Below, piece after piece: positions 1 to 64,000 of a stretch of DNA of 64,000 nt. This DNA is from a virus. Lineage: Duplodnaviria; Heunggongvirae; Uroviricota; Caudoviricetes. Numbering within the stretch: position 1 is the first letter of the stretch; every line of letters starts with the position of its first letter. The DNA is taken from the IMG/VR virus record IMGVR_UViG_2675903433_000022; one strand, 5' to 3'. The translations under genes were made by a program, and so were the position numbers. The notes below the pieces were generated by a model that was not told the origin of the DNA, made no database searches, and was given only the letters and a program-made list of their open reading frames with translations.

Positions 1-746
1 TATTTTTAGTCATCCTGTTTACCTCTTTCTCAGGGAGTTTAGTCTCCAGGATTTCCGGGGCGGTTCAATACATCCTCAAAATGATGACCGCGCTTGGAGT
101 TACCCAACTCATTGCAAAAGATGCAGAAGCGGATGATCTGGCCGGGCTGCTGGTAGCCAGCATTGCACCGCAGCCAATCGTTGAACACATCTATCTGTTA
201 ACAGGCGATAGCGACTGGCTTCAGTTAGTTCGCGAAAACGTAAGCTGGGTAAGCCTGCGCGAAGACGCCAAAAACAAGCAGGTTAATTTTGAGCAATTTG
301 CGGAGCTGACAGGATTCGCTACTCCTCGCGCATTTTTGGAAGCAAAAGCATTACAAGGCGATAAATCGGACAACATTAGCGGTGTTGGTGGCATTGGTGC
401 TGGCGGTGCGAAAGAGCTGCTGCATGAATGGGGAAGTGTCGCAACGATGGTACGCGGCATCAACGACGGCTCAATCGTGGTTGACAAAGGACGCCATAAG
501 ACCGCCTTCAACAAACTAGCGAAGAATGCCTTCAACGAGAAAACAGGCTGTCGAATGCTCGAAGCGTTCAAGAGAAACATCACGCTAATGAACCTGATTG
601 AGACGAAGTTTCCGCCTACCGAAATCGAAACAATCAAAGGCAATCGTGACGTGAAAGCATTCGAGCAACTGTGCTACGAGCTGAATTTCCGTTCGTTCCT
701 TGAAGACCTTGAAGTGTTTGTTCTTCCATTCGAAAGGTATTGCTAA
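1..746 (+). CDS. 5'-3' exonuclease / flap endonuclease, C-terminal part (N-terminus probably upstream of window)
   Basis: Track ORF 81..746; frame appears open back to window start; acidic motifs EADD and LLTGDSD plus glycine-rich H3TH-like ISGVGGIGAGGAKEL typical of FEN/T5 D15-type nucleases. Confidence 0.7.
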   Translation, partial: FLVILFTSFSGSLVSRISGAVQYILKMMTALGVTQLIAKDAEADDLAGLLVASIAPQPIVEHIYLLTGDSDWLQLVRENVSWVSLREDAKNKQVNFEQFAELTGFATPRAFLEAKALQGDKSDNISGVGGIGAGGAKELLHEWGSVATMVRGINDGSIVVDKGRHKTAFNKLAKNAFNEKTGCRMLEAFKRNITLMNLIETKFPPTEIETIKGNRDVKAFEQLCYELNFRSFLEDLEVFVLPFERYC

Positions 747-1012
747 TGCTTAAATCGATTATTAATGGCGCTACAACCACCCCTACCCAACTGGCAAAAG
801 AGATTGTCTTTTATCACGGTGAGTACGCTGTCATCGCACTGCCGTCAATTCTAGGCGCTGCCGGAATGAAAGCGACAGATCGCGAGTTTGGATTAGTCAG
901 CGAGCAGGTCGTAAAAATCCTCGCTCGTGTATCCAGACTCCTTAACCACGATGCGATTGTATTCGACGAATCCGCCGCTTTAAAACGAATCAACGAAACA
1001 AAAGGAGCCTGA
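746..1012 (+). CDS. hypothetical protein
   Basis: Track ORF 740..1012 with ATG at 746 overlapping the upstream stop (TAATG); no recognizable motif. Confidence 0.45.
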   Translation: MLKSIINGATTTPTQLAKEIVFYHGEYAVIALPSILGAAGMKATDREFGLVSEQVVKILARVSRLLNHDAIVFDESAALKRINETKGA

Positions 1013-1014
1013 TC

Positions 1015-2088
1015 ATGGCAAAAGGAAAATCCGCACTGGCACTTGCTCTGAAAAAGAAAATCGGTAGCAACGACGAAATTCAGAAAGTAACTCATTGGAT
1101 TGACACAGGCTTTCCTCCGTTAAACAAAGCGATTTCCGGTCGTTACGATGGCGGTTTCCCATGTGGTCGTATCGTAGAAGTATTCGGGCCACCAAGCGCG
1201 GGGAAAACCTTTTTGGCAACGGCAGCAATGATCTCCGCACAGAAACAAGATGGTCTGGCGGTATTCCTCGATCATGAGAACAGTTTTGACGTTGGCCTGG
1301 CTGTAGCCAATGGCCTGAACGCAGATGAGGATGACGGTCAGTGGGTATACAAGCAGCCTGACACCTTCGAAGACTCTGTAGAGTTGATCGGCACAATACT
1401 TAAATTGGTACGTGATGAAGAGCTTATCCCTGAATCAGCACCTATCTGTATCGTGGCTGACTCACTTGCGTCTATGGTTCCGAACTCCAAAGCCGAGAAG
1501 TTCGAAAAGATGGCTGAAGGCACTGCCAAAGACAAAGATCAGCTAAACATGAACGACAATACGGCACTGGCTCGTGCGACAAGTGCGAACTTCCCTACTC
1601 TGGCTTTGTGGGCACGCAAATACAACGCCTGCATCATCTTCTTGAATCAGGTTCGCACAAAAATCGGTGTAATGTTTGGCGACCCTACTACGTCGCCAGG
1701 TGGAGATTCACCGAAGTTCTACGCTTCTGTACGTATCCGTCTTGGTGCATCGGTGATGAAGGATGGTAAAGAGAAGATCGGCCAGGACGTAGGCGCAGAA
1801 TGCATCAAAAACAAAGTTGCACCACCGTATGGCAAATGCACCTGGAAATTCTACTTCGATCCTACTCGTGGCCTCGACGTTATCGAATCGCTCGTCGAGT
1901 ACATGCTGGAAGAAGGATACCTGCCAAAGAACGCCAGCGGGCGAGTTGAAATTGGTGACAAGAAATACACCAAATCGCAGATCGTCGAGATGTATCGGGA
2001 GAAGCCACTGGCTGAAATCATTGCGGCTTTGCAGGCAATCGACGACCGAAGAGCAAAAGACAACCCCACCGAGTCAGTAGAAGAGTAA
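1015..2088 (+). CDS. RecA-family recombinase (phage RecA/UvsX-like)
   Basis: Walker A GPPSAGKTF; block IIFLNQVRTKIGVMFGDPTTSPGG..KFYASVRIRL closely parallels RecA [41 protein letters not shown] RBS before the ATG. Confidence 0.85.
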   Translation: MAKGKSALALALKKKIGSNDEIQKVTHWIDTGFPPLNKAISGRYDGGFPCGRIVEVFGPPSAGKTFLATAAMISAQKQDGLAVFLDHENSFDVGLAVANGLNADEDDGQWVYKQPDTFEDSVELIGTILKLVRDEELIPESAPICIVADSLASMVPNSKAEKFEKMAEGTAKDKDQLNMNDNTALARATSANFPTLALWARKYNACIIFLNQVRTKIGVMFGDPTTSPGGDSPKFYASVRIRLGASVMKDGKEKIGQDVGAECIKNKVAPPYGKCTWKFYFDPTRGLDVIESLVEYMLEEGYLPKNASGRVEIGDKKYTKSQIVEMYREKPLAEIIAALQAIDDRRAKDNPTESVEE

Positions 2089-2095
2089 ACACAAG

Positions 2096-2119
2096 GCGTC
2101 CACAGGACGCCTTTTTTAT
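2096..2119 (+). terminator. rho-independent terminator (GGCGTCC-aca-GGACGCC + T run)
   Basis: GC stem-loop immediately after the recombinase stop followed by TTTTTTA. Confidence 0.6.
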
Positions 2120-2180
2120 CTCTTGAAAATATATAAGTACTTACTTATTATTTTCGCATAACAACCACATAGGAAAACAC

Positions 2181-2381
2181 ATGATCAAAATCTATCTATT
2201 GGCAGTAGCCACAGGCGTTTCAGTGGCTCTCATCTACGGTTTACTGGTTCCGTCGCTGATTTCTACCAAGAGTGATTTAGCCGTCATGTTTGGAGTTATC
2301 GTTGGTTTTGGTGCTCCTGTAATCGGTCTTATTGCTGGTCGTAAGTTTATCAACTCATTAATCAAAGCAAAGGGGAAATAA
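2181..2381 (+). CDS. small membrane protein (two predicted TM helices)
   Basis: 66 aa, two hydrophobic stretches; conserved GGAAAACACATG initiation context; 3 bp before the next gene. Confidence 0.55.
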   Translation: MIKIYLLAVATGVSVALIYGLLVPSLISTKSDLAVMFGVIVGFGAPVIGLIAGRKFINSLIKAKGK

Positions 2382-2384
2382 GTA

Positions 2385-3215
2385 ATGAAGAAAGGTTTAC
2401 TTGCAGTTGCTCTGGCGGCTATTTGCACAATGGGTCTTACTGGCTGTGATCGCGTGGAGCCTGGATACGTTGGCATCAAAGTAAACAAATTAGGTGAAGA
2501 CAAAGGGATCGGTGAAGTGGTTGGCGTTGGTCGCCAATGGACAGGTCTTAACACCGAACTTTACGTATTCCCGACCTTCAAACAAATGAAGACCTACGAC
2601 GAGCCGTTCACATTCCAGATGAGTGACGGTACTGCTATTGGTCACAAAATTGGCGTTGCGTATCTGGTTAATCGTGACAAGGTAACGACGGTGTTCCAGA
2701 CCTATCGCAAAGGCGTAGACGATATCACCGAATCAGATCTGCGTCAGAAAATTGCCGACTCTCTAAACCGTTTGGCCAGCCGTATGACCACTGACTCATT
2801 TATCGACGGTGGTAAGGCACAATTGCTGGACAACGCACTGAAAGATATTCAGAAAGAGATGTCTCCGGTTGGTATTGAGGTACTGAGCCTGTCATGGGTT
2901 GGAAAGCCTGATTACCCAAAAACCGTCATTGAATCTATCAACGCCAAAGTAACGGCTAACCAGCGTACTCTGCAACGTCAGCAGGAAGTTGAACAACGTA
3001 AAGCTGAGGCGAATATGCTACGTGAACAGGCTAATGGTGAAGCTGATGCTATCCGTGCTCGTGCGCAAGCAGAAGCAGACGCCATTCGTCTGCGCGGTGA
3101 AGCTCTGCGTCAAAACCCGAACGTTATGGAGCTGGAAGCCATCAATAAATGGAATGGCCAGTTACCGCAGTACATGACTCAAGGGGCTAACACTCCTTTC
3201 ATTACAGTGAAATAA
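2385..3215 (+). CDS. SPFH/band-7 (stomatin/prohibitin-like) domain lipoprotein
   Basis: Signal peptide with lipobox LTGC; central region and Ala/Glu/Arg-rich coiled coil consistent with SPFH domain proteins. Confidence 0.7.
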   Translation: MKKGLLAVALAAICTMGLTGCDRVEPGYVGIKVNKLGEDKGIGEVVGVGRQWTGLNTELYVFPTFKQMKTYDEPFTFQMSDGTAIGHKIGVAYLVNRDKVTTVFQTYRKGVDDITESDLRQKIADSLNRLASRMTTDSFIDGGKAQLLDNALKDIQKEMSPVGIEVLSLSWVGKPDYPKTVIESINAKVTANQRTLQRQQEVEQRKAEANMLREQANGEADAIRARAQAEADAIRLRGEALRQNPNVMELEAINKWNGQLPQYMTQGANTPFITVK

Positions 3216-3233
3216 CTCTCTTTAAGAAGATCA

Positions 3234-3259
3234 GGCGTCCAGTTGGACGCCGTTTTATT
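3234..3259 (+). terminator. rho-independent terminator (GGCGTCC-agtt-GGACGCC + T run)
   Basis: Same stem sequence as the terminator at 2096; follows the SPFH gene stop. Confidence 0.6.
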
Positions 3260-3310
3260 CTCGTTATTAACACATACAAGAAAACAATTTGTTAAAAGGT
3301 AAAGTTAATT

Positions 3311-4135
3311 ATGCCCAACCACATTACAAACGAAATCCGAGTCATAGGTGGTACAAATAAACAACGCTTAGATTTCATACGTGCCATAACTAACAAAAAA
3401 GGTCTAATTGACTTTAATACCATTTGCAGACGTCCGAAAAGTATAGAAATGGAAGAAAACAATCATATCAGGCGCATGGCCTCTGCAATGGCGGGCGAAA
3501 CAGTTTACGACTACATGTTCGGTGAATTAAAGACTCCAGAACAGGTCGAATTAGCTATGCGTGAATCAGGAATGACACGCAAGGAAATTCGCAAAATCAA
3601 AGAGCAGGCTCTTATGCGGCTTGAGAATTATCGTCGCTATGGCTATTACTCATGGTTTGACTGGTCGCGAGCTAATTGGGGAACAAAATGGAATGCCTAC
3701 AACATCGAAATGCCCGTAAAACGTATCCCTACACGTATTAAGTACGGCCATAATTTCCGCCATACACACGTTCGAGCATATGCAAAACGAATCTATAAAA
3801 AACGTCTTGCAAGACATGCCGCAACTGGTGGTGAGTTGGTGATTCGCTTTGAAACAGCCTGGTCTATGCCAAAACCAATTTATCAAGCGATGGCTAGAAA
3901 GTTCCCGCACCTTGAGTTTGTAATACGTTATGCAGACGAAGACTTCGGCAATAACTGCGGACTCGTTTTACTTCGCAACGGCAAATGGGAATATGACTAC
4001 ATTGCACCGGCGAATAACGAACAATCGTCAGAAGAAAAAATCAAATGGCGCAAGTTCGCCTTTGAGTTATGTTGTCCTGGTATCACTCCACAAGAATACG
4101 GTCTAAATGAAGAATACGAATACGCCGGATATTAA
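3311..4135 (+). CDS. hypothetical protein
   Basis: Track ORF 274 aa; preceded by an AAACAAtTTGTT palindrome; Trp-rich segment YSWFDWSRANWGTKW; no assignable function. Confidence 0.6.
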   Translation: MPNHITNEIRVIGGTNKQRLDFIRAITNKKGLIDFNTICRRPKSIEMEENNHIRRMASAMAGETVYDYMFGELKTPEQVELAMRESGMTRKEIRKIKEQALMRLENYRRYGYYSWFDWSRANWGTKWNAYNIEMPVKRIPTRIKYGHNFRHTHVRAYAKRIYKKRLARHAATGGELVIRFETAWSMPKPIYQAMARKFPHLEFVIRYADEDFGNNCGLVLLRNGKWEYDYIAPANNEQSSEEKIKWRKFAFELCCPGITPQEYGLNEEYEYAGY

Positions 4136-4168
4136 AGAATTGTCATTTGGCTTTACGCTCGAAGCATA

Positions 4169-4921
4169 GTGGTTAAGAAGATGAAAAGAAAAATTGAAGA
4201 ACCAAAAACGACACTTAATAAACATGGGGAAAAAATTCAAACACACCCAGCGTTCGGTCTTGTGAAAACAAGCCGTGTTAGCACGACTGGCATTCGTCTA
4301 TTTGATTCAGAACTGGAACATAGAGACTATATTGAAATAGGCGTTTACGAGGCTGAACTATCCTTGGATAATGAACGAACCCGGCCACAAAGGAGTAGCA
4401 ATAGACGGCCTTTAGTTGAAATTAGACTTAGCCAGGCACAATGGGCTGCTATGGTTAGCAGTTTTGGTGTGGGCGAAGGTGTGCCATGCACTATTTCATA
4501 TAAAACCATTGGCGACTCAATTAGAGTTCATGATATTGCCGAGCAAAAAAGTATTCGACAAAAATTCAACGATCAAATAAAGGCAGCTACGAATAGTGAG
4601 ATTGATCGACTTAATCAGCAAGTATCAGAGCTAGGTGAGCTTGTGAAAAAAGGAAGAGCTGGAAAACGTGACCTTGAAGAACTATATAGAAAACTTGCAT
4701 CTGCTGTAGCTAACCTTCCTGAAAATCTGTGCTTTGCTACCGAATTAATGCAGGAGCAAATGGATGAAATTGTCTCATCTGGAAAGGCGGAGATTGAGGC
4801 GTATGTTGCAGGCACTGTTATGCGTAAAGGGTTAGCAGCATTAGGCACAGAATCATGCATTAACGATGCTCCTACTGTCTCTATCACCAAAATGGAAAGC
4901 GGTAAAGAATTACTACCATAA
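4169..4921 (+). CDS. hypothetical protein (alternative ATG start at 4181)
   Basis: Track ORF 250 aa with coiled-coil-like C-terminal half. Confidence 0.55.
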   Translation: MVKKMKRKIEEPKTTLNKHGEKIQTHPAFGLVKTSRVSTTGIRLFDSELEHRDYIEIGVYEAELSLDNERTRPQRSSNRRPLVEIRLSQAQWAAMVSSFGVGEGVPCTISYKTIGDSIRVHDIAEQKSIRQKFNDQIKAATNSEIDRLNQQVSELGELVKKGRAGKRDLEELYRKLASAVANLPENLCFATELMQEQMDEIVSSGKAEIEAYVAGTVMRKGLAALGTESCINDAPTVSITKMESGKELLP

Positions 4922-4941
4922 ATGTATCTGAGGTACTGACA

Positions 4942-5331
4942 ATGCTTTTAATTCAACCTGGGTTCGGTTTAAAGATAAAAAAAGGACATATGTTCGGTTT
5001 CAAAGAATCGAAACGAAAAATTCTGTCCATTAGATTGCCATTTATCACCATTCATTGGTTAAACAGAGAGTCAACCGATTATTGGTATAAATGTGCTCTG
5101 GCCGCATTTAACGACCCTGACTGGTTTATAGAAAACCACCATGCTGTTCGTCAGGCAAAGAGAAAAGCTAATACGACATACATGAAGGCGTATCGGAAGG
5201 CATGGAAAGAACACCGCGATCGATACCAAAAAGACATGGAGAAACTTGAATTGGAAAATATGGATCTAAGAAGGAAGCTCGGTGAAGCACGGCGAGATAT
5301 TGAAGCATATAAACGTCTTGTATCGGAGTGA
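4942..5331 (+). CDS. hypothetical protein
   Basis: Track ORF 129 aa, basic, coiled-coil C-terminus. Confidence 0.5.
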   Translation: MLLIQPGFGLKIKKGHMFGFKESKRKILSIRLPFITIHWLNRESTDYWYKCALAAFNDPDWFIENHHAVRQAKRKANTTYMKAYRKAWKEHRDRYQKDMEKLELENMDLRRKLGEARRDIEAYKRLVSE

Positions 5332-5333
5332 AT

Positions 5334-5468
5334 ATGACTTTACATTGTTTTTTCAAAGGGCATTGCTTTTCACTATACAGAAACAGAAATAATAATGGGG
5401 CATTCTACATATGTAGTAAATGTGGGAGGACAAAATATCTTCCAGATGTCAAATTTGAAGGTCCTTGA
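5334..5468 (+). CDS. possible small Cys-rich (zinc-ribbon-like) peptide, 44 aa
   Basis: ATG 3 bp after the upstream stop; CxxxxxC...CxxC spacing; below the 60-aa track cutoff, read by eye. Confidence 0.3.
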   Translation: MTLHCFFKGHCFSLYRNRNNNGAFYICSKCGRTKYLPDVKFEGP

Positions 5469-5911
5469 ATGTTTGCATTAAATGGGCAATACAGATGATC
5501 ACAACAGACTTTTCTAAATTAAGTGATTTTGAAATTAACAGACGAGTATGTGAGGCTTTAGATATGGAGGAGTATTTCTTCATACCTGATGACGAAGCAG
5601 ATTTCGATTCGGAGATCCCCACTGACGAAAGAGGTCCTGTTTGGCAGACGTCAAAAAGGGATATTAATGGCTTCCGTGCTTCAAACGGAAATTGCTTCAA
5701 TCCTTGCAACAACCCGGCGGACGCAAAGCCCATTATCGTAGAGAACAGAATTGGCATTATTCCTGCGCCAGAAAATGGATTATGGAAGGCAGCGCATAGA
5801 AAGATTGGTAACGATAATACTCCATACCATATGACTCAAAATGTAAATCCACTCCGCGCCGCCATGATTGTCTTTCTGATGATGAAAGAAAGTGAGAGTT
5901 GTACCGATTAA
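5465..5911 (+). CDS. hypothetical protein (start uncertain; alternative ATG at 5495)
   Basis: Track ORF 148 aa, same strand as neighbours. Confidence 0.45.
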   Translation: MNVCIKWAIQMITTDFSKLSDFEINRRVCEALDMEEYFFIPDDEADFDSEIPTDERGPVWQTSKRDINGFRASNGNCFNPCNNPADAKPIIVENRIGIIPAPENGLWKAAHRKIGNDNTPYHMTQNVNPLRAAMIVFLMMKESESCTD

Positions 5912-6210
5912 TGAATATATACGATTTTTTTAAAAAACCTAACACATGTGTCAGAAAAGGGTATAAACCGTCAGTCATCGATTGCTGGTCGCTATCAGCA
6001 AATAATCTCAACAATGTATTCAAAATGCATTGGGAGTTTCTTTGTGAAGCGCGCGGCGTTCTCGACATGACAGTCAGAGAAGCAATTATCTGGATTCTTT
6101 GGTTTCCGGTAAGAACATTTATGACTCTGACGTACCCATTTACCTTCTGGATTTGGGGAACCGTCCTTTATTTCATATTAAAAGGAGAAGTAAAACATGG
6201 CAGCAATTAA
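5899..6210 (+). CDS. hypothetical protein with C-terminal hydrophobic segment
   Basis: Track ORF 103 aa; Trp/Phe-rich hydrophobic stretch IIWILWFPV..FWIWGTVLYFIL. Confidence 0.4.
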   Translation: MYRLMNIYDFFKKPNTCVRKGYKPSVIDCWSLSANNLNNVFKMHWEFLCEARGVLDMTVREAIIWILWFPVRTFMTLTYPFTFWIWGTVLYFILKGEVKHGSN

Positions 6211-6622
6211 GAAACTCTACGATGCCGCAAACGCGGCTCTGGATGTTATTGATGATGAAGTATCAAAAGGCTTTCCTGAACCTGATTGGGCGCATCAGCT
6301 ACGAAACGCTATCGCCGAAATGAATCCACCAGATCCGACCACCGACGAGACAGACTGGCAGCGATTTATCCGTATGTACGCTCAGGAAATAGGTCCAACG
6401 CCAACGGCAGAGCAAGCAATGCTGCTGAAATACTTCAAAGAGGCGGGAGAGGATTTACCAATTGATGACTCAGCATATTGGTTCCACTGCGCATGGCGTA
6501 AGTATGACGTGATATTCACACAAGGCATGGGGAGCAAAGATATGGTTGTGTGGCATCTACTCCATATAGACACAGCCGTTGACAGAGTTATTGAACAGTT
6601 TTTCCCTAACCAAGAAGATTGA
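6197..6622 (+). CDS. hypothetical protein
   Basis: Track ORF 141 aa; AAGGAG RBS upstream. Confidence 0.55.
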   Translation: MAAIKKLYDAANAALDVIDDEVSKGFPEPDWAHQLRNAIAEMNPPDPTTDETDWQRFIRMYAQEIGPTPTAEQAMLLKYFKEAGEDLPIDDSAYWFHCAWRKYDVIFTQGMGSKDMVVWHLLHIDTAVDRVIEQFFPNQED

Positions 6623-6677
6623 TCGCCTATTCATAACTAACAAAATAAGTAAACACTAACCACAAAAGGAAAAACAC

Positions 6678-6953
6678 ATGAGAGTTTTAGTTCGAATCGT
6701 TACCAGCACTGTCTATGACGTGTTTCCGCTTTTTATGGTCAAAGTCGATGGCCTTAACGACGAAGAAACTGACGCGCTGATCCAGCGTACTCTTGTTGAA
6801 TATACAGGTCATGACGCTGATTCAGTGATGGTTGATGATGATGGTGTTTGTTGGCATAACGGCAACTGTTGGTACGTAGAAGAGACTCAACAAATCAGTG
6901 ATGAAGATGCCGCACATCTTGAGCGTATTTTAAGCATTGGCACTTTTGAGTGA
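6678..6953 (+). CDS. hypothetical protein
   Basis: Track ORF 91 aa; conserved AAAAGGAAAAACACATG initiation context. Confidence 0.55.
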   Translation: MRVLVRIVTSTVYDVFPLFMVKVDGLNDEETDALIQRTLVEYTGHDADSVMVDDDGVCWHNGNCWYVEETQQISDEDAAHLERILSIGTFE

Positions 6954-6992
6954 GTTTACAGTAAAATTTATATAAGTTAGTATCTACCTATC

Positions 6993-7172
6993 ATGAAGAT
7001 TTTTATTGAATACTTGTTACTCATCGCTTCAATAGCTTTTGTCATCGACTGCATTTTCACTGGTGTCATTCGTAAAGTCTTTTCCCCGGTGAACGACGTA
7101 GTCATAAACGCTTTGGCTATCGTGCTCGTATTTAATTCAGCATTTGATGTAATCAAAGAGGTGGCAGCATGA
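6993..7172 (+). CDS. possible small hydrophobic membrane peptide, 59 aa
   Basis: Below track cutoff; stop overlaps the next start (ATGA); two hydrophobic segments. Confidence 0.3.
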   Translation: MKIFIEYLLLIASIAFVIDCIFTGVIRKVFSPVNDVVINALAIVLVFNSAFDVIKEVAA

Positions 7173-7504
7173 AGGCCATCCCATTTGCGCTGTTGTTCCT
7201 TTCTTCGATCGTTGTGGCCGACACCACTGTTTATCAGTGTGAAATGTCTGTAGCCGACGTTAAGAATGGCGCTCTTACCGACGTCATAAAAGCACCATAT
7301 GGAGCGATGGTCGTAGACAGCGGCGACCAGTTCTATGTTGTGCGTGACGATCGAGTGTTGTCATCCCCATATCTCACAAACCGTAATGGCAAATTAACCG
7401 GCGTCGGAGAAGACCACTTCGTATACAACAAATACAAGGGCTTCTATGGCGTTCACGCTTCTCAGCAAAGCTACCTTTTCGATGACTGCAAGGAGGTTGG
7501 ATAA
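7169..7504 (+). CDS. hypothetical secreted protein (N-terminal signal peptide)
   Basis: Track ORF 111 aa; hydrophobic N-terminus MKAIPFALLFLSSIVVA. Confidence 0.55.
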   Translation: MKAIPFALLFLSSIVVADTTVYQCEMSVADVKNGALTDVIKAPYGAMVVDSGDQFYVVRDDRVLSSPYLTNRNGKLTGVGEDHFVYNKYKGFYGVHASQQSYLFDDCKEVG

Positions 7505-7716
7505 TGGCATTAACACTGGCAGGTCTGGAAATCGAGAAAACAAGCGGCTACTGGCGTGCTAAGGGTTTCAAGCAGCCTGGCATTCTTGAGCGTCTGGAAC
7601 GTGAAGATGGGTATATCGTCCACCAGCGGCGTGAATGGCGTATGTACGATCCAGAAACAGGAAAACTGACTACAAAAGCCGGAACACTTTGGGGTCTGTT
7701 AAAGAAAATACACTAA
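7504..7716 (+). CDS. hypothetical protein
   Basis: Track ORF 70 aa; start overlaps the upstream stop. Confidence 0.45.
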   Translation: MALTLAGLEIEKTSGYWRAKGFKQPGILERLEREDGYIVHQRREWRMYDPETGKLTTKAGTLWGLLKKIH

Positions 7717-7763
7717 ATGCAAACTGACTGCGGCACGTTCCGCAGTCATATTTCATAGTCGTC

Positions 7764-8296
7764 ACCGCTGACAGCATACACAATCAACTACCGCTGATAG
7801 CATATCGAGAGTCTATCTCACCGCTCACAGCATACTTTACTCGATTTTTTACCGCTGACAGCATACTTAAGACATTGCATGAATAATGTGTACCGGTATG
7901 GGTATAACCAGAACAAAATTACCGCTGGCAGCATACGAATGTCTGACATATGCCATTAATTACCGCTGATAGCATATCCAAACAAAAATTCCTCAATAAC
8001 ACACCGCTGACAGCATACGTTATATCAGGGAACAGCAGGCAATAAATGCCTTTCACTACAAGCAATCAGCGCAATAGCAATAGAATGTTAGTGAGCGCAA
8101 ACCTATATGGAATGCACTCTTCGAGGTTAGTAACCACTGGGGAGGTATGACAGAGCATTGAGTGGTGATAGATGATTTACCGCTCACAGCATACGTTCAT
8201 CTCACTATACCGCTGGTAGCATATCTTTAACCGTTCACAGCATACTTTTCAGAAAAATAGCCGCTGATAGCATACATTTCACCGCTGACAGCATAT
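7764..8296. repeat. iteron array, 12 copies of ~16 bp ACCGCTGACAGCATAC-like repeat (incA-like)
   Basis: Copies near 7764, 7790, 7820, 7851, 7921, 7962, 8003, 8179, 8209, 8230, 8260, 8281 with minor variants; abuts the 3' end of the RepA-like gene. Confidence 0.85.
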
Positions 8297-9390
8297 CAAA
8301 GCAGTTTGAGACTATTGGAAAGGATCTCAATCATCTTGATATTTTCAGGCGTCAAATTCTGCGAAAGTTCGGTTATCTTATTGATAATGTTCTGTTTGGC
8401 ATCAATTTCCCCGGCTTTCTCATCTGGTTTTTTGGGTTCGATGTCTTCAGGTTTTGGCGGTGCGACTTTGAGTTTTGGATTGCGGCTGTGAATCTGGATA
8501 TAGATCGACCGCCCACGCTTAATCTCGCTGTATTCGAGATAGCCCAAATCTTGGAGAGCTTTTAAGCCGTTGCGTATAGTCTGATTCTGCGAGCTGACAT
8601 TCCTGCTACTCAAATTGAGTCGCGCACGCAATCGAGCAAGCGATACCGGCGCAGGCTTGGTTGGAAGACTTTCGATGAAGGTGTACAGAGCCTGTGCTGT
8701 TTCTTTGCGTGGTAGCTTATTGATAACCTTTAACTGCAAAAGAACCTTATGGTCAAAGCGATATAGTTCGGCCAGCTTCGGTTCTGCATAGAACACCACC
8801 GTATCTTTCTGCTCGTTGTAGTCCACGCTATTGATGAGGTGCACCATCAGAAGCGAGATCTTGTTAGAGCCGTCGACGTTCTTTTCTTCATACGTTCTCT
8901 GGAAAGACAGAGTTGTACGCATGATCTTCAAAAGACTGTTTGTAAGCCGGTCGCGGAGTGTTTTGCGGATCTGTGACGATGGATAGCCACAAAACTTCGC
9001 AAATTTCGTGATGCTTAACTCGACACGACCGTTAGGTTCGCCGTATTCTGCCAGCGAACGCACAACGCCCACCCACGTTTTGAAATCATGATCCATGTCG
9101 AGACGAGGACCGGTTATCTTGATATCGGAATAGCCTTCAGAACGGGCTACTTCGAGCTGAACAAGCTCCTTTGAAGCATCGATCTCATTTGGCTTGTTAC
9201 GCTTGCTGTATTTTGTCCCCTTGAGCGTGGGCACGAACAACCCCAGCCGCATCAACGCAATTGGTTGGACTGTATTGTTGCTATTAGGGACAAGTTCCCC
9301 TGTGTACAATTCAAGGGAACCTTCTTCAAAGTTGTCGAGATTATCTTCTACTTCTTTGTTATTTTTACCTTTTTTATTTTTTGTGGACAT
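8296..9390 (-). CDS. iteron-flanked replication initiator (RepA-like)
   Basis: Track ORF 8296..9510; likely true start is the ATG at 9390 (MSTKNKK...) because the longer ORF runs into the upstream iterons; call rests on context, not motifs. Confidence 0.7.
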   Translation of the reverse strand: MSTKNKKGKNNKEVEDNLDNFEEGSLELYTGELVPNSNNTVQPIALMRLGLFVPTLKGTKYSKRNKPNEIDASKELVQLEVARSEGYSDIKITGPRLDMDHDFKTWVGVVRSLAEYGEPNGRVELSITKFAKFCGYPSSQIRKTLRDRLTNSLLKIMRTTLSFQRTYEEKNVDGSNKISLLMVHLINSVDYNEQKDTVVFYAEPKLAELYRFDHKVLLQLKVINKLPRKETAQALYTFIESLPTKPAPVSLARLRARLNLSSRNVSSQNQTIRNGLKALQDLGYLEYSEIKRGRSIYIQIHSRNPKLKVAPPKPEDIEPKKPDEKAGEIDAKQNIINKITELSQNLTPENIKMIEILSNSLKLL

Positions 9391-9410
9391 GTGGACACCT
9401 TTGTCATTCA

Positions 9411-9512
9411 ACCGCTGACAGCATACTTGATTTGCCGCTGGCAGCATACCAAAAACAGTTGGTAGCATACGGCGAACCGTTGACAGACTATCAATTACCG
9501 CTGGCAGCATAC
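9411..9512. repeat. iteron array, 5 copies (incC/origin-proximal set)
   Basis: Same ACCGCTGACAGCATAC family (two degenerate) immediately upstream of the RepA start. Confidence 0.8.
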
Positions 9513-9552
9513 ATGAACATGGCTTCAGGCCAGTCGTGGCGCGGCTTACAGC

Positions 9553-9625
9553 GATCGGGGATCTTATTTGATCTATACAAGGATCTATCTATGGATCTCT
9601 TTATTAGGATCTATCCTGTGGATAT
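9553..9625. other. candidate plasmid replication origin core: six GATC sites in heptamer-like repeats plus DnaA-box-like TGTGGATAT
   Basis: GATC at ~9553, 9560, 9570, 9582, 9594, 9608 followed by TGTGGATAT (8/9 match to TGTGGATAA) at ~9617; adjacent to the upstream iterons as in P1 oriR. Confidence 0.6.
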
Positions 9626-9711
9626 GTGAATAATTAAAACAGGCATTTACTACCTTCGGCGCACCTGGTGGGTTATCGTTGCCTCGGCTAACAATCACAG
9701 AAAAATGACAT

Positions 9712-10356
9712 ATGGATCTAAAACGCACGCGCTGGGTTCGTCGTCTTGAAGACGGCTCCTACACTATCGAATCAAATTCCAACCTGAATAAGCAGAAGTT
9801 GCTTTGTGACATCTGCGGTATAGCGGCGAAGTGCCCGATCTACGAAACCAGAATTAAACTTGATAAGGCTGGTGTGAATTTTCATTTAAACAGTTGCATC
9901 AGGTACGTTCCATTGCTCGCATTTCGTAAACCGATCATCGGATTAGATGCACCCTACTTCAACACACTCCGTTCAGGTGTGACGTGGCGAGATCGTTTAT
10001 CACCAGACAAGCTGATTTGCCTTGTATCCGCAGACACAGGGAAAATCATCCGTTTTGGGAAAGTAGACAAGGTTTACTCAGGTCCAGTAGACGAAATGTT
10101 GCGGAAACACAGCCGGTTTAATCATCTCTGTATGGGTGGTGAGAAAATCGAGAAGGTAGAAGAAGTGATCCGCAAATCCTACGGACACTTCCTGAACAAA
10201 GATAGCCTGCTCACCGCAATCTACATCAGACATGTAAAACGTGAGTTCGACCTCGAATACCACAGTGAAGAAGAACTTAACCTTGTTGACCCACGTCCAA
10301 AAGCTGGCGTCATAAGCATAAACGCAGCGCGTAAAAAGCCCACTGACGCGCTGTAA
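9712..10356 (+). CDS. hypothetical protein
   Basis: Track ORF 214 aa. Confidence 0.55.
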   Translation: MDLKRTRWVRRLEDGSYTIESNSNLNKQKLLCDICGIAAKCPIYETRIKLDKAGVNFHLNSCIRYVPLLAFRKPIIGLDAPYFNTLRSGVTWRDRLSPDKLICLVSADTGKIIRFGKVDKVYSGPVDEMLRKHSRFNHLCMGGEKIEKVEEVIRKSYGHFLNKDSLLTAIYIRHVKREFDLEYHSEEELNLVDPRPKAGVISINAARKKPTDAL

Positions 10357-10611
10357 CCCTCCAGATCGCATATTGGCGTAGATAGAATCTACGCCTCCTC
10401 AAAATAGCTCTCATAGCGTTTTACAGTGATCCTGTCTTATTTTTAGTCATACAGACAAGCAAAGTTGCGCCACAATAAATAGGTATATACTTACTTATAA
10501 ATTTTGTATATTAAGGCGCTCGTTTTCATTCCTAACATACCGTTATGCATAGTTGTTTACCTTCTCATTGCTCTTAGAATTTGTATCAAAATAACCACAA
10601 AGGAAAAACAC

Positions 10612-11697
10612 ATGACTTTGCCTTACGGCGTCATTTCTGACTGCCACTACCACAAATGGGATGCGTTCTCCACGACGAACGCTGAGGGGCTTAACTCCAG
10701 ACTTGAAATACAGTTGGAGGCAACGAAAGAAGCAGCCATCGCCATGAAGAAGGCCGGTTGTAAGTACATGTTGGTTGCCGGTGATACATTTCACGTCCGA
10801 GGAACTGTGTCCCCTTCTGTTTTGCATTACGTAACTGAAACGTACAAGTGGATTATCAACGAGCTTGATCTGACAGTAGTAATGCTGGCCGGTAATCACG
10901 ATCTTGAAACCAACGATTCAGTATATAGCGCCAACGCAGCAGCATCGCTGAGTTCTATCGGCGTGGTAATCGTATGTGGCAAGCGCCCACACTCAATAAA
11001 AATTGGTGATGTGACTGTCCACCTGATTAGCTGGCGTAACAATCATGCGGAGCTTATCAGCGATCTGAAAGCATTACGTAAGAGCGTAGAAGGTGATAAT
11101 CATGACGTTGTTATCCATACATCCATTAACAAAGCCATTCCAACAATGCCTGACGTCGGTATCGATGCGCAGGAGTTAAAGGATATCGGCTTTCGTCTCG
11201 TGCTTAGTGGGCATTACCACAACCACAAAGAGGTCATTCCTGGAGTTATCAGTGTCGGTGCGCTGACCCATCAAAATTGGGGAGATGTTGGATCTCTGGC
11301 TGGTTACATGATCGTAAACCCGGACGGCAGTTTCAGTCACTACGAAACCAGTGCGCCTAAATTCATTAACCTGGAAGATGATGTTGCTGATGACCAAATT
11401 CGCGGCAACTACGTGCGTTTCCGTGCCGTAATTGAGAACGATGAAGAAGGCATTAAGTACCAGAACATCCTCAAAACAATGGGTGCAAAAGGTGTCGTGT
11501 GCAACTTCATCCGTAAGTCATCAATGATGGAAGGGACAGCCAGCACAACTGAAACCAGCAAAATCGATAGCCTGGGAGAGTCGGTATCTGCTTATTGCAA
11601 GATTGTCCACGATACTGACGGCGGATTTGATCTGAGCAAGTTGGATATTTTGTGTCAGGAAATCCTCACCGAAGCGGAGAGTTCGGAGGCTGTGTGA
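10612..11697 (+). CDS. SbcD/Mre11-like metallophosphoesterase nuclease
   Basis: Track ORF 10504..11697, start moved to ATG 10612 after AAAGGAAAAACACATG; calcineurin-like motifs DCHYH, GDTFH, GNHD, GHYHNH. Confidence 0.8.
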   Translation: MTLPYGVISDCHYHKWDAFSTTNAEGLNSRLEIQLEATKEAAIAMKKAGCKYMLVAGDTFHVRGTVSPSVLHYVTETYKWIINELDLTVVMLAGNHDLETNDSVYSANAAASLSSIGVVIVCGKRPHSIKIGDVTVHLISWRNNHAELISDLKALRKSVEGDNHDVVIHTSINKAIPTMPDVGIDAQELKDIGFRLVLSGHYHNHKEVIPGVISVGALTHQNWGDVGSLAGYMIVNPDGSFSHYETSAPKFINLEDDVADDQIRGNYVRFRAVIENDEEGIKYQNILKTMGAKGVVCNFIRKSSMMEGTASTTETSKIDSLGESVSAYCKIVHDTDGGFDLSKLDILCQEILTEAESSEAV

Positions 11698-11926
11698 AGC
11701 AAAGTCGTTATGGGAGCTTTCGAGACTTTGCCATCACGATGAAAAGACTTGAACGAGGCCAGACGGTGATGTTTCACAAGCCCTACCCGCCACAAGGAAA
11801 TCCCGTAGCGTTTTATCTTGGAAGGTTAACCAGAAAAGGCGTATTGAGGCGCAGATCCTTCCCGGCGCATACGGAGTTCAGATTGAAAGAAGGCCAAAAA
11901 CTAACACACGGTATCAGAGGTGTTAT

Positions 11927-13843
11927 ATGAAGTTTTTAAAACTCCAGGTTGAGAATTTTATGGCTATCGCCAGCGCGGAGGTCGAGTTAGATCAGCGTGG
12001 TTTAGTGCTCATTCAGGGTGTTAATAGTGATGATAGTTCCGCATCAAGCAATGGCTCTGGAAAGTCAACGCTAATGAATAGCCTGATGTGGTGTCTTTAT
12101 GGCGAAACAGCTCATGGTGTGAAGGGTGACGATGTGTTGTCTACCGACCATGAAAAGAACTGTCGTGTTGCAGTAACCATCGAGGATGAAGGCAAGAGAT
12201 ACGCAATCATTCGTCACCGTAAACACAAAGAGTTCAAAAATCGTCTTATCGTTCGTGGTGAAGATGGCGATATGACGAAAGGCAAAGATGCGCTGACGCA
12301 GGAGTTCGTTGAGCGTCTGATCGGTGCATCTAAAGAGGTTTTCATGGCTTCCATCTATGCGAGCCAAGAAGCTATGCCAGATTTACCTGGAATGTCCGAC
12401 AAAAACCTCAAAACCATCGTAGAAGAAGCCGCTGGCGTTGACAGACTGACACGCGCCTACGCTATTGCTCGTGAGCGAGCTAATGCAGCTGCCGCACGTA
12501 TGGATGTGGTTAAAACCAAATTGGAGTCGACAATCTCGACCATTGAGGCAACACAGTCAGAAATTGAGTCAGCGAAAGCCTCCTCTGAATCATGGGAACA
12601 AGAGCGTTCTAAACGTTATGACGATGCCCTGGCTGGGCTGGCCAGTGCCGAAGTTGAGTTAACGGAAGTTGAACTTGAGATCCGCACTCTTCCCGAACAG
12701 ATCCGTGATACCGAGAAGGCAATCGAAAGTGAGCGCAAAAAGTTAGCCTCAAAAGAAGAACATGACGCCAAGTTGCTCAAAGTTCGTGGTGCGATAACTG
12801 ATATTCGGGCAAGCATCAAAGCTACAGAAAATAGTCAGGCTGATGCAATGAACCGCGCGCGTAATTTTAAGACCAAAGCAGAAGAGGTTGGTACTAAAGT
12901 GGGATCACCATGCCCTACTTGTGGCAAAGCCTACTGCGAAGAAGATCTATCAACGGTGAAGGAGAATTTCATTGAACAAGCACGTCAGGAAATTGGTCAG
13001 GCGAAGACACTTGCAGAGGCAATGGCTAAACACAAAACGAATCTTGAGAAAGCGTTAAGCATTGAGTCTGCCCTTGTTAAAACGACACCTGATGTAACGG
13101 CTATCATTGCCCGGATTGAAGAGCTTACGAAACAACTCTCATCTTTGCGTCATCGTGAGAAGGAGGTTGTTGCTATTGAGTCTCTTGTGACTCGTGCTCG
13201 TACTGAGGTCGATCGTATATCAAAAGAGATTAATCCGTTTATTGCTCTTATCGCCAGACACGAAGATAACCTGGTATCCAGTAAGTCTACCTTCAAGTCC
13301 TTAAAAGATGAGTTGAAGGCTATTCAGGAACAAACGTTGCTATTGGAAAAAGCTCGTCAGGTCTACTCTCCTGCCGGGGTGCGTTCTCATATTTTGACGT
13401 CTGTTACGCCTTTCCTGAATACACGCACTGCCGAGTATCTCAATACGTTGTCTGACGGGAATATTACTGCTGAGTGGTCGACGATGGATGTCACTAAAAA
13501 AGGTGAGTATCGCGACAAATTCAACATTAGTGTGCAGAAGAAAGGTTCAAGTAAGTCGTTCCAGACCCTCTCTGGTGGTGAGAAGCGGAAGGTTCGCATT
13601 GCGTGTTCTTTGGCATTGCAGGATCTGGTTAGTAACCGGGCGAGTAAAAACATCGATTTGTTTATCGGCGACGAAATTGACGATGCACTCGATACAGCCG
13701 GTCTTGAACGCCTCATGGGTATTCTGGAGTCCAAAGCTCGCGAGCGAGGTACTGTGCTGATTATCTCCCATAAAGAGATGAAGTCATGGTTCCGGGAAAC
13801 TATTACGCTGGAAGTTAAAGAGGGGCGCAGCTATGTCGTTTAA
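11927..13843 (+). CDS. SbcC/Rad50-like ATPase
   Basis: Walker A GSGKST, central coiled coil with zinc hook CPTCGK, signature LSGGEKRK, Walker B DEIDDALD. Confidence 0.85.
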   Translation: MKFLKLQVENFMAIASAEVELDQRGLVLIQGVNSDDSSASSNGSGKSTLMNSLMWCLYGETAHGVKGDDVLSTDHEKNCRVAVTIEDEGKRYAIIRHRKHKEFKNRLIVRGEDGDMTKGKDALTQEFVERLIGASKEVFMASIYASQEAMPDLPGMSDKNLKTIVEEAAGVDRLTRAYAIARERANAAAARMDVVKTKLESTISTIEATQSEIESAKASSESWEQERSKRYDDALAGLASAEVELTEVELEIRTLPEQIRDTEKAIESERKKLASKEEHDAKLLKVRGAITDIRASIKATENSQADAMNRARNFKTKAEEVGTKVGSPCPTCGKAYCEEDLSTVKENFIEQARQEIGQAKTLAEAMAKHKTNLEKALSIESALVKTTPDVTAIIARIEELTKQLSSLRHREKEVVAIESLVTRARTEVDRISKEINPFIALIARHEDNLVSSKSTFKSLKDELKAIQEQTLLLEKARQVYSPAGVRSHILTSVTPFLNTRTAEYLNTLSDGNITAEWSTMDVTKKGEYRDKFNISVQKKGSSKSFQTLSGGEKRKVRIACSLALQDLVSNRASKNIDLFIGDEIDDALDTAGLERLMGILESKARERGTVLIISHKEMKSWFRETITLEVKEGRSYVV

Positions 13844-14576
13844 ATTAAGCCGCTCGCAGTTTTTGCAGGTATTTGCAGTGATGCAGTCGATAAAACTGAT
13901 CAATGGGCATACTTCCAATGGTGCGGCTCCACGTATTCTGTGGGGCAGCAACAATATTGACGGAGTACAATTCGCCGCGTTGCTTGGTCTAATATCCGAG
14001 ACGCCATTGATGCAAAGTTTGAAATCACTACCACCTGGATGTATTGCGCCGATCCTGATTAATCCTTTTGTTGAGGGGGGATATCTTCCCAGCGTCGGGC
14101 CTGGGTTTATTGCATCCCATGAAACTGAAGATCTTAACATTAATAGCGAAGGGTTCTTTGGGGGAATGGGTGCGCATCACTGTATGGCTTTCACGAACCT
14201 TATTCGACTTGCCAATAAGCGGGTGGATAGTTTGGCATCGCCAGGTGATGCTTTTACTGGTTTCCTTATCCAAAGGAGGGATAAAAAGTACAGTGCGGAC
14301 AAACTACAGTTTGTTGGTAAGTATGGAGAAATGGTAGAAATCGAACTTCAGCTCCCTCATGTTTTAGCAAACGATAGTGCAGACAGTCGGAGGCTGTTGG
14401 GCATCATGCGTCATTTCATAGCAAGTGGTGTTAAACATGCCGCAGATAAACGTGTCACGCAGGAAAATGAGTATTCAGACTTTGCAAACTATCCCCAACC
14501 AACGTTGCAAACGGCAATAGTAGCCAATTCGTTGGAGGCGAGATTATTGGAAAACCCTATATGGGGAACATGGTAA
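13833..14576 (+). CDS. hypothetical protein
   Basis: Track ORF 247 aa; start overlaps the SbcC-like stop. Confidence 0.5.
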   Translation: MSFKLSRSQFLQVFAVMQSIKLINGHTSNGAAPRILWGSNNIDGVQFAALLGLISETPLMQSLKSLPPGCIAPILINPFVEGGYLPSVGPGFIASHETEDLNINSEGFFGGMGAHHCMAFTNLIRLANKRVDSLASPGDAFTGFLIQRRDKKYSADKLQFVGKYGEMVEIELQLPHVLANDSADSRRLLGIMRHFIASGVKHAADKRVTQENEYSDFANYPQPTLQTAIVANSLEARLLENPIWGTW

Positions 14577-14585
14577 GGAGACTAT

Positions 14586-15155
14586 ATGAGTAAAAAAATC
14601 AGCGTAGTTGGTGTTGATCCCTCAATGAGCAACTTTGGGCTTGCTGTGGGCACTTTAGACCTTGAGACGGACGAACTTGAGATTCACGGCCTTACTCTTG
14701 TTGAGACTAAAGCGGGGAGTAACAAAAAGACCGTTCGTGTGAACAGTGACGATCTGCGCCGAGCCAGTGAAATATGGCGTGTTGCGAAGCCAATCATTGA
14801 TAAGGCAAATATGGTTTTTTGTGAGCTACCGGTTGGGAGCCAAAACTCTCGTTCGCAGACGTCTTACGGTATTTGTATCGGTGTACTTGCGTGTGTGGAT
14901 AAGCCATTGATCCAGGTTACTCCAAACGAAATCAAGCATTTTGTCGGCAATAAACTTACTACATCGAAAGAAGAGATTATCCAGTGGGCTACGAAAAAAC
15001 ACCCTAAAGCACCGTGGCTGCGTCGTAAGCAATCTGGACAGGATGTTCTCGTGAACAAAAACGAACATTTGGCTGATGCGGTGGCTGCCATCCATACCGG
15101 TATGCAAACAGATCAGTTCCGCCAGGTGCGCGATGTTCTTAAGTCTCTCATTTGA
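14586..15155 (+). CDS. RuvC-like Holliday junction resolvase
   Basis: N-terminal VVGVDPSMSNFGLAV and C-terminal EHLADAVAAIHTG parallel RuvC GIDPGS..GYGV and ADALAIAITH. Confidence 0.65.
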   Translation: MSKKISVVGVDPSMSNFGLAVGTLDLETDELEIHGLTLVETKAGSNKKTVRVNSDDLRRASEIWRVAKPIIDKANMVFCELPVGSQNSRSQTSYGICIGVLACVDKPLIQVTPNEIKHFVGNKLTTSKEEIIQWATKKHPKAPWLRRKQSGQDVLVNKNEHLADAVAAIHTGMQTDQFRQVRDVLKSLI

Positions 15156-15228
15156 TTTCATTGATAGGTAAGTGCTTATCTATTAACATGGGCCACTATA
15201 TTTAGTGGCCCTCTTTATTTGGTGATAC

Positions 15229-17544
15229 ATGATAAGCATCGTAAAACGTAACGGCCAAACAGAGCCGTTATCCGAAGAAAAATACAACCGCGTCGTAATG
15301 TATGGCGTAGAAGGCATTCGTGGTGTAAGCGCATCCGCTGTAGCAATGGGAGCTGCGGCCAGCATTTTTGATGGGATTACCACCAGCCAGTTGCATGAGG
15401 CTTTGGTTAAATCTGCCGCTGATTTGATCTCACCAGAAGCACCAAATTACTCACAGGTGGCTGCCCGCCTGAACATTTTTAAAATCCGCAAAGATGCCTT
15501 CGGTCGTTACGACTATCCGAACTTCTACCAACACATTGTCAAGAACGTTAACAAGGGCGTTTATGACAAGGATTTGCTGACACATTATTCGTTTGAAGAG
15601 ATCGAAGAACTCGGCAATTACATTAAGCCGAAACGTGACGATCTTTTTGGCTATGCAGCTACGGTGCAGTTGCAAAGCAAATACCTCGTTCAAAACCGTG
15701 TTACTGGTGAGATTCATGAGGGGCCGCAACATATCTATATGCTGGTAGGCATGTGTCTGTTCCAGAATTGGGAAGACGACTGCGCTGGCAAAACACGTAT
15801 GGAGATGGTCAAAGGTTTCTATGACGTTACAAGTACGTTCAAACTGTCTCTGCCCACACCAATCATGGCCGGCGTCCGTACTCCAACCCGTCAGTTCTCC
15901 AGTTGTGTGCTGATTGAGTCTGGCGATAGTCTGAAAGGGATTAGTGCAGCTTCAGCCGCAATTATCGACTACGTTTCACGTCGTGCTGGAATTGGTATTG
16001 GTTTTGGCCGTATCCGTGCGCTGGGCAGCGAGATCCGCAATGGTGAAGCCACCCATACCGGAGTTATTCCATTCCTGAAGCATTTCCAGACGGCTGTTAA
16101 ATCTTGTTCGCAAGGTGGTGTTCGTGGTGGCGCAGCAACAGCGTTTTACCCGATCTGGCATCTTGAAGTTGAAAGTCTGCTGGTGGTGAAAAATAACCGT
16201 GGTATTGATGAAAACCGCGTTCGCCATCTTGATTACGGCGTCATGAGTAACCGTCTAATGTACCGTCGACTCGTCAGAAGCGAGAACATCACTCTGTTCA
16301 GCCCGCATGATGTGCCTGATATGTACGAAGCCTTCTTCACAGACCAGGAGCTGTTTGAAAAGCTGTACCATAAATACGAAGCCGATGATTCAATTCGCAA
16401 GAAGTCAGTACCTGCCATTGAGCTGTTCTCATCTCTGATGCAGGAACGAGCGTCCACGGGCCGAATTTATATTGCGAACGTCGATCATATTAATGAGCAT
16501 GGCGCTTTCATTCCTGCTCTTGCACCTGTCCGCCAGTCAAACCTGTGTATGGAGATCACCCTACCCACCCGTCCACTGGCATTTACCGACGACCCGAACG
16601 GTGAGATCGCGCTATGCACTTTATCCGCTTTTAACCTCGGAGCCATCCGTTCACTGGAGTCTCTTAAAGAGGTGGCGTTCTATGCCGTTGCTGCACTGGA
16701 TTCGTTACTGGATTATCAAGACTATCCGATGGAGGCAGCCGAAGTGCCTGCCAAAGCTCGTCGTAGCTTGGGAATTGGTGTAACCAACTTTGCTTATTAC
16801 CTGGCAAAGAATGGCGTTCGTTATTCTGATACCGCTGGCAATAAACTGGTGCATGAAACATTCGAAGCTATCCAGTATTACCTTCTTGATGCCAGCTGCC
16901 GACTTGCTGAAGCAAAAGGTGAGTGTGACTGGTTTGAGCAGACCAAGTACGCAATTGGTCAGTTGCCGATCGACCATTACCGTTCTTCATTAGACGAAAG
17001 TGGCGAAACCAACTTTGAGTTAAAAATGCCGTGGGAAGAACTGCGTGAACGTATTGCAAAATACGGCCTTCGCAACTCCACACTGACGGCACAAATGCCA
17101 TGCGAGACTTCCAGCCAGATCACTAATTCCACCAACGGCATCGAACCGCCTCGTGGCCCGGTGTCGGTGAAATCTTCTAAGGACGGCATCGTTAAGATGG
17201 TCGTGCCTGAGTTTGAAAAACTGAAGGAACAGTATGAATACCTGTGGGACATGCCGGACAACCGCGGCTATCTGACAAAGGTGGCGATCATCCAGAAGTT
17301 CTTTGACCAGGCTATTTCAGCTAATACCAACTATGACCCTTCTCGCTTTGAAGGCGATAAAGTCCCAATGATGACGCTACTGTCAGATTTGCTTCTTGCC
17401 TACAAGATGGGAGTTAAAACGCTTTACTACCACAACACCAGAGATGGTGCAGGAAAGCGTGATGACGACGAACCGCAGAATCCGCTTACGCAAGCTGTTG
17501 CCGTCGAGCCAGAAGATGAGTGCGACGGAGCCTGCAAAATCTGA
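15229..17544 (+). CDS. nrdA: ribonucleotide reductase class Ia large subunit
   Basis: 771 aa; ATP-cone-like N-terminus, NLCMEITLPT active-site region, C-terminal CDGACKI tail as in NrdA. Confidence 0.9.
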   Translation: MISIVKRNGQTEPLSEEKYNRVVMYGVEGIRGVSASAVAMGAAASIFDGITTSQLHEALVKSAADLISPEAPNYSQVAARLNIFKIRKDAFGRYDYPNFYQHIVKNVNKGVYDKDLLTHYSFEEIEELGNYIKPKRDDLFGYAATVQLQSKYLVQNRVTGEIHEGPQHIYMLVGMCLFQNWEDDCAGKTRMEMVKGFYDVTSTFKLSLPTPIMAGVRTPTRQFSSCVLIESGDSLKGISAASAAIIDYVSRRAGIGIGFGRIRALGSEIRNGEATHTGVIPFLKHFQTAVKSCSQGGVRGGAATAFYPIWHLEVESLLVVKNNRGIDENRVRHLDYGVMSNRLMYRRLVRSENITLFSPHDVPDMYEAFFTDQELFEKLYHKYEADDSIRKKSVPAIELFSSLMQERASTGRIYIANVDHINEHGAFIPALAPVRQSNLCMEITLPTRPLAFTDDPNGEIALCTLSAFNLGAIRSLESLKEVAFYAVAALDSLLDYQDYPMEAAEVPAKARRSLGIGVTNFAYYLAKNGVRYSDTAGNKLVHETFEAIQYYLLDASCRLAEAKGECDWFEQTKYAIGQLPIDHYRSSLDESGETNFELKMPWEELRERIAKYGLRNSTLTAQMPCETSSQITNSTNGIEPPRGPVSVKSSKDGIVKMVVPEFEKLKEQYEYLWDMPDNRGYLTKVAIIQKFFDQAISANTNYDPSRFEGDKVPMMTLLSDLLLAYKMGVKTLYYHNTRDGAGKRDDDEPQNPLTQAVAVEPEDECDGACKI

Positions 17545-17650
17545 CATATGGTGGGGGATATCCCCACCTTCTCTTTGATTTGTAAGCCTTGTTTAAACAC
17601 ATAAGATAACAACTTGTTTAAACGCACCAAAAAAGAAAAAGGAAAAACAC

Positions 17651-18793
17651 ATGTCATATTCAACGTTCCGTTTGGGTGCTAATGATGCAACCAAAGAGCC
17701 TATGTTCCTCGGACAATCTGTCAACGTGGCACGTTACGATCAGCAAAAATACCGTGATTTTGAAAAGTTGATTGAACGTCAATTGTCTTTCTTCTGGCGG
17801 CCGGAAGAAGTTGATATTTCGAGCGATCGTATCGACTTCAACACGAAGCTGCGGGACCACGAACGTCACATTTTTCTGAGCAATCTCCGTTATCAAACGT
17901 TACTCGATTCAGTTCAGGGACGTAGCCCAAATGCAACGCTGCTGCCGCTTATCTCTATTCCTGAACTGGAAACGTGGGTTGAAACATGGTCTTTCTCTGA
18001 GACTATCCATAGCCGCAGCTACACCCACATTATTCGTGGCATGGTGGACGATCCGAGCATTGTTTTTGACGGTATTGTTACGGATGAAGAAATCATCAAC
18101 CGAGCGATCAGTATCTCTGCTGAATATGACAGGCTTTATGGGATGACCTGCGAGCGCCAGTCGTTAGGTGAGAAGGAGTTTGAACGTCTGTACGTAAATG
18201 AATATGGCTGGGAGCCATACCCTTTGCACCGTCAGCTTTTCCGCACGTTGGTGTCCATTAATGCGCTTGAGGCGATCCGTTTCTATGTAAGTTTTGCATG
18301 TACGTTTGCCTTTGGCGAACGGAAGTTGCTTGAGGGTAACACCAAAATTATGCGCTTTATTGCCCGTGATGAAGCTCTGCATTGCGAAGGAACTGAACGC
18401 ATGATCCGCTTCATGCGTACCGGTCGCGAAGGTTTATTGTGGAAAGAGATTGCTGCTGATGAAGAAAACGTCATTTACGACACCATGAAATCAGTCGCCG
18501 AACAAGAAATGAACTGGGCAGACTATCTCTTCAAAGACGGTTCGATGATTGGTTTAAACGCGGATATTCTGAAGACCTATGTAAAATACCGAACCAATCT
18601 GGCTATGAATCGTCTTGGCCTGAAGGCTTTATTTCCAGAGGTTACCACCGATCCGCTGGTCTGGATGAACAAGTGGTTGTTAACCGACACACTGCAAATT
18701 GCACCACAAGAGGCAGAGCAAAGCACATATCTGGTAGGTCAGATCGATTCTACCGTGGATAAGGCTTCTCTAAGCCAGTTTGCTGACCTGTAA
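17651..18793 (+). CDS. nrdB: ribonucleotide reductase class Ia small subunit
   Basis: 380 aa; length and iron-ligand region [11 protein letters not shown] consistent with NrdB; directly after nrdA. Confidence 0.9.
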
Positions 18794-18870
18794 ACCGATA
18801 CAAAGCATTATGTGGCCTGGCAACGCTGGGCCACAATGGATCACAAGAATTAAGAAGGAACAAAACTAGC

Positions 18871-19740
18871 ATGAACTTTACCAAACTGACTGACCACCTG
18901 AAACTTGCCACCGATCGACTCATTGGATTTAAGCCAGAACCATATGAGTTGCATGAAGGTCATGGTGTAGCTACTGAAAGTATTTACAAGATGGTCGATC
19001 AGTTTCATGAACTCTTCCAGCATCCGAGACGCGTTATGCCGACACCAGAGCTGCTTCGTCTCCGTGCAAGCCTGATTCATGAAGAAGCTGTAGTGGAAGG
19101 TATTCCAGCTGCAATGAATGGGGATATTGAGCAACTGCTGGATGCAATGGCCGACTTTTTATACGTTGGTGTTGGTACGATGGTCGCCATCAAAGGTGGT
19201 ATATCTACCGGCATGACCTATTACACGCAGGAACAGAGCATTGATCGCTTTATGCAGACAATTTTTGTGCCCGGTAACACTGTTTTCGATGATATGGCAA
19301 TGCCATTTCAGGAAGCTCGTGAGGCGTCATGTATGCTCGAAGAGCTGGCAGATAAACTTGAGAACAAGACTGTTAAGGATTCTGAGCTGATTCAGGAACT
19401 GCGCCGTGTCATGAACAAAATCTATGTGGCGTGCATGATGACCTATCGACTGGCTGATTTCCTCGGTATCAATGTAGTCGAGCTGGTTGGCGAAATTCAT
19501 CGGTCTAACATGACAAAATTATGGCCTGCTGATGTAGAGGAACGTCGCCAGGCTGTGGCCAACTGCAAATACGACTCTTCAGACCTGGGATTTCGCCATG
19601 CTGATGGTACCGATAAGATGATCGGTTTTCGAATTTCCGATGGAAAGATTCTGAAGTCTCCAACCTATAGTGATGTCGATTTATCCTCCTTTGTTGAGCA
19701 AGCTAAAGCCTCAGCAATGTACGGAATGATCAAAAAATAA
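18871..19740 (+). CDS. putative all-alpha NTP pyrophosphohydrolase (MazG/dimeric dUTPase-like); tentative
   Basis: Acidic motif pattern IHEEAVVEG...DIEQLLDAMADFLYV resembles the EExxE...ExxD metal-binding motifs; sits between nrdB and the thymidylate synthase. Confidence 0.4.
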   Translation: MNFTKLTDHLKLATDRLIGFKPEPYELHEGHGVATESIYKMVDQFHELFQHPRRVMPTPELLRLRASLIHEEAVVEGIPAAMNGDIEQLLDAMADFLYVGVGTMVAIKGGISTGMTYYTQEQSIDRFMQTIFVPGNTVFDDMAMPFQEAREASCMLEELADKLENKTVKDSELIQELRRVMNKIYVACMMTYRLADFLGINVVELVGEIHRSNMTKLWPADVEERRQAVANCKYDSSDLGFRHADGTDKMIGFRISDGKILKSPTYSDVDLSSFVEQAKASAMYGMIKK

Positions 19741-19884
19741 TTGTAGGTAGTTATCTATCTATGTATATTGTGTTGGCGCGTTAAATTCCTGAAACAACTA
19801 TTCGTTTTTGGTGGCCTATGGCCACCATTTTTTTATCTATCTGGCCTTGTTCCCTCAATAAATGTAAACTCACTTAATGAATAA

Positions 19885-21015
19885 GTGGTTACTTATCTTT
19901 GTGAGGTTTTTGTGTCACTCCTTTTGAATCGTGAGCATACGAACGGTCAGGTAACAAACGCATCGTATGCAAAAGTTATTGAGACGGTGCTTAAAAGCGG
20001 CGTGCAGGCTGATGATCGCACAGGCACTGGTACTTTAAGCACCTGCTACGTTCCCTCTTACTACATGCTTACTGGTGGGACTGTGCCGCTTATTTCTGGA
20101 AAGGCGGTAAATCTTAAGCCACTGCTTGTCGAACTTGAGTGGTATCTGAAAGGCACGGGCAACATCCAATTTCTCAAGGATAACGGCGTTAAGATTTGGG
20201 ATGCATGGGCCGATGAGAATGGCGATTTGGGGCCGGTTTACGGTAAGCAGTGGCGTCGATGGGAAGATACCCGCATCGTGAGCCATAGTGAATATCTGAG
20301 CAAGATCGATACTTTCCGTGAACGCGGGTACAAAGTCGAAGGATACCTGGGTATCAGTGAAGATCGCGTAGTGCTGTCCCGTGAAATCGATCAGCTACAG
20401 CGTATTGTCGATACACTGCGCACGAACCCTACCGATCGTCGCATCATGCTTAACGCATGGAACGTAGGCGATCTTGAGGATATGAAATTGGCACCTTGCC
20501 ACTTTGCCTTCTCTTTGTGGAGTCGTGAGCTTGATTTTGAAACTCGTTTAACGATGGCAACTGACATTGGTCTTCAACACAGTCGCCTCGGTTACGAGTC
20601 TATCTACACCAAGATGCTATACGATCTGGAGATGGACGGCAGTGTTACTGAAACTGAACTGGATGAACTTGGAATCCCCAAACGCATCCTCAACTCCTGC
20701 CTCGTACAGCGTAGCGTAGACACTTTTGTTGGTATGCCATTCAATATTGCTGGCTATGGCATTCTCACTCATTTTCTCGCGAAGATTACGGGTCACATGG
20801 CCGGTGCATTTGTGCATTTTGGCTTTGATGTGCATTTGTACAATAACCACATGGAAAGTGTGTGTGAGCTAATGAAACGACAGGCTCCAGAGCATTCAGA
20901 TCCGGTCGTTATTTTCCCTCATGAATGGTCTGAGCTGGATGATTTCAAATGGGACGATATTCTGATTCTTGGCTATGACCCTCTACCGTGGATCAAGGTT
21001 CCAGTGGCGGTGTGA
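19885..21015 (+). CDS. thyA: thymidylate synthase (start codon uncertain)
   Basis: DRTGTGTLS N-terminal motif, active-site LAPCHFAF (PCH), PFNIAGYGILTH; track start is a GTG. Confidence 0.85.
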   Translation: MVTYLCEVFVSLLLNREHTNGQVTNASYAKVIETVLKSGVQADDRTGTGTLSTCYVPSYYMLTGGTVPLISGKAVNLKPLLVELEWYLKGTGNIQFLKDNGVKIWDAWADENGDLGPVYGKQWRRWEDTRIVSHSEYLSKIDTFRERGYKVEGYLGISEDRVVLSREIDQLQRIVDTLRTNPTDRRIMLNAWNVGDLEDMKLAPCHFAFSLWSRELDFETRLTMATDIGLQHSRLGYESIYTKMLYDLEMDGSVTETELDELGIPKRILNSCLVQRSVDTFVGMPFNIAGYGILTHFLAKITGHMAGAFVHFGFDVHLYNNHMESVCELMKRQAPEHSDPVVIFPHEWSELDDFKWDDILILGYDPLPWIKVPVAV

Positions 21016-21016
21016 T

Positions 21017-21430
21017 ATGGCAAGAGGAATGTATGTCTTATGCGAAATTGAAGGTGTGCTGGCAAATACCAGCCATCGTAAATCTGTATCTGACGCGGAT
21101 GCAGGCCAGCTCATTGCCGGTGATGAACTCATTTTCCCCACCAGCCGTATGTTGCGTGGTTTTGCTCGCTCAGGGGCTGAAGTGGTGCTTATCAGTAGCC
21201 GCTCTGAAACTCTTGAAGCGCCCACTAAACGATGGCTGAAAGATTTTGGCGTTGATTACGACTGGCTTCATCTTGTACCGAATGGCACCAGTTATGAGAA
21301 GCATATTAAGCGCACATTAGCGGAGCATAAAGGCGATCTGCTTATCGCTGCGCTGGTGCACGATCCTCGACTCCGTGCCGCTTTAGCTGACTCTCATCAT
21401 AGACCGGTTATCTATGAGGTGAGCAAATGA
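21017..21430 (+). CDS. hypothetical protein
   Basis: Track ORF 20969..21430; likely start ATG 21017 just after the thyA stop. Confidence 0.5.
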   Translation: MARGMYVLCEIEGVLANTSHRKSVSDADAGQLIAGDELIFPTSRMLRGFARSGAEVVLISSRSETLEAPTKRWLKDFGVDYDWLHLVPNGTSYEKHIKRTLAEHKGDLLIAALVHDPRLRAALADSHHRPVIYEVSK

Positions 21431-21903
21431 AGATGATAGCTGCTGTTGGCCGTAGCTATGAGATCGGCATAGCGAACGAACTGCCCTGGCGTTGTTCTAC
21501 CGATCTGAAGCTATTTAAGAGACTCACCAAAAACGCCACTGTCGTTATGGGGCGTAAAACGATGGAAAGTCTCAAACGCCCTCTTCCAGAGCGTCATAAC
21601 CTCGTTTTGACGCGCTCTCATGGCTTTGTACCAAATGGATTCTACCCTGCTGGTGTGGATGATGTGTTGCGATTACCAGAGCCTGTGTGGGTGATTGGCG
21701 GGGAACAAATTTACTCGCTATTCATGCCGCATGTTGAAGAGATTTGGCTCTCCCACATCGGCGTTGATGTACCAAACGCCGATGCATTCTTCCCGGCAAG
21801 CATGATGCGTAACTTAGGCTTTGTGCCTGTTGAAACAGCTTATACCCAACGAGCCAGCGAGGAAGAGCCTGGCTTTTCGCAGATCGTATACAGAAGGTCG
21901 TAA
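21427..21903 (+). CDS. folA: dihydrofolate reductase
   Basis: 158 aa; MIAAVG..LPW..DL..FK..T....VVMGRKT.ES..RPLP.R.N.VL.R and VIGG..IY pattern of DHFR. Confidence 0.85.
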   Translation: MKMIAAVGRSYEIGIANELPWRCSTDLKLFKRLTKNATVVMGRKTMESLKRPLPERHNLVLTRSHGFVPNGFYPAGVDDVLRLPEPVWVIGGEQIYSLFMPHVEEIWLSHIGVDVPNADAFFPASMMRNLGFVPVETAYTQRASEEEPGFSQIVYRRS

Positions 21904-22547
21904 TGGATTACCGGATTGGGATCACTGGTGCTCAGGGCAGTGGGAAAACAACCCTGGCTAAATATATCGACAAACATTACGGAATCCCTTACGTGGATGC
22001 TGGTGTCGGAAGTTTGATGAGCCGCCTCGGTGTTCGAGTAGGTGAGTCTATGCCTCTATATGAGCGGCTTCAGATTCAAATGGAAATAGCAAAGCATATA
22101 GAGCTACTTACGCGTGGTGTTGAAGGCTTTGTTATCGATCGCACACCTGCTGATGTTATGGCCTACACGTTGGATTTGGTCGGCCATACCAATGAAGATC
22201 GGTGTATTGAGTTAGCCCTCGATATCGAAAAGTTTTGCCACAAAACTGCTATTTCAAACTTTAACGCCATTGCTGGCTTACGCCCGGGAGTCGCTCTCTC
22301 CGAGCGAGATTACTTGCGTTCACAACGAGCATCATTAGACCGTCTGTATGTCGCTCGTATTGATGCGTTGATGTGCGGGGAACTGACAAAAATTCACCTA
22401 CATCCGCAAAGGGGAGATCTGCAAACCTTCGTCGTTTCCAACCGATATCGCACAGTTGAAGCAAGAGCCAGATCAGTAATGAGAATGCTAGATAACGCAG
22501 TAGAAAAGATAGAAAACCGCTTCTGTGGCCGAGTGACCGTTCATTAG
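21903..22547 (+). CDS. P-loop nucleotide kinase-like protein
   Basis: Walker A GITGAQGSGKTT at the N-terminus; size and position next to DHFR suggest an (d)NMP kinase-like enzyme. Confidence 0.5.
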   Translation: MDYRIGITGAQGSGKTTLAKYIDKHYGIPYVDAGVGSLMSRLGVRVGESMPLYERLQIQMEIAKHIELLTRGVEGFVIDRTPADVMAYTLDLVGHTNEDRCIELALDIEKFCHKTAISNFNAIAGLRPGVALSERDYLRSQRASLDRLYVARIDALMCGELTKIHLHPQRGDLQTFVVSNRYRTVEARARSVMRMLDNAVEKIENRFCGRVTVH

Positions 22548-22608
22548 AAATTGTTCGCCTCTTCGACATTGCGACAATAAAACTCTCAAAATGGGTTAAG
22601 GATAAAAA

Positions 22609-23028
22609 ATGTTTAGTGAAATGTTGCTTGAAGATGAACTGGATCGGAAAACAACAGAGGCTTTGATTCGTGTAGCGGACGAACATTCCCGGTCGCTTAT
22701 GAGCGATCGAGAGGCTCGTCTGGCTATTCGTGCCATATTCGAAACTGCGCAGGGGCTTGTTGGCGCACAAGTAGGTGAAGCCATTAGCATCGCCATGTCT
22801 CAGTTCGGTGAAGGCAGTAAAAAGCCTCTGTTTCCTATGCATTTGATGCTGGCTGGTGGCACGGTGCTTTATATCTCTGTTTGTCTGGATAGCAACCAAA
22901 TCAATATTCTCAACACTGCGTCAGGTAAGTGGAAAGATCCGATTTTCTGTGAAACCAGTGAAGAAACTTTGAAAAAAGCGGCTCAATTTGTACGTAGCGC
23001 ACTACTTAAGGGCGCTAAGAAGTTGTAA
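22609..23028 (+). CDS. hypothetical protein
   Basis: Track ORF 139 aa. Confidence 0.5.
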   Translation: MFSEMLLEDELDRKTTEALIRVADEHSRSLMSDREARLAIRAIFETAQGLVGAQVGEAISIAMSQFGEGSKKPLFPMHLMLAGGTVLYISVCLDSNQINILNTASGKWKDPIFCETSEETLKKAAQFVRSALLKGAKKL

Positions 23029-23037
23029 GGAGTTCTG

Positions 23038-23595
23038 ATGACAACGATTGTTGCAGGCATCGATATCGAGTCTACGGGACTGGATTTTCTTGCTGGTCAT
23101 AAAATTATTGAAATCGCAATTACCCGCTATGAACTGGAGACACAGAGACATATTGATAGTCTGGAGATGCGTTTTAACCCTCGCAGAAACATAGATCCGA
23201 AAGCTCAAGCCGTTCATGGCATTTCATTGGAACAGCTCGCAGCTGAACCTTTGTTGTCAAATCATGCCAGCGAAATTGGCGCTTATATGGGGGCATGTAG
23301 TGCGTGGATTGCTCATAACGGCGAAGCGTTTGATATACCATTTATTCGACACGAGTTTTCAGGGTATGGAGTAAGACTGCCAGAAGTTCCTGTTATAGAT
23401 ACTATGTTATCGGGATTGTGGGCCACAGAAGACGGTAAACGTCCCCGCCTTGAAGAGTTGGCCTTCTCTCTTGGCTTTATATACGATCATGCCAAAGCAC
23501 ATAGTGCCTTATATGACACAAACTTAATGATGCAATGCTTCTTTAAGGCACGTAATAAGTACGGATTTTTTAAATTACCCTCTGAAATTGTGTAA
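23038..23595 (+). CDS. DnaQ-like 3'-5' exonuclease (DEDDh family)
   Basis: Exo motifs GIDIESTGL, HNGEAFDIPF, HSALYDT. Confidence 0.8.
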   Translation: MTTIVAGIDIESTGLDFLAGHKIIEIAITRYELETQRHIDSLEMRFNPRRNIDPKAQAVHGISLEQLAAEPLLSNHASEIGAYMGACSAWIAHNGEAFDIPFIRHEFSGYGVRLPEVPVIDTMLSGLWATEDGKRPRLEELAFSLGFIYDHAKAHSALYDTNLMMQCFFKARNKYGFFKLPSEIV

Positions 23596-23601
23596 AACAA
23601 A

Positions 23602-23636
23602 AGCCTACTTTAAAAAGTTTAAAGTAGGCTTTCTTT
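23602..23636 (+). terminator. AT-rich stem-loop terminator
   Basis: AGCCTACTTTAAA-aag-TTTAAAGTAGGCT then T-rich tract after the exonuclease stop. Confidence 0.45.
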
Positions 23637-23753
23637 TAAACAACAGTCGCCTTTCAATCATTTCCTGCCTGTATTTAATACTTTTCCGCCTGATAGGTTT
23701 AGTCAAAATGTAGCCATCGAAACGCAAATGTAACCAAACAGAAGGAGACTTAC

Positions 23754-24563
23754 ATGAGTTCGGTTGAAAATGTAATGACAAATGATGATCTGGACGAGCT
23801 GACAGCCATGTTGCAATCACTTGATGAACCAGTAAAAAAAGCTGCACAGGTTGAAAATACTGATGATATTGACGATCTGCTGCTCGGCCTCGATGCTGGC
23901 GTAGCCATGAGTTCTGATGATGTTGCCGAAGAACTGTTCAATGAAGAAAAAGCAGGTGATTTCAGCTCTGCTTTAAATGAGTTGGAGTTAGCGCATGAGC
24001 CTATAAACGTAATTAACGCTGAAAGTGTTGAAGCTGCCGAAAACGAGCCAGAACAATTGGGATTTATTGAGGTTGAAGAGTGTGTTGAGATTAATGATGA
24101 ATTAAAAGTTCAACAGTCAAATGATAGCAATACAAATAAAAAAGCTCGTGCTGCAAGAGGTCCTCGTTTTACTTTAAGTGATAAAGATAATTCGTTTTTC
24201 AATAAAGCAGGCTTAGAAAAAGATATTTTCTTAGACGCTTACGAAAACGCGCCTGTCAAAGCGAAGGATAAGATATTAAACCTTCTTAATTGGTTTAGCG
24301 GAGGTCCAGATATTAGTGTTTACACGGTAATTTCCATGAGACACCTTCTCACAGAAAAGAAGGCTACAAGTAATAGTATTAAGATTGCTTTAATGAGCAA
24401 TCCAGAAAAACCGTATCCGCTTAACACTGCGTCAACTCAGGCTGGGCAAATGATGGCTGTATTTCCAGCTACAGGAATTGCCGTTAGAGACGGTGGAAAT
24501 CTAACATTGAACGAAGAATCACCGATCGTTAAGAAGTTTGTCGCGGAGTACACTATTGGATGA
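23754..24563 (+). CDS. hypothetical acidic protein
   Basis: Track ORF 269 aa, Asp/Glu-rich N-terminal half. Confidence 0.5.
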   Translation: MSSVENVMTNDDLDELTAMLQSLDEPVKKAAQVENTDDIDDLLLGLDAGVAMSSDDVAEELFNEEKAGDFSSALNELELAHEPINVINAESVEAAENEPEQLGFIEVEECVEINDELKVQQSNDSNTNKKARAARGPRFTLSDKDNSFFNKAGLEKDIFLDAYENAPVKAKDKILNLLNWFSGGPDISVYTVISMRHLLTEKKATSNSIKIALMSNPEKPYPLNTASTQAGQMMAVFPATGIAVRDGGNLTLNEESPIVKKFVAEYTIG

Positions 24564-24640
24564 CGTTCCCCTACTGAAAATAAAGCCCATAGAGAGCTTT
24601 ATAGTGCTGGGTAAGCTAACCCATACCCAGCACCACAAAA

Positions 24641-24686
24641 ACGCGCCAGAGAGCTTCTTGTTCGCATTTCTGGCGCGTTTTATTTG
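24641..24686 (+). terminator. stem-loop terminator (ACGCGCCAGA...TCTGGCGCGT + TTTTATTT)
   Basis: One of several hairpins in the 24564-24745 intergenic region. Confidence 0.5.
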
Positions 24687-24745
24687 ATTGCCATACATGA
24701 AATCAAATGCAAAAATAGGTAATCACTTACCTATCGAGAAAGAAG

Positions 24746-25339
24746 ATGATTGCAGCCGAAAAAATCAAACAGCGAAAGCGCGACAACTCTCTTCGTGACC
24801 TCTGGAGAACACCTGATTGGCTGTTTTCTGCCATTCAACGTTATCTTGGAGTGACATTTGATGTTGACGTTGCCTGCAACAAGGACAATGCAAAGCTGCC
24901 TAATTTCATAGGCGTTGAGCGCGATGCTTTGAAATCTGAATGGGGGCAGCCAGGTACAATTGCCTTCCTCAATCCACCCTACTCCAAAATCTCCCCCTGG
25001 ATTGATGCTGCTATACGTGAGCAGGCTCGCGGAGTTACAACAGTGATGCTAATTCCTCAATCCCTCGATACAAAGTGGTATGAGCGTGCAACAGAGTATG
25101 CGAATGAGACGATTATTCTGTCTGGTGGCCGCGTAGCGTTTGTCGAGCCTGACGTCAATTTGGGTCAGGTAGAAGTAAACATCAACCCCGGTGGCAGTAT
25201 GCTCGTTGTTTTTCGAGGATTCTGTCAGGACGCCGGGCACTCTATAAGCAAGATCCCTTTGGACGTCATGAAAAGTCTGGGAGGGTATGATCCTGCGAAT
25301 GTGATCAGGAAAAAAAGACCATCAAAGAAGGCTGCTTAG
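24746..25339 (+). CDS. DNA N6-adenine methyltransferase (phage Dam-like)
   Basis: FLNPPYS catalytic motif and DLWRTPDW region typical of the small phage Dam-type methyltransferases. Confidence 0.75.
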   Translation: MIAAEKIKQRKRDNSLRDLWRTPDWLFSAIQRYLGVTFDVDVACNKDNAKLPNFIGVERDALKSEWGQPGTIAFLNPPYSKISPWIDAAIREQARGVTTVMLIPQSLDTKWYERATEYANETIILSGGRVAFVEPDVNLGQVEVNINPGGSMLVVFRGFCQDAGHSISKIPLDVMKSLGGYDPANVIRKKRPSKKAA

Positions 25340-25360
25340 TTTGTTCTGGCGTCTGTAATT

Positions 25361-25419
25361 AGCCTGCTTCTGTATATATAAATAACTACATATTAATTAT
25401 TAATATACGGAAGCAGGCT
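25361..25419. repeat. long inverted repeat (17-bp arms around an AT-rich loop), copy 1 of 2
   Basis: AGCCTGCTTCTGTATAT ... ATATACGGAAGCAGGCT with a T/G wobble position; near-identical element at ~55760-55816. Confidence 0.6.
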
Positions 25420-25524
25420 GTTTTGTATCAGAGACTCCAGACCTGAACATCACTACAGAATCCACTAGAACCCCTTCCCAGACGCTTTAAAATCGATTTT
25501 ATGAACCACTTTAAGGAAACTAAC

Positions 25525-25755
25525 ATGTCATACCCGACTAATGTCGTTGCGCTCGTAGAGAGCGATTTTCTGGCCCAGGCTCGTGAAATGATGAAAGATC
25601 GCGAGCAGGCTTTCAACTTGTACGAATGGGCAATTAAGTGCTTGCATCTTGGGGAGCATCGCGAACTTGTTGAACAGCTTTTAGGTGAGTTGATCAACGA
25701 GGTGTTTGCCTTGAATGTTCAACTACATGGTCGAGAAAATAATCAATCGAAATGA
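25525..25755 (+). CDS. hypothetical protein
   Basis: Track ORF 25501..25755; ATG 25525 preceded by AAGGAAA. Confidence 0.4.
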   Translation: MSYPTNVVALVESDFLAQAREMMKDREQAFNLYEWAIKCLHLGEHRELVEQLLGELINEVFALNVQLHGRENNQSK

Positions 25756-26339
25756 TAGATAAGTACAAACTATTCATAAGGTGAATTGTAAGTGCTAAGA
25801 TCTGATAGTTTCCAGTCGTAGACTGGAGACTCGACCTGATGGGTGGGGGTAAGCGTCACTGGCGTCAGGTTTAAAAAAGCTCACTACCAGCGTAGAACCG
25901 GTGCCGTTTAGGTGTCGGGGAAGGGGGAACCAAAGTGAGCGGAGACAAGGGTCACTTTATGATTGTCGAGTCTGGGGTGTTTCGAGAGGTTGAATCCAGT
26001 ACTCCCCTTCATAAAGTGTGGGAAGATCTCGGTTCTGGGGTGCTGTCATCCATAACTTCCCAAGTCTAAGCTGGCAGTAGACTTAGACCATAACTTTTCA
26101 GGTTATGAAACGACCAGGTTGGTGAGGGATTTTTATACTCACCTCCCTGGGAGAGTATTACCTGAAAAGACAACCTCTCACTTCGTTCGAGGTGAACTTC
26201 ACTCACTTCGTTCGTTCAGTTCAGGTTTATAAAAACCTGTTCTGGGAAGTAATTTGTTTATTTTAATAATTATTAACACGCACGCGTGTGCGCACGCGCG
26301 AGGAAAAAAATCGGCGCGGCGCTTGATTCAGGAGTTTAT

Positions 26340-26930
26340 ATGACGACGAAGACACCAGCCCGATCGCAAGCAAAAACTCGCAAAAAAGCCAAAAACAAAA
26401 ATTCTCCCCGCACCAATCCTACAACGCCTGTCGTAGAGTTCAATCCCCAGCTTAAAACCGTGAAAATCTTCAGTGATGGCTCTTGCCTTAAAAATCCGGG
26501 TGGCCCGGGCGGTTACGGTATCGTTCTTCAGTATCGTGGAGAGGAACGCGAGTTCTCAGATGGTTTTCATAGCACCACCAATAACCGCATGGAGATGATG
26601 GGGGCACTTATCGGGCTGGAGCGTTTGAAATATCCATGCAACGTTATTTTGCACTCTGATAGTCAGTATCTGAAAAACGGCATGACACAGTGGATGAAAT
26701 GGTGGAAACGCAATGGATGGATGACTTCTGACAAAAAACCGGTAAAGAATGTTGATCTGTGGAAGCGTCTGGATGAGGCCGCAAGTCGACATAATGTTCG
26801 CTGGAAGTGGGTTAAAGGTCACGCCGGGCATCGTGAAAATGAAATATGTGATCGACTCGCGAAGATCGCAGCTTTTTCAGCAGCAGATATGCCTCACAAG
26901 AAAGATATTGGTTTTGTTTATAATAAGTAG
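26340..26930 (+). CDS. rnhA: ribonuclease HI with basic N-terminal extension
   Basis: Track ORF 26286..26930, start moved to ATG 26340 after CAGGAG; [47 protein letters not shown] match the RNase HI core. Confidence 0.85.
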
Positions 26931-27031
26931 TAAGTAAGTGTTTACCTATCATTTTAAATCATGTATCTTATCGGCGTCAGGATGACAATGTGTCGGTGAG
27001 ACACAGTTCCAGGATGGAACGAGAAAGGCGG

Positions 27032-27077
27032 NNNNNNNNNNNNNNNNNNNNNNNNNNNNNNNNNNNNNNNNNNNNNN
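27032..27077. other. assembly gap (run of 46 N)
   Basis: Literal N run in the sequence. Confidence 0.99.
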
Positions 27078-27110
27078 CCGCAACTCTTTCTGACACTGGA
27101 TGGGGTCCAC

Positions 27111-27605
27111 ATGGCACGTCAAACCTATTTCACTTCTGCAACTAAACGTCCTCGTTCTTTACGTCAAATTTTGGCCGAATTATTTAGCGGTCGTGTTATG
27201 TCACGTCTTGATGAACTAGAGACTACCGTTCGGTTGCTGAATGAACGTTTAGATAATCAAGCGTCAGTTGTTGCGAACGTGGGGGCGATTGTTGCCTCTG
27301 GTTCTTCACGCGAAGCGAAAAGTACACGGCCTTTAGTGAAGGAGAAAAACAACAAGGACAGTTCGAATGGAAAATTTTCAAAGAAAGAGGCTGAAACCAA
27401 TGGCCTACGTTCTCATTATAGTTTCACTGGCGACGGTAGCCGTTCCAGCCGGCCAGAGCCTTTTGATGCCGGATTCATCCATCACCACACCTTCGTCGAC
27501 GACAATTACCACCACTCCAGTGGAGCGTCCTGTCACTCTGGATGGGATGGCGGTGGATGCGATACCTCAAGTTCATCCAGTTACTCAGGATCATGCTGTG
27601 ACTAA
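27111..27605 (+). CDS. hypothetical protein (low-complexity C-terminus; frame ambiguous with 27367..27618)
   Basis: Track ORF starting just after the gap. Confidence 0.3.
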   Translation: MARQTYFTSATKRPRSLRQILAELFSGRVMSRLDELETTVRLLNERLDNQASVVANVGAIVASGSSREAKSTRPLVKEKNNKDSSNGKFSKKEAETNGLRSHYSFTGDGSRSSRPEPFDAGFIHHHTFVDDNYHHSSGASCHSGWDGGGCDTSSSSSYSGSCCD

Positions 27606-27618
27606 GGCGGTTGTATGA
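27367..27618 (+). CDS. hypothetical membrane-anchored or secreted protein, Thr/Ser-rich
   Basis: Hydrophobic segment MAYVLIIVSLATVAVPA; stop overlaps the next start (ATGA). Confidence 0.35.
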   Translation: MENFQRKRLKPMAYVLIIVSLATVAVPAGQSLLMPDSSITTPSSTTITTTPVERPVTLDGMAVDAIPQVHPVTQDHAVTKAVV

Positions 27619-27803
27619 ACTGGTTTTCAAATCACTTTGGAAAAATTTGGCTGGCAATTCTTGCCCTCATGGCCGCCGGTTGGGTATCGAACATTATAAA
27701 ACTTGTTTGCTCTGGCGATCTCCAGTTTCAGGCTGGCATGACCTTGGCTCGTGTAGTTGGGATTTTTGTTTTTCCAGTCGGTTCGGTACTTGGTTATTTC
27801 TGA
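27615..27803 (+). CDS. small membrane protein
   Basis: 62 aa with two hydrophobic segments. Confidence 0.4.
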   Translation: MNWFSNHFGKIWLAILALMAAGWVSNIIKLVCSGDLQFQAGMTLARVVGIFVFPVGSVLGYF

Positions 27804-27896
27804 CGGCTGTTAGTGCATATGCATTGACCATCTTTGCGTAAGCAATTTATGTAATTAGAAAACAACTTGTTTTGACAAATAATAAAAGGAAAACAC

Positions 27897-28322
27897 ATGT
27901 TAGGTTTCTTCAAAAAGAAAACTCGTAAAGCTGTTATCGAAGTCAAAAAAATGGAGAACCGTGATGCGGTTGAGGCCACCGTGTGTGGCGCGTACATGAT
28001 CTCCTATGCCGACGGCACATGTGACGCAAAAGAAATTGCCATTCTTGAGAAGACAATTGCAGCTCTGCCTGCGTTTTCTCCGTTTGCTGGTGAAATTGCC
28101 CAAATGAGCGCCAATATCCGTGCTCGTTACGAAGCGTCCCCTCGTTCTGCTAATGCACAGGCTATTCGTGAGCTGTCTGATATTGCGGGTACTCCAGAGG
28201 CGGTCGATGTTCTGTGTCTGTGCCTTGATATTGCCGATCAGGACGGCATTGGTGAACAAGAAGAGCAGGCACTGAAAAAGATCGCCCAGGCGCTTCAGTT
28301 GTCACTGGATGCTTATCTCTAA
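27897..28322 (+). CDS. TerB-like domain protein (tentative)
   Basis: 141 aa; Asp/Glu pattern YADGTCDAKEIAILEK ... DIADQDGIGEQEEQALKKIA resembles TerB-family modules; palindrome and conserved RBS upstream. Confidence 0.45.
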   Translation: MLGFFKKKTRKAVIEVKKMENRDAVEATVCGAYMISYADGTCDAKEIAILEKTIAALPAFSPFAGEIAQMSANIRARYEASPRSANAQAIRELSDIAGTPEAVDVLCLCLDIADQDGIGEQEEQALKKIAQALQLSLDAYL

Positions 28323-28480
28323 TGCTTGAGAGATTCCGGCTTGTGATCGTCATTGCTCTTCTGGTGATGGCGGTGTTGGTGGATTTTACGGGAAAGATGA
28401 TGTCTGTCATTTCTGATGGCGTTCTCATTGGTTTGGCGATCTACTTCGCTTATCCGTTAGTTCGTAAAGCAAAGTGTTAA
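28322..28480 (+). CDS. possible small membrane protein, 52 aa
   Basis: Below track cutoff; ATG overlaps the TerB-like stop (TAATG); two hydrophobic segments; hairpin terminator follows. Confidence 0.35.
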   Translation: MLERFRLVIVIALLVMAVLVDFTGKMMSVISDGVLIGLAIYFAYPLVRKAKC

Positions 28481-28482
28481 TG

Positions 28483-28508
28483 ACAAGGGCCAAATGGCCC
28501 TTGTGTTT
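28483..28508 (+). terminator. rho-independent terminator (ACAAGGGCC-aaat-GGCCCTTGT)
   Basis: GC stem-loop followed by a T-rich tract. Confidence 0.5.
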
Positions 28509-28619
28509 CGTTGACCGAAATAGAGAGTTTGCACCTTTACGTTTAGCTTGCTCCCCTTTTATGCCACATCACAATAAAGCCAATAAGAAAACAACTTGTT
28601 TAAGCATTAGGAAAAACAC

Positions 28620-29186
28620 ATGTGCAAGAAATGCAAAGCGATAGCTGATGAACAAAACGCCTTATTCGAAGAAATGGATGCTAATGAACTGGTCAAAATG
28701 TTAGCCATTCTTCGAGGAATAGAAGACGTTTCCATATTTGAGAGAGTGGTTACAGCACTTAATTTTGAGTCCACCTTTGAAGAGCCTACTCAGGTTGTAG
28801 CTTTAGCACATCATTTCGGTGTTCATTATCTTGCTGAAAAAGAGAGAGCTGATAAGTTGCAAGCGACTTTGGATATGGTGAGCGAGACTCAAGGATCTCA
28901 TGACGGTAACAAAAGTGAGACGATTATTGCCAGCAAAGATCGTGAAATTGCCGGGCTTAAATCCTCTCTAACGATGTTGATGTCTGCAATTAACCTTATG
29001 TCTTCTAAAGCAGGTTATAAAATGCCATCACTAAACAGCGACGATCCGATGGCCGTTCGCCAGCTTTTAGGTGCAATGGCCGACCAGCTCGACGACACAA
29101 AGAGTCGCCTTGAAGACATGATGCGGGAGCTCACGCATCGCCATGACTTGAATAAGCAGCCGCACAAAACGCAATACGCACTCTAA
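28620..29186 (+). CDS. hypothetical protein
   Basis: Track ORF 188 aa; conserved GGAAAAACACATG context. Confidence 0.5.
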   Translation: MCKKCKAIADEQNALFEEMDANELVKMLAILRGIEDVSIFERVVTALNFESTFEEPTQVVALAHHFGVHYLAEKERADKLQATLDMVSETQGSHDGNKSETIIASKDREIAGLKSSLTMLMSAINLMSSKAGYKMPSLNSDDPMAVRQLLGAMADQLDDTKSRLEDMMRELTHRHDLNKQPHKTQYAL

Positions 29187-29203
29187 TACTGCACCAGTCG
29201 ACA

Positions 29204-29226
29204 GGGGGCGAAAGCCCCCATTTTTA
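29204..29226 (+). terminator. rho-independent terminator (GGGGGC-gaaa-GCCCCC + T run)
   Basis: Stem with GNRA-like loop then ATTTTTA. Confidence 0.6.
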
Positions 29227-29327
29227 CGCCTTAAATCTGCTGTAACGCCTATGAATGCAGCTTTTATGCCTTTTCAATTTTGTAATAATTACACCAATAA
29301 GAAAACAATTTGTTTAATGGTGTAATT

Positions 29328-31013
29328 ATGAATACAGCCCTTTCCATCATCGACGATGCCAGCTCAAACACGGCTATCGACTATCGTCAGGAAATGAATG
29401 TCATCCACGAAATCGTGGCCGAGTGCGAGAAAGAGATCGCCTTCATGTATCAGGTACACGACTTCGTTTATGGCGACGAACGCCACAACATGATTAATCG
29501 CCTGCTGAGACTAAACCATCGACCAGATGAAGATCGCTCGCGTTTAAATCGAGGTTGGTTGGATAAAGTCGATCTGGAATGGGTGAAACAGAATATTTGG
29601 GCCGAGTACTGGAGGAAGGTCACGGACATGACTAACGTTTTGCTGATCATGCCAGCTTCCCGTCGAGATGAGTGGCGCGAGCAGTTTATAGAGGGCAAAC
29701 AGGAAGTCATCAAAACTGACAGAACCGGCTACCAGATGAAGGTTAAAGAGTTCGTTGGTGTACCGGAGTTCAAAGCAGAAACGGTCATACCCACGATGCT
29801 TAATTTGCTGAATGACAGGCACAAATATCTCTCTGAGCGCGTGTATGGCTTGTTTAAGGCGCTGAGTCCTGCGCACAAGACAAATAAGACAAACGGTTTC
29901 AGCGAGCGGCTGATAATCGCTGACTGCATTTCTGATTTCTGGCGGGACAGCGTTAGCGTGAACTATCGCAAAGAGGACTACATCGACGATCTGCGTGTCT
30001 TGCTTCATTTCTTCGCGCACAAAGAATTTATTACCATCAACCGTACTGCTGAGGTGCTATCAGCTGCGTATCGGGCAAACGACTGCCAGACCGGTGACTG
30101 GATGAACGTCGATGGAAATCTGATGCGCGTGAAGATGTTCAAGAACGGCAACGTTCACTTTGAAATACATCCTGACGTGGCCTGGAAGTTGAATGAGGTG
30201 CTGGCTTACAGTATGCCTGCTGCAATTCCCGCGCCATGCCGAACTGCGCCAAAAACACGGGCACCAAAGCAGTTCGGGTTAATCCAGAAGACGATCTCCG
30301 TGCCGGTTCGCACTGCGCTTCGTGACGGGCGATTGAGCAAAGACAAAGGCGTATGGTACTTCTCTGATTCAGCTCTCCAGAAGTCGCAGGTGGAAGAGCT
30401 TGAGCGCACACTGAGCTTCATTGGCGGCGTGCAGGAGAAAAAGCACTGGCAGTTCCCGTATGAGATCGGCCATACGCTAAATACGATTGTGGCTACCGGT
30501 TTAATACCGGATACAAAATCACACCAGTTCTACCCTACCCCACGCTTGATTGCTGAGTACGTTGCCAGAGCCACTGAATTGAAGCCTGGTGAGAAGCTGC
30601 TGGAGCCTCAAGCCGGACGTGGGGATCTTCTGGCCTATATTAACGCCGATCTGGAAGATGTTACCTGCATAGAAATCGCACCTCTCTTCGCTGATATCCT
30701 GCGTGGAAAAGGGTATACGAACACGATTTGCTGCGACTTCATAAAGTGGTCTGAGGACAACGCAGGTTATCAGTTCGACAAAATCGTTATGAACCCGCCG
30801 TACTCGCTTGGTCGTCATAGAGAGCACACGCTGGCTGCGCTGGGGCATCTGAAAGTCGGCGGGCGTCTTGTAGCAGTATTGCCGGGCACTGCGCCAATAC
30901 TGGACTGGATGACGATGGATAATTACGTTTATGCCAGAGGGAAGTCGTTTACCAACGAGTTTGAAGATACCGGGATCACAGTCAGCGTATACGTTTTCAA
31001 ACGCGTTAAATGA
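29328..31013 (+). CDS. two-domain DNA methyltransferase (amino-methyltransferase, NPPY type) with N-terminal domain of unknown function
   Basis: Track ORF 29310..31013, ATG 29328; C-terminal SAM-binding LEPQAGRGDL and catalytic VMNPPYS. Confidence 0.7.
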   Translation: MNTALSIIDDASSNTAIDYRQEMNVIHEIVAECEKEIAFMYQVHDFVYGDERHNMINRLLRLNHRPDEDRSRLNRGWLDKVDLEWVKQNIWAEYWRKVTDMTNVLLIMPASRRDEWREQFIEGKQEVIKTDRTGYQMKVKEFVGVPEFKAETVIPTMLNLLNDRHKYLSERVYGLFKALSPAHKTNKTNGFSERLIIADCISDFWRDSVSVNYRKEDYIDDLRVLLHFFAHKEFITINRTAEVLSAAYRANDCQTGDWMNVDGNLMRVKMFKNGNVHFEIHPDVAWKLNEVLAYSMPAAIPAPCRTAPKTRAPKQFGLIQKTISVPVRTALRDGRLSKDKGVWYFSDSALQKSQVEELERTLSFIGGVQEKKHWQFPYEIGHTLNTIVATGLIPDTKSHQFYPTPRLIAEYVARATELKPGEKLLEPQAGRGDLLAYINADLEDVTCIEIAPLFADILRGKGYTNTICCDFIKWSEDNAGYQFDKIVMNPPYSLGRHREHTLAALGHLKVGGRLVAVLPGTAPILDWMTMDNYVYARGKSFTNEFEDTGITVSVYVFKRVK

Positions 31014-31074
31014 TAGGTAAATACTTACTTAATTTGTGTAAGAATGTAGTAACTAAACGATAAGAGAAAAACAC

Positions 31075-31779
31075 ATGAACAACCTCCAGTTAGAGCATTT
31101 TAACGTCACAGGCCATTCTGATTTTCCTTTCAAGTTTACATTGAAAGGTTATGCAGAGGATGCGGTAGGCCAGATCATTATTGATAAAGGCATCGTTAAG
31201 TTTGAGGGGAATTTTGATGAATCCGCGAAAACATTCATAGACTTCGTTGCCAAACGTTGGAGCGAGCAATGGAAAGACCTGGAAAAGCGCGCTAGTGAGT
31301 TTGATCGGTTCATGGATGCAATGGATACAGCAAAAGAGGCTCTTGCTGCCGGGACTCCGTTAGATCTGGAGTCACTTTTCAACGGCGAAGTGGCCTCTGC
31401 GATGTTCGCCACCATGTTCGCGGGTGAGTTCGCCCGCAGCGGTGCCAAAAACTACCTTGAGCTGGATTACAACGTCCCGGAAATTGGCGATTTCGTCGTT
31501 ACCATCCAACGCAAAGAAGGTAAGACGCCAGGTGAACGCGTCGCAGAACTTGAGGCCGTTGTGGATCAGCGTAACGGAGAGTGTGACCGTTTGGTCAACG
31601 AGCTTCATGCACTTCGGGAAGAAAGAATATGCGCGGGTAGCAATACACGTAATGCAGCGGATATCTACTTCCAGTTAGTCGAGGAATGCCAAATTCCACC
31701 AGGTGGCTCTCTTGTCGATTACGTCAGACATTTAATGGCGGAAGTTAACTCCAGCCATAAAGATGGTGAGGTGCGCTGA
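31075..31779 (+). CDS. hypothetical protein
   Basis: Track ORF 234 aa; conserved initiation context. Confidence 0.55.
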   Translation: MNNLQLEHFNVTGHSDFPFKFTLKGYAEDAVGQIIIDKGIVKFEGNFDESAKTFIDFVAKRWSEQWKDLEKRASEFDRFMDAMDTAKEALAAGTPLDLESLFNGEVASAMFATMFAGEFARSGAKNYLELDYNVPEIGDFVVTIQRKEGKTPGERVAELEAVVDQRNGECDRLVNELHALREERICAGSNTRNAADIYFQLVEECQIPPGGSLVDYVRHLMAEVNSSHKDGEVR

Positions 31780-32159
31780 TGTTTGGCATTGATACACAGC
31801 GTATAGCAGCTTTTGCAAAAAGCCCTCTTGATAATCCCTTGTCTCGTAGTGAGCAAATGGAGCTGGCAAGGCTTTTTCTTCATATTCAAAAACAGGCAGA
31901 CATTTTCAATAACATGCCTAATCAACCTATTCTGGATGGTCACATCCAGATGGTCATTAACAGTCATGAGAAAGGCTGGGCTGCAATCGTCCCCTGCACA
32001 ATTACATACAAGTTGGCGAAAGAGGTTCAAGAGTTTCGAAAAGTCAGTGTCGAATCAGAGTCTACCAAAGCCGCAATAAACACTCTTATTCGCATGGGGT
32101 TCACATGGGACGGTGGAGCTTACTGGCAAGCACCTCAACCCATTTTATCCGGCAATTAG
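31779..32159 (+). CDS. hypothetical protein
   Basis: Track ORF 126 aa; start overlaps the upstream stop. Confidence 0.5.
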   Translation: MFGIDTQRIAAFAKSPLDNPLSRSEQMELARLFLHIQKQADIFNNMPNQPILDGHIQMVINSHEKGWAAIVPCTITYKLAKEVQEFRKVSVESESTKAAINTLIRMGFTWDGGAYWQAPQPILSGN

Positions 32160-32189
32160 GCGCTACAAATCCTTCTGCATGAATAAATA

Positions 32190-32210
32190 AAGGCCATAAC
32201 TTATGGCCTT
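32190..32210 (+). terminator. stem-loop terminator (AAGGCC..GGCCTT family)
   Basis: AAGGCCATAACTTATGGCCTT; same stem family at ~37432 and ~46573. Confidence 0.5.
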
Positions 32211-32297
32211 AAATAAATTGTTTTCTACCTTTTCTTATTTGTGAAAATAAACCAGCACTTGGTAGTGCTTATGTAACAGCAAAGAAGAGAAAAACAC

Positions 32298-32747
32298 ATG
32301 AGTAACAAAATCGAAAACCCCGTAGTTCTCATTCACAAGCGTGAGAACCACGACTCCTATGCCGTGACGATCACCAATGGGAGTCACGATTTTTACGATG
32401 GTCTGCTAATGGCCTCAGTGTCGCCTGATGAGGCAGACAACTCTTTTGCCGTCTTCGCTATGGTTGGTTACTACATGGCTGCCGAAATTGAGAAGTTGCG
32501 GGCGCAGAGAGAAGCATTAGCGGCGGAGAATGCAGCCCTGAAAGAATCTGAGCGAGCATTCGATGCGATGTGTGCCGAGGAACACGGAGATAATTGGGTT
32601 AGCGAATTAACGGAAGCCCCTGCTACCGACGCTTTTCTGGCTGAGATACGAGCGCAGGGCGTGGAGATGTTTGCTGAGTGCGCATACACACTTGAACATC
32701 ATGATCACGCAGTAGCCTTCGCCGCTGAGCTTCGCAAAGGAGCATGA
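32298..32747 (+). CDS. hypothetical protein
   Basis: Track ORF 149 aa. Confidence 0.55.
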   Translation: MSNKIENPVVLIHKRENHDSYAVTITNGSHDFYDGLLMASVSPDEADNSFAVFAMVGYYMAAEIEKLRAQREALAAENAALKESERAFDAMCAEEHGDNWVSELTEAPATDAFLAEIRAQGVEMFAECAYTLEHHDHAVAFAAELRKGA

Positions 32748-32748
32748 T

Positions 32749-32994
32749 ATGGCAACCAATAAAACGTTAGAAGCCGCCAACTTATGGCAGATTGAGCGTG
32801 CAAGGTTTGAAGCGGAACACCCGGATTTGCGAATAATGCTTAACCGTGTCGAAGAGCAACTGCATTGCAATATTATGGCGTCGGTCATCATGCTTAATGA
32901 CCTTTCTTATACCGTTCGAGAAGTTAAGCGCAAAGCTAACGCGAAAGAAGTAAATAGCTCACCGAATACAAATGGTGATGTGAAATGCAGATAG
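32749..32994 (+). CDS. hypothetical protein
   Basis: Track ORF 81 aa, 1 bp after the upstream stop. Confidence 0.5.
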   Translation: MATNKTLEAANLWQIERARFEAEHPDLRIMLNRVEEQLHCNIMASVIMLNDLSYTVREVKRKANAKEVNSSPNTNGDVKCR

Positions 32995-33336
32995 TGTTCT
33001 TCGGCTTGCTTCCACACCCAATTCGCCTTTGGGCGTCAACATCACTCATAAAGCCGCATGTCTTTTCTGATGGAACCGGTATTCCTGCATCAAAGCGTCG
33101 TACCGGTATCGCGGCGGCACGGCGTGCAGCAAGGAAACGCAGGAGAGCAAAACGATGAAAAACCGTAAAGCAAAGATTCTATTAGTTCGTAGAAACGACC
33201 CTCGAGTCTTGCAATGGACAAGAATCAGCAACAGGAGAACGGGATTGTTCACTCATGTTGGTCAGATTATGCACTCATTTCGGGATGGTGGATTTTGGTT
33301 AAATCATGATCGTGTCGAAAATTAAGGTGAAAGAAG

Positions 33337-33660
33337 ATGACCACATCGCATTCTGCTATTACCCAGGAAAAAGCCTTCCACATACTCGAACGATTAGAGG
33401 CGCTTGCTACGGAGGAAGATATATCACTGGAGAAACTGGTTGAGTTCAGCCGTGTGATATTGCGTCGCAAGAACGATATGGAGCGACTGACATCTGGCGC
33501 TCAATCCTTATCAGTCAGGCGAACACTTTGTTGCAGCTTCTGCAACAAATCCCAGTACGCCGTCAAAAAGTTAATTGCTGGGGACGCCGTTTTCATCTGC
33601 GACGAGTGTGTGGATGTGTGCAACAGAATTATCCGGGGAGAGAAAGAGGGATCAGCATGA
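33337..33660 (+). CDS. protein with C-terminal ClpX-type C4 zinc-binding domain (ZBD) look-alike
   Basis: [34 protein letters not shown] closely parallels the ClpX N-terminal ZBD [34 protein letters not shown]; no AAA+ domain follows. Confidence 0.6.
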
Positions 33661-34178
33661 AATTTTCCAAATTTTCTGAGTTGGTGAATCGTATTTTGTC
33701 CAACAACCACAGCCATCGTCGCGATATGGATGTAACGATCGTTGTTCATTCGCCTGGTCGCATCGGTTCAACACCATCAGTTGAGGTTCAGTCAATTCAG
33801 GCGGGTTTTGATTGGGATGCCGGGAAAGTGATGATTTTTCCAGCACAGCCACTGACCACGCTAACACCGGAGCAGGTTGCTGATATTACTGAAAGTGTGC
33901 ACAAAGGCCAGTCATGGCACGCGTATCAGGAATACAAGAAGCATAAAGAGCAGTTGGAAAAATTGTCGATGGAGTTGGAAGCCGCTAAACAGAGGGAAAA
34001 AGATCTGTTTATGGAAAATGTTCGACTTAAGTCAGGTATAGCCGGTCTGATACACCTCGGTATTCGATATGCGGATGTTGAGGTCATGAAAATTGCTGGA
34101 GATGCCCAGCTTTCTACTCCATGCACTGACAGCATCATAAACAGCATTGCAACAGGCATTCGCATTACAGCAGAGTGA
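33657..34178 (+). CDS. hypothetical protein
   Basis: Track ORF 33528..34178, ATG 33657 overlapping the upstream stop. Confidence 0.5.
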
Positions 34179-34381
34179 GTGATATGGATAAAAATACCCC
34201 TGCTTACTGGAGTTTATCACTTGATACCGAATGCCCAAAATGCGGTCACAATTTCGATCTGCTTTGTGATGCTGATTTTTGGGAGTTTTCTGGAGCGAAA
34301 CAGGCGTGTGAAGAAATAGAAGGTTACGAAACATGCTGTCCAGAATGCAACCATGAATTTAAAACAGATTTTGTGTATTGA
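34175..34381 (+). CDS. small zinc-ribbon protein (CxxC...CxxC)
   Basis: 68 aa with CPKCGH and CCPECNH pairs. Confidence 0.5.
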   Translation: MSDMDKNTPAYWSLSLDTECPKCGHNFDLLCDADFWEFSGAKQACEEIEGYETCCPECNHEFKTDFVY

Positions 34382-34391
34382 AGCATAGCAA

Positions 34392-34913
34392 ATGACCACC
34401 TTTACCAAAGAACAACTAATTGATCATATTAATGATCGCAAAGATGTCCGTCAGAGAATGTTGGATACCGCAACGATTTCTTCTGGATTCCGAGAATATC
34501 TTGAAAGAGAGCTTGCCACCGATCAGATTGCCCTAGCGTCGCTGGAAGCTGAACCTGTTCTGTATCAGTCCTGCACTCGCCCCACTTGGAATAGCGGTGT
34601 TCCGTGGACGGAATGGAAAGAACGTAGTCGTGAGGGCTACGAAAACGATTTGCGCTTTACAGACACGCCTGACCATGCCGGTTGGATAAACAAATGTCGA
34701 AAACTATATACCACTCCGCCAGCGTCACTGCTACCTGACGGACTGGTTAAAGCCGTGCGCTTCTATGAACAGGTTAAGCGTGAAAATCCGCCAGTCGAAA
34801 CCGGAGCATGGAAAGACGCGGTTGACTGGGTGCTTAAAGAGGCTTTCCAGGCTGTATCAGTGTTGGAAAGCAGTAGAGAACACGAAGTTATTAGCCAGCA
34901 GGAGAAGGCATGA
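34392..34913 (+). CDS. hypothetical protein (N-terminus paralogous to 35108 gene)
   Basis: Shares N-terminal MTTFTKEQLI with the gene at 35108. Confidence 0.5.
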   Translation: MTTFTKEQLIDHINDRKDVRQRMLDTATISSGFREYLERELATDQIALASLEAEPVLYQSCTRPTWNSGVPWTEWKERSREGYENDLRFTDTPDHAGWINKCRKLYTTPPASLLPDGLVKAVRFYEQVKRENPPVETGAWKDAVDWVLKEAFQAVSVLESSREHEVISQQEKA

Positions 34914-35098
34914 GACAACTTTACACCATTGTTATCGCATTTGTTTTTGGTTTTGGCGGCATTTGCGTCGGTGAGAGTGCTGGCTATAACCGTGGATTAA
35001 GTGAAGGAGTTGCTATCAGCAAGGGGGATAAGTGGGATTGTGCTTACTCATACGTGACTGGATTCCTTATGTGTGATCGAACCCCAAAATATAAGTAG
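34910..35098 (+). CDS. small membrane protein
   Basis: 62 aa, hydrophobic N-terminal segment. Confidence 0.4.
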   Translation: MRQLYTIVIAFVFGFGGICVGESAGYNRGLSEGVAISKGDKWDCAYSYVTGFLMCDRTPKYK

Positions 35099-35107
35099 AG
35101 GCTATCA

Positions 35108-35812
35108 ATGACCACCTTTACCAAAGAACAGTTAATCTCCCATGCACGCGAAAGCGTTAGTTATCTGGAAAACTTGAAAGGACGTGTTAGCAAAGAAGGT
35201 GCGGACTGCAAAGTTGTTATTGAGATGGTTGCACGAGATCTAAAACTGGCTCGAATTGCACTGACCTCACTTGAGACAAAACCAATAGGTGCATTCCACA
35301 TTGCAGAACAGCAAGTTGACGGTACAAGTGACTACATCAAGGATGGAGAGTGGCCTATTGATAATGGGACAATTGAAGTATACGCCGCCCCTCCAGTGCC
35401 AGTAGTACCGGAAGAAAAACCAATGCCTAATCCTCTTAGCATGTACGCGGTTGATGCTGTTGCCGCTATTGCAGAGGTGAGAGGCTGGAACGCCTGTCGT
35501 GCCGCTATGCTTCAGAGTCAAGATAATTGCATTAAGGATGGTTGGATAAGCTGTAGTGAGCGAATGCCTGTAATCGGCGAGCTAAATTGGAGAACTGGTT
35601 TTCCTTTGCTGATTACGTGTGAGATCGGCGTTATACCAGCTTATTACGGCTTTGTGAGCGTTAATGGGGATAAGCATTATGGTTTTATGGAAAGTTTTAA
35701 ATACGGAGACGATCGCGGCGGCCATCCTAAAACTAATGAATATGGTCTGATTAGCAATGTCACACACTGGATGCCGCTACCAGAACCTCCGCAGGAGTCG
35801 AAGAGTGAATAA
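35108..35812 (+). CDS. hypothetical protein (paralog of 34392 gene at N-terminus)
   Basis: N-terminal MTTFTKEQLI; C-terminal Trp/Pro-rich tail THWMPLPEPP. Confidence 0.5.
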   Translation: MTTFTKEQLISHARESVSYLENLKGRVSKEGADCKVVIEMVARDLKLARIALTSLETKPIGAFHIAEQQVDGTSDYIKDGEWPIDNGTIEVYAAPPVPVVPEEKPMPNPLSMYAVDAVAAIAEVRGWNACRAAMLQSQDNCIKDGWISCSERMPVIGELNWRTGFPLLITCEIGVIPAYYGFVSVNGDKHYGFMESFKYGDDRGGHPKTNEYGLISNVTHWMPLPEPPQESKSE

Positions 35813-36026
35813 AGCAGAGTTATTTCAGAAAATATCGGCTCTCGCGACTGAATGCCACGCTATAGCATCTGAGCTTGATGTTGGCGATGAACGAACCGAG
35901 ATGTTCGAAATATACAGTGTGCTGCGCAATCTCTGTCGGCGTGGCTACGCCACTCAAGTAGGGCGAATGACTAACCCACTACTCTCATCCTGTGATGAGG
36001 ATGACTCGGATGAGGATGACGAATGA
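35757..36026 (+). CDS. hypothetical protein with acidic tail (start uncertain)
   Basis: Track ORF 89 aa overlapping the upstream gene; possible internal GTG start near 35803. Confidence 0.4.
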   Translation: MSHTGCRYQNLRRSRRVNKAELFQKISALATECHAIASELDVGDERTEMFEIYSVLRNLCRRGYATQVGRMTNPLLSSCDEDDSDEDDE

Positions 36027-36877
36027 TGCATAAATCAGTAGCCGGTGAGTTTCAGAAGGAAGTCGATAATACTACCGTTCTATTGGACGATATTTTAAGC
36101 ATTCTCGCGCTGCTTGAGGCTGGCGATTGGTCAGAACATTGCACTAAAACAGAGCTAGGCGGTCGGCTTGAAAGAGAGATTACACGACTTATTGGTGATG
36201 CGCAGGAAGCTACAGTCACTAGTTATGAGTTAATCGCTGAAGCCTGGCGTTTGATGGATGGACAAGATCCTAAAACCAGCGATTGGCATAGCAAGGCTTC
36301 GAAGTATTTAAATTCCAATAGGGTAGAAAAAGTTGATGATGTGAAACCGAAGCCAGTAGATCACGGTTTCCGCGATAACTGCGAATGCTCTAGTTGCCAG
36401 ACCACGGCCCGTATTTGTTCCGAATTGACAGATAAGTCCAGCCTAATCTACGAAGTTAATGTAGGCGGTAATACATGGGTCGAATGCACAAGAGCTGCAT
36501 ACGTAAGAGCAAAAGACAAGGGTGAATTAACCAGAGTTGTTACCCATCACCCAAATAATGAGCTTAAAGATCACCAGATTCGAGAACTAGTGAACGAGTT
36601 GCGGGATATTGCGGTTACGTATCACGGAACGCAGCAATTGCGGGAGAAAATTGCCAGAGCAGTGAACAACTCGCTCAAAGGTGGACAATCCCAACCGAAA
36701 CGTATACGAATTACACATATAGGTGAAAACGGAACAGAAATCCCCCAATTTTCTGTTGGGGACATCTTTGATGTACATGGAGAAGAGTTTGGTGAGCCTC
36801 ACATCACTATGCCTAGTGGCCATGTTTACTGGCTAAGAGCTATGGAGAAATATGGTGATAAATGGGAAGTGTTATGA
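36023..36877 (+). CDS. hypothetical protein
   Basis: Track ORF 284 aa. Confidence 0.55.
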   Translation: MMHKSVAGEFQKEVDNTTVLLDDILSILALLEAGDWSEHCTKTELGGRLEREITRLIGDAQEATVTSYELIAEAWRLMDGQDPKTSDWHSKASKYLNSNRVEKVDDVKPKPVDHGFRDNCECSSCQTTARICSELTDKSSLIYEVNVGGNTWVECTRAAYVRAKDKGELTRVVTHHPNNELKDHQIRELVNELRDIAVTYHGTQQLREKIARAVNNSLKGGQSQPKRIRITHIGENGTEIPQFSVGDIFDVHGEEFGEPHITMPSGHVYWLRAMEKYGDKWEVL

Positions 36878-36890
36878 GGGATGCGAAGTT

Positions 36891-37415
36891 ATGACCAAAT
36901 TTGGAAAGCTGGAAGCTCATTTGCTGACTCGTAACTACCGCCATGATATACACCCATATAGACAGTGGATTGATGAAAGCGAAGGAGTTGTTACATTCCC
37001 TCTATACAGGTTTGATGGGATGTTGGCCGGGTATCAGACATACAGACCAGGCGCTCCTAAGCAGCATAGCAATCCGAAGATGGCCCGGTATTTCACACGA
37101 GCGCACGGCAGACAGCTACTATGGGGTACCTATCTTCCTTTAAAAGATGGACCGATATGGATAACTGAGTCGATTTTTAAAAGTGCAGCAGTGCACAACG
37201 CGGGCGGAAATTCGTGGGCGCTGTTAGGCTCGACTTTCTCAGCAGGATTACGTCGTCAACTGGCAATGCTGCCGTATGACTTTCGTGTAATAGGTGACAA
37301 TGATGCGGCTGGCGAATCACTTGTGAAGTCTTTCGGAAAAGGTTTTGTGGCACCGGATCTTGACGAGCTACAACCACATGAAGTGTCTAATTTGATTTTT
37401 AGCCATAGCCAATAA
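36891..37415 (+). CDS. hypothetical protein
   Basis: Track ORF 36852..37415, ATG 36891 after the upstream stop. Confidence 0.5.
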   Translation: MTKFGKLEAHLLTRNYRHDIHPYRQWIDESEGVVTFPLYRFDGMLAGYQTYRPGAPKQHSNPKMARYFTRAHGRQLLWGTYLPLKDGPIWITESIFKSAAVHNAGGNSWALLGSTFSAGLRRQLAMLPYDFRVIGDNDAAGESLVKSFGKGFVAPDLDELQPHEVSNLIFSHSQ

Positions 37416-37431
37416 GTATCACTTCTCCATT

Positions 37432-37452
37432 AAGGCCACAACTAGTGGCCTT
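37432..37452 (+). terminator. stem-loop terminator (AAGGCC..GGCCTT family)
   Basis: AAGGCCACAACTAGTGGCCTT followed by the TTGTTTTCTAC..GAGAAAAT cassette. Confidence 0.5.
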
Positions 37453-37538
37453 AAACAATTTGTTTTCTACGTTTTCTTATTTGAGAAAATCACGTTGTTG
37501 GCAGCTCATAGGCTTGTTGTTATACATAGCTGTATAGA

Positions 37539-37895
37539 TTATGAGCGTAAATTATTAGCGGATTTTAAGCCATATTCACCGTTATAGTAATTACTCGCGT
37601 TCCATTCATTGGGAAGCTCTTGTCTGTCCAATGTATAGTGGCGCACGATGTAACGACCTGCATCTTCTTCGAGGTACAGGCGGACATAGCCAATGTGAAT
37701 TACCGGTATGGGCGGCGTTCGTATTGCATAGATGTCGCGGAGATATACCGGTAGCTCGACAAATGCATCAGGTGCATCTGTGATGCTCGTTTTTTCACAG
37801 TATTCATATAACGCATCGTTGATATCGTTAAGGGATTCATGATCGTATATTTCCAGGTAATTACCCCGATCGCGATGGTACTCGATTTTAGCCAT
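37539..37895 (-). CDS. hypothetical protein
   Basis: Track ORF 118 aa, minus strand, directly downstream of 37896..38480. Confidence 0.5.
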   Translation of the reverse strand: MAKIEYHRDRGNYLEIYDHESLNDINDALYEYCEKTSITDAPDAFVELPVYLRDIYAIRTPPIPVIHIGYVRLYLEEDAGRYIVRHYTLDRQELPNEWNASNYYNGEYGLKSANNLRS

Positions 37896-38480
37896 TCAAA
37901 ATCCCCTATTATCGTTTTGCATTTCTCTAATCCGGTCCAGAACAACTTCATGTTGGGCTTGGATAGCGGCTTTTTCGTTTTCAAGCCGGGCAATAGACTT
38001 CTCTAATTCTTTGCTGTACCAGGCAAGTTGGGTAAGGTTCATCCGGTTGTGATCGAGAGTTGGCGACACCTCGACGTGATCCCCTTCTTCCTGCCTTAAT
38101 GAGAAGAGATTCATCTCATCCCTTGAGGAAAATTCAGCAACAATTTCTTGTTGATGATCCGGTCGCTGCGGCATCCTTGCCAGTATAAATGGCGGTTCTA
38201 TTGAAAACATGAATGACGGTTTAGACCGTGTTTTGACCCATCTAGCTTGCTGTCTTTCGGCAAGTTCACAGGCTTCATCATAGTTATCTACAAAACCAAG
38301 CACGGATGGACGGTCCCACGCGCCACCATTCAGACAATAAACAACAATTTTCCCGTCAGGTTCTGTAACTCCATAGGGATGGTCCCACCAGGCGTCCAGC
38401 TGGGCTTTGGAGCGTTTCTCGTTAGGAGTGCAGTCAAAATTTTTGGGCAATGCAGGATCGAGAGGAATGCGGGCAGGCAT
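37896..38480 (-). CDS. hypothetical protein
   Basis: Track ORF 194 aa; divergent from the UmuD-like gene across the LexA-box region. Confidence 0.5.
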   Translation of the reverse strand: MPARIPLDPALPKNFDCTPNEKRSKAQLDAWWDHPYGVTEPDGKIVVYCLNGGAWDRPSVLGFVDNYDEACELAERQQARWVKTRSKPSFMFSIEPPFILARMPQRPDHQQEIVAEFSSRDEMNLFSLRQEEGDHVEVSPTLDHNRMNLTQLAWYSKELEKSIARLENEKAAIQAQHEVVLDRIREMQNDNRGF

Positions 38481-38614
38481 GGCTAATTCCTTATTAATTG
38501 ATTAGTAACGAGGTTACGCTGATCCAGCGGTGATGAATAGTAGCAAAGCGCACAAAGTCATCAGAGGGGTTAAGACCCATAACGCGTTTGCACCAAAGGT
38601 GCATCTTTAATGTA

Positions 38615-38634
38615 TACTGTATGGATAAACAGTA
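38615..38634. promoter_or_regulatory. LexA (SOS) box
   Basis: TACTGTATGGATAAACAGTA fits CTGT-N8-ACAG; about 20 bp upstream of the UmuD-like start in a divergent promoter region. Confidence 0.7.
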
Positions 38635-38652
38635 TTTTGAGGTGAAAACGCT

Positions 38653-39042
38653 ATGGGCTTCCCTTCTCCTGCGGCGGATTATGCTGAGAGCCGTATTTCT
38701 CTTGATCAGCAGATAATTAGACATCCTTCAGCGACCTACTTCATGAGGGCAGCTGATAGCCATCATCGTGAGGGAATATTACAGGGTGCATTGCTGGTGG
38801 TCGATTCCTCACTTACCCCGGTTGATGGTTCTCTGCTTGTATGCGCTCTGGATGGGGAATATCGCGTAAAAAGATACCGGAAGTATCCACGTCAGCATCT
38901 GGAGGATTTAAGAACCGGTAAGAAGGAAGCATTGCCAAAGGATGACGATGGATGCACGGGCAGCAATGCCGTGTTTGGTGTGATCACTCACATTATCAAC
39001 GACGCAAGAAGTGGCGAGTTTGATGATTGTCCCGTGATGTAG
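38653..39042 (+). CDS. UmuD'-like (HumD-like) S24 peptidase-family protein
   Basis: Starts MGFPSPAADY, i.e. at the position equivalent to the post-cleavage N-terminus of UmuD (C|GFPSPAADY); HPSATYF and Ser/Lys dyad region conserved. Confidence 0.8.
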   Translation: MGFPSPAADYAESRISLDQQIIRHPSATYFMRAADSHHREGILQGALLVVDSSLTPVDGSLLVCALDGEYRVKRYRKYPRQHLEDLRTGKKEALPKDDDGCTGSNAVFGVITHIINDARSGEFDDCPVM

Positions 39043-39053
39043 GAGAACTGATT

Positions 39054-39078
39054 AGGCGGTGCAATGCACCGCCTTTTT
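39054..39078. terminator. bidirectional terminator hairpin between convergent genes
   Basis: Palindrome AGGCGGTGCAATGCACCGCCT followed by a T run. Confidence 0.55.
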
Positions 39079-39079
39079 A

Positions 39080-40180
39080 TCACACTGCGCGGAATGCGAT
39101 TTCGCCAGGTATTACTTCACCTTGCCAATACATTTGGGCAGCAACGCGATCTGCGAGGTCACGATAAATAGCCGTAAATTCGCTATCTGGACGACTAATA
39201 ACGGTTGGTGTTCCGTTATCCAGATCTTCACGAAGAGAGATATGAAGTGGCATTTGGCCTAACAACTGCGTGTTGTATTTCTCGGCCAGTTTCTGTGCGC
39301 CACCGGTGCCAAAAATTGGCTCGTGATGACCGCAGTTACTGCAAATATGCATACTCATGTTCTCGACAATACCGAGCACCGGAACCTCGACTTTCTCGAA
39401 CATCACAATGCCTTTTTTCGCATCGATCAACGCGATGTCCTGCGGCGTAGTTACCACAACCGCACCAGTTACAGGAATGTTCTGCGCCAGCGTCAATTGA
39501 ATATCACCAGTGCCCGGCGGCATATCGAGAACGAGATAGTCCAGATCAGGCCATAGAGTTTCCTGCAACATCTGCATTAACGCCTTGCTCGCCATCGGAC
39601 CACGCCACACCATCGCATTGTCGTCAGTTACCAGATAACCAATTGAATTGGTTGCCAGTCCATGAGACATAATCGGTGCCATGTGAGTACCGTCCGGTGA
39701 GGTTGGACGTTGGTTTTCCGCGCCAAGCATGGTTGGAATTGATGGCCCGTAGATATCGGCATCCAAAATACCAACTTTCGCACCTTCAGCAGCCAACGCC
39801 AGTGCCAGGTTTACCGCCGTGGAGGATTTACCAACGCCGCCCTTGCCTGAGCTGACGGCGATAATGTTCTTAACGCCATTAATGCCTGGTTGGTTTTTGA
39901 CGCGCTTAAGCGTGGCAATGTTGTACGACAGCTTCCAGTCGATAGCCTTTGCGCCAGTGATACGGAGCAGATCACCACTACATTGCTCTTTCAGGTCTTC
40001 AAAAGGCTTATTCCACACGAAAGGCATGATTAGTTCGACATGCAGTGTGTCATCCATCAACGCAACATGGTGTAACGCTTTAAGCGTAGTCAGGTTGTGT
40101 TTCAGGGTTGGGTGCTGAAAATTAGCCAGCGTACCGGCTACCATTGCTCTCAGGGCATCCGGCGATTTGGACTCGCTCAT
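39080..40180 (-). CDS. apbC: Fe-S cluster carrier ATPase Mrp/ApbC
   Basis: 366 aa; deviant Walker A SGKGGVGKS; reads as near full-length enterobacterial Mrp by recall. Confidence 0.9.
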   Translation of the reverse strand: MSESKSPDALRAMVAGTLANFQHPTLKHNLTTLKALHHVALMDDTLHVELIMPFVWNKPFEDLKEQCSGDLLRITGAKAIDWKLSYNIATLKRVKNQPGINGVKNIIAVSSGKGGVGKSSTAVNLALALAAEGAKVGILDADIYGPSIPTMLGAENQRPTSPDGTHMAPIMSHGLATNSIGYLVTDDNAMVWRGPMASKALMQMLQETLWPDLDYLVLDMPPGTGDIQLTLAQNIPVTGAVVVTTPQDIALIDAKKGIVMFEKVEVPVLGIVENMSMHICSNCGHHEPIFGTGGAQKLAEKYNTQLLGQMPLHISLREDLDNGTPTVISRPDSEFTAIYRDLADRVAAQMYWQGEVIPGEIAFRAV

Positions 40181-40337
40181 CCCGTCTCCTTTATTTTAAT
40201 TTGCGCAATTGTCGCCTTGTAGTGTACTCCAGCTACGGCATTTAATCATTTATGAGAAATGCTGTTATCACATGGCAGACATAAGGCCATTTTGTTACTA
40301 TCAAGCCCCTTTTCACTACAAAGAAGTAATGCCTACT

Positions 40338-42371
40338 ATGACCCAAGTCGCGAAGAAAATTCTGGTGACGTGCGCGCTGCCGTACGCTAACGGCTCAATC
40401 CACCTCGGCCATATGCTGGAGCACATCCAGGCTGATGTCTGGGTTCGTTACCAGCGAATGCGCGGCCACGAGGTTAATTTCATCTGTGCCGACGATGCCC
40501 ACGGTACGCCGATCATGCTGAAAGCACAGCAGCTTGGTATCACACCGGAGCAGATGATTGGCGAAATGAGTCAGGAACACCAGACTGATTTCGCAGGCTT
40601 TAACATCAGCTATGACAACTATCACTCGACGCACAGCGAAGAGAACCGTCAGTTGTCTGAGCTTATCTATACTCGCCTGAAAGAGAACGGTTTTATTAAA
40701 AATCGTACCATCTCTCAGCTGTACGACCCGGAAAAAGGCATGTTCCTGCCGGACCGTTTTGTAAAAGGCACCTGCCCTAAATGTAAAGCGCCAGATCAAT
40801 ACGGCGATAACTGTGAAGTCTGCGGCGCGACTTACAGCCCGACTGAACTGATCGAGCCGAAATCGGTAGTTTCTGGTGCTACGCCGGTAATGCGTGATTC
40901 CGAACACTTCTTCTTTGATCTGCCTTCTTTCAGCGAAATGTTGCAGGCATGGACCCGCAGCGGTGCGTTGCAGGAGCAGGTGGCAAACAAAATGCAGGAG
41001 TGGTTTGAATCTGGCCTGCAACAGTGGGATATCTCCCGTGACGCACCTTACTTCGGTTTTGAAATTCCGAACGCGCCGGGCAAATATTTCTACGTCTGGC
41101 TGGACGCGCCGATTGGCTACATGGGTTCCTTCAAGAATCTGTGCGACAAGCGCGGTGATACCACCAGCTTCGATGAATACTGGAAGAAAGACTCCACCGC
41201 CGAGCTGTACCACTTCATCGGTAAAGATATTGTTTACTTCCACAGCCTGTTCTGGCCTGCCATGCTGGAAGGCAGCAACTTCCGCAAGCCGACCAACCTG
41301 TTTGTTCATGGCTATGTGACGGTGAACGGCGCAAAGATGTCCAAGTCTCGCGGCACCTTTATTAAAGCCAGCACCTGGCTGAATCATTTTGACGCTGACA
41401 GCCTGCGTTACTACTACACTGCGAAACTCTCTTCGCGCATTGATGATATCGATCTCAACCTGGAGGATTTCGTTCAGCGCGTGAATGCCGATATCGTGAA
41501 CAAAGTGGTTAACCTGGCCTCCCGTAATGCAGGCTTTATCAACAAGCGTTTTGACGGCGTGCTGGCAAGCGAACTGGCTGACCCGCAACTGTACAAAACC
41601 TTTACTGATGCCGCTGAAGTGATTGGTGAAGCATGGGAAAGCCGCGAATTTGGTAAAGCGATTCGTGAAATCATGGCGCTGGCTGATCTGGCTAACCGCT
41701 ATGTCGATGAACAGGCTCCGTGGGTGGTGGCGAAGCAGGAAGGACGCGATGCCGATCTGCAGGCGATTTGCTCTATGGGCATTAACCTGTTCCGCGTGCT
41801 GATGACGTACCTGAAACCGGTACTGCCGAAACTGACTGAACGTGCAGAAGCATTCCTGAATACAGAACTGACCTGGGATGGTATCCAGCAACCGCTGCTG
41901 GGCCATAAAGTGAATCCGTTCAAGGCACTGTATAACCGTATCGATATGAAACAGGTGGAAGCACTGGTGGAAGCATCCAAAGAAGAAGTGAAAGCCACAG
42001 CTGCACCGGTAACTGGCCCACTGGCTGACGACCCGATTCAGGAAACCATCACCTTTGACGACTTCGCCAAAGTTGACCTGCGTGTGGCGCTGATTGAAAA
42101 CGCGGAGTTTGTCGAAGGTTCTGACAAACTGCTTCGCCTGACGCTGGATCTCGGTGGTGAAAAGCGTAATGTCTTCTCAGGCATCCGTTCCGCTTATCCA
42201 GATCCACAGGCACTGATTGGTCGTCACACCATTATGGTGGCTAACCTGGCTCCGCGTAAAATGCGCTTCGGTATCTCTGAAGGCATGGTGATGGCTGCTG
42301 GCCCCGGCGGGAAAGATATCTTCCTGTTAAGCCCGGATGCTGGTGCTAAACCTGGCCACCAGGTTAAGTAA
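40338..42371 (+). CDS. metG: methionyl-tRNA synthetase
   Basis: Track ORF 40209..42371, true start ATG 40338 (MTQVAKKIL); HIGH-type motif [14 protein letters not shown], zinc knuckles CPKC/CEVC and C-terminal tRNA-binding domain. Confidence 0.95.
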
Positions 42372-42393
42372 TTAAACAACCTCTCTTCGCAAT

Positions 42394-42418
42394 GCCCGGC
42401 AACACGCCGGGCATTTTT
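42394..42418 (+). terminator. rho-independent terminator after metG
   Basis: GCCCGGC-aacac-GCCGGGC then ATTTTT. Confidence 0.6.
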
Positions 42419-42533
42419 CATATAGACACAATCCCTTCTGATTTACACAGTACCTAAAACAATTTGTTTTCTGCCTTTTGTTGATGGAGATAATAAACCA
42501 CATAAGAAAACAACTTGTTTTGGAGTGGTTGAA

Positions 42534-42833
42534 ATGTTGAACATTACCCAAGCCTACCAGGTGGCATTGATCAGCTCATCTCATACATCAGAGGAAGATG
42601 CTCGCCGATTCATGATCGCAAGCAATGAGCTGGATTGGGTTTCACAAATTGAGTACGGTTGCATTGTCCACGCCGGGTTACAGGACGATGACTGGAAAGA
42701 TGAGTTGCGTCGATATGGTATATCCGAGGGCGCGATTGCGAACATTCAGAAAGTACTTGATGTAGGCTTTGACTCTGTACATTTTGATTGTGGCGCACCG
42801 GTCGTTGAAGGGCTTGAGTGCTGGCAATGGTAA
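42534..42833 (+). CDS. hypothetical protein
   Basis: Track ORF 42525..42833, ATG 42534 after an AAACAAcTTGTTT palindrome. Confidence 0.45.
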   Translation: MLNITQAYQVALISSSHTSEEDARRFMIASNELDWVSQIEYGCIVHAGLQDDDWKDELRRYGISEGAIANIQKVLDVGFDSVHFDCGAPVVEGLECWQW

Positions 42834-42869
42834 TCCGGCAATCGCTTCATACTAGATAACGGAGAATTT

Positions 42870-43055
42870 ATGCTTAAAGAAGACTCATATCTACTAAAGG
42901 CGCTTGAAATGCGTGGCGTTGAACCTACAGTGAAAAACGCTCACGATATCTACCTTCAGTTTTCGCCAGAGCTGAAACAGCTCATAAATAAATATGGAGT
43001 GAATGACTCCAGCGTCAAAGCCATGATAGATGATGAATTAGACCATCTCATCTAA
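42870..43055 (+). CDS. hypothetical protein
   Basis: Track ORF 61 aa. Confidence 0.35.
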   Translation: MLKEDSYLLKALEMRGVEPTVKNAHDIYLQFSPELKQLINKYGVNDSSVKAMIDDELDHLI

Positions 43056-43189
43056 CCAAACCGTTGATAATGGCGGTCACAATTTGATTCTTTTCTATAA
43101 GAATCCGTTGATCGCCACTACTCCCCTTCCATACCTGCAATCATATCCTTAAATATCAATAGGTTATAGTTGTTTGCACAAACAAGAAA

Positions 43190-43930
43190 ACAACTGAATA
43201 ACAGATCAACGAAACGTCAACGCTTTCTCCCGATTTGGTCTAAAAAATTGACGTTTTCACACATCACTTCTTATACCCGTAATTCTACGCAGCAGATAGC
43301 GCCACAGCGTTCAATTTTCACCACAGACGACTCAACACACTACCAACAAAAACACACGCTCAAAATCGCTCCCGTTGCGTTACACAACCATATAAACAAC
43401 TTATTTTCAGGTATAACAAAACAACTAAATAACACATACGCCATTACCAAAAACAACCAACCTCTTTATGGCAGGCTACCGAAAAGACCCACCTCTTCTT
43501 CCCAGGCTACCGGACAGCCAACCTAACTTTCACAGGCAATCCGAAAACATTCATACGCGCGATACCCACGACACGCCATTACCCAAACATCGAAGAAACA
43601 CCAGAATCACTGAAACCCCAACGAAGTCTGTAACCGCAAGGCTTCTCTCAATCCCAAAAGACACGAAACATAACAATCACGGGAAACGCCATTACCCAAT
43701 ACACGAATAACTACAAAAGCCCTTCACACACTCCAGACAAACAACTCAAACACAATAACGAAAGGAATAGCCCACCTGCCATTACTCCATATACGGAGAA
43801 GAACAATAACCATAACGACGAGAACACCCCATAGAAGAACCACCGCAAAACGAACGAAACCACATACACCGACAGAGAAAACAACACACCCAATCCACCA
43901 ACAGAAATAGTCGCCCTATAGAACGTTCTG
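43190..43930. repeat. strand-asymmetric A/C-rich, G-poor noncoding tract with internal repeated modules
   Basis: About 740 bp with almost no G runs on the plus strand; recurring ACGCCATTACC(C)AA and CAGGCTACCG..CCACCT units; track ORFs here are low-complexity artefacts. Confidence 0.5.
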
Positions 43931-44119
43931 GTAGGAGTGAGCATTAACGCCTATAGAGAGGTTGAGACAGATAAAACACGAAGAAAACACAACATGTATA
44001 GCGAAGAAGCCAGGTATGTATAAGTGGGGAGGGAAGGAGGGGTGTCGCCTCCTTTTTCGTATTTATTCAACTCCTGATTTTATCCCCCGTAACACCCCTA
44101 CGGTCAGCCTTCGGTCCAT

Positions 44120-44265
44120 ACAGGGAAAAGGTTGCATCCCGCTACAGAAACGGCTGGATTGCCTTCGGGGAACGGCTGGAGGTTTTCAGGGAAACGGTCG
44201 AGCTGCCTTTGTGGATTTCGGGAAAAGGCTCGATGCCGGTTCAGGAACGGTGGCGTACCGGTATA
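44120..44265. repeat. tandem ~22-bp repeats with GGGAAACGGC core (about 6 units)
   Basis: Units CAGGGAAAAGG.., CAGAAACGGCTGG.., GGGGAACGGCTGG.., GGGAAACGGTCG.., GGGAAAAGGCTCG.., GGAACGGTGG.. Confidence 0.6.
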
Positions 44266-44612
44266 GCGAGAGAGAGTTGCGGCTACCCACCTGTAATGTG
44301 CGGTAAGAAGAGAGGCGCTCACGTGCAGGCGAACTTACTTACCGCTGGATTCCCTCTGAATGCCCAGCTACAGCGTAATTGTGCCAGACAGTCAGCGGGT
44401 CACAATCGATTTCAGTAGGTTTTCGGGGAGGGGATTATTCTGCCCACCAGCCATCTTCGGCCATTAAATCAGAATAATGTAAAAAGTGTACTCGGTACTG
44501 AACCTGAAAACTCACTGCCAAAACCACATTCACCGGAATAAAATCCTTTTTAGCCTTTGCGTTATTGCGATAATAACACCATCAAGAAAACATGTTGTTT
44601 AAGGATTGCTTT

Positions 44613-44942
44613 ATGTTTGCAAATATCGACATCAACCAAATCAAGAAAATGACTCAAAAAGAGTTTGACCAGTTTTATGAGCTGGAAGGTTGGTCTTCCA
44701 CTCTGATTAATTCAAGATGGGTGCTGGAACTGATGACTCGTGATGACGCACCTGCTTTGATGATCAGCGACCTGGGTGAAGATGCTGACTTTATGGATAT
44801 GAGCGAATTTTGTGTGGACACATACAACCGCAGCCAGAAGTACTACTTCACATGCGATAGCGAAAATGACGTGATTTCTAAGGTCTATCTTCACCTCGTC
44901 CAGCATTGGGACGTTCAGGAGTTTCTTGAAGTATTCGAGTAA
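44613..44942 (+). CDS. hypothetical protein
   Basis: Track ORF 44592..44942; the first ATG lies inside the palindrome, so ATG 44613 is preferred. Confidence 0.5.
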   Translation: MFANIDINQIKKMTQKEFDQFYELEGWSSTLINSRWVLELMTRDDAPALMISDLGEDADFMDMSEFCVDTYNRSQKYYFTCDSENDVISKVYLHLVQHWDVQEFLEVFE

Positions 44943-45096
44943 ACCCAACCAAAGCCAGCAATGCTGGCTTAACTTCATCTGTAGCCGCAGGGAAGAACCT
45001 GCATATCGCTCATGCGCCTGATCAATATGCTTTGTAGCCGTTTTCTTACTGGTATTATTTACGCCATTGAGAAAACAAGTTGTTTACGGAGTTGTG

Positions 45097-45408
45097 ATGA
45101 AAAAATCATTGGTTCTTGGTCTGGACAAAGACCAGAAGAGAAAAGAGAAGCCTGCACTGGTTGCTCAATTAACTTTGCTGGACATCGTTGCCAATGGGAC
45201 CTCTATTCGTCTGTTCCGTGAAACAGCGGTGTCTTTCGATAAAAACACCTTTACTCGTTATGTAATGAATGTTCGTCGCCAGCGTGGAAAAGGCTGGGTG
45301 GCATTTCAAAGAATGTGGCCGGAACATCAGCTCGAACTGGCTTTGATGGAAGTAAACCGCGTGGCCCAGCAAGAGATTCAGAGAGCATCAGTGATGGCAA
45401 TAGCCTGA
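45097..45408 (+). CDS. hypothetical protein
   Basis: Track ORF 45067..45408, ATG 45097 after the palindrome. Confidence 0.5.
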   Translation: MKKSLVLGLDKDQKRKEKPALVAQLTLLDIVANGTSIRLFRETAVSFDKNTFTRYVMNVRRQRGKGWVAFQRMWPEHQLELALMEVNRVAQQEIQRASVMAIA

Positions 45409-45534
45409 TAATGTGCAAGTGGTAATTAGTCGACCGTACGACAGCCCCGCCATCCTTACGGGGCTTTTTTGTATTGTAAGTACATACTTACGATCATAGA
45501 ATATAAAAATAACCAAGACACTACGGAGAGTGAA

Positions 45535-45930
45535 ATGACCGTTAAACGCGAAAAACTGACAGTTGATGTTTACTATGCCTCTGAAACCGCCGAAGGTAAG
45601 AATGTGGCAAAAATCACCGTTGTTACGTACAACACCGAAACTGGTGCCGAAGTACAGGCCAGTACGATCGTGCGTAAAGGTGATGCCTCCGGCGGCGAGT
45701 ACGCGACTCAATACCAGTCCATTCTCGATGCAACTGACCCGCTGCTGCTGAAAATCGAGAACTACTTCCGCCAGGTTGATGAAGAGGTGTTTGAAACCAT
45801 GATGAATATGGTTAACACAGTATTCGCCTCCAGCCTGAATACCAACACTACCTGGATTGGTCAGTACGGCCTGCGCATTACCTCCGGCATTCCTGCTGAC
45901 ACCTTAATCCCTGAAAGCGTATTCGCTTAA
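45535..45930 (+). CDS. hypothetical protein
   Basis: Track ORF 45469..45930, ATG 45535 after GGAGAG. Confidence 0.5.
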   Translation: MTVKREKLTVDVYYASETAEGKNVAKITVVTYNTETGAEVQASTIVRKGDASGGEYATQYQSILDATDPLLLKIENYFRQVDEEVFETMMNMVNTVFASSLNTNTTWIGQYGLRITSGIPADTLIPESVFA

Positions 45931-45942
45931 TCTTCTTTGAAT

Positions 45943-45968
45943 GGCGCGTAAACCGCGCCATTTTTTAT
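45943..45968 (+). terminator. rho-independent terminator (GGCGCG-taaac-CGCGCC + T run)
   Basis: GC stem followed by ATTTTTTAT, then the TTGTTTTCTACC..GTGAAAAT cassette. Confidence 0.6.
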
Positions 45969-46046
45969 GCCCGATAACAATTTGTTTTCTACCTTATCTG
46001 ATTTGTGAAAATGATTTCACTGAAGCAACTTAATAAGGAAACCATC

Positions 46047-46421
46047 ATGGGACTTGATATCTATATCGAGACACAGCCTAAAAACGATCTGAATAACGAG
46101 GCATCCAGAAAGCAGGTTGCTTACTTCCGTAAGTTCAATGCGCTCGTTGGGTGGATGGAGCGCAACGTAGGTGAAGTCGAAAATTGTGAGCTTTTAGAAT
46201 TAACGATGAATGACATTTGTTTTCTGAAGGCTCATTTGATGCACATAAACGAAAGTAATTGCGAAGAGTACTTGCCTACCCGGGAAGGCTTTTTCTTCGG
46301 CAGTCAGGAGTACGATGAAGGTTACTGGCATGACGTGGACAAGCTGAAAAAACTTGTGGAAGACCTGATCAGGAACCACGACTTTCACAATAACAGACTG
46401 ACGTTCTGCGCCTGGTGGTAA
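46047..46421 (+). CDS. hypothetical protein
   Basis: Track ORF 46005..46421, ATG 46047 after AAGGAAA. Confidence 0.5.
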   Translation: MGLDIYIETQPKNDLNNEASRKQVAYFRKFNALVGWMERNVGEVENCELLELTMNDICFLKAHLMHINESNCEEYLPTREGFFFGSQEYDEGYWHDVDKLKKLVEDLIRNHDFHNNRLTFCAWW

Positions 46422-46771
46422 ATATGGGCGATTTCAAGAAACGCCTGAAGGAAAGAGCCGAGATGGTCAGAAAGCAAAACGCCTCTTCTGTCATCAGATA
46501 TGCAAGGCAGTTTAGTCGCAACAACAAATCAGTTGAGGAAAAGATCCTTAGCGTAATCGGGCGATAATTATTAAGGCCATCAGCATTGGTGGCCTTAAAT
46601 GACCATCCTGTTTCCCGCAGGCTAAAAACACCAACCTCTTACCTCCAGGCAACCGACAAACCCACCTGTTCCCGTCCGGCTACCGCAACTTTCCACTTTG
46701 ACGCCTTATTCGTACAACGATAATTAACACCAACAAGAAAACAATTTGTTATTTACGATAAGGAATTAATC

Positions 46772-47254
46772 ATGAATTTTATCGCTACTGTAAACGCACC
46801 CGCACATGGCAATATCGTTGTAACGTTCTCTGACATTGAAAAACGAGTACTTGGTGCCTGGCGTCACAATGAGACGGTAGAACTGTCAGAACAAGAAAAA
46901 TGCATTATTTCACGCGACATCATTGGCAATCGTCGTTACTCGCGGGTATTTGAGAAAGCGTATGTGGTAAATTCTGGATTCGGAACGTTCGTCTTTCCGG
47001 TGCGCTCCGGGCGATTCTGCCAGTCCAAGCTGATTGAGTTCGCTACGCAGATTTCTGTCTGGATTAAAACTCAATCGTCGTTCAAATTTTCCGACGATGA
47101 AGCAGTATCGCAGGGGATGCGGATCGCCAACAATGCGATTAAATGCAAAAACATTACGTATACCGCTGGCGTTGATACATGGAAACTGTTTTGCGCTAAC
47201 TTTATGCTGAATGTATACGCAAGCAACCGCATCCACATCCTTGATGGCGTGTAA
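46772..47254 (+). CDS. hypothetical protein
   Basis: Track ORF 160 aa after an AAACAAtTTGTT palindrome. Confidence 0.5.
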   Translation: MNFIATVNAPAHGNIVVTFSDIEKRVLGAWRHNETVELSEQEKCIISRDIIGNRRYSRVFEKAYVVNSGFGTFVFPVRSGRFCQSKLIEFATQISVWIKTQSSFKFSDDEAVSQGMRIANNAIKCKNITYTAGVDTWKLFCANFMLNVYASNRIHILDGV

Positions 47255-47289
47255 CTGAGAAGAGGGCCAGAAACGGCCCTTTCTCTATA

Positions 47290-47395
47290 GCCACCAGCTG
47301 CCGCAGGGAAATTTTCAGAAACGGCGAGGAACGCATTCATGAGCCGACGGGAAACGGCCAGGATTTTTTCGGGAAACGGCTGCATTCGCCTTTGT
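47290..47395. repeat. second tandem GGGAAACGGC-core repeat cluster (3-4 units)
   Basis: CAGAAACGGCGAGG.., GGGAAACGGCCAGG.., GGGAAACGGCTGCATTCGCCTTTGTG; same family as 44120-44265. Confidence 0.5.
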
Positions 47396-47870
47396 GTAGA
47401 AAAAAACATCGGGAAGCTGGTGGAATCCAACCAGCGGTTGTCGGACAGGTGAGCGGGGAAAATTATGATGACTTTCGTCGCCTGAGACATCCAGATTTCT
47501 TTCGTAGCGTAATCACATACGTGATTAAGTGGTGTGATTATGTGAAAAATCACGCGCACATAATACGCGAGCGGATACGGAACAAAACAAAATGCCGATC
47601 CGCGCCGACAATTAAACGCGGACACATAGCAAGAATAAAAGCCAATGATTAACCATACACCATAACGCAATATAACGCGATTTAAGCGCGTTAATGCGCT
47701 AAGTAATGGGTATGTACTGGTAAGGATATAAAAGCGCGTCTATGGCGTTATTTTGGCGCTTATTTTTATGTTGTTGGCTTGAGTCAAAGACAATAAAAAA
47801 AGCGCCATCATTGGCGCGTTATGGTGGAAGTATTGGAAACGAAAAAAGCGCCCATAGTGGGCGCTCGATT

Positions 47871-48101
47871 TTATTTGTGTAAACTGATTTTAAATCCCAT
47901 TTCTACAAACGCTTTTAACATTAAAAATATATCAGCGTCGTTCACGTCTGCTTTTTTTCGCTCCTGGTCGCTCAATAAGTCAATTTTGCGCGTCGTTTCA
48001 TCTATAAGCTCGACTGCGCGCCCAGCGTAACCAGCGATCCCAGCGATGCGATTAACATAATATTCATTATGGACGTTAACGCCAGCGATAAGAACAAACA
48101 T
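47871..48101 (-). CDS. hypothetical protein
   Basis: Track ORF 76 aa in an AT-rich minus-strand block; flanked by inverted copies of an AGCGCCCATAGTGGGCGCT hairpin. Confidence 0.4.
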   Translation of the reverse strand: MFVLIAGVNVHNEYYVNRIAGIAGYAGRAVELIDETTRKIDLLSDQERKKADVNDADIFLMLKAFVEMGFKISLHK

Positions 48102-48120
48102 GATTAAGCTCCTTAAAAAA

Positions 48121-48324
48121 TTAAATAGAATTTTGAAGTTTTCCGATTAATGCGCTTAAACGTAAGTATTCACGTTTACGCTTGCAATCTCGCTTGTTGT
48201 TAAGCAAATCAGAAAACGTAAAATTTAATTGGTCGCGTTGCGCGATCAAATCATCGATTAATTCCAGTTTATAAGCGCGATACTTTGCGCGATATTCCGC
48301 GCGGATCTTGTCATAGCTGACCAT
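48121..48324 (-). CDS. hypothetical basic protein
   Basis: Track ORF 48121..48369; probable start at the internal ATG (48324) because the longer ORF overlaps a hairpin. Confidence 0.4.
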   Translation of the reverse strand: MVSYDKIRAEYRAKYRAYKLELIDDLIAQRDQLNFTFSDLLNNKRDCKRKREYLRLSALIGKLQNSI

Positions 48325-48372
48325 CTTTAAAGCTCCTTTAAAGCGCCCACTATGGGCGCTTGATTCCATTAA

Positions 48373-49023
48373 TTACGCTTTGAAAGCATCAGCTAAATAA
48401 TTGTAGAAATCATTTTTAATGAAGCGATATTGCTGAGTACCAGCTTTCGCACTCCCAGCTCCTTTGACTTTTTCAACAAGTCCAAGACGTTCGCAAAGAT
48501 TGATCAACTGGTTGGCTTGAGTATAGCCAGCGTCCAATTTAATTTCACACGCTTTTTTAGCTTCATTCATTAAATCGAAAACAGCGCCATTGGTGAACGT
48601 GTCGATCTCGTCGTTAATCATATCGATTAAAGCGAATACACGAGATCCAGACATATCAGCGATGGAATAAACGCATTTACCAGATTTAATTGATTTAACC
48701 AGATAAACCAGTTTTTCCAGAGAATAACTATTAGTCATTGCATCACGGAAAAATACTTCTGGCGCTTGTTTGCTTGCTTTAATCGCATAGTAGAAAACAG
48801 AGCATAATTTTTCGTCTTCAACAGCGTTTACAACGTTGTTGATGAAGTAAGCAAGTTTAGTGGTCGCAGCTTGCATATTTGCTTTGTCTGCTTTAGTGTG
48901 CGTACCATTTTTATAATGTTCGTTATATGTTTGAGTTGCCAGATCTGCTTTTTCGCGCAGTTCATCGGATACAATGGAAGCAGCTTCAATGATGGATTTT
49001 TTAGAAATGATAATGTTAGCCAT
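48373..49023 (-). CDS. hypothetical protein
   Basis: Track ORF 216 aa; AT-rich codon usage distinct from neighbours. Confidence 0.55.
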   Translation of the reverse strand: MANIIISKKSIIEAASIVSDELREKADLATQTYNEHYKNGTHTKADKANMQAATTKLAYFINNVVNAVEDEKLCSVFYYAIKASKQAPEVFFRDAMTNSYSLEKLVYLVKSIKSGKCVYSIADMSGSRVFALIDMINDEIDTFTNGAVFDLMNEAKKACEIKLDAGYTQANQLINLCERLGLVEKVKGAGSAKAGTQQYRFIKNDFYNYLADAFKA

Positions 49024-49306
49024 GATAATTTTTCCTTATGTAAATTTAAAATTTATTGTCGTTAGCGTCTTCGCTTTCGACGAGTTCAATTATCGATACA
49101 CGAAAAAAGATTGCAAGTGTTTTTTTAAAATTTTTTGCAGGGATGAAAGTCCTAGAAATAAAAGCGAGATCGTCGAAGGTGTTCCCTAAATAAATAATCG
49201 ATTCCGACTTTCGACCTTATATATATTTAGATTATTTGATTTATAGATATAAAGAAGTGATGTGAAAAATAATAACCGGACTTAGCCGGTTATTAACCTT
49301 ATAGAT

Positions 49307-49615
49307 TTATTGAACAGACTCTACAGCCTTACGATTGGTGTCAAATAGCGCATCAACGAACTGTGCCGATGACTCGCTAGATTCGCAATCCAACATTGCC
49401 CGTTCTTCATTTGCCACTTTCTTACACAGTTCCACATTCTCACCTATCGCTTTTCCTGCTTTTACGGCTGCCGAAAATTGATACATGCAAACTGATACAT
49501 TCTGAGACGTTGAGCACACGTCATTCATCAGCGACTGAATGACAGGCTTATAGTCCATTGCATTTGCCGCAACTGAGCAAAGTAAAAATAATGGTGGTAA
49601 CAATATCGATTTCAT
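49307..49615 (-). CDS. hypothetical secreted protein, Cys-containing
   Basis: Signal peptide MKSILLPPLFLLCSVAANA. Confidence 0.5.
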   Translation of the reverse strand: MKSILLPPLFLLCSVAANAMDYKPVIQSLMNDVCSTSQNVSVCMYQFSAAVKAGKAIGENVELCKKVANEERAMLDCESSESSAQFVDALFDTNRKAVESVQ

Positions 49616-49618
49616 AAC

Positions 49619-50143
49619 TCAAAAAGGCAAAATTCGCTCAACCCAATCGAACAAAACAACTATTTTTCTACCGTTCTCGACACGTAGTGTAACCTGACAA
49701 GCATCTGCGCCTGCTGACACTCCCTCAATTTCACGGCCATCCGCCATGTACACCCTTATAGATTTGTTTGCTTTGTAGGCTTGGTTGCAAATTGCAAAAA
49801 AATCGCGGCGTGATGGCCGATTATCGACATAATCAGGGTGAACTGTTAGTCGACCTTTGAAATCGTGAGCGATACTGTCAACCACACCTGATTCAATTGT
49901 ACTAATGCGTTCAAGTGGGAGCCTTATACGATTTTCTTTATCAAAAGGGGCTGGGCAAAGGTCAACTTTGTTACGAGATGGCATGAGGCCATAAACGTAC
50001 ATGCAAAACGCCTGGCCATCTTCGAGAGTGACCCTTACAGGAATTTGTTCTCTGCGCCAGAACATCAGTAGTTTTTCAACGTTAGTGTAATCTCGCGGCC
50101 AGAGTTCAGCTTGGATACCGTAGGTAATATCTTTGGTTGTCAT
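49619..50143 (-). CDS. hypothetical protein
   Basis: Track ORF 49619..50221; start moved to the ATG at 50143 (MTTKDITYG), 4 bp after the upstream stop. Confidence 0.45.
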   Translation of the reverse strand: MTTKDITYGIQAELWPRDYTNVEKLLMFWRREQIPVRVTLEDGQAFCMYVYGLMPSRNKVDLCPAPFDKENRIRLPLERISTIESGVVDSIAHDFKGRLTVHPDYVDNRPSRRDFFAICNQAYKANKSIRVYMADGREIEGVSAGADACQVTLRVENGRKIVVLFDWVERILPF

Positions 50144-50147
50144 GTCA

Positions 50148-50612
50148 TCACAGAGTTGTTGGCAGAATGTCGATGTCACCAGAATTGCTGGTGAACACCC
50201 TGAACGCTTTTGTGTCTCCATTCTTCAGAGTCGTTTCTCGCTCTTGACGAGCGGGGTTTAGAGCACATAAACCTGCACCTTCAAGAGATGCACCCACAAT
50301 TAATTCTCCGGCATTTAAATGGAAAGTCGCTTTTTCGCCTGTAGCCAGTTTTGCGACAGTTTCGCCGTTGATGAAAATGGAAGCATCACATCCAGCTCCT
50401 ACAAAACCTGTGTCTCTCATTACCACCAACGTAGCTGGCGCTGCGCTTTGATACTTGAACACTTTGGCCTGCGGTGCTGGTTTGGCGTCATGGATTGATA
50501 TTGGGCGTGATTGGCACGCGGTAAGCATCAACACTGGTAACGTTAGTAGAGGGAGAAGCGAGTATTTCATGATAGTTTTAGAACAGAAAGTGAACAGTAT
50601 GGGAGACTTCAT
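50148..50612 (-). CDS. putative lipoprotein
   Basis: Lipobox LTAC after a hydrophobic segment; AGGGAG RBS before the ATG at 50612 (alternative start at 50570). Confidence 0.55.
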   Translation of the reverse strand: MKSPILFTFCSKTIMKYSLLPLLTLPVLMLTACQSRPISIHDAKPAPQAKVFKYQSAAPATLVVMRDTGFVGAGCDASIFINGETVAKLATGEKATFHLNAGELIVGASLEGAGLCALNPARQERETTLKNGDTKAFRVFTSNSGDIDILPTTL

Positions 50613-50638
50613 CTTTGTCTCCCTAATTGATAGCGTGA

Positions 50639-50917
50639 TTATTTTAATCTGCTTAATAGCGTTTCGAGATCTTCCTTTGTCATATTAGAGTTCTCATAGA
50701 TACGCATGATTTTCTCACGAGTCTTAGCGGAAGCCCCGACAGAAGATATAACCTTGTCAAAGTCGGCCATTGTCAATTGTTCCAGAATGGTATTTATGAC
50801 TTCAGCCTTAGACATTTTGATATTTTTTTCTTTTAGTTTCACTTGAAACTTTCCAAGTTTGTCATTGGCCTTATCAGACAATGCTACCTGACAATAAGTT
50901 GTTTTCTTTTCACTCAT
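50639..50917 (-). CDS. hypothetical protein
   Basis: Track ORF 92 aa immediately downstream of the helicase gene. Confidence 0.5.
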   Translation of the reverse strand: MSEKKTTYCQVALSDKANDKLGKFQVKLKEKNIKMSKAEVINTILEQLTMADFDKVISSVGASAKTREKIMRIYENSNMTKEDLETLLSRLK

Positions 50918-50919
50918 AA

Positions 50920-52479
50920 CTAATCTCGTTTCAGAACTCCAAAATCGAATGCTCCATCAATAGGCAATACACCTTCTGCAAAGCCAGGTGTGGTGTCGAT
51001 GATGTGTTTTCGCTCATAAGAGTGAGACAACAGGTATTTGTTGCTAATGTCAATGAAATCAGTGATAAAACACACGTTTGCCTGATTTTTTTTGGCTCGT
51101 AAGCCACGACCGACACGCTGCCTCATTTCAACTTCTGCTTTCCCACCACCAGCAAGAATGACCGCACCAACGCTTGGCACATCAACACCGACATCCAGAA
51201 TAGTCGAGCCTATTAAAACATCTATTTCTCCAGACGCTAAACTGTTCAGCTTTGCTTGCCTTGTCGCCTGGTTAGATTCCCCATAGATGAAGTCAACTCT
51301 AAGGCCGGACTCTTTCATCATTTCCATCAGGATTTGCCCGTGGCGTTTAAGACGAACCAGAGTCATACAATTGAGAGAATGTTGCTTATAGAGCAATGCT
51401 TCGCGAACAATGGCCTCGTTACGTCCCAAATTATACACGATCCCCAACTGATAAGCCTTTTGGTAGGCGGTGCTCATACCAACTCTAAAATTGAGGTGTT
51501 TGTTGGCAAGTTCGGCCTTGATTCTGGCCTCGTCTGGCTTGTAGGCAACTTTATGATAAAGGAAGTACGGCTTTGCCAGAATGCCTCGATCAATCAGGTA
51601 CTTTTCTGTGACTTTAATTTCAATTCGCCCGGCCACCGCCATCAGGCGCATGTTGGCTTCCGTCGAATCCTTCATGAACGGCGTGGCTGTAAGCGCCAGA
51701 CGATAGTCTGCGTTCACACATAATCTGGCGATGTCATAGAAATTTGAGCCTGAAGACTCATGCGCCTCTTCCAGAATAAGAAGAGAGACACTTGAAAGGA
51801 AGCGTTTCACCAACTCCCGACGTTTGAGGTGGTAGCTTTTCTTATCTGGTGTTGCATCGCGTGGTGGTTCTTCGAGGAAACTTGCAAGAGTTTGAACTGT
51901 AGCGACGTTGATATGTCGTGATACCTGGAACTCACCCGAGCCAATGACTCCAACCTTTTGGTCTTTTAACCACGGTTCGCCATTTTCGGCGCGGTAGTCG
52001 ATGGATCTCTGGAAGTTTTCGGCCATTTGAAACATCAGAACAGAGCGGGTTGTTAAAAATAATGTCATTCGACCGATACGTGCAGCTGCTTTGCAGGCAA
52101 CGTTAGATTTCCCGCCACCAGTAGCGATCTGCGCAATCATCATTCCCTCTCGAACCAGTGTTTCCACAGTCTGATCCTGATACGCATAATCAGGATTGTA
52201 TGGGAATGGGTTAACCGCCGGATTTGGTTTACCAAGCGCCGGGGCTTTGTCTTTGCGGATATGAACACATTTGATGCCCGCCTTGTTCAAGTTCGCCGCT
52301 ACAGGCTTGGCAAAGCCAGCAGGGAACGAGTTTTTACTCCAGTTGAACATCGTGCTTGTGCCCTTCCAGTCGCCAGTCTCGACTTCGTAGCTCAACATTT
52401 GCTGCACCAGTTGCTTTACCTTGTCATCTGCGCCAGAAATAAGCGCATTTACTGCGTTAGATACAATCCGAACAGTCAT
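50920..52479 (-). CDS. superfamily 2 helicase (DExH-like)
   Basis: Motif I ATGGGKS, motif II LILEEAH, motif III TATP, motif VI QRVGRGLR. Confidence 0.8.
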   Translation of the reverse strand: MTVRIVSNAVNALISGADDKVKQLVQQMLSYEVETGDWKGTSTMFNWSKNSFPAGFAKPVAANLNKAGIKCVHIRKDKAPALGKPNPAVNPFPYNPDYAYQDQTVETLVREGMMIAQIATGGGKSNVACKAAARIGRMTLFLTTRSVLMFQMAENFQRSIDYRAENGEPWLKDQKVGVIGSGEFQVSRHINVATVQTLASFLEEPPRDATPDKKSYHLKRRELVKRFLSSVSLLILEEAHESSGSNFYDIARLCVNADYRLALTATPFMKDSTEANMRLMAVAGRIEIKVTEKYLIDRGILAKPYFLYHKVAYKPDEARIKAELANKHLNFRVGMSTAYQKAYQLGIVYNLGRNEAIVREALLYKQHSLNCMTLVRLKRHGQILMEMMKESGLRVDFIYGESNQATRQAKLNSLASGEIDVLIGSTILDVGVDVPSVGAVILAGGGKAEVEMRQRVGRGLRAKKNQANVCFITDFIDISNKYLLSHSYERKHIIDTTPGFAEGVLPIDGAFDFGVLKRD

Positions 52480-52543
52480 AAACCTCTTTCCTTAGTGCCT
52501 TTTGTATGTTATTTGGCTATTATAATAAGTAAGTGATTACTTA

Positions 52544-53242
52544 GTGGATTGTAGCAATAAAATGGATGTAAAAATCACGATTTTGCAGGTTGATGTTGCC
52601 AACCTTCGCCCGAATACCTGGAACACCAATTCGGTTGGTGCGCAGAATTTTGAAAAACTGAAAGGTTCTATCGAAAAATTGGGCTTTTTTAAGCCAATTT
52701 TGGCTCGTGAACTTGAAGATGGATTTTTTGAAATCCTCGGCGGCGAACATCGCTGGCGTGCTGCTATTGAGCAAGGAATTTCAACGGTTCCGGTGCTTTC
52801 TGTGGGCAAAATTAGCGATGTCGTAGCTAAACAGATGTCACTGGTGGACAACGAGCGATACGGTGAAGACGACCAAATCGCATTGCAACGCTTCATTGAA
52901 GAAATTCAGTCAGAACTTGACTATCAACTGTCTGAAATCGCCCCGTATGACGACGAAATCTCGATGGTTTTAGCAAAAGAGGCGGCAATCGACCTTGAAG
53001 CACTGGAGGCGTTGTCTCGTGGTAGTGATGAGCCTGTCGATACCGACAAACGAGAGAAAACCGAACGTGTGGGGGCGGAACATCAGACCATGCGCTTCAA
53101 AGTAACTTTCGATGCGTCAGATCGTGTTGCAGAAACCATAAAAAACATCATCAAAGAGCAGGCTATTAACACCGGTAATGAAATGGAGAACGCTGGTGAG
53201 GCTCTGGTGTGGCTGGTCGACTACTACAAGGAGCGTATGTAA
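52544..53242 (+). CDS. ParB-like nuclease domain protein 1 (start may be ATG 52562)
   Basis: ParB N-terminal domain signature ILGGEHRWRAA. Confidence 0.7.
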   Translation: MDCSNKMDVKITILQVDVANLRPNTWNTNSVGAQNFEKLKGSIEKLGFFKPILARELEDGFFEILGGEHRWRAAIEQGISTVPVLSVGKISDVVAKQMSLVDNERYGEDDQIALQRFIEEIQSELDYQLSEIAPYDDEISMVLAKEAAIDLEALEALSRGSDEPVDTDKREKTERVGAEHQTMRFKVTFDASDRVAETIKNIIKEQAINTGNEMENAGEALVWLVDYYKERM

Positions 53243-53910
53243 TGACCAAAAAGTTTGAAATCGTATATCGCGACCCGGCAGATCTTATTCCCTATGAGAT
53301 GAATGCCAAAAAGCATGATGAACAGCAGATCCGAGATCTGGCCGCAGCCATTAAAAAGCGCGGATTTGACCAGCCAATTACGGTCGATAAGAACGACGTA
53401 ATTATTACTGGCCACGGCCGCCGTGAGGCTGCAATTTTTGCTGGACTTGAGCGCGTGCCGGTTATTGTTCGCGATGATCTCAGTGATGACGAGGTTCGTG
53501 CGAAGCGCCTTGAAGATAACCGACTTGCCAGCATTGATTACGATGCAATTAAGCTACAGAAAGAGCTTGAGTCGCTTGTTCTGGACGATATCGAGGTTTT
53601 CGGCTTTGAAGAGCGTGAGTTGAATGTTCTCGTTGGCAGTATGACAGAAGAAATGGACACCGACTCGCTAGTTATCGATCTTGGCGAAGAAACTAAACGA
53701 CAGAAGGATGAACACACCGAGATCAGTCGCGAAGTTGCAGCGGAAGAAGTACGTGTTGTCGACGTATTGGGCTTTAAAACGCTTCCTGCTGGCTCTGCCA
53801 TTGTTGTTGGTGATTTGCTTGCCCACATGGAAGAAATGACGGGAGAGAGCGGGGTAGACGCATTTGTGGCATATGCGGAGAAGATCTCTTCCGGGGAGAT
53901 GGCTGCATGA
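53242..53910 (+). CDS. ParB-like nuclease domain protein 2
   Basis: Track ORF 53209..53910, ATG 53242; signature ITGHGRREAA. Confidence 0.7.
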   Translation: MTKKFEIVYRDPADLIPYEMNAKKHDEQQIRDLAAAIKKRGFDQPITVDKNDVIITGHGRREAAIFAGLERVPVIVRDDLSDDEVRAKRLEDNRLASIDYDAIKLQKELESLVLDDIEVFGFEERELNVLVGSMTEEMDTDSLVIDLGEETKRQKDEHTEISREVAAEEVRVVDVLGFKTLPAGSAIVVGDLLAHMEEMTGESGVDAFVAYAEKISSGEMAA

Positions 53911-54572
53911 GCAAATACATCATCAACGTATCGTTTCAGACTCGCGTAAATAAAACCACGCGCACATTGGAAATCGCTGAGTCGTTCGGGCTTGGCCTGG
54001 ACGAAAAAGAGTGGACGCTTTACGACAATCTGGAGCTGGAAGTGAAGCAGGGCGATGTGGTGTACATCACCGGCCAATCCGGTTCCGGCAAATCCGTTGT
54101 GCTGCGCGAGTTGCAACGACAGATGAAGGATGAAGGGCTGTCTGTAGCCTCCATCGATGATTTTACCTTCGATAATGAGGTTAACGTCATCGATCAGTTG
54201 GGCAAAACGACCAGTGATGCGCTTGGGTTGTTATCTATGGCTGGTCTGAACGATGCATATCTGTTTGTTCGCAAGCCTTCTGAAATGTCAGACGGCCAGA
54301 AATATCGTCTCAAGATTGCCAAACTGATTGAGTCAGGCGCTAAAGTGTGGGCTGCTGACGAGTTCGGCGCTGTTCTCGACCGTGTAACCGCTCAGGTTGT
54401 GGCGTCTAACCTCCAGCGTGCCGCTCGAAAGGTTGGTGCGACGGTAATGGTGGCGACGACTCACGAAGACCTGAAGAACGCGCTGCGCCCGGATATGCAG
54501 ATCACCAAGCACTACAAAGAACGCGTGAAGGTGGAATATCACAATGGTAGTCATGATGAGGTCCATTCATGA
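53907..54572 (+). CDS. ABC-type ATPase domain protein (no transmembrane domain)
   Basis: Walker A GQSGSGKS, signature-like SDGQKYR, Walker B VWAADEFG, H-loop TTHE. Confidence 0.65.
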   Translation: MSKYIINVSFQTRVNKTTRTLEIAESFGLGLDEKEWTLYDNLELEVKQGDVVYITGQSGSGKSVVLRELQRQMKDEGLSVASIDDFTFDNEVNVIDQLGKTTSDALGLLSMAGLNDAYLFVRKPSEMSDGQKYRLKIAKLIESGAKVWAADEFGAVLDRVTAQVVASNLQRAARKVGATVMVATTHEDLKNALRPDMQITKHYKERVKVEYHNGSHDEVHS

Positions 54573-55459
54573 CGGACATCATCATTAAACGCTACCGCCC
54601 TGAAGAGTTTCCGCGTCATCTGGACTTTCTGGAGCGAATGACTGTTACAAAGGGAACTGTAGAGGACTGGCACGCTCTTAAGTCGCTTCACTACAAAACA
54701 GACGGCAAACCTTTCGCGCCAACTTACTATCGCTGCGAACTTGATGACCGTCTGGTGGGCGTCGTGGTTATGGCTTACCCGAAACTACTGTTGGCACCTC
54801 GCCACCGCATGTTTCCTAAGTTGAAACCAACCACTAATACCACCGTGGCTAACCAGTACTGGGGTCGGTACGTGAATAACAACTTTGCGGTGATCAGTCG
54901 CTCAGTTGTGGATACTCAGTATCGTGGCGTAGGCGTCTCTTATCGAATGATTAACCTGGTTAGCAGGATGCATGACCGGCCAATCATTGAGATCCAGTCC
55001 TCGATGAGCAAATACAATCCCTTCGCCATGAAAGCAGGGTTTAAGTTCATCCGCCCTGAGCGACCGAAGAGCTATGAAAGTGCACTGCGTGTATTCCAGC
55101 GCCATTTCCGTTCCGACCCGGGTGATAACGAGGCGATCGTCAAAGAGTTGTTCGCAATGAGCGAGTCTCGTCGTCGCCGTGCACTGCGTGATCTGGTGGC
55201 GGACTACCACAAGAACAGTTCCCTGGCAAAAGCTGGGCGGAATCGTGGCACTACGATTCAGGACATTGCCGACAGTCTGGTGGACGAGGCCAGCATTGTG
55301 AAGCTGCTCAAGGACATTCACAACCTGAGCTTTACGTCTCCGTTGTATGGTGTGTACCGAAACCCTGACTTTGGCCGTCGACTGCCTGACACGCTGCCAC
55401 TGCTGGCATTCGACAAACAACCTTTGGATAAACCGTTAGAAATTGCTTTACCGGCATAA
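54569..55459 (+). CDS. GNAT-like acyltransferase domain protein with C-terminal extension (tentative)
   Basis: Motif A-like VVDTQYRGVGVSYRMINLV and motif B-like NPFAMKAGFKFI. Confidence 0.45.
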   Translation: MTDIIIKRYRPEEFPRHLDFLERMTVTKGTVEDWHALKSLHYKTDGKPFAPTYYRCELDDRLVGVVVMAYPKLLLAPRHRMFPKLKPTTNTTVANQYWGRYVNNNFAVISRSVVDTQYRGVGVSYRMINLVSRMHDRPIIEIQSSMSKYNPFAMKAGFKFIRPERPKSYESALRVFQRHFRSDPGDNEAIVKELFAMSESRRRRALRDLVADYHKNSSLAKAGRNRGTTIQDIADSLVDEASIVKLLKDIHNLSFTSPLYGVYRNPDFGRRLPDTLPLLAFDKQPLDKPLEIALPA

Positions 55460-55468
55460 GGATTTGCC

Positions 55469-55735
55469 ATGACGTTAACCGACAAACAAAAGGACATCAT
55501 CAAAACGCTCAATCTCGGTTATGAGCGAGGTCATCTACTTGATCTGGACGAATTGCTTGAAGTTTTGCCGTACAAGACAACCAAGCAAAGTATCCAGTTC
55601 TCAATTCGCGCTCTGATAAAAAAGGGGCTGGTGGAGAAAGGGCATACGCGCCAACGCAGTGACAATCGCTATCACCGCCGGACTCTTGGGTTAACCACTT
55701 TAGGTCGAGCCAAAGCGAAGTTACTGGTGATGTAA
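55469..55735 (+). CDS. small winged-helix DNA-binding protein (tentative)
   Basis: 88 aa; helix-turn-helix-like segment and basic C-terminus. Confidence 0.4.
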   Translation: MTLTDKQKDIIKTLNLGYERGHLLDLDELLEVLPYKTTKQSIQFSIRALIKKGLVEKGHTRQRSDNRYHRRTLGLTTLGRAKAKLLVM

Positions 55736-55759
55736 TCGGTCTGGGAGCTTATTTAAAGA

Positions 55760-55816
55760 CCTGCTTCTGTATATATAAATAATAAGTAACTTATTAAATA
55801 TATACGGAAGCAGGCT
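55760..55816. repeat. long inverted repeat, copy 2 of 2
   Basis: CCTGCTTCTGTATATAT ... ATATATACGGAAGCAGG, near-identical arms to the element at 25361-25419. Confidence 0.6.
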
Positions 55817-55930
55817 TCGTAAGACATGCCAGACCTAATTAAACACCCCAGAAAACAAGTTGGTTAGCAGATGCAGTAAACAAGTTGTTTTAGAGCGCAT
55901 GGACGCGCTCTGTGTGTTTTAGAGGGATCT

Positions 55931-56563
55931 ATGACGGTCGAAAAAGACGAGGTAAAAACTCGCCTGACACCAGCGGAGTGGGCCGAAGCTGAAGCCAAAT
56001 GGACGTCAGGCGAATATACACTCTCAAAGCTGGAGGAAGAGTACGGCATTCGTCGTGAAACACTCTCCAGACATTTCAAAAAGCGAGGATTAGAGAAAGG
56101 CGCGGACTCTGTTGGGAAGATGGTTCGTGAGTCTCTTAAATCTGACGCAGAGCTTCGCGCTAAAGCCCGTGCGGAAAAGATAGAAGAACGTCGTACACGT
56201 TATGACGGCTGGGCGTATGCGTTGGGGCAGATGGTGATGGTCGAAGTCACTACGGCCAAACGTGAGGGTAAGCCTTTAGGGGCGATTGAGGATTCTCTCA
56301 AGAGCTTACAGAGAGCCAGTAATACCCTTGCAAAATGCTTTGAAGTTTCGTCCAAAGCATTGGGCATGGATCATGCGGAAAATGACGAGGAAGAAATTCC
56401 GAACCTGGTATTTGGTGAGCTTACGCCTTCCCAGGTGGCGAAATTACGTCAGGAAGACGACGAGCCTGAAATCATCGATGACGAATTGCTTGAGACGTTG
56501 GAAGAAGAAGCTCTAAGCGAATTTGATGCGACAGATGATGGAATTGAAGGGGAGGACGAATAA
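55931..56563 (+). CDS. terminase small subunit (putative)
   Basis: 210 aa immediately upstream of and overlapping the large terminase start; acidic C-terminus; call by position. Confidence 0.5.
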   Translation: MTVEKDEVKTRLTPAEWAEAEAKWTSGEYTLSKLEEEYGIRRETLSRHFKKRGLEKGADSVGKMVRESLKSDAELRAKARAEKIEERRTRYDGWAYALGQMVMVEVTTAKREGKPLGAIEDSLKSLQRASNTLAKCFEVSSKALGMDHAENDEEEIPNLVFGELTPSQVAKLRQEDDEPEIIDDELLETLEEEALSEFDATDDGIEGEDE

Positions 56564-57819
56564 TGGCAATCCCGTCCTCGCTCAGTCTTGTGCAACTGCA
56601 TTCTGGACAGATGAAAGTCTTCCAGTCTCCGCATCGATTTAAAGTTGTTTGTGCTGGTCGACGCTGGGGAAAATCCCGGTTGTCGATCTCCACTATTATT
56701 CGTGCGGCGGCAAAGGAAAAAAAGCAAAGAGTCTGGTATGTCGCTCCTACTTACCAGATGGCTCGCCAGATTTTGTGGGACGATCTACAGGAAGTTCTGC
56801 CTCGTAAGTGGGTTAGGAAAAAGAACGACACCACGATGACAATCGTGTTGAAGAACGGTTCGGAGATCGCCCTCAAAGGTGCTGATAAGCCTGACACTCT
56901 GCGCGGCGTAGCGTTGCATTTTGTAGTGCTTGATGAATTTCAGGATATGAAGGCTGACACCTGGTACAAGGTGTTACGACCTACTCTTTCATCGACACGC
57001 GGCGGTGCACTGATCATTGGTACGCCAAAAGGCTTCTCGGAATTTCACAAACTGTGGACTATAGGCCAGAACGTAGAGCTGCAAAGAAAGGGACAGTGGA
57101 AGAGCTGGCAGTTTGTAACTGCCGATTCTCCGTTTGTACCTACGGCGGAAATTGAAGCTGCTAAGAATGATATGGACCCGAAATCGTTCGCTCAGGAGTA
57201 CCTGGCGAGCTTTGAGAACATGTCCGGGCGCGTTTACTACCCGTTCGATCGTAACGTGCATGTAAAACCGCTTCAGTTCAACCCTCGGTTGCCTATATGG
57301 GTAGGGCAGGACTTCAACATTGACCCGATGTCTTCAGTAATTTTGCAACCTCAGCCAAATGGTGAGCTATGGGCAATTGATGAATTGGTGCTCTTTTCCT
57401 CTAACACGGCAGAGGTTTGTGATGAGCTTGAGAGACGCTTCTGGCGCTGGAAATCACAGATAACGGTATTTCCAGATCCGGCAGGTGCTTATCGCCAACA
57501 TGCTCGCGGGGAGTCTGACGTCGACATATTCAAAGAGAAGGGATTCTTACGTGTCGATTATTCGAAAAAGCACCCGCCAATTGCGGATCGTGTTAATGCT
57601 GTTAACCGAATGCTGATGACCGCATCTGGAGATATCCGGTTGTATATCGATCCGAAGTGCAAGCATTTGATTGATTCACTGGAAAAAGTCATCTACAAGC
57701 CTGGAACACGAGATATGGATAAGACAGGTGGCATTGAGCATAGTGCAGACGCATTGGGCTATCCAGTACATCGTAGGTATCCAGTCAAAAACCGTGTTAT
57801 TCTTGGTGGTTCTCGATAG
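56563..57819 (+). CDS. terminase large subunit
   Basis: Terminase-type Walker A VCAGRRWGKS and Walker B VVLDEFQD; C-terminal nuclease-sized domain. Confidence 0.85.
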   Translation: MAIPSSLSLVQLHSGQMKVFQSPHRFKVVCAGRRWGKSRLSISTIIRAAAKEKKQRVWYVAPTYQMARQILWDDLQEVLPRKWVRKKNDTTMTIVLKNGSEIALKGADKPDTLRGVALHFVVLDEFQDMKADTWYKVLRPTLSSTRGGALIIGTPKGFSEFHKLWTIGQNVELQRKGQWKSWQFVTADSPFVPTAEIEAAKNDMDPKSFAQEYLASFENMSGRVYYPFDRNVHVKPLQFNPRLPIWVGQDFNIDPMSSVILQPQPNGELWAIDELVLFSSNTAEVCDELERRFWRWKSQITVFPDPAGAYRQHARGESDVDIFKEKGFLRVDYSKKHPPIADRVNAVNRMLMTASGDIRLYIDPKCKHLIDSLEKVIYKPGTRDMDKTGGIEHSADALGYPVHRRYPVKNRVILGGSR

Positions 57820-57845
57820 GTAAGTAATTATCTAAGGTTATTCAA

Positions 57846-59420
57846 ATGGAATTGAACGACAAACAAATTAAGGATCTGGTGGCGCGACGCCACCCGGAAT
57901 ACGAAAAGAAAAAAGAACATTGGGACTTCCTCGCCAGCACTTACGCTGGCGGGCGTGGTTGGTTTACAGACAATATCTTTCGTTACTTTAAAGAGGGAGA
58001 TCAGGAGTTTAAGGAGCGAGTTGAGCGTGCTTATCGCTTCAACCACACTCGTGAGGTGGTAAACCTCATCAACAAATATCTCTTTAAAGAAGACATTCAT
58101 AGAAATATCGAAGAGGCACCAGAGCAGATCCGCAATTTCTGGAAACGTGCGACTCGCCAGAATGCCTCTATTGACTCATTTATGGCCGCTATTGATTTGC
58201 AGTCGTCTATTTACGGTCGCATATGGGTTGTTGTCGATAGCACGATGAGTGGTGATGTTGAGTCAGTAGCTGACGAGAAAAAGAAAGATGCTCGCGCCTA
58301 CGCCTACTGGATTTCACCTCAGCAAATGCTGGATGTGGCATGGGACGACGACGGGAATATGTTGTGGGCGTTAATTGTGGAAGTCGCTCGTGATGACGCA
58401 GATCCTTTTACTTCTACAGGTCAGGAATACCAACGTTATCGTCTGTGGACACAAAACGAGTGGTATCTGTTCCGTGAGGAAGTGAAGAAGGGCGCTGGTG
58501 GAGCAGGTCGCCGTCAGGCAAAAGTTATTTTAGAGGATAGCGGTGAGCATAATCTCGGCGTAGTTCCTGTGTTTCCTGTTGATTGTATTGGAGAAAGTGA
58601 ATCACCGTATTTCAGCCCATCGTTGATCGATGATATCGCTTATCTTGATCGTGCGGTTGCAAACTATCTGTCAAACCTTGATGCCATTATTCAGGATCAG
58701 ACATTTAGCCAGTTGGCTATACCGGTACAGTCGCTTTTACCTGGTGATGAAAACCACACTAAAGTGCTTGAAATGGGCACAAAGCGAGTCTTCACCTACG
58801 ATTCTGAAGGTGGAAACCAGCCGTTTTATCTGTCACCAGACCCGAAACAAGCTCAGATGATCATCACTACGATTAAGACGGTGATTAACGAAATCTACCA
58901 TTCAGTTGGTGTAGCTGGTGAGCGAACGAAGCAGGACAACGCACAGGGAATCGATAACTCATCTGGTGCCGCAAAAATGTATGACTTCCAGCGTGTAAAT
59001 AGCTTGCTTGTCACAAAAGCAGAGCGTCTGGAAAGGGCTGAACGCCAAATCATGCTACTGGTTGCGAAATGGATGGGGGTAGATCTGGACGAAGACCACT
59101 CTTTAATTGCGTATCCAGAAAGTTTCGATATTCGTGGCCTTACAGATGAATTTTCTGTTGCCGAGAAACTGTCATTACTTCAGGCACCGGACTCTGTACG
59201 TCGTCACCAGATGGAAATGCTTATTGAGAAGATTTTCCCGAACATTACTGAGGCGATGAAAAAGGAATTTGATAAAGATCTCTTGAATTTTCCGCCAAAA
59301 AATGATCTAAATACCCTTGAAAATAAGTCAGTACTTACTTATGATCGTGGTACAGCCCAAGAAAGCGGGCAAGATCAACCCCGAGGGAATGGGGACTCAT
59401 CTACTCAAGAGAACGAGTGA
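57846..59420 (+). CDS. portal protein (putative)
   Basis: 524 aa directly after the large terminase; call by size and synteny. Confidence 0.55.
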   Translation: MELNDKQIKDLVARRHPEYEKKKEHWDFLASTYAGGRGWFTDNIFRYFKEGDQEFKERVERAYRFNHTREVVNLINKYLFKEDIHRNIEEAPEQIRNFWKRATRQNASIDSFMAAIDLQSSIYGRIWVVVDSTMSGDVESVADEKKKDARAYAYWISPQQMLDVAWDDDGNMLWALIVEVARDDADPFTSTGQEYQRYRLWTQNEWYLFREEVKKGAGGAGRRQAKVILEDSGEHNLGVVPVFPVDCIGESESPYFSPSLIDDIAYLDRAVANYLSNLDAIIQDQTFSQLAIPVQSLLPGDENHTKVLEMGTKRVFTYDSEGGNQPFYLSPDPKQAQMIITTIKTVINEIYHSVGVAGERTKQDNAQGIDNSSGAAKMYDFQRVNSLLVTKAERLERAERQIMLLVAKWMGVDLDEDHSLIAYPESFDIRGLTDEFSVAEKLSLLQAPDSVRRHQMEMLIEKIFPNITEAMKKEFDKDLLNFPPKNDLNTLENKSVLTYDRGTAQESGQDQPRGNGDSSTQENE

Positions 59421-59441
59421 TAAGTAACAAAGGGAATTTTT

Positions 59442-60329
59442 ATGAAACTGTGGCAAATGCTTTTGGCCCGTCGTGGTCTGATGGATGTTGCTGAAGCGCA
59501 TGAGCGTGGGGGCGCTGGCGGTGTAGCTGCTGATAATGAGCAGAGTACACAAGATCCTGACAAGCAGGGTGAACAAAAAGAGCAGCCGAAGGGTGATGAC
59601 GAATACGCTGGCATGACTCATGAAGAGTTACTGGTCGAACTTCGCAAAACCAAGAAAGCTGGTGCTGAACTGCTGAAAGAGAACATGAAGCGCAAAGAGA
59701 AAGAGCGCACATTGGCCGATCAGCTTGCTCAGTACGGTGATATCGACCCGGCGCGTGCTCGCCAGCTTTTAGAAGCTGAACAGGCCGCAGAAAACGCACG
59801 TCGTGAGGCGGAGCAAGCTGAACTGGAGCGTCGTGGTGAGTTCGATGCTGTTAAAAAACAGATGATCGAAGCACACCAGGCAGAGCTGGCACAGCGTGAC
59901 GAACGTTATGCAGCACTGGAAAGTGAAAACGCATCACTGAAATCTCAATTAGTCGAGATGACCGTGGGCGCTTCCTTCAGTAACTCTCTCTTCCTACGTG
60001 ACAAAGTTCTGATGACTCCGGCAAAAGCCCGCGTGATCTACGGTTCTCATTTTGAAGTGGGTGAAGACGGTAGCGTAGTGGGTTATGACAAACCGGCAGG
60101 TCATAAAGAACGAGCTGTTCTGGTTGACGGTGAAGGTAAGCCGTTGCCGTTTGAATCCGCGATTGAACGCATTGTGCGGGCAGATCCGGAAGCTGACGCA
60201 TTGATGCGTAGCGAAGCCAAGCAGGGTGTAGGCTCACATTCCAAATCGACCTACACAATATCCCAACCGAAGAACAAGTCGACTATGGATAAGTTGGCCT
60301 CCGGTCTGGGGAAAATTGGACTTAAGTAA
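59442..60329 (+). CDS. scaffolding-like coiled-coil protein (putative)
   Basis: Ala/Glu/Arg-rich predicted coiled coil between the portal and capsid genes. Confidence 0.45.
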   Translation: MKLWQMLLARRGLMDVAEAHERGGAGGVAADNEQSTQDPDKQGEQKEQPKGDDEYAGMTHEELLVELRKTKKAGAELLKENMKRKEKERTLADQLAQYGDIDPARARQLLEAEQAAENARREAEQAELERRGEFDAVKKQMIEAHQAELAQRDERYAALESENASLKSQLVEMTVGASFSNSLFLRDKVLMTPAKARVIYGSHFEVGEDGSVVGYDKPAGHKERAVLVDGEGKPLPFESAIERIVRADPEADALMRSEAKQGVGSHSKSTYTISQPKNKSTMDKLASGLGKIGLK

Positions 60330-60354
60330 CATCTAAATCAAAGGGAATTGATAG

Positions 60355-61230
60355 ATGCCATTACTGCGTGAAGAAGCTGAAAAGCTGTCTAACAACGAAC
60401 TTGAACAGGGTGTGATCGAAACTATCATCGATCGCGATGACCTGTTTGCCATCCTGCCTTTTATGAAAATTAATTCAAAGGCATATCTGTACAACCGTGA
60501 AAAAACGCTGAGTGAAGCTACCTTCATCGACGTTAACGACACCATCCCGGAAGGTGCAGCAACCTTCGAAGAATGCGTTGCGAAACTGCGTATTCTGGCT
60601 GGTGACGTAGACGTTGATAAATTCCTGGCAACCACTATGGCCGACACCAATAACCAGTTGGCTATTCAGGTTCGTCAGAAAGTTAAAGGTCTGGCTCGTG
60701 CGTTCCGTCGCAATCTGATTTTGGGTGACTCCAGCACCAACAACAAAGCGTTTGACGGCATTCCACGCCTGATGCACGCAGATCAGAAGATCGATATCGC
60801 CGGTGCATCTATGACTTTCTCTATGTTCGACGAACTGGTCGATGCGGTGAAAGATCTTGGTGCTGACTGCATCATGATGCGTTCAGAGCACCTTCGTGCT
60901 TACCGTGCGCTGCTGCGTACAGTAAACGTAGGTCCGTCTGAAATCATGATGGAGAACTTCGGTCGTCCGATGCTGTGTCATAACGGCGTTCCGTTCATCA
61001 TCAACGACTTCATCCCGACCGATGCTGGCAAAGCAAGCATCTACTGCCTGCATCTGTCAGAAGAGAACGGCGTTACTGGTCTGTATGGCGGCGACAACGC
61101 AGGTATCGTTGTTGAAAACATTGGTACTGTACAGAACAAAGACGCAGTACGTACCCGTGTGAAGTGGTACTGCTCTCTGGCGAATAAGCACGATAAGGCT
61201 ATCGCTGCACTGACCAATGTAAAAATTTAA
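60355..61230 (+). CDS. major capsid protein (putative)
   Basis: 291 aa after the scaffold-like gene, strong terminator downstream; call by synteny. Confidence 0.5.
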   Translation: MPLLREEAEKLSNNELEQGVIETIIDRDDLFAILPFMKINSKAYLYNREKTLSEATFIDVNDTIPEGAATFEECVAKLRILAGDVDVDKFLATTMADTNNQLAIQVRQKVKGLARAFRRNLILGDSSTNNKAFDGIPRLMHADQKIDIAGASMTFSMFDELVDAVKDLGADCIMMRSEHLRAYRALLRTVNVGPSEIMMENFGRPMLCHNGVPFIINDFIPTDAGKASIYCLHLSEENGVTGLYGGDNAGIVVENIGTVQNKDAVRTRVKWYCSLANKHDKAIAALTNVKI

Positions 61231-61264
61231 TCAGTGTAGTAGATAGGTAGTTATCTATGTTAAA

Positions 61265-61291
61265 GGGTGGGCTATACGCCCACCCTTTTTG
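61265..61291 (+). terminator. rho-independent terminator (GGGTGGGC-tatac-GCCCACCC + T run)
   Basis: Strong GC stem and TTTTT after the capsid gene. Confidence 0.65.
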
Positions 61292-61303
61292 TAGGAGCGA
61301 GAA

Positions 61304-62224
61304 ATGCCAGAACAAAAGATGAAGATTACGGAAGAGGCATTTTCGGATTTTACGGGGCATATGTGCCGTGCCGGATTTACCAATTCTATCTCCGATGAAC
61401 CTTTAACCGAGCGGCAACAAAGTCAGCTATCTGCTTGTTTGCAGGCGGTTCCCCTCTCCCAATCCGTAAACATAACCCCGGCTTCACCGTCAGTTTTGGT
61501 TGGGAAAACTGTTCAACTTAGTGCAGGTATTAGTATGGGTAAGAGTGCCAGTTCATTCACCTGGAAGTCAGCCAATGACCAAATTGCAACCGTTAACGGC
61601 ACTGGATTAGTAACTGGCGTAGCACCAGGCAAAGTAAAAATTACTGCAACTGATCAGGAAACCCAGCTTTCCGCTTCAGTGGAAGTCACCGTAAATCCGG
61701 TAGCCGTTCAATCCGTAACGGTAACGCCAGAATCAACGTCTGTTGAGAAAGGGAAATCAGTCAGTCTGAAAGCGAATGTTCAGCCGTCAAATGCGACGAA
61801 TAAGGCTGTTACCTGGTCTTCCAAAAATGAAGATAAGGCAACGGTAGACCAGAGCGGGAACGTAACTGGTGTAGAAGTTGGCACTGCGACGATTGAGATC
61901 GTTTCCCAAGATGGTAGCAAAAAGGCAACTGCAACGGTGGAAGTAACTGCGCCTGTTGTGGCTGTTACCGGCGTCGAAATCGACCCAAATAGCACAACCG
62001 TTGAGGCAAACAAAACTGTTCAGCTGACCGCAAATGTCGAGCCGGCAGGAGCCACAAATAAAACCGTTACTTGGGAATCCAAAAATACCGAGTTTGCAAC
62101 GGTTGACAGCGAAACCGGTGTTGTAACTGGTGTTGCGGCTGGTACTGCCACAATCGAGGTTACTACCCAAGATGGTAGCCACAAAGCGACAGCAACTGTA
62201 GAAGTTACTGCCGCACAGGAATAA
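61304..62224 (+). CDS. Ig-like (Big_2-type) repeat protein, probable capsid decoration protein
   Basis: Three tandem ~85-aa repeats with the pattern VTVTP.ST.V..GK.V.L.A.V.P..ATNK.VTW.S.....ATVD..G.VTGV..GTATI. Confidence 0.7.
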   Translation: MPEQKMKITEEAFSDFTGHMCRAGFTNSISDEPLTERQQSQLSACLQAVPLSQSVNITPASPSVLVGKTVQLSAGISMGKSASSFTWKSANDQIATVNGTGLVTGVAPGKVKITATDQETQLSASVEVTVNPVAVQSVTVTPESTSVEKGKSVSLKANVQPSNATNKAVTWSSKNEDKATVDQSGNVTGVEVGTATIEIVSQDGSKKATATVEVTAPVVAVTGVEIDPNSTTVEANKTVQLTANVEPAGATNKTVTWESKNTEFATVDSETGVVTGVAAGTATIEVTTQDGSHKATATVEVTAAQE

Positions 62225-62268
62225 CCGATATTGGGCGGCGAAAGCCGCCCAAGTGGAGAGAAAGCGTT

Positions 62269-62703
62269 ATGAAACCAGCAAAAATTGTTTTATTAGAACC
62301 GCAATTTTCCGGTTATTCGGGAATGCTGTGTGGCGTTCAGTTCGAGAACGGGGTATCCGTAGCAGAGTTGCCTTTTATCGACCAGCAGAGGATTTGTGCT
62401 TCAATGCGAGCGTCAACAGTAGAGGGCAAAAATGTTTCTCCGTCTGCCGCATACAGTGATCGTGGTGAATTGACAGCAGACCTGATTACCGAGCCAGCAG
62501 CGCCTGACATTGTGCCAATGAAACGTGGGACACCAGATGAACCGGCCAAACAGATCCAGACTTTCACACGAGAAGAGCTGGAGTCAATTGCAGACAACGA
62601 AGGTATTGCCGGTCTACGAGTTATTGGTAATCAGGTTGGTGTCAAAGCGAAAGGAATTGTCGAAATGATTGAAGGCATCCTGAAAGCACAAGGCGGTGAG
62701 TAA
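62269..62703 (+). CDS. hypothetical structural-region protein
   Basis: Track ORF 144 aa after a hairpin terminator. Confidence 0.45.
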   Translation: MKPAKIVLLEPQFSGYSGMLCGVQFENGVSVAELPFIDQQRICASMRASTVEGKNVSPSAAYSDRGELTADLITEPAAPDIVPMKRGTPDEPAKQIQTFTREELESIADNEGIAGLRVIGNQVGVKAKGIVEMIEGILKAQGGE

Positions 62704-63536
62704 TGGCGCAGATCGACTCGTATCGTAGCGGTGAAGCTGTTTCTCTTTCATTTGCCTTCAACGTGCTGGATATCGAATCTGCCACCTACACAGTAAAGGA
62801 CAGCACCGGGGCTATTCTCGTTGATGGCGAGCCGCTAGAAATTACCAGCGGTCAAATGTCGATTCCGGTTGTCGTGTCGGCTGAATATAACCAGCTCTCT
62901 GAGAAAGAGCGAGATCTGCGGTACGTCATTGTGAAGGCTGTTGCATCGGGCCTGACGCATGAAGAGCGTCAAATGTATGTTCTGCTGAATAGTTTTGAAC
63001 TGTCGATACCAGAACAGTCGTTTGCAACTGTCGCTGATGCTCAAATGCAGGCGATCGATATGCTGAATGGGGACACTTTGCTGTCGGATGGTGAAGGCTT
63101 AATGCGCAAGCGTCTCATTGAGGCTACCAGACGAATTAAAACTTTACCGTTCTCAATCCGCAAAATTCTACGTATCGACTTTGACCGATACGATCGCCCT
63201 CAAAATATGCTGAATGTGTATGACATTCCGTGGGGAGCAGATGGAGCGTACCGGCATGATTTAGTCGATTGGGAAAAGATGACGCAGGAGAAGTTTGAAG
63301 AGTTCCCTGACTACTTCAAAGAAGCGTTGATGCTTGCCGTTGTCAACGAAGCGTGTGAGATCGCAAATGGCAATGATGTTGCCGCAGCACGAGAAGATGG
63401 CATTTTGTCAGAGTCCATCGGTGAAACAACCAACATGTACCGTACCGGCAAAGCTGCAAACGTGCATGTGGCTCGCAGTACCTGGCGCTTGCTGGTCAGT
63501 TACATCAACAACCGTATGATTGTTCGCCGTGCGTAA
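62703..63536 (+). CDS. hypothetical structural-region protein
   Basis: Track ORF 277 aa; start overlaps the upstream stop. Confidence 0.45.
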   Translation: MAQIDSYRSGEAVSLSFAFNVLDIESATYTVKDSTGAILVDGEPLEITSGQMSIPVVVSAEYNQLSEKERDLRYVIVKAVASGLTHEERQMYVLLNSFELSIPEQSFATVADAQMQAIDMLNGDTLLSDGEGLMRKRLIEATRRIKTLPFSIRKILRIDFDRYDRPQNMLNVYDIPWGADGAYRHDLVDWEKMTQEKFEEFPDYFKEALMLAVVNEACEIANGNDVAAAREDGILSESIGETTNMYRTGKAANVHVARSTWRLLVSYINNRMIVRRA

Positions 63537-63615
63537 CGCCAGTCGCATTATTTACTTTTGGTCGAAAGGTTTTTTGGCCAGTAATGAGAGCGACCGACAA
63601 CAACAGGGAGAGAGC

Positions 63616-63960
63616 ATGAATATTTCATGGCAAACAGAAATTGCGATCTACCGCTTTGGCGCAAAGAACGTTTACGGTGAGGCGCAATTACAATTCGTCA
63701 GGAAGACGAATGTCGGCGTGGTTAAGTTCGAACAGAGTAATGAGAAATCGTCAGTTCGTGCTGATAGCTCTGGTAGTCGTGGTAAGGCGAGTCTGGAGCT
63801 GTTTGATGCTGTGTTAGTTGTCCCTTTAGAAGCGGCTGTACAACTTGATGATGTGCTGATCCTTGAAGGTCAAAAATTAAAGGTGTCCAGTGTTCATCGT
63901 CGCTGGGGGCTACGAGGAAGACCAGGGCATCTTGAAGTGGGGGCGAATATATGGGTCTGA
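63616..63960 (+). CDS. hypothetical structural-region protein
   Basis: Track ORF 63520..63960, ATG 63616 after GGGAGAGAG. Confidence 0.4.
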   Translation: MNISWQTEIAIYRFGAKNVYGEAQLQFVRKTNVGVVKFEQSNEKSSVRADSSGSRGKASLELFDAVLVVPLEAAVQLDDVLILEGQKLKVSSVHRRWGLRGRPGHLEVGANIWV

Positions 63961-64000
63961 AATACGATGCGCATCAGTTCAAACGTGCGGGGAATAGACT

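Follow-up and report, generated by a model that had tools for sequence, protein, structure and literature searches.

The stretch between positions 47,680 and 49,300 of the 64,000-nt viral sequence analysed here (the window) raises the question of whether a visibly AT-rich group of three minus-strand hypothetical genes, two of them bracketed by copies of one hairpin, was acquired separately, as the first-pass annotation supposed, or belongs to the element that carries it. The window derives from an SSU5/pHCM2-type phage-plasmid of E. coli, with 98% identity to E. coli plasmids of ~110 kb and 94-97% identity between the element and phages PhiR41_1 and CMS-2020a, and a 1.7-kb stretch of the locus matched 778 PLSDB records. 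Phage-plasmids of this type are widespread in Enterobacterales and are known carriers of resistance genes (PMC9600943), and the majority of their genes are still without annotation. Genes annotated on the element encode SbcCD-, RecA/UvsX-, UvsY- and RuvC-like proteins, a gp32-like SSB and a UvsW-like helicase, and a RepA replicon lies elsewhere on it. We found that the flagged block is a conserved phage-plasmid operon and not a foreign insert, that is, ordinary biology with an evolutionary twist; it probably forms one self-contained transcription unit in which the hairpins act as terminators and optional small genes are exchanged at hairpin copies.

Open reading frames were recovered for all three minus-strand genes, at 48373-49023, 48121-48324 and 47871-48101, the middle one starting at the ATG at 48324 rather than at 48369. 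The first of them (48373-49023) encodes a 216-aa protein and was present in every relative examined, in the order helicase gene, FljA-like gene, 216-aa gene and then a convergent 160-aa gene. This synteny was kept in the fetched E. coli, Salmonella and Klebsiella phage records, and the IMG/VR and genome contigs that share it include Yersinia pestis, Kluyvera and Buttiauxella (a GTDB genome scan contributed just five further loci). On the sequences compared, it is a core gene of SSU5-like phage-plasmids, always at this position. The structural model of its product has an N-terminal helical domain and a C-terminal winged helix, the latter following the alpha-beta-alpha-alpha-beta-beta fold with a modest Z score, and the predicted recognition helix is almost invariant. 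Judged from this model, the protein most likely binds DNA, and the equally invariant DNA elements at the locus are candidate targets. The 216-aa protein fell into no named sequence family in Pfam, NCBIfam and PDB-sequence searches, and for all three proteins these searches and PADLOC returned no match above threshold.

The two small genes are optional in relatives, and the three hypothetical proteins therewith resolve into one core gene and a small variable slot. The 67-aa helical protein (48121-48324, minus strand; AAGGAG ribosome-binding site before the ATG at 48324) belongs to PHROG 6145, its homologues are almost confined to SSU5-like contigs, and the 204-bp gene is annotated in PhiR41_1, SSU5 and pJN2-26. 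PHROG labels it 'MIT family metal ion transporter' (CorA), a name that derives from the SSU5 GenBank annotation and was rejected as impossible for a soluble helical protein of 67 aa. The 76-aa protein (47871-48101, minus strand) was modelled as a ferredoxin-like beta-alpha-beta-beta-alpha-alpha-beta fold, and a paralogue 45-51% identical to it exists.

The 19-nt hairpins around the small genes proved to be exact: positions 47847-47865 read AGCGCCCATAGTGGGCGCT, and positions 48342-48360 read its reverse complement, AGCGCCCACTATGGGCGCT. Nothing else in the 64 kb matched AGCGCC-N3-12-GGCGCT (two matches, against 0.02 expected by chance; two were reached in 0 of 100 shuffles). The relaxed form GCGCC..GGCGC has three occurrences in the window and as many in 105 kb of the relative Cyrano, always at this locus. 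Of the related hairpins noted nearby, the one at about 47800 was borne out (GCGCCA-TCAT-TGGCGC at 47802-47817, followed by a minus-strand T7), but that at about 47730 was weak (-6.2 kcal/mol, z = -0.84). HP1 (48342-48360, minus strand; mRNA AGCGCCCAUAGUGGGCGCU then UUUAAAGGAG; -15.1 kcal/mol) is internal, between the 216-aa and 67-aa genes, and in almost every one of 85 unbiased loci it stands directly 3' of the 216-aa gene. HP2 (47841-47866; mRNA GAGCGCCCACUAUGGGCGCUU then UUUUCGUUUC; -15.5 kcal/mol, z = -4.9), the main operon terminator, sits at a convergent gene junction and scored as a terminator on both strands in the terminator scan, and is therefore bidirectional. HP3 (47795-47817, minus strand; GCGCCAAUGAUGGCGC then U7; -10.7 kcal/mol), the back-up terminator, follows 46 nt after HP2 and repeats that hairpin unit in tandem, in diverged form; it is conserved with loop variation. 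All three have the GC-rich stem of at least 5 bp and the loop of 3-8 nt of an intrinsic terminator just after a stop codon, the distances from the nearest upstream stop being 12 nt for HP1, 5 nt for HP2 and 53 nt for HP3. A U-tract of at least five U within 8 nt follows HP2 (UUUUUUCG) and HP3 (U7); the tail of HP1 (UUUAAAGG) has only three U before the next ribosome-binding site, and for this reason we call HP1 leaky. The three hairpins would thus be the terminators of the operon, one leaky and internal, one strong and bidirectional, and one a back-up. We read HP1 as a presumably leaky terminator and 3' stabiliser that also marks the upstream boundary of the variable slot, the downstream boundary being HP2, which was kept in all relatives compared there.

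What lies between these boundaries differs widely among relatives. The slot held no gene, either small gene, both, or the paralogue, in at least seven arrangements, one of which has three hairpins around two genes and another a lone hairpin. In almost all loci the boundary was the same hairpin, and both the alignments and the census placed the endpoints of indels and replacements at the hairpin motif. The spacer from hairpin to next ATG measured 17-20 nt and holds a ribosome-binding site, and neither the promoter scan nor the alignments revealed a promoter-like site between a hairpin and the next small gene. Relatives at 49-62% protein identity carried 2-3 hairpin copies spaced 44-47 nt apart, identical in L081 and L036, and in distant relatives the hairpin occurred in tandem copies with a 44-nt unit. 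The hairpin is probably of local origin, being absent elsewhere in the window and in the 105 kb of Cyrano. Exact copies of the 17-mer in unrelated viral contigs were dismissed as chance matches, since they were mostly in high-GC sequence, apparently inside coding sequence, and lacked a U-tract. In the mechanism that we propose, the hairpin would have been duplicated locally, and its copies would serve as short homologies for the gain, loss and exchange of small genes within the element family.

The inverted arrangement of the two copies, which the first-pass annotation emphasised, is real in the window but is not a structural feature of the locus: most relatives, several with a 216-aa protein that is 100% identical among them, carry direct copies, the difference being a flipped 5-nt loop. 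Two direct copies were present in 37 of 82 distinct loci, and the HP1 loop of the window is itself flipped relative to the majority state. The loop variants form reverse-complement pairs (ACTAT/ATAGT, ATTAT/ATAAT, ACAAT/ATTGT and ATCAT/ATGAT). Parsimony over the 82 distinct loci required at least nine flips at HP1 and at least seven at the last hairpin, or at least 16 in all, and in some flipped pairs the adjacent gene differed by a mere 0.3%. Loop inversion through template switching is a described class of mutation (PMC8794818, PMC8604942), and the 5-nt loop between perfect arms would most simply invert repeatedly by this route; it is because of such recurrent inversion that the window's two copies would be inverted and not direct. 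Majority and minority loop orientations stood at 61:10 and 69:9, a bias that departs from free neutral flipping, and so the loop sequence may matter.

The arms behaved differently from an ordinary terminator nearby. They were identical down to 49% protein identity, at which distance the neighbouring terminator at 49270-49295 had long changed (it was already diverged at 62%), and this degree of conservation exceeds the need of termination alone; concerted evolution is the only account of it given here. Such constancy would also suit a reading in which the palindrome GCGCCCA-N3-TGGGCGC is a specific recognition site in a dedicated regulatory or cassette-exchange array and the hairpins are not merely terminators. 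Variation is confined mainly to the central bases, as for a palindrome bound by a dimer, and hairpin copies stand at almost every cassette junction. We nevertheless consider it unlikely: the last hairpin copy precedes a coding-strand U-tract in every locus read, so that terminator function explains hairpin position and polarity; the locus is without a recombinase gene; multi-copy concerted evolution could equally hold the arms identical; and the terminators that occupy this position in the more distant L214 and L215 are diverged or unrelated. The reader of such a site would be the winged-helix 216-aa protein, with its almost invariant recognition helix, or a nuclease or recombinase of the element, for instance SbcCD, given that the element encodes SbcCD-, RecA/UvsX-, UvsY- and RuvC-like proteins; this assignment seems to us similarly improbable. 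Terminators that double as points of gene exchange remain our preferred reading of the hairpins.

The region upstream of the operon is bounded by the terminator of the preceding minus-strand gene (49270-49295, minus strand; TAATAACCGG-CTAAGT-CCGGTTATTA then T5 in the terminator scan), which forms the unit's upstream limit and was kept at 73% protein identity and above but diverged, partly with compensatory changes, at 49-62%. Three ultra-conserved blocks follow on the minus strand: B1 (49215-49224; coding-strand ATATATAAGG), invariant in a 64-sequence alignment; B2 (49175-49193; TTATTTAGGGAACACCTTC), nearly invariant; and B3 (49146-49162; TTTATTTCTAGGACTTT, or TCTAAGACTTTGA in most relatives), the most deeply conserved non-coding element, still found in L215. 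B1 is unique in the window and in Cyrano, is present in L213 and occurs three times in L214, a distant relative found by profile search only, and B2 is unique in the window even at three mismatches and recognisable in L213-L215. Further copies of the blocks, such as a general repressor operator or late promoter would lead one to expect, were found neither in the window nor in Cyrano. Spacings of 31 and 33 nt separate the blocks and are free of indels in the alignment, whereas that between B3 and the promoter is variable. A sigma-70-type promoter was predicted by the promoter scan at 49089-49116 (minus strand), with -35 TTGCAA (49116-49111), a 16-nt spacer and -10 GATAAT (49094-49089), just 3' of an A-tract and 66 nt before the start codon of the 216-aa gene. 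Its -35 CTTG and -10 core ATAAT (GATAAT in most) were kept in almost all relatives, to 49% protein identity, and two close relatives have GATGAT as the -10. This predicted promoter would drive the operon.

A few nucleotides past the predicted start lies a 5'UTR stem-loop (49058-49081, minus strand; GTCGAAAGCG-AAGA-CGCTAACGAC; -9.8 kcal/mol, z = -2.4). Across 32 distinct sequences 93% of cells were paired, with compensatory changes in three of eight pairs, and relatives at 49% identity have a different 7-bp stem in its place. Scanned against Rfam with a permissive E-value, positions 46500-50500 gave nothing but sub-threshold chance hits. The stem-loop holds the first, and the 3' edge of B2 the second, of the TTCGAC repeats to which the first-pass annotation drew attention. 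There are indeed three (TTCGAC/GTCGAA, at 49076, 49172 and 49210), and no other 283-bp stretch of the window holds three, but they are not a conserved unit: only the 5'UTR copy is conserved, and even relatives whose 216-aa protein is identical have mutations in the one at 49210. Nor is the count alone compelling, because 82% of random 283-bp windows hold some 6-mer at least three times. An operator role for the repeat was rejected, the count not being significant across all 6-mers and TCGAAAG occurring at background frequency in the window.

The palindrome, the upstream blocks and the winged-helix protein may together make up one dedicated system, although we give this little credence. In such a system the 216-aa protein, or a hairpin nuclease or recombinase of the element, would recognise the palindromes and so control read-through or gene exchange, a proposal of equally slight probability; if true, SSU5-type phage-plasmids would have in this locus a minimal cassette platform, delimited by hairpins, that is theirs alone.

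The same upstream region could be viewed as part of a replication-origin-like module, with the winged-helix protein, abundant and early, as an origin-binding initiator or accessory factor. The GC content there is 0.30, with A-tracts; the blocks B1-B3 keep their indel-free spacing; a helicase gene is in synteny; and structure comparison gave weak hits to Orc/Cdc6 and to initiators of phage replication. These hits are generic winged-helix matches, however, and sequence or whole-fold similarity to known initiators was absent; the annotated RepA replicon lies elsewhere on the element; and GC skew tracked gene orientation, an origin signature not being seen here. We therefore regard an origin-like module as very unlikely. 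The candidate sites would be the in-phase B1-B3 or the downstream GAAACGGC repeats, of which there are four in 110 bp (47270-47380) and whose motif recurs 3-5 times past the homologous gene in the distant L213 and L214, but a second small GAAACGG cluster lies 3 kb off, and either choice of sites is just as doubtful.

The composition of the block is as unusual as the first-pass annotation stated. The GC content of 47871-49023 was 0.383 (1.2th percentile), the mean of the window being 0.46, that of 47680-49300 was 0.374 (0.13th percentile of the window), and the lowest 1-kb value in the window, 0.357, begins at 48351. The block moreover has its own promoter and terminators according to the scans, and the two small genes are patchy among relatives. 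A separate, recent acquisition of all three genes as a foreign cassette bracketed by inverted repeats is nonetheless highly improbable. The 216-aa gene has GC below its flanks in 85 of 85 relatives, and its codon adaptation index for E. coli, 0.456, ranks fifth among 89 ORFs of the window (window mean, 0.29; small genes, 0.24 and 0.26). Because all 85 relatives share the low GC and codon adaptation is high, the AT-richness is not a mark of recent import; it is an old family trait of the gene linked to A/T-ending preferred codons. Homology searches with the three proteins found matches only on ~105-112 kb contigs of the element family, a few larger contigs excepted, the 216-aa gene stands in conserved synteny throughout, and the repeats are direct in most relatives. 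A recently acquired island was rejected on these grounds. What survives of the original proposal is narrower: acquisition finds no support for the three genes together, whereas the two small genes do occupy a variable slot and come and go among relatives. Low GC by itself is thus a poor indicator of recent acquisition, coupled as it is here with high codon adaptation and universal conservation.

It is scarcely credible that the inverted 19-nt copies, exact reverse complements 476 nt apart in the window, delimit a mobile or invertible segment (MITE- or IS-like, or an invertase switch): the arms are palindromic and orientation rests on the 5-nt loop alone, which flips; the enclosed small genes kept their orientation in 140 of 140 loci; direct copies occur in many distinct loci; and neither a target-site duplication nor a nearby gene for a transposase or invertase was seen.

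Published RNA-seq of the LF82/Cyrano lysogen bears on when the operon is used. Normalised counts were 5.9 for CYRAN_113 and 5.0 for CYRAN_112, against a floor of 4.99 and a value of 96 for the putative repressor (PMC9928086, S1 table). The operon was thus silent in this one lysogen of one relative, with capsid genes likewise at the floor, and would be expressed in the lytic phase, probably early, and kept repressed while the element is a plasmid. Once it is transcribed, HP1 would halt most transcripts and shield the 3' end of the 216-aa message, so that the core protein would be in excess of the two accessory proteins, both of which would rely on read-through past HP1; HP2 and HP3 would screen the convergent plus-strand genes from transcription. 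The locus now has an operon map for three hypothetical proteins, comprising promoter, 5'UTR element, attenuator and terminators.

Parts of this arrangement are familiar from other systems. The hairpins resemble intrinsic terminators, tandem and bidirectional or acting as attenuator and stabiliser, in their GC-rich 7-9-bp stem, their short loop, the U-tract at HP2 and HP3, and their placement just past stop codons at a convergent junction, but differ in that HP1 has three U and that the arms are conserved far past the need for pairing and are reused as a cassette boundary. Like morons, the small optional genes end in a terminator and vary in presence among close relatives; unlike morons, they lack their own promoter, and CYRAN_112 and CYRAN_113 are at the floor in the LF82 lysogen. 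Integron cassettes likewise line up behind a single promoter as small ORFs that lack promoters of their own and each have a hairpin-forming repeat after them. The attC site is an imperfect palindrome of 57-141 nt with R/L boxes, whereas the hairpin here is a perfect palindrome of 17-21 nt; no integrase was found within the 13.7-kb annotated neighbourhood (Cyrano's only integrase is ~58 kb away), and no GTTRRRY core was seen at the cassette junctions read. In common with template-switch loop inversions, the loop is exchanged for its reverse complement, with the stem unchanged, on independent branches. The difference lies in the high frequency within a phage-plasmid terminator (at least 16 events in 82 distinct loci, with four different loop sequences), template switching being the probable mechanism here. 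With so many independent events in a small sample, the locus is a compact natural case of recurrent loop inversion in a hairpin, a process for the most part described from other settings.

The closest parallel in gene shuffling is with the promoter-early stem-loop (PeSL) cassettes of T4-type phages (Arbiol et al. 2010, PMC2839356; Comeau et al. 2014, PMC4122927). In both, a short conserved motif with a terminator stem-loop flanks small non-essential ORFs, and the endpoints of insertions, deletions and replacements fall at the motif, as homology for modular shuffling; the element also has T4-like recombination proteins (UvsY, gp32-like SSB, RecA/UvsX-like and UvsW-like helicase). The PeSL motif, however, contains a strong sigma-70-like early promoter and its copies are dispersed over hyperplastic regions, whereas the hairpin motif described here is without a promoter, is confined to three copies at one locus in the window and in the 105 kb of Cyrano, and separates cassettes that are read-through cistrons of one operon. 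With these differences, the locus illustrates in compact natural form how genes can be shuffled as modules at a short terminator motif, like the PeSLs of T4.

The locus at 47680-49300, which the first-pass annotation had read as a separately acquired AT-rich cassette, appears to be an accessory slot bounded by terminators whose loops have inverted repeatedly. All three minus-strand genes proposed there exist as ORFs; acquisition was the wrong reading for the block as a whole and right only for its 67-aa and 76-aa genes. A 1.7-kb region of the window matched 778 PLSDB plasmids, the best of which were E. coli plasmids of ~110 kb (98% identical), as well as the phages CMS-2020a, PhiR41_1, Cyrano, and SSU5, and these matches identify the window as an SSU5/pHCM2-type phage-plasmid. 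Among its annotated relatives, the neighborhoods of PhiR41_1, SSU5, Cyrano, and pJN2-26 share one gene order: helicase, small gene(s), FljA-like regulator (PF03614 in the window), block, and convergent 160-aa gene.

The unit lies on the minus strand and starts beyond the preceding gene's terminator (49270-49295). A scan placed its predicted promoter, TTGCAA-16 nt-GATAAT (49116-49089), downstream of an A-tract; a 24-nt leader stem-loop (49081-49058) follows, and a ribosome-binding site (RBS), AAGGA, precedes the 216-aa core gene. Twelve nucleotides past the 216-aa stop lies hairpin HP1 (48342-48360; -15.1 kcal/mol), followed by only UUU and then by the 67-aa gene's own RBS, AAAGGAG. The 76-aa gene starts 19 nt past the 67-aa gene with no hairpin in the gap, and 5 nt past its stop stands the main terminator, HP2 (47847-47865; -15.5 kcal/mol, z = -4.9, UUUUUU tail), with a back-up terminator, HP3 (47802-47817; U7 tail), 46 nt beyond. 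A scan of both strands also gave HP2 a plus-strand terminator score, which fits the convergent gene junction. Further hairpins had been suspected near 47800 and 47730; the former is real (HP3) and the latter is weak.

IMG/VR was scanned for the hairpin itself, and a second scan, unbiased as to the hairpin, was made for the protein; together they gave ~140 loci with the 216-aa gene, and the hairpin was directly 3' of this gene in nearly all of them. Depending on the relative, the slot held no gene (just one hairpin and its full U-tract), the 67-aa gene alone, the 76-aa gene alone, both genes (the state of the window), a paralogue of the 76-aa gene (45-51% identical), the 67-aa gene plus this paralogue, or the paralogue, a hairpin, and the 76-aa gene, with three hairpins in total. 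Where an arrangement was read in detail, a long U-tract came after the last hairpin, whereas internal hairpins had 3-4 U and then AAGGAG. The sequence common to the slot junctions was the hairpin, the first U residues after it, and the RBS. Homologues of the 67- and 76-aa proteins were found almost only on ~105-112 kb contigs of the SSU5-type family, which suggests that the slot is filled from the element family's own gene pool.

HP1 and HP2 are exact 19-nt reverse complements of each other, as sequence and pattern searches confirmed (0.02 matches expected by chance). Their arms, AGCGCCC/GGGCGCT, form a palindrome, so that nothing but the 5-nt loop (ATAGT versus ACTAT) distinguishes the two copies. 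No copy of the hairpin family was found outside the block locus in the window or in the 105 kb of Cyrano, so local duplication is the likely origin. In relatives whose protein is 49-62% identical, there are two or three hairpin copies spaced 44-47 nt; HP2 and HP3 are a diverged version of this layout.

The inverted bracketing of the small genes is not a structural feature: the 216-aa protein is 100% identical in several relatives that carry direct copies (L131, L132, L137, and L142), which points to a recent loop inversion at HP1. Across 82 distinct loci the coding-strand loop was ACTAT in the majority (61 at HP1 and 69 at the last hairpin) and its exact reverse complement, ATAGT, in 10 and 9, respectively; the rarer loops likewise formed reverse-complement pairs (ATTAT/ATAAT, ACAAT/ATTGT, and ATCAT/ATGAT). 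Fitch parsimony on a neighbor-joining tree of the adjacent gene gave at least nine flips at HP1 and at least seven at the last hairpin, counts that recombination may inflate or deflate, and in some flipped pairs the adjacent gene differed by only 0.3%. Template switching between perfect arms, by which a loop is inverted, has been described as a class of mutation (PMC8794818, PMC8604942). Given the skew to one orientation, the sequence of the loop may not be entirely neutral.

The hairpin arms were identical down to 49% protein identity, whereas the neighboring terminator had diverged already in relatives at 62%; in more distant relatives the hairpin was altered (L213 and L214) or replaced by unrelated terminators (L215). 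Such conservation can be explained by concerted evolution of a recombination linker present in several copies; a sequence-specific reader is an improbable alternative. Separately, the identical 17-mer, GCGCCCATAGTGGGCGC, occurs in two IMG/VR contigs unrelated to the element (L014, 2186-2202; L116, 565-581); in a phage contig of 50% GC it is preceded by a TATAAT-like hexamer and followed by an RBS plus ATG, so that it may be either a leader hairpin or coincidental.

The block is indeed AT-richer than its surroundings (GC 0.383 versus 0.46 for the window, whose lowest 1-kb GC falls here), and the GC3 of the 216-aa gene (0.336) is the lowest among the real genes of the window. This gene had a lower GC than its flanks in 85 of 85 relatives, which indicates an old, conserved property rather than evidence of recent transfer; low GC accompanies A/T-ending preferred codons and a Lys/Asn/Ile-rich protein. 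Its CAI, calculated from Sharp and Li weights, was nevertheless 0.456, the fifth highest of 89 ORFs (window mean 0.29, sd 0.085; likely capsid gene 0.617). In normalized counts for Cyrano from an LF82 lysogen study, the 216-aa homologue CYRAN_113 and the 76-aa homologue CYRAN_112 stood at 5.9 and 5.0 on a scale with a floor of 4.99, structural genes at 7-10, and a putative repressor at 96 (PMC9928086). A near-consensus promoter silent in the lysogen and a gene of high codon adaptation would fit a lytic unit under repression, probably an early one.

When the 320 nt 5' of the 216-aa gene were aligned for 64 distinct loci, the -35 CTTG and -10 core ATAAT were kept in almost all, including relatives with a 49%-identical protein; two close relatives have GATGAT as the -10. 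Among 32 distinct sequences the leader stem-loop was 93% paired, with compensatory changes at 3 of 8 pairs (e.g., the outermost A-U to G-C in six sequences), and the 49%-identity relatives have another 7-bp stem at this position. Farther upstream than the promoter, three non-coding blocks, ATATATAAGG, TTATTTAGGGAACACCTTC, and TTTATTTCTAGGACTTT (minus strand, 49146-49224), were conserved above the level of the 216-aa protein, with spacing fixed at 31 and 33 nt; a motif search found each to be unique in the window and in Cyrano, and all were still recognizable in the more distant L213-L215. The third fits the IHF consensus in most relatives but not in the window. Three TTCGAC-type repeats noted earlier, each TTCGAC or GTCGAA, are present (49076, 49172, and 49210), but their number is unremarkable once all 6-mers are considered. 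The first is explained as the 5' arm of the leader stem, the second lies at the edge of a conserved upstream block, and the third is mutated already among relatives whose 216-aa protein is identical.

The 216-aa protein belongs to a very narrow family, with 23 cluster representatives in a set of 1.84 billion proteins, and domain searches gave no credible match. Its AF2 model (pLDDT 83, pTM 0.75) combines a long helical domain at the N-terminus with a winged helix at the C-terminus. The predicted recognition helix (168-179) is almost invariant within the family, as would fit a conserved DNA target; three invariant candidates at the locus are the upstream blocks, the palindrome, and the GAAACGGC repeats. 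For the 67-aa protein, a helical hairpin, the label "putative MIT family metal ion transporter CorA" (SSU5_119, JQ965645) and the matching one of PHROG 6145, "MIT family metal ion transporter", are an annotation error, being implausible for a helical protein of this length. The 76-aa protein was modeled as a ferredoxin-like fold with low model agreement. Within its gene, a 9-bp tandem repeat, CCAGCGATN (48022-48056), encodes (I/Y)AG tripeptide repeats, across which homologues vary by 1, 3, or 6 residues, consistent with slippage.

Several features were observed around the block. Immediately past the 160-aa gene, a stretch of 110 bp contains four direct repeats of (A/G)GAAACGGC (47263-47380, plus strand), the first inside a hairpin, AGGGCC-AGAAAC-GGCCCT. 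The exact 8-mer occurs only five times in 64 kb, and the motif was also noted at 44147 and 44191. These putatively iteron-like repeat blocks are kept in relatives down to 62% protein identity, and in the distant L213 and L214 the motif recurs 3-5 times past the homologous gene. The ~600-bp non-coding convergent spacer holds inverted ATCACA/TGTGAT-type repeats (aatcacatacgtgatt; gtgtgattatgtgaaaaatcac) at 47500-47570, a stretch that aligns poorly with more distant relatives. Just upstream of the convergent junction, a 131-aa ORF (45535-45930, plus strand) has the second-highest CAI in the window (0.52), and the bin 43001-44000 is strongly strand-asymmetric (GC skew -0.352, AT skew +0.334, versus about +/-0.17 or less elsewhere). 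On the other side, a gene syntenic with the block in most relatives (49619-50221, minus strand) encodes an FljA-type protein, a "repressor of phase-1 flagellin" matched over its full length (PF03614, E = 2.5e-84), whose C-terminal part also weakly resembles Hfq (E = 0.001). FljA has an mRNA leader as its target, and the adjoining conserved 5'UTR stem-loop is a possible target of this copy. Between this gene and the block, a 102-aa ORF (49307-49615, minus strand; PHROG 9536) with a signal-peptide-like N-terminus is missing or swapped in PhiR41_1, Cyrano, and SSU5, so this position is a second variable slot.

The element is annotated as encoding T4-like recombination proteins and SbcCD-like nucleases, whose participation in slot exchange is speculation. 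Turnover of the slot at the hairpin resembles the PeSL-mediated shuffling of T4-type phages (PMC2839356, PMC4122927); unlike the T4-type PeSL, however, the slot motif is without a promoter and is limited to one locus.

Follow-up and report, generated by a model that had tools for sequence, protein, structure and literature searches.

A genuine five-gene operon lies 5′ of the DNA-packaging genes in an SSU5-type Escherichia coli phage-plasmid, which we analyzed in a 64,000-nucleotide stretch of DNA (the window). Alignments indicate that its third and fourth genes (g3 and g4) together correspond to a single-chain ABC-GNAT protein, COG2401, that has been split in two. By sequence, this core ATPase and acyltransferase with its ParB-type helpers is part of a gene set, widespread in phages, with a predicted role in acylating DNA bases. 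We propose that the operon encodes a split-gene ABC-ATPase/GNAT system for ParB-assisted, ATP- and acyl-donor-dependent modification of DNA bases before packaging, a reading that we consider evenly balanced between right and wrong.

An open reading frame listing recovered 5/5 genes of the operon, all on the + strand, and no other frames were seen within it. We adopted the gene starts annotated in the near-identical phages PhiR41_1 and Cyrano, which open gene 1 at ATG 52562 rather than at GTG 52544 and gene 2 at ATG 53242 rather than at GTG 53209, where the listed frame begins. Genes 1 and 2 encode ParB1 (52562..53242, 226 aa, pI 4.55), a ParB/Srx NTPase-fold protein, and ParB2 (53242..53910, 222 aa, pI 4.53), which has a ParB/Srx fold. 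They are followed by a soluble ABC nucleotide-binding domain in which the motif set is complete (g3, 53907..54572, 221 aa), a GNAT acyltransferase with a helical domain (g4, 54569..55459, 296 aa) and a winged-helix-like protein (g5, 55469..55735, 88 aa); both g4 and g5 have a strongly basic pI (9.8 and 10.2). The stop of gene 1 and the start of gene 2 have base 53242 in common; four nucleotides are shared by g2 and g3 (53907-53910) and four by g3 and g4 (54569-54572), and a 9-nt gap separates g4 from g5. The five genes are far beyond chance reading frames because each has a strong PHROG family (gene 1, phrog_723, E = 2e-79; gene 2, phrog_930, 1e-112; g3, phrog_293, 6e-59; g4, 1e-164; g5, phrog_900, 2e-45) and the block is kept in relatives down to ∼41% protein identity. 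A UvsW-like SF2 helicase gene with ResIII, DEAD, and Helicase_C matches (50920..52479, − strand) is transcribed divergently from the operon. On the other side, on the + strand, lie a small-terminase-like gene (55931-56563; phrog_867, E = 8e-100) and a large terminase gene (56563-57819; Terminase_6N and terminase PHROGs), annotated as TerS and TerL in Cyrano; the closest solved relative of the latter is the TerL of Thermus phage P74-26 (4zni).

The g3 protein matched ABC_tran (E = 5.8e-13) and carries Walker A GQSGSGKS (aa 56-63), the signature SDGQK (aa 128-132), Walker B VWAADEFG (aa 147-154), and the H-loop TTHED (aa 184-188). In g4, residues ∼25-165 make up a GNAT acyltransferase domain, which has a motif A of the acyl-CoA type and a confirmed fold, and residues ∼166-296 form a conserved helical domain that ends in YGVYxNPD...LPLxAFDxQ. 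GNAT motifs A and B were invariant in 45 sequences, down to 41% identity, and the domain is probably catalytic. A profile search with g4 retrieved proteins of 450-500 aa with an N-terminal ABC_tran domain and a g4-like C-terminal domain. g3 aligned motif for motif with the N-terminal 200 aa of these fused homologues, and the motifs of g3 and g4 were all collinear with the fused proteins: g3 corresponds to the N-terminal and g4 to the C-terminal half. COG2401 is annotated as an [quoted passage not shown] An ABC transporter identity was rejected; no hydrophobic stretch that could form a membrane helix occurs in any of the five proteins and the partner of g3 is a GNAT domain, and the database labels "ABC transporter" are therefore misnomers.

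ParB1 and ParB2 both matched ParB_N (E = 3.3e-13 and 1.3e-8, respectively). In ParB1, the motif GGEHRWRAA at aa 60-68 is box II and VDNERY is box III; G61, R64, and N97 are conserved in 13 homologues, and the best solved relative is Spo0J (1vz0, E = 2.7e-9). An AlphaFold model of ParB1 reached a pLDDT of 74-88 in the N-terminal half and fell below 50 past residue 122. The C-terminus of ParB1 holds a conserved segment of ∼45 aa, which gave chance matches only in a PDB profile search. A family profile search detected no HTH in ParB1 or ParB2, and the region of ParB1 that aligns to the Spo0J HTH is acidic. ParB2 carries the motif GHGRREAA at aa 57-64; its ParB part matched phrog_498 "DNA methyltransferase" (E = 1.2e-31) and the protein matched PADLOC MTase_II (E = 2.9e-17). 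Its nearest likeness is the ParB domain of phage ParB-methyltransferase fusions. The ParB encoded beside the ABC gene in Streptococcus pyogenes prophage 315.4 matched ParB2 at 1e-22 versus ParB1 at 1e-5; the ABC-GNAT partner in distant phages is specifically a ParB2-like ParB. The term "nuclease" for ParB1 and ParB2 is a family label.

The g5 protein gave weak winged-helix matches (Sta1/Lrs14, E = 0.0025-0.004; a CARF-associated wHTH model, E = 4.5e-5; LexA_DNA_bind, E = 0.07), and a phrog_900 gene likewise follows the GNAT gene in phage nickie. g5 is a candidate for binding DNA at specific sites, or for regulating the module or the late operon next to it. Much of this architecture had been read correctly in the original prediction, which described five co-directional, tightly packed genes for two ParB_N proteins, a 221-aa soluble ABC ATPase, a GNAT, and a winged-helix protein. 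The strand, overlaps, and 9-nt gap bear out the layout; every motif that it named in genes 1 to 3 was located, the ATPase has no membrane-type hydrophobic segment, and the domain calls were right, that of the winged helix being weakly supported.

Palindromes flank the operon. Between the helicase gene (−) and gene 1 (+), sequence reading of the divergent control region at 52480..52561 revealed a perfect TATAAT (52521-52526) that overlaps the palindrome TAAGTAA-GTGA-TTACTTA (52526-52543); a consensus promoter scan of 52480..52561 found no full sigma-70 site. This region is conserved in an alignment of relatives, and a repeat of it is also present in the downstream intergenic region. A 55-bp inverted repeat at 55760..55814 has 17-bp GC-containing arms (CCTGCTTCTGTATATAT and ATATATACGGAAGCAGG) around an inner palindrome, AATAAGT-A-ACTTATT, and folds with −17.3 kcal/mol (z −7.2); in alignments, its arms are kept across SSU5-like loci to ∼76% g5 identity. 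Repeat and terminator scans further located, at 55849..55912 on the + strand, a direct repeat with the palindrome AAACAAGTTGTTT; a GC hairpin (GAGCGC-N6-GCGCTC) and a U-run come next, directly 5′ of the ribosome-binding site of the small-terminase-like gene. The terminator-like site spans 55891-55912, and its hairpin shows compensatory changes in 3/6 stem pairs among 11 relatives. The whole element looks like a terminator or attenuator between the module and the packaging operon.

We found the same operon in relatives, including strictly lytic ones (Pseudomonas phage nickie and phages of Rhizobium and Stenotrophomonas). The five-gene block is a conserved core of the SSU5/nickie/Rhizobium phage group, and the UvsW-like helicase gene adjoins it throughout. 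The fused ABC-GNAT protein occurs in archaeal, planctomycete, actinobacterial, spirochaete, and streptococcal viruses, and its gene usually adjoins a ParB gene and a large terminase gene. In Gordonia phage Axumite the genes for ParB, ABC/GNAT, a formyltransferase, and terminase all overlap, and a ParB also accompanies ABC-GNAT in Leptospira LE4, S. pyogenes 315.4, and planctomycete prophages; the partnership recurs in unrelated phages. Other neighbors of the ABC-GNAT gene are an ASCH gene in 315.4, an N6-methylase gene in L208, and, directly 3′ in two unrelated phages, a Formyl_trans_N gene that encodes the N-domain only, without the tRNA-binding C-domain. In Rhizobium phages a DUF2829 gene is inserted within the operon; we take DUF2829 to be the Tad2 anti-Thoeris family. 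Relatives carry tRNA genes and a MetRS gene.

The original prediction did not recognize the gene combination as a described system. This part of it does not stand, because the core ABC-GNAT pair exists as COG2401 and had already been singled out by Iyer et al. 2021 as a predicted DNA-nucleobase acylation system (PMC7824862, citing NAR 2013 41:7635); overall, the earlier interpretation is partly supported. The proposal is purely computational, and its example is Tenacibaculum phage pT24 (PMC7824862). The pT24 ABC protein gp038 was matched by g3 (E = 6.7e-15) and, over residues 50-315, beyond the ABC part, by the fused homologue P0158 (E = 6e-15); g4 did not match gp037, which is adjacent to gp038. 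The window proteins thus belong to the same family as the COG2401/pT24 system and share its phage setting and the ABC and GNAT motifs of the fused proteins. They differ in that two genes, coupled in translation, encode the enzyme, and in that this pair is part of a fixed set of five that includes two ParB paralogues and a winged-helix gene and lies beside the terminase genes of a phage-plasmid.

Other known systems combine some of these elements. Phage ParB homologues that lack a DNA-binding domain and consist of an NTP-binding and a C-terminal domain are obligate activators of post-replicative thymine dioxygenases (PMC13229309). These 5mYOX systems (PNAS 2026, PMC13229309) likewise place a ParB without a DNA-binding domain beside a DNA-modifying enzyme, often near terminase, and the window ParBs have the N-terminal NTP-binding domain with GxxR and (D/E)N motifs, as expected of ParBs of the 5mYOX type. 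However, 5mYOX is an Fe/2-oxoglutarate dioxygenase with one ParB, whereas the window operon encodes a predicted ABC-GNAT acyltransferase and two ParB paralogues. Mom of phage Mu represents the only GNAT family for which DNA acylation has been demonstrated by experiment; with Gly-tRNA as donor, it glycylates N6-adenine in dsDNA (Nat Commun 2026, PMC13219725). A Mom homologue was the top match for g4 among viral models, yet the structural likeness was no better than to dozens of GNATs acting on proteins or small molecules. Membership of g4 in the Mom family was rejected, as it had no Pfam or PDB sequence match to Mom. Mom works alone, with neither an ATPase nor a ParB; g4 retains the R-x-x-G-x-G/A motif of the acyl-CoA type and carries an additional helical domain at its C-terminus. 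TmcA and NAT10 are ATPase-coupled GNATs that make N4-acetylcytidine in RNA. The Mom paper cites TmcA as a precedent for aromatic-amine acylation (PMC13219725). Their logic resembles that proposed for the window enzyme, in that an NTPase module is coupled to a GNAT that uses acetyl-CoA to acylate the aromatic amine of a nucleobase, but the likeness is no more than an analogy: their ATPase belongs to the helicase-type P-loop ATPases and not to the ABC proteins, the substrate is tRNA or rRNA, and the proteins are non-homologous outside the GNAT fold. Finally, DndB, DpdB, and the ParB-methyltransferase fusions also tie a ParB/Srx domain to a DNA-modifying enzyme but have other catalytic partners, and the operon contains no Dnd, Dpd, or methylase domain.

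In the mechanism that we favor, ParB-assisted DNA-base acylation, the operon would be expressed in the lytic cycle and act on replicated phage DNA prior to packaging. g3 and g4, which are one polypeptide in most relatives, would form one enzyme. Upon ATP binding, two ABC domains would close as a dimer on DNA and present a base to the basic GNAT domain, which would move an acyl group onto an exocyclic amine of the base. The donor would probably be an acyl-CoA, given that g4 retains the R-x-x-G-x-G/A motif; alternatively, it could be an aminoacyl-tRNA, as with Mom. On the exocyclic N6 of adenine, acyl groups are reportedly unstable (PMC13219725), and a simple acetyl mark may therefore not persist. 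The acidic, HTH-less ParB1 and ParB2, possibly as a heterodimer, might serve as activator, clamp, or loader, in the manner of the ParB-dependent thymine dioxygenases. NTP-site residues are dispensable in the latter systems (PMC13229309), so the conserved ParB motifs are not proof of a CTP-clamp mechanism. The winged-helix protein may recognize sites, or may regulate both the module and the adjacent late operon via the flanking palindromes. DNA modified in this way would withstand nucleases of the host. The position beside terminase fits DNA modification, since terminase genes count among the commonest neighbors of proven phage DNA-modification genes (terminase 19%, ParB 27%; PMC13229309). The original prediction had put DNA modification or anti-defence first among its options, and a role in DNA modification or anti-restriction is the reading best supported by gene neighborhoods and the literature.

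The linkage to terminase could also mean that the ABC-GNAT and ParB proteins are packaging accessories, which would work with terminase to acetylate terminase, portal, or DNA-bound host proteins (HU/Alba-type chromatin), or to mark or clear the concatemer for the motor. We judged this unlikely. A large terminase gene adjoins the ABC-GNAT gene (≤300 nt, same strand) at 54/110 distant loci, often with overlapping stop and start, and lies within 3 kb at 68/110, although the 80 viral loci are close relatives, which makes the counts non-independent. The genes stay adjacent in three different orders (TerS-TerL-ABC/GNAT in archaeal-type viral contigs, ABC-GNAT-ParB-TerS-TerL in planctomycete prophages, and ParB-ParB-ABC-GNAT-wHTH-TerS-TerL in the window), and the block is a conserved core of its phage group. 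However, such adjacency is also typical of genuine DNA-modification genes (PMC13229309). Moreover, some members occur in replication contexts or fused to a family-B DNA polymerase, and in phiE255 the gene follows tail-fibre genes with no terminase gene near in the stretch read. The GNAT part looks degraded in S. pyogenes prophages, which is unexpected for an essential packaging factor, and a conserved terminator-like hairpin separates the window module from the terminase operon.

Acylation might instead target a host protein, as phiKMV Rac does RNA polymerase, or RNA, as TmcA does the cytidine of tRNA-Met, in a host take-over or anti-defence function; this is distinctly unlikely in our view. 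GNAT substrates are overwhelmingly proteins, small molecules, or RNA (PMC7824862), the ATPase-plus-GNAT logic parallels TmcA, and the formyltransferase neighbors recall Met-tRNA formyltransferase; the tRNA and MetRS genes of relatives and the DUF2829 gene of the Rhizobium phages would also suit this explanation. Yet the constancy of the ParB partner and a setting in DNA metabolism (terminase, polymerase fusions, methylases) indicate DNA, the formyltransferases lack the domain that binds tRNA, and no sequence-level similarity to TmcA, Rac, or GNAT toxins was detected. A plasmid partition or transcription-silencing ParB system for the prophage-plasmid state is hardly credible, even though there are two ParB_N proteins, ParB1 aligns with Spo0J, Noc, and ParB structures, palindromes flank the operon, and Cyrano is a low-copy plasmid (5.5 copies; PMC9928086). 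The original prediction had doubted a simple partition locus and had seen no ParA; indeed, the frames around the operon include none, and the ParA of Cyrano lies elsewhere, ∼29 kb into the record, with a small partner, CYRAN_29. This partner is expressed in the lysogen, whereas the operon genes are missing from the list of lysogeny-expressed genes (PMC9928086). The occurrence in strictly lytic phages, the acidic ParBs (pI ∼4.5) with no detected HTH, and the translational coupling to an ATPase and an acyltransferase likewise argue against partition.

Returning to DNA acylation, we tentatively suggest, with less confidence than for the window operon itself, that SSU5-type phage-plasmids of E. 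coli, Klebsiella, Salmonella, and Yersinia, together with many unrelated bacterial and archaeal viruses, carry an unseen post-replicative DNA hypermodification made by an ATP-driven ABC-GNAT that needs a ParB1/ParB2 clamp. We found no report in the literature of a modified base in SSU5-like phages or plasmids. The modification could involve novel chemistry, in which an exocyclic amine receives an N-acyl or aminoacyl group that is formylated in turn where phages add a formyltransferase. If true, the enzyme would be the first DNA acyltransferase to depend on ATP, and ParB-fold proteins would license DNA-modifying enzymes in a second, independent instance.

A GNAT toxin of the TacT/AtaT/KacT type was rejected for g4, which has 296 aa versus ∼160-175 aa and is coupled to an ABC domain. 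g4 matched no toxin-antitoxin or defence model, and the operon matched none of the PADLOC system models. A KacT pair encoded elsewhere in the element is expressed in the Cyrano lysogen (PMC9928086).

The block 52400-56600 shares 99.6% identity with the E. coli plasmid pAVS0968-B and 98-99% with the phages PhiR41_1, CMS-2020a and Cyrano; with Salmonella phage SSU5 the figure is 85%. It also has matches in 792 PLSDB plasmids, whose sources include Klebsiella, Escherichia, Enterobacter, Yersinia and Salmonella. The window is a phage-plasmid of the SSU5 type. The stretch 52544-55735 is filled by five ORFs, all on the + strand, which confirms the five-gene operon of the original prediction. We adopted the gene starts annotated in PhiR41_1 and Cyrano, which place g1 (ParB1) at 52562-53242, g2 (ParB2) at 53242-53910, g3 (ABC ATPase) at 53907-54572, g4 (GNAT) at 54569-55459 and g5 (winged-helix-like protein) at 55469-55735. 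Genes g1 and g2 overlap by one base, the pairs g2/g3 and g3/g4 by 4 nt each, and 9 nt lie between g4 and g5. Upstream lies a divergent UvsW-like helicase gene (50920-52479). Downstream, a 195-nt spacer leads to a small-terminase-like (TerS-like) gene starting at 55931, followed by the large terminase (TerL, start 56563) and portal (start 57846) genes.

We searched 1.84 billion representatives with a g4 profile and found 897 relatives. Outside the SSU5-like group, most are proteins of 450-500 aa with an ABC domain at the N-terminus and a g4-like domain at the C-terminus, and in 30 such fused homologues the motifs line up one by one with those of g3, itself a complete and soluble ABC nucleotide-binding domain, and then with those of g4. 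Because most distant relatives of g4 are such single chains, homology argues that g3 and g4 form one enzyme. Several sources name the fused protein [quoted passage not shown] (MK0520/COG2401). MAGs of Bathyarchaeia and Nitrososphaeria carry the fused gene, as do Planctomycetota, Alcaligenaceae and at least 565 IMG/VR stretches. In databases, g3 and g4 are widely labeled "ABC transporter (ATP-binding subunit)", and ParB2 homologues "DNA methyltransferase" or "DNA modification methylase". These are family-naming artefacts, since there is neither a permease nor a methylase domain; the analysis corrects both kinds of label, as well as that of "partition protein".

Unusual architectures were also seen. 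Among the ABC-GNAT homologues P0165, P0176, P0205 and P0155, some carry a LAGLIDADG intein inside the ABC domain and others a family-B DNA polymerase fusion or a terminal TFIIB repeat; such architectures may be genuine or may stem from errors in gene calling. In two rare E. coli variants, P0027 (301 aa) and P0030 (257 aa), ParB_N or ABC_tran is joined directly to a partial GNAT. They are 98-99% identical to g4 across 57-67% of its length and are probably internal operon deletions in individual plasmids.

Both g1 (E 3e-13) and g2 (E 1e-8) have a ParB_N domain, with box II reading GGEHRWRAA in g1 and GHGRREAA in g2 and a (D/E)N box III in both. The nearest solved structures are Spo0J, ParB and Noc. 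Both proteins are acidic (pI 4.5), and no HTH domain was detected in either. They share a conserved C-terminal segment of ~45 aa. A ribbon-helix-helix had been considered for this segment; a profile search against PDB sequences gave chance matches only, and AlphaFold, given a shallow alignment, modelled it unreliably. A search for ParB1 homologues yielded solely proteins of ~85% or higher identity and did not increase the alignment depth. A survey of the ParB-CTPase fold describes numerous phage ParBs that are orphans, as well as fusions with methylases and acetyltransferases.

We called ORFs in 110 distant loci (30 genome-derived, 80 viral contigs) and searched them with iterated HMMs. A TerL gene lay on the same strand within 300 nt in 54 of the 110 loci and within 3 kb in 68. 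ParB was found within 3 kb of ABC-GNAT in 9 of the 110, all among the 30 genome-derived loci. Archaeal-type contigs have the order Myb-like HTH, TerL, ABC-GNAT; planctomycete prophages have ABC, GNAT, ParB, HTH protein and TerL, tightly abutting. Gordonia phage Axumite encodes ParB (gp1), ABC/GNAT (gp2), Formyl_trans_N (gp3) and terminase (gp4), and Leptospira LE4 has ParB, ABC/GNAT, three small genes and TerL. In S. pyogenes 315.4 the order is ParB, ABC, a GNAT remnant, ASCH, a gene x and TerL, and in Burkholderia phiE255 ABC/GNAT and Formyl_trans_N follow the tail-fibre genes. The streptococcal ParB is of the ParB2 type specifically, matching ParB2 at E 1e-22 and ParB1 at 1e-5. Judged from these neighbourhoods and this match, the conserved core is ABC-GNAT, as a rule accompanied by a ParB2-type protein and found next to the terminase, and the SSU5/nickie lineage has added ParB1 and the winged-helix protein. 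The latter, g5, is a basic protein of 88 aa with weak winged-helix matches, whose PHROG family (900) is also present after the GNAT gene in phage nickie.

In two unrelated phages, the Formyl_trans_N gene overlaps the end of the ABC-GNAT gene (Axumite gp3, 1805-2452 of locus L231; phiE255 gp30, 5044-5658 of locus L234), which suggests a two-step modification pathway in these lineages. The two proteins are similar (E 1e-44), and gp3 is annotated as a "tRNA-methyltransferase". Neither a formyltransferase nor an ASCH partner was found in the window or in any SSU5-like locus. In Rhizobium phage RHph_N1_15 a DUF2829 gene, of what we take to be the family of the anti-Thoeris protein Tad2, sits between the ABC and GNAT genes (5043-5345 of locus L228). 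The operon may be an insertion spot for anti-defence genes.

What does the module do? ABC-coupled GNAT systems have been predicted computationally by Iyer et al. to acylate DNA nucleobases, with Tenacibaculum phage pT24 as an example (PMC7824862), and in sequence searches the pT24 genes belong to the same family as the module. In other systems, the GNAT Mom uses Gly-tRNA to attach glycine to the N6 of adenine in dsDNA (PMC13219725), and phage ParB homologues that have NTP-binding and C-terminal domains but lack a DNA-binding one were shown by experiment to be needed to activate thymine dioxygenases acting after replication; genes of that type have ParBs (27%) and terminases (19%) among their commonest neighbours (PMC13229309). 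In our proposal, g3 and g4 together make up a DNA acyltransferase gated by ATP. ATP would drive the ABC domains to dimerise and so position the basic GNAT domains on DNA, and an acyl group would pass to the exocyclic amine of a base, with acyl-CoA as the donor by a motif-A argument. ParB2, probably together with ParB1, would activate or tether the enzyme, and g5 would bind the flanking palindromes as a specificity factor or regulator. Modification would take place in the lytic cycle, before packaging, and protect the DNA. Anatomy, homology and linkage are what the data establish, and from them we infer all the biochemical steps; as a whole, the mechanism stands at about even chances.

Other roles were weighed. 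The very tight linkage to the terminase genes leaves some room for a direct part in packaging, which we consider unlikely, and a host take-over by acylation of protein or RNA seems rather improbable. Among defence-system and NCBIfam models, none matched the module as a system. In Cyrano a second gene is labeled "ABC transporter" (window 21903-22547), but its product is a P-loop protein resembling thymidylate kinase and has no relationship to g3; the thymidylate synthase (376 aa) looks ordinary. The window therefore shows no sign of a hydroxymethyl-pyrimidine pathway feeding the GNAT.

A role in partition, which the original prediction held to be unlikely for want of a ParA-type ATPase and an obvious parS, is extremely improbable. 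The order helicase (-), ParB, ParB, ABC, GNAT, small protein, TerS-like, TerL, portal recurs at ~41% identity, sometimes with small genes inserted, in a metagenomic contig and in the lytic siphoviruses Pseudomonas nickie/Nican01 and Rhizobium RHph_N1_15; Stenotrophomonas ANB28/BUCTxx99 and Xanthomonas JGB6 likewise have matches to the g4 protein. Cyrano encodes ParA and a small partner elsewhere in its genome. The genes listed as expressed in the transcriptome of the LF82 lysogen include that partner (CYRAN_29) but not CYRAN_119-123, the operon studied here (PMC9928086). Thus, the operon is not a partition locus. The same prediction took the gene combination to be undescribed, and this part does not stand: the module had already been noticed as a predicted system. 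On the whole, the interpretation offered by the prediction is upheld in part. In the literature searched, it is not linked to SSU5-like elements, and COG2401 is not mentioned.

By these comparisons, the module is a new, split and elaborated member of a predicted, experimentally untouched phage DNA-modification system. That it is conserved and already noticed is its ordinary side; its interest is that the family spans bacterial and archaeal viruses and that the E. coli version is directly testable. If the proposal is true, a very common clinical Enterobacterales phage-plasmid family chemically marks its virion DNA with a mark nobody has measured, with effects on host range, restriction evasion and the spread of resistance genes on these elements. 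The ABC ATPase plus GNAT enzyme type has no characterised member, and its substrate and product would define a new reaction class. Among the members, the one from E. coli is probably the easiest to work with because it is inducible, PhiR41_1 grows in K-12 and the components are already separate genes; the contributions of the ATPase, the GNAT, each ParB and the winged-helix protein are therefore testable singly.

We also examined candidate control elements. A TATAAT and a TAAGTAA-N4-TTACTTA palindrome lie upstream of g1, and a close relative of this sequence sits within a near-perfect 55-bp inverted repeat after g5 (55760-55814), in the module-terminase spacer. This repeat is conserved across SSU5-like loci, and its single strand has a folding energy of -17.3 kcal/mol (z -7.2); it could serve as an operator or a bidirectional terminator, or as a site related to the terminase or to replication. 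The 8-mer ATAAGTAA occurs 9 times in the window (1.65 expected; 0 of 100 shuffles reached 9), at 2141, 2378, 6645, 10491, 19889, 52525, 55782, 59335 and 59420, with copies upstream of g1 and in the pre-terminase spacer. It often falls within ATAAGT-N(1-8)-ACTTAT palindromes of variable spacing, and at 45477 a TAAGTA-CA-TACTTA palindrome takes its place. ATAAGTAA may be a phage-specific promoter or operator motif. At 55849-55912, the direct repeat CAGAAAACAAGTTGGTT / CAGTAAACAAGTTGTTT contains the palindrome AAACAAGTTGTTT and is followed by a GC hairpin and U-run directly upstream of the TerS-like ribosome-binding site. Compensatory changes affect 3 of the 6 base pairs of the hairpin stem among relatives; the region resembles an attenuator, or a control of the antitermination type, for the late operon. 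Because the AAACAAGTTGTTT palindrome and the hairpin/U-run precede the TerS-like start, the arrangement suggests that module and packaging genes form two transcription units, separate but co-regulated.

We considered and rejected physical genome ends beside the module. The SSU5 and Cyrano records stop at ~55796 (window coordinates), inside the big palindrome, and 25 of the 80 viral contigs end within 300 nt after the ABC-GNAT gene (0 of 80 before it). Contig ends were discarded as evidence: 15 of 20 gene-end contigs finish exactly on the stop codon, indicating provirus trimming. So were record ends, as record starts are conventions (that of Nican01 begins at TerL); the "DTR (long)" typing of Nican01 gives no position.

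Elsewhere in the window, two ORFs at 39080-42371 are collinear with genes that pAVS0968-B has annotated as apbC (iron-sulfur carrier) and metG (methionyl-tRNA synthetase), and the phage-plasmid apparently took them from a host. The GC content rises there (0.49-0.50), and the GC skew inverts just downstream.
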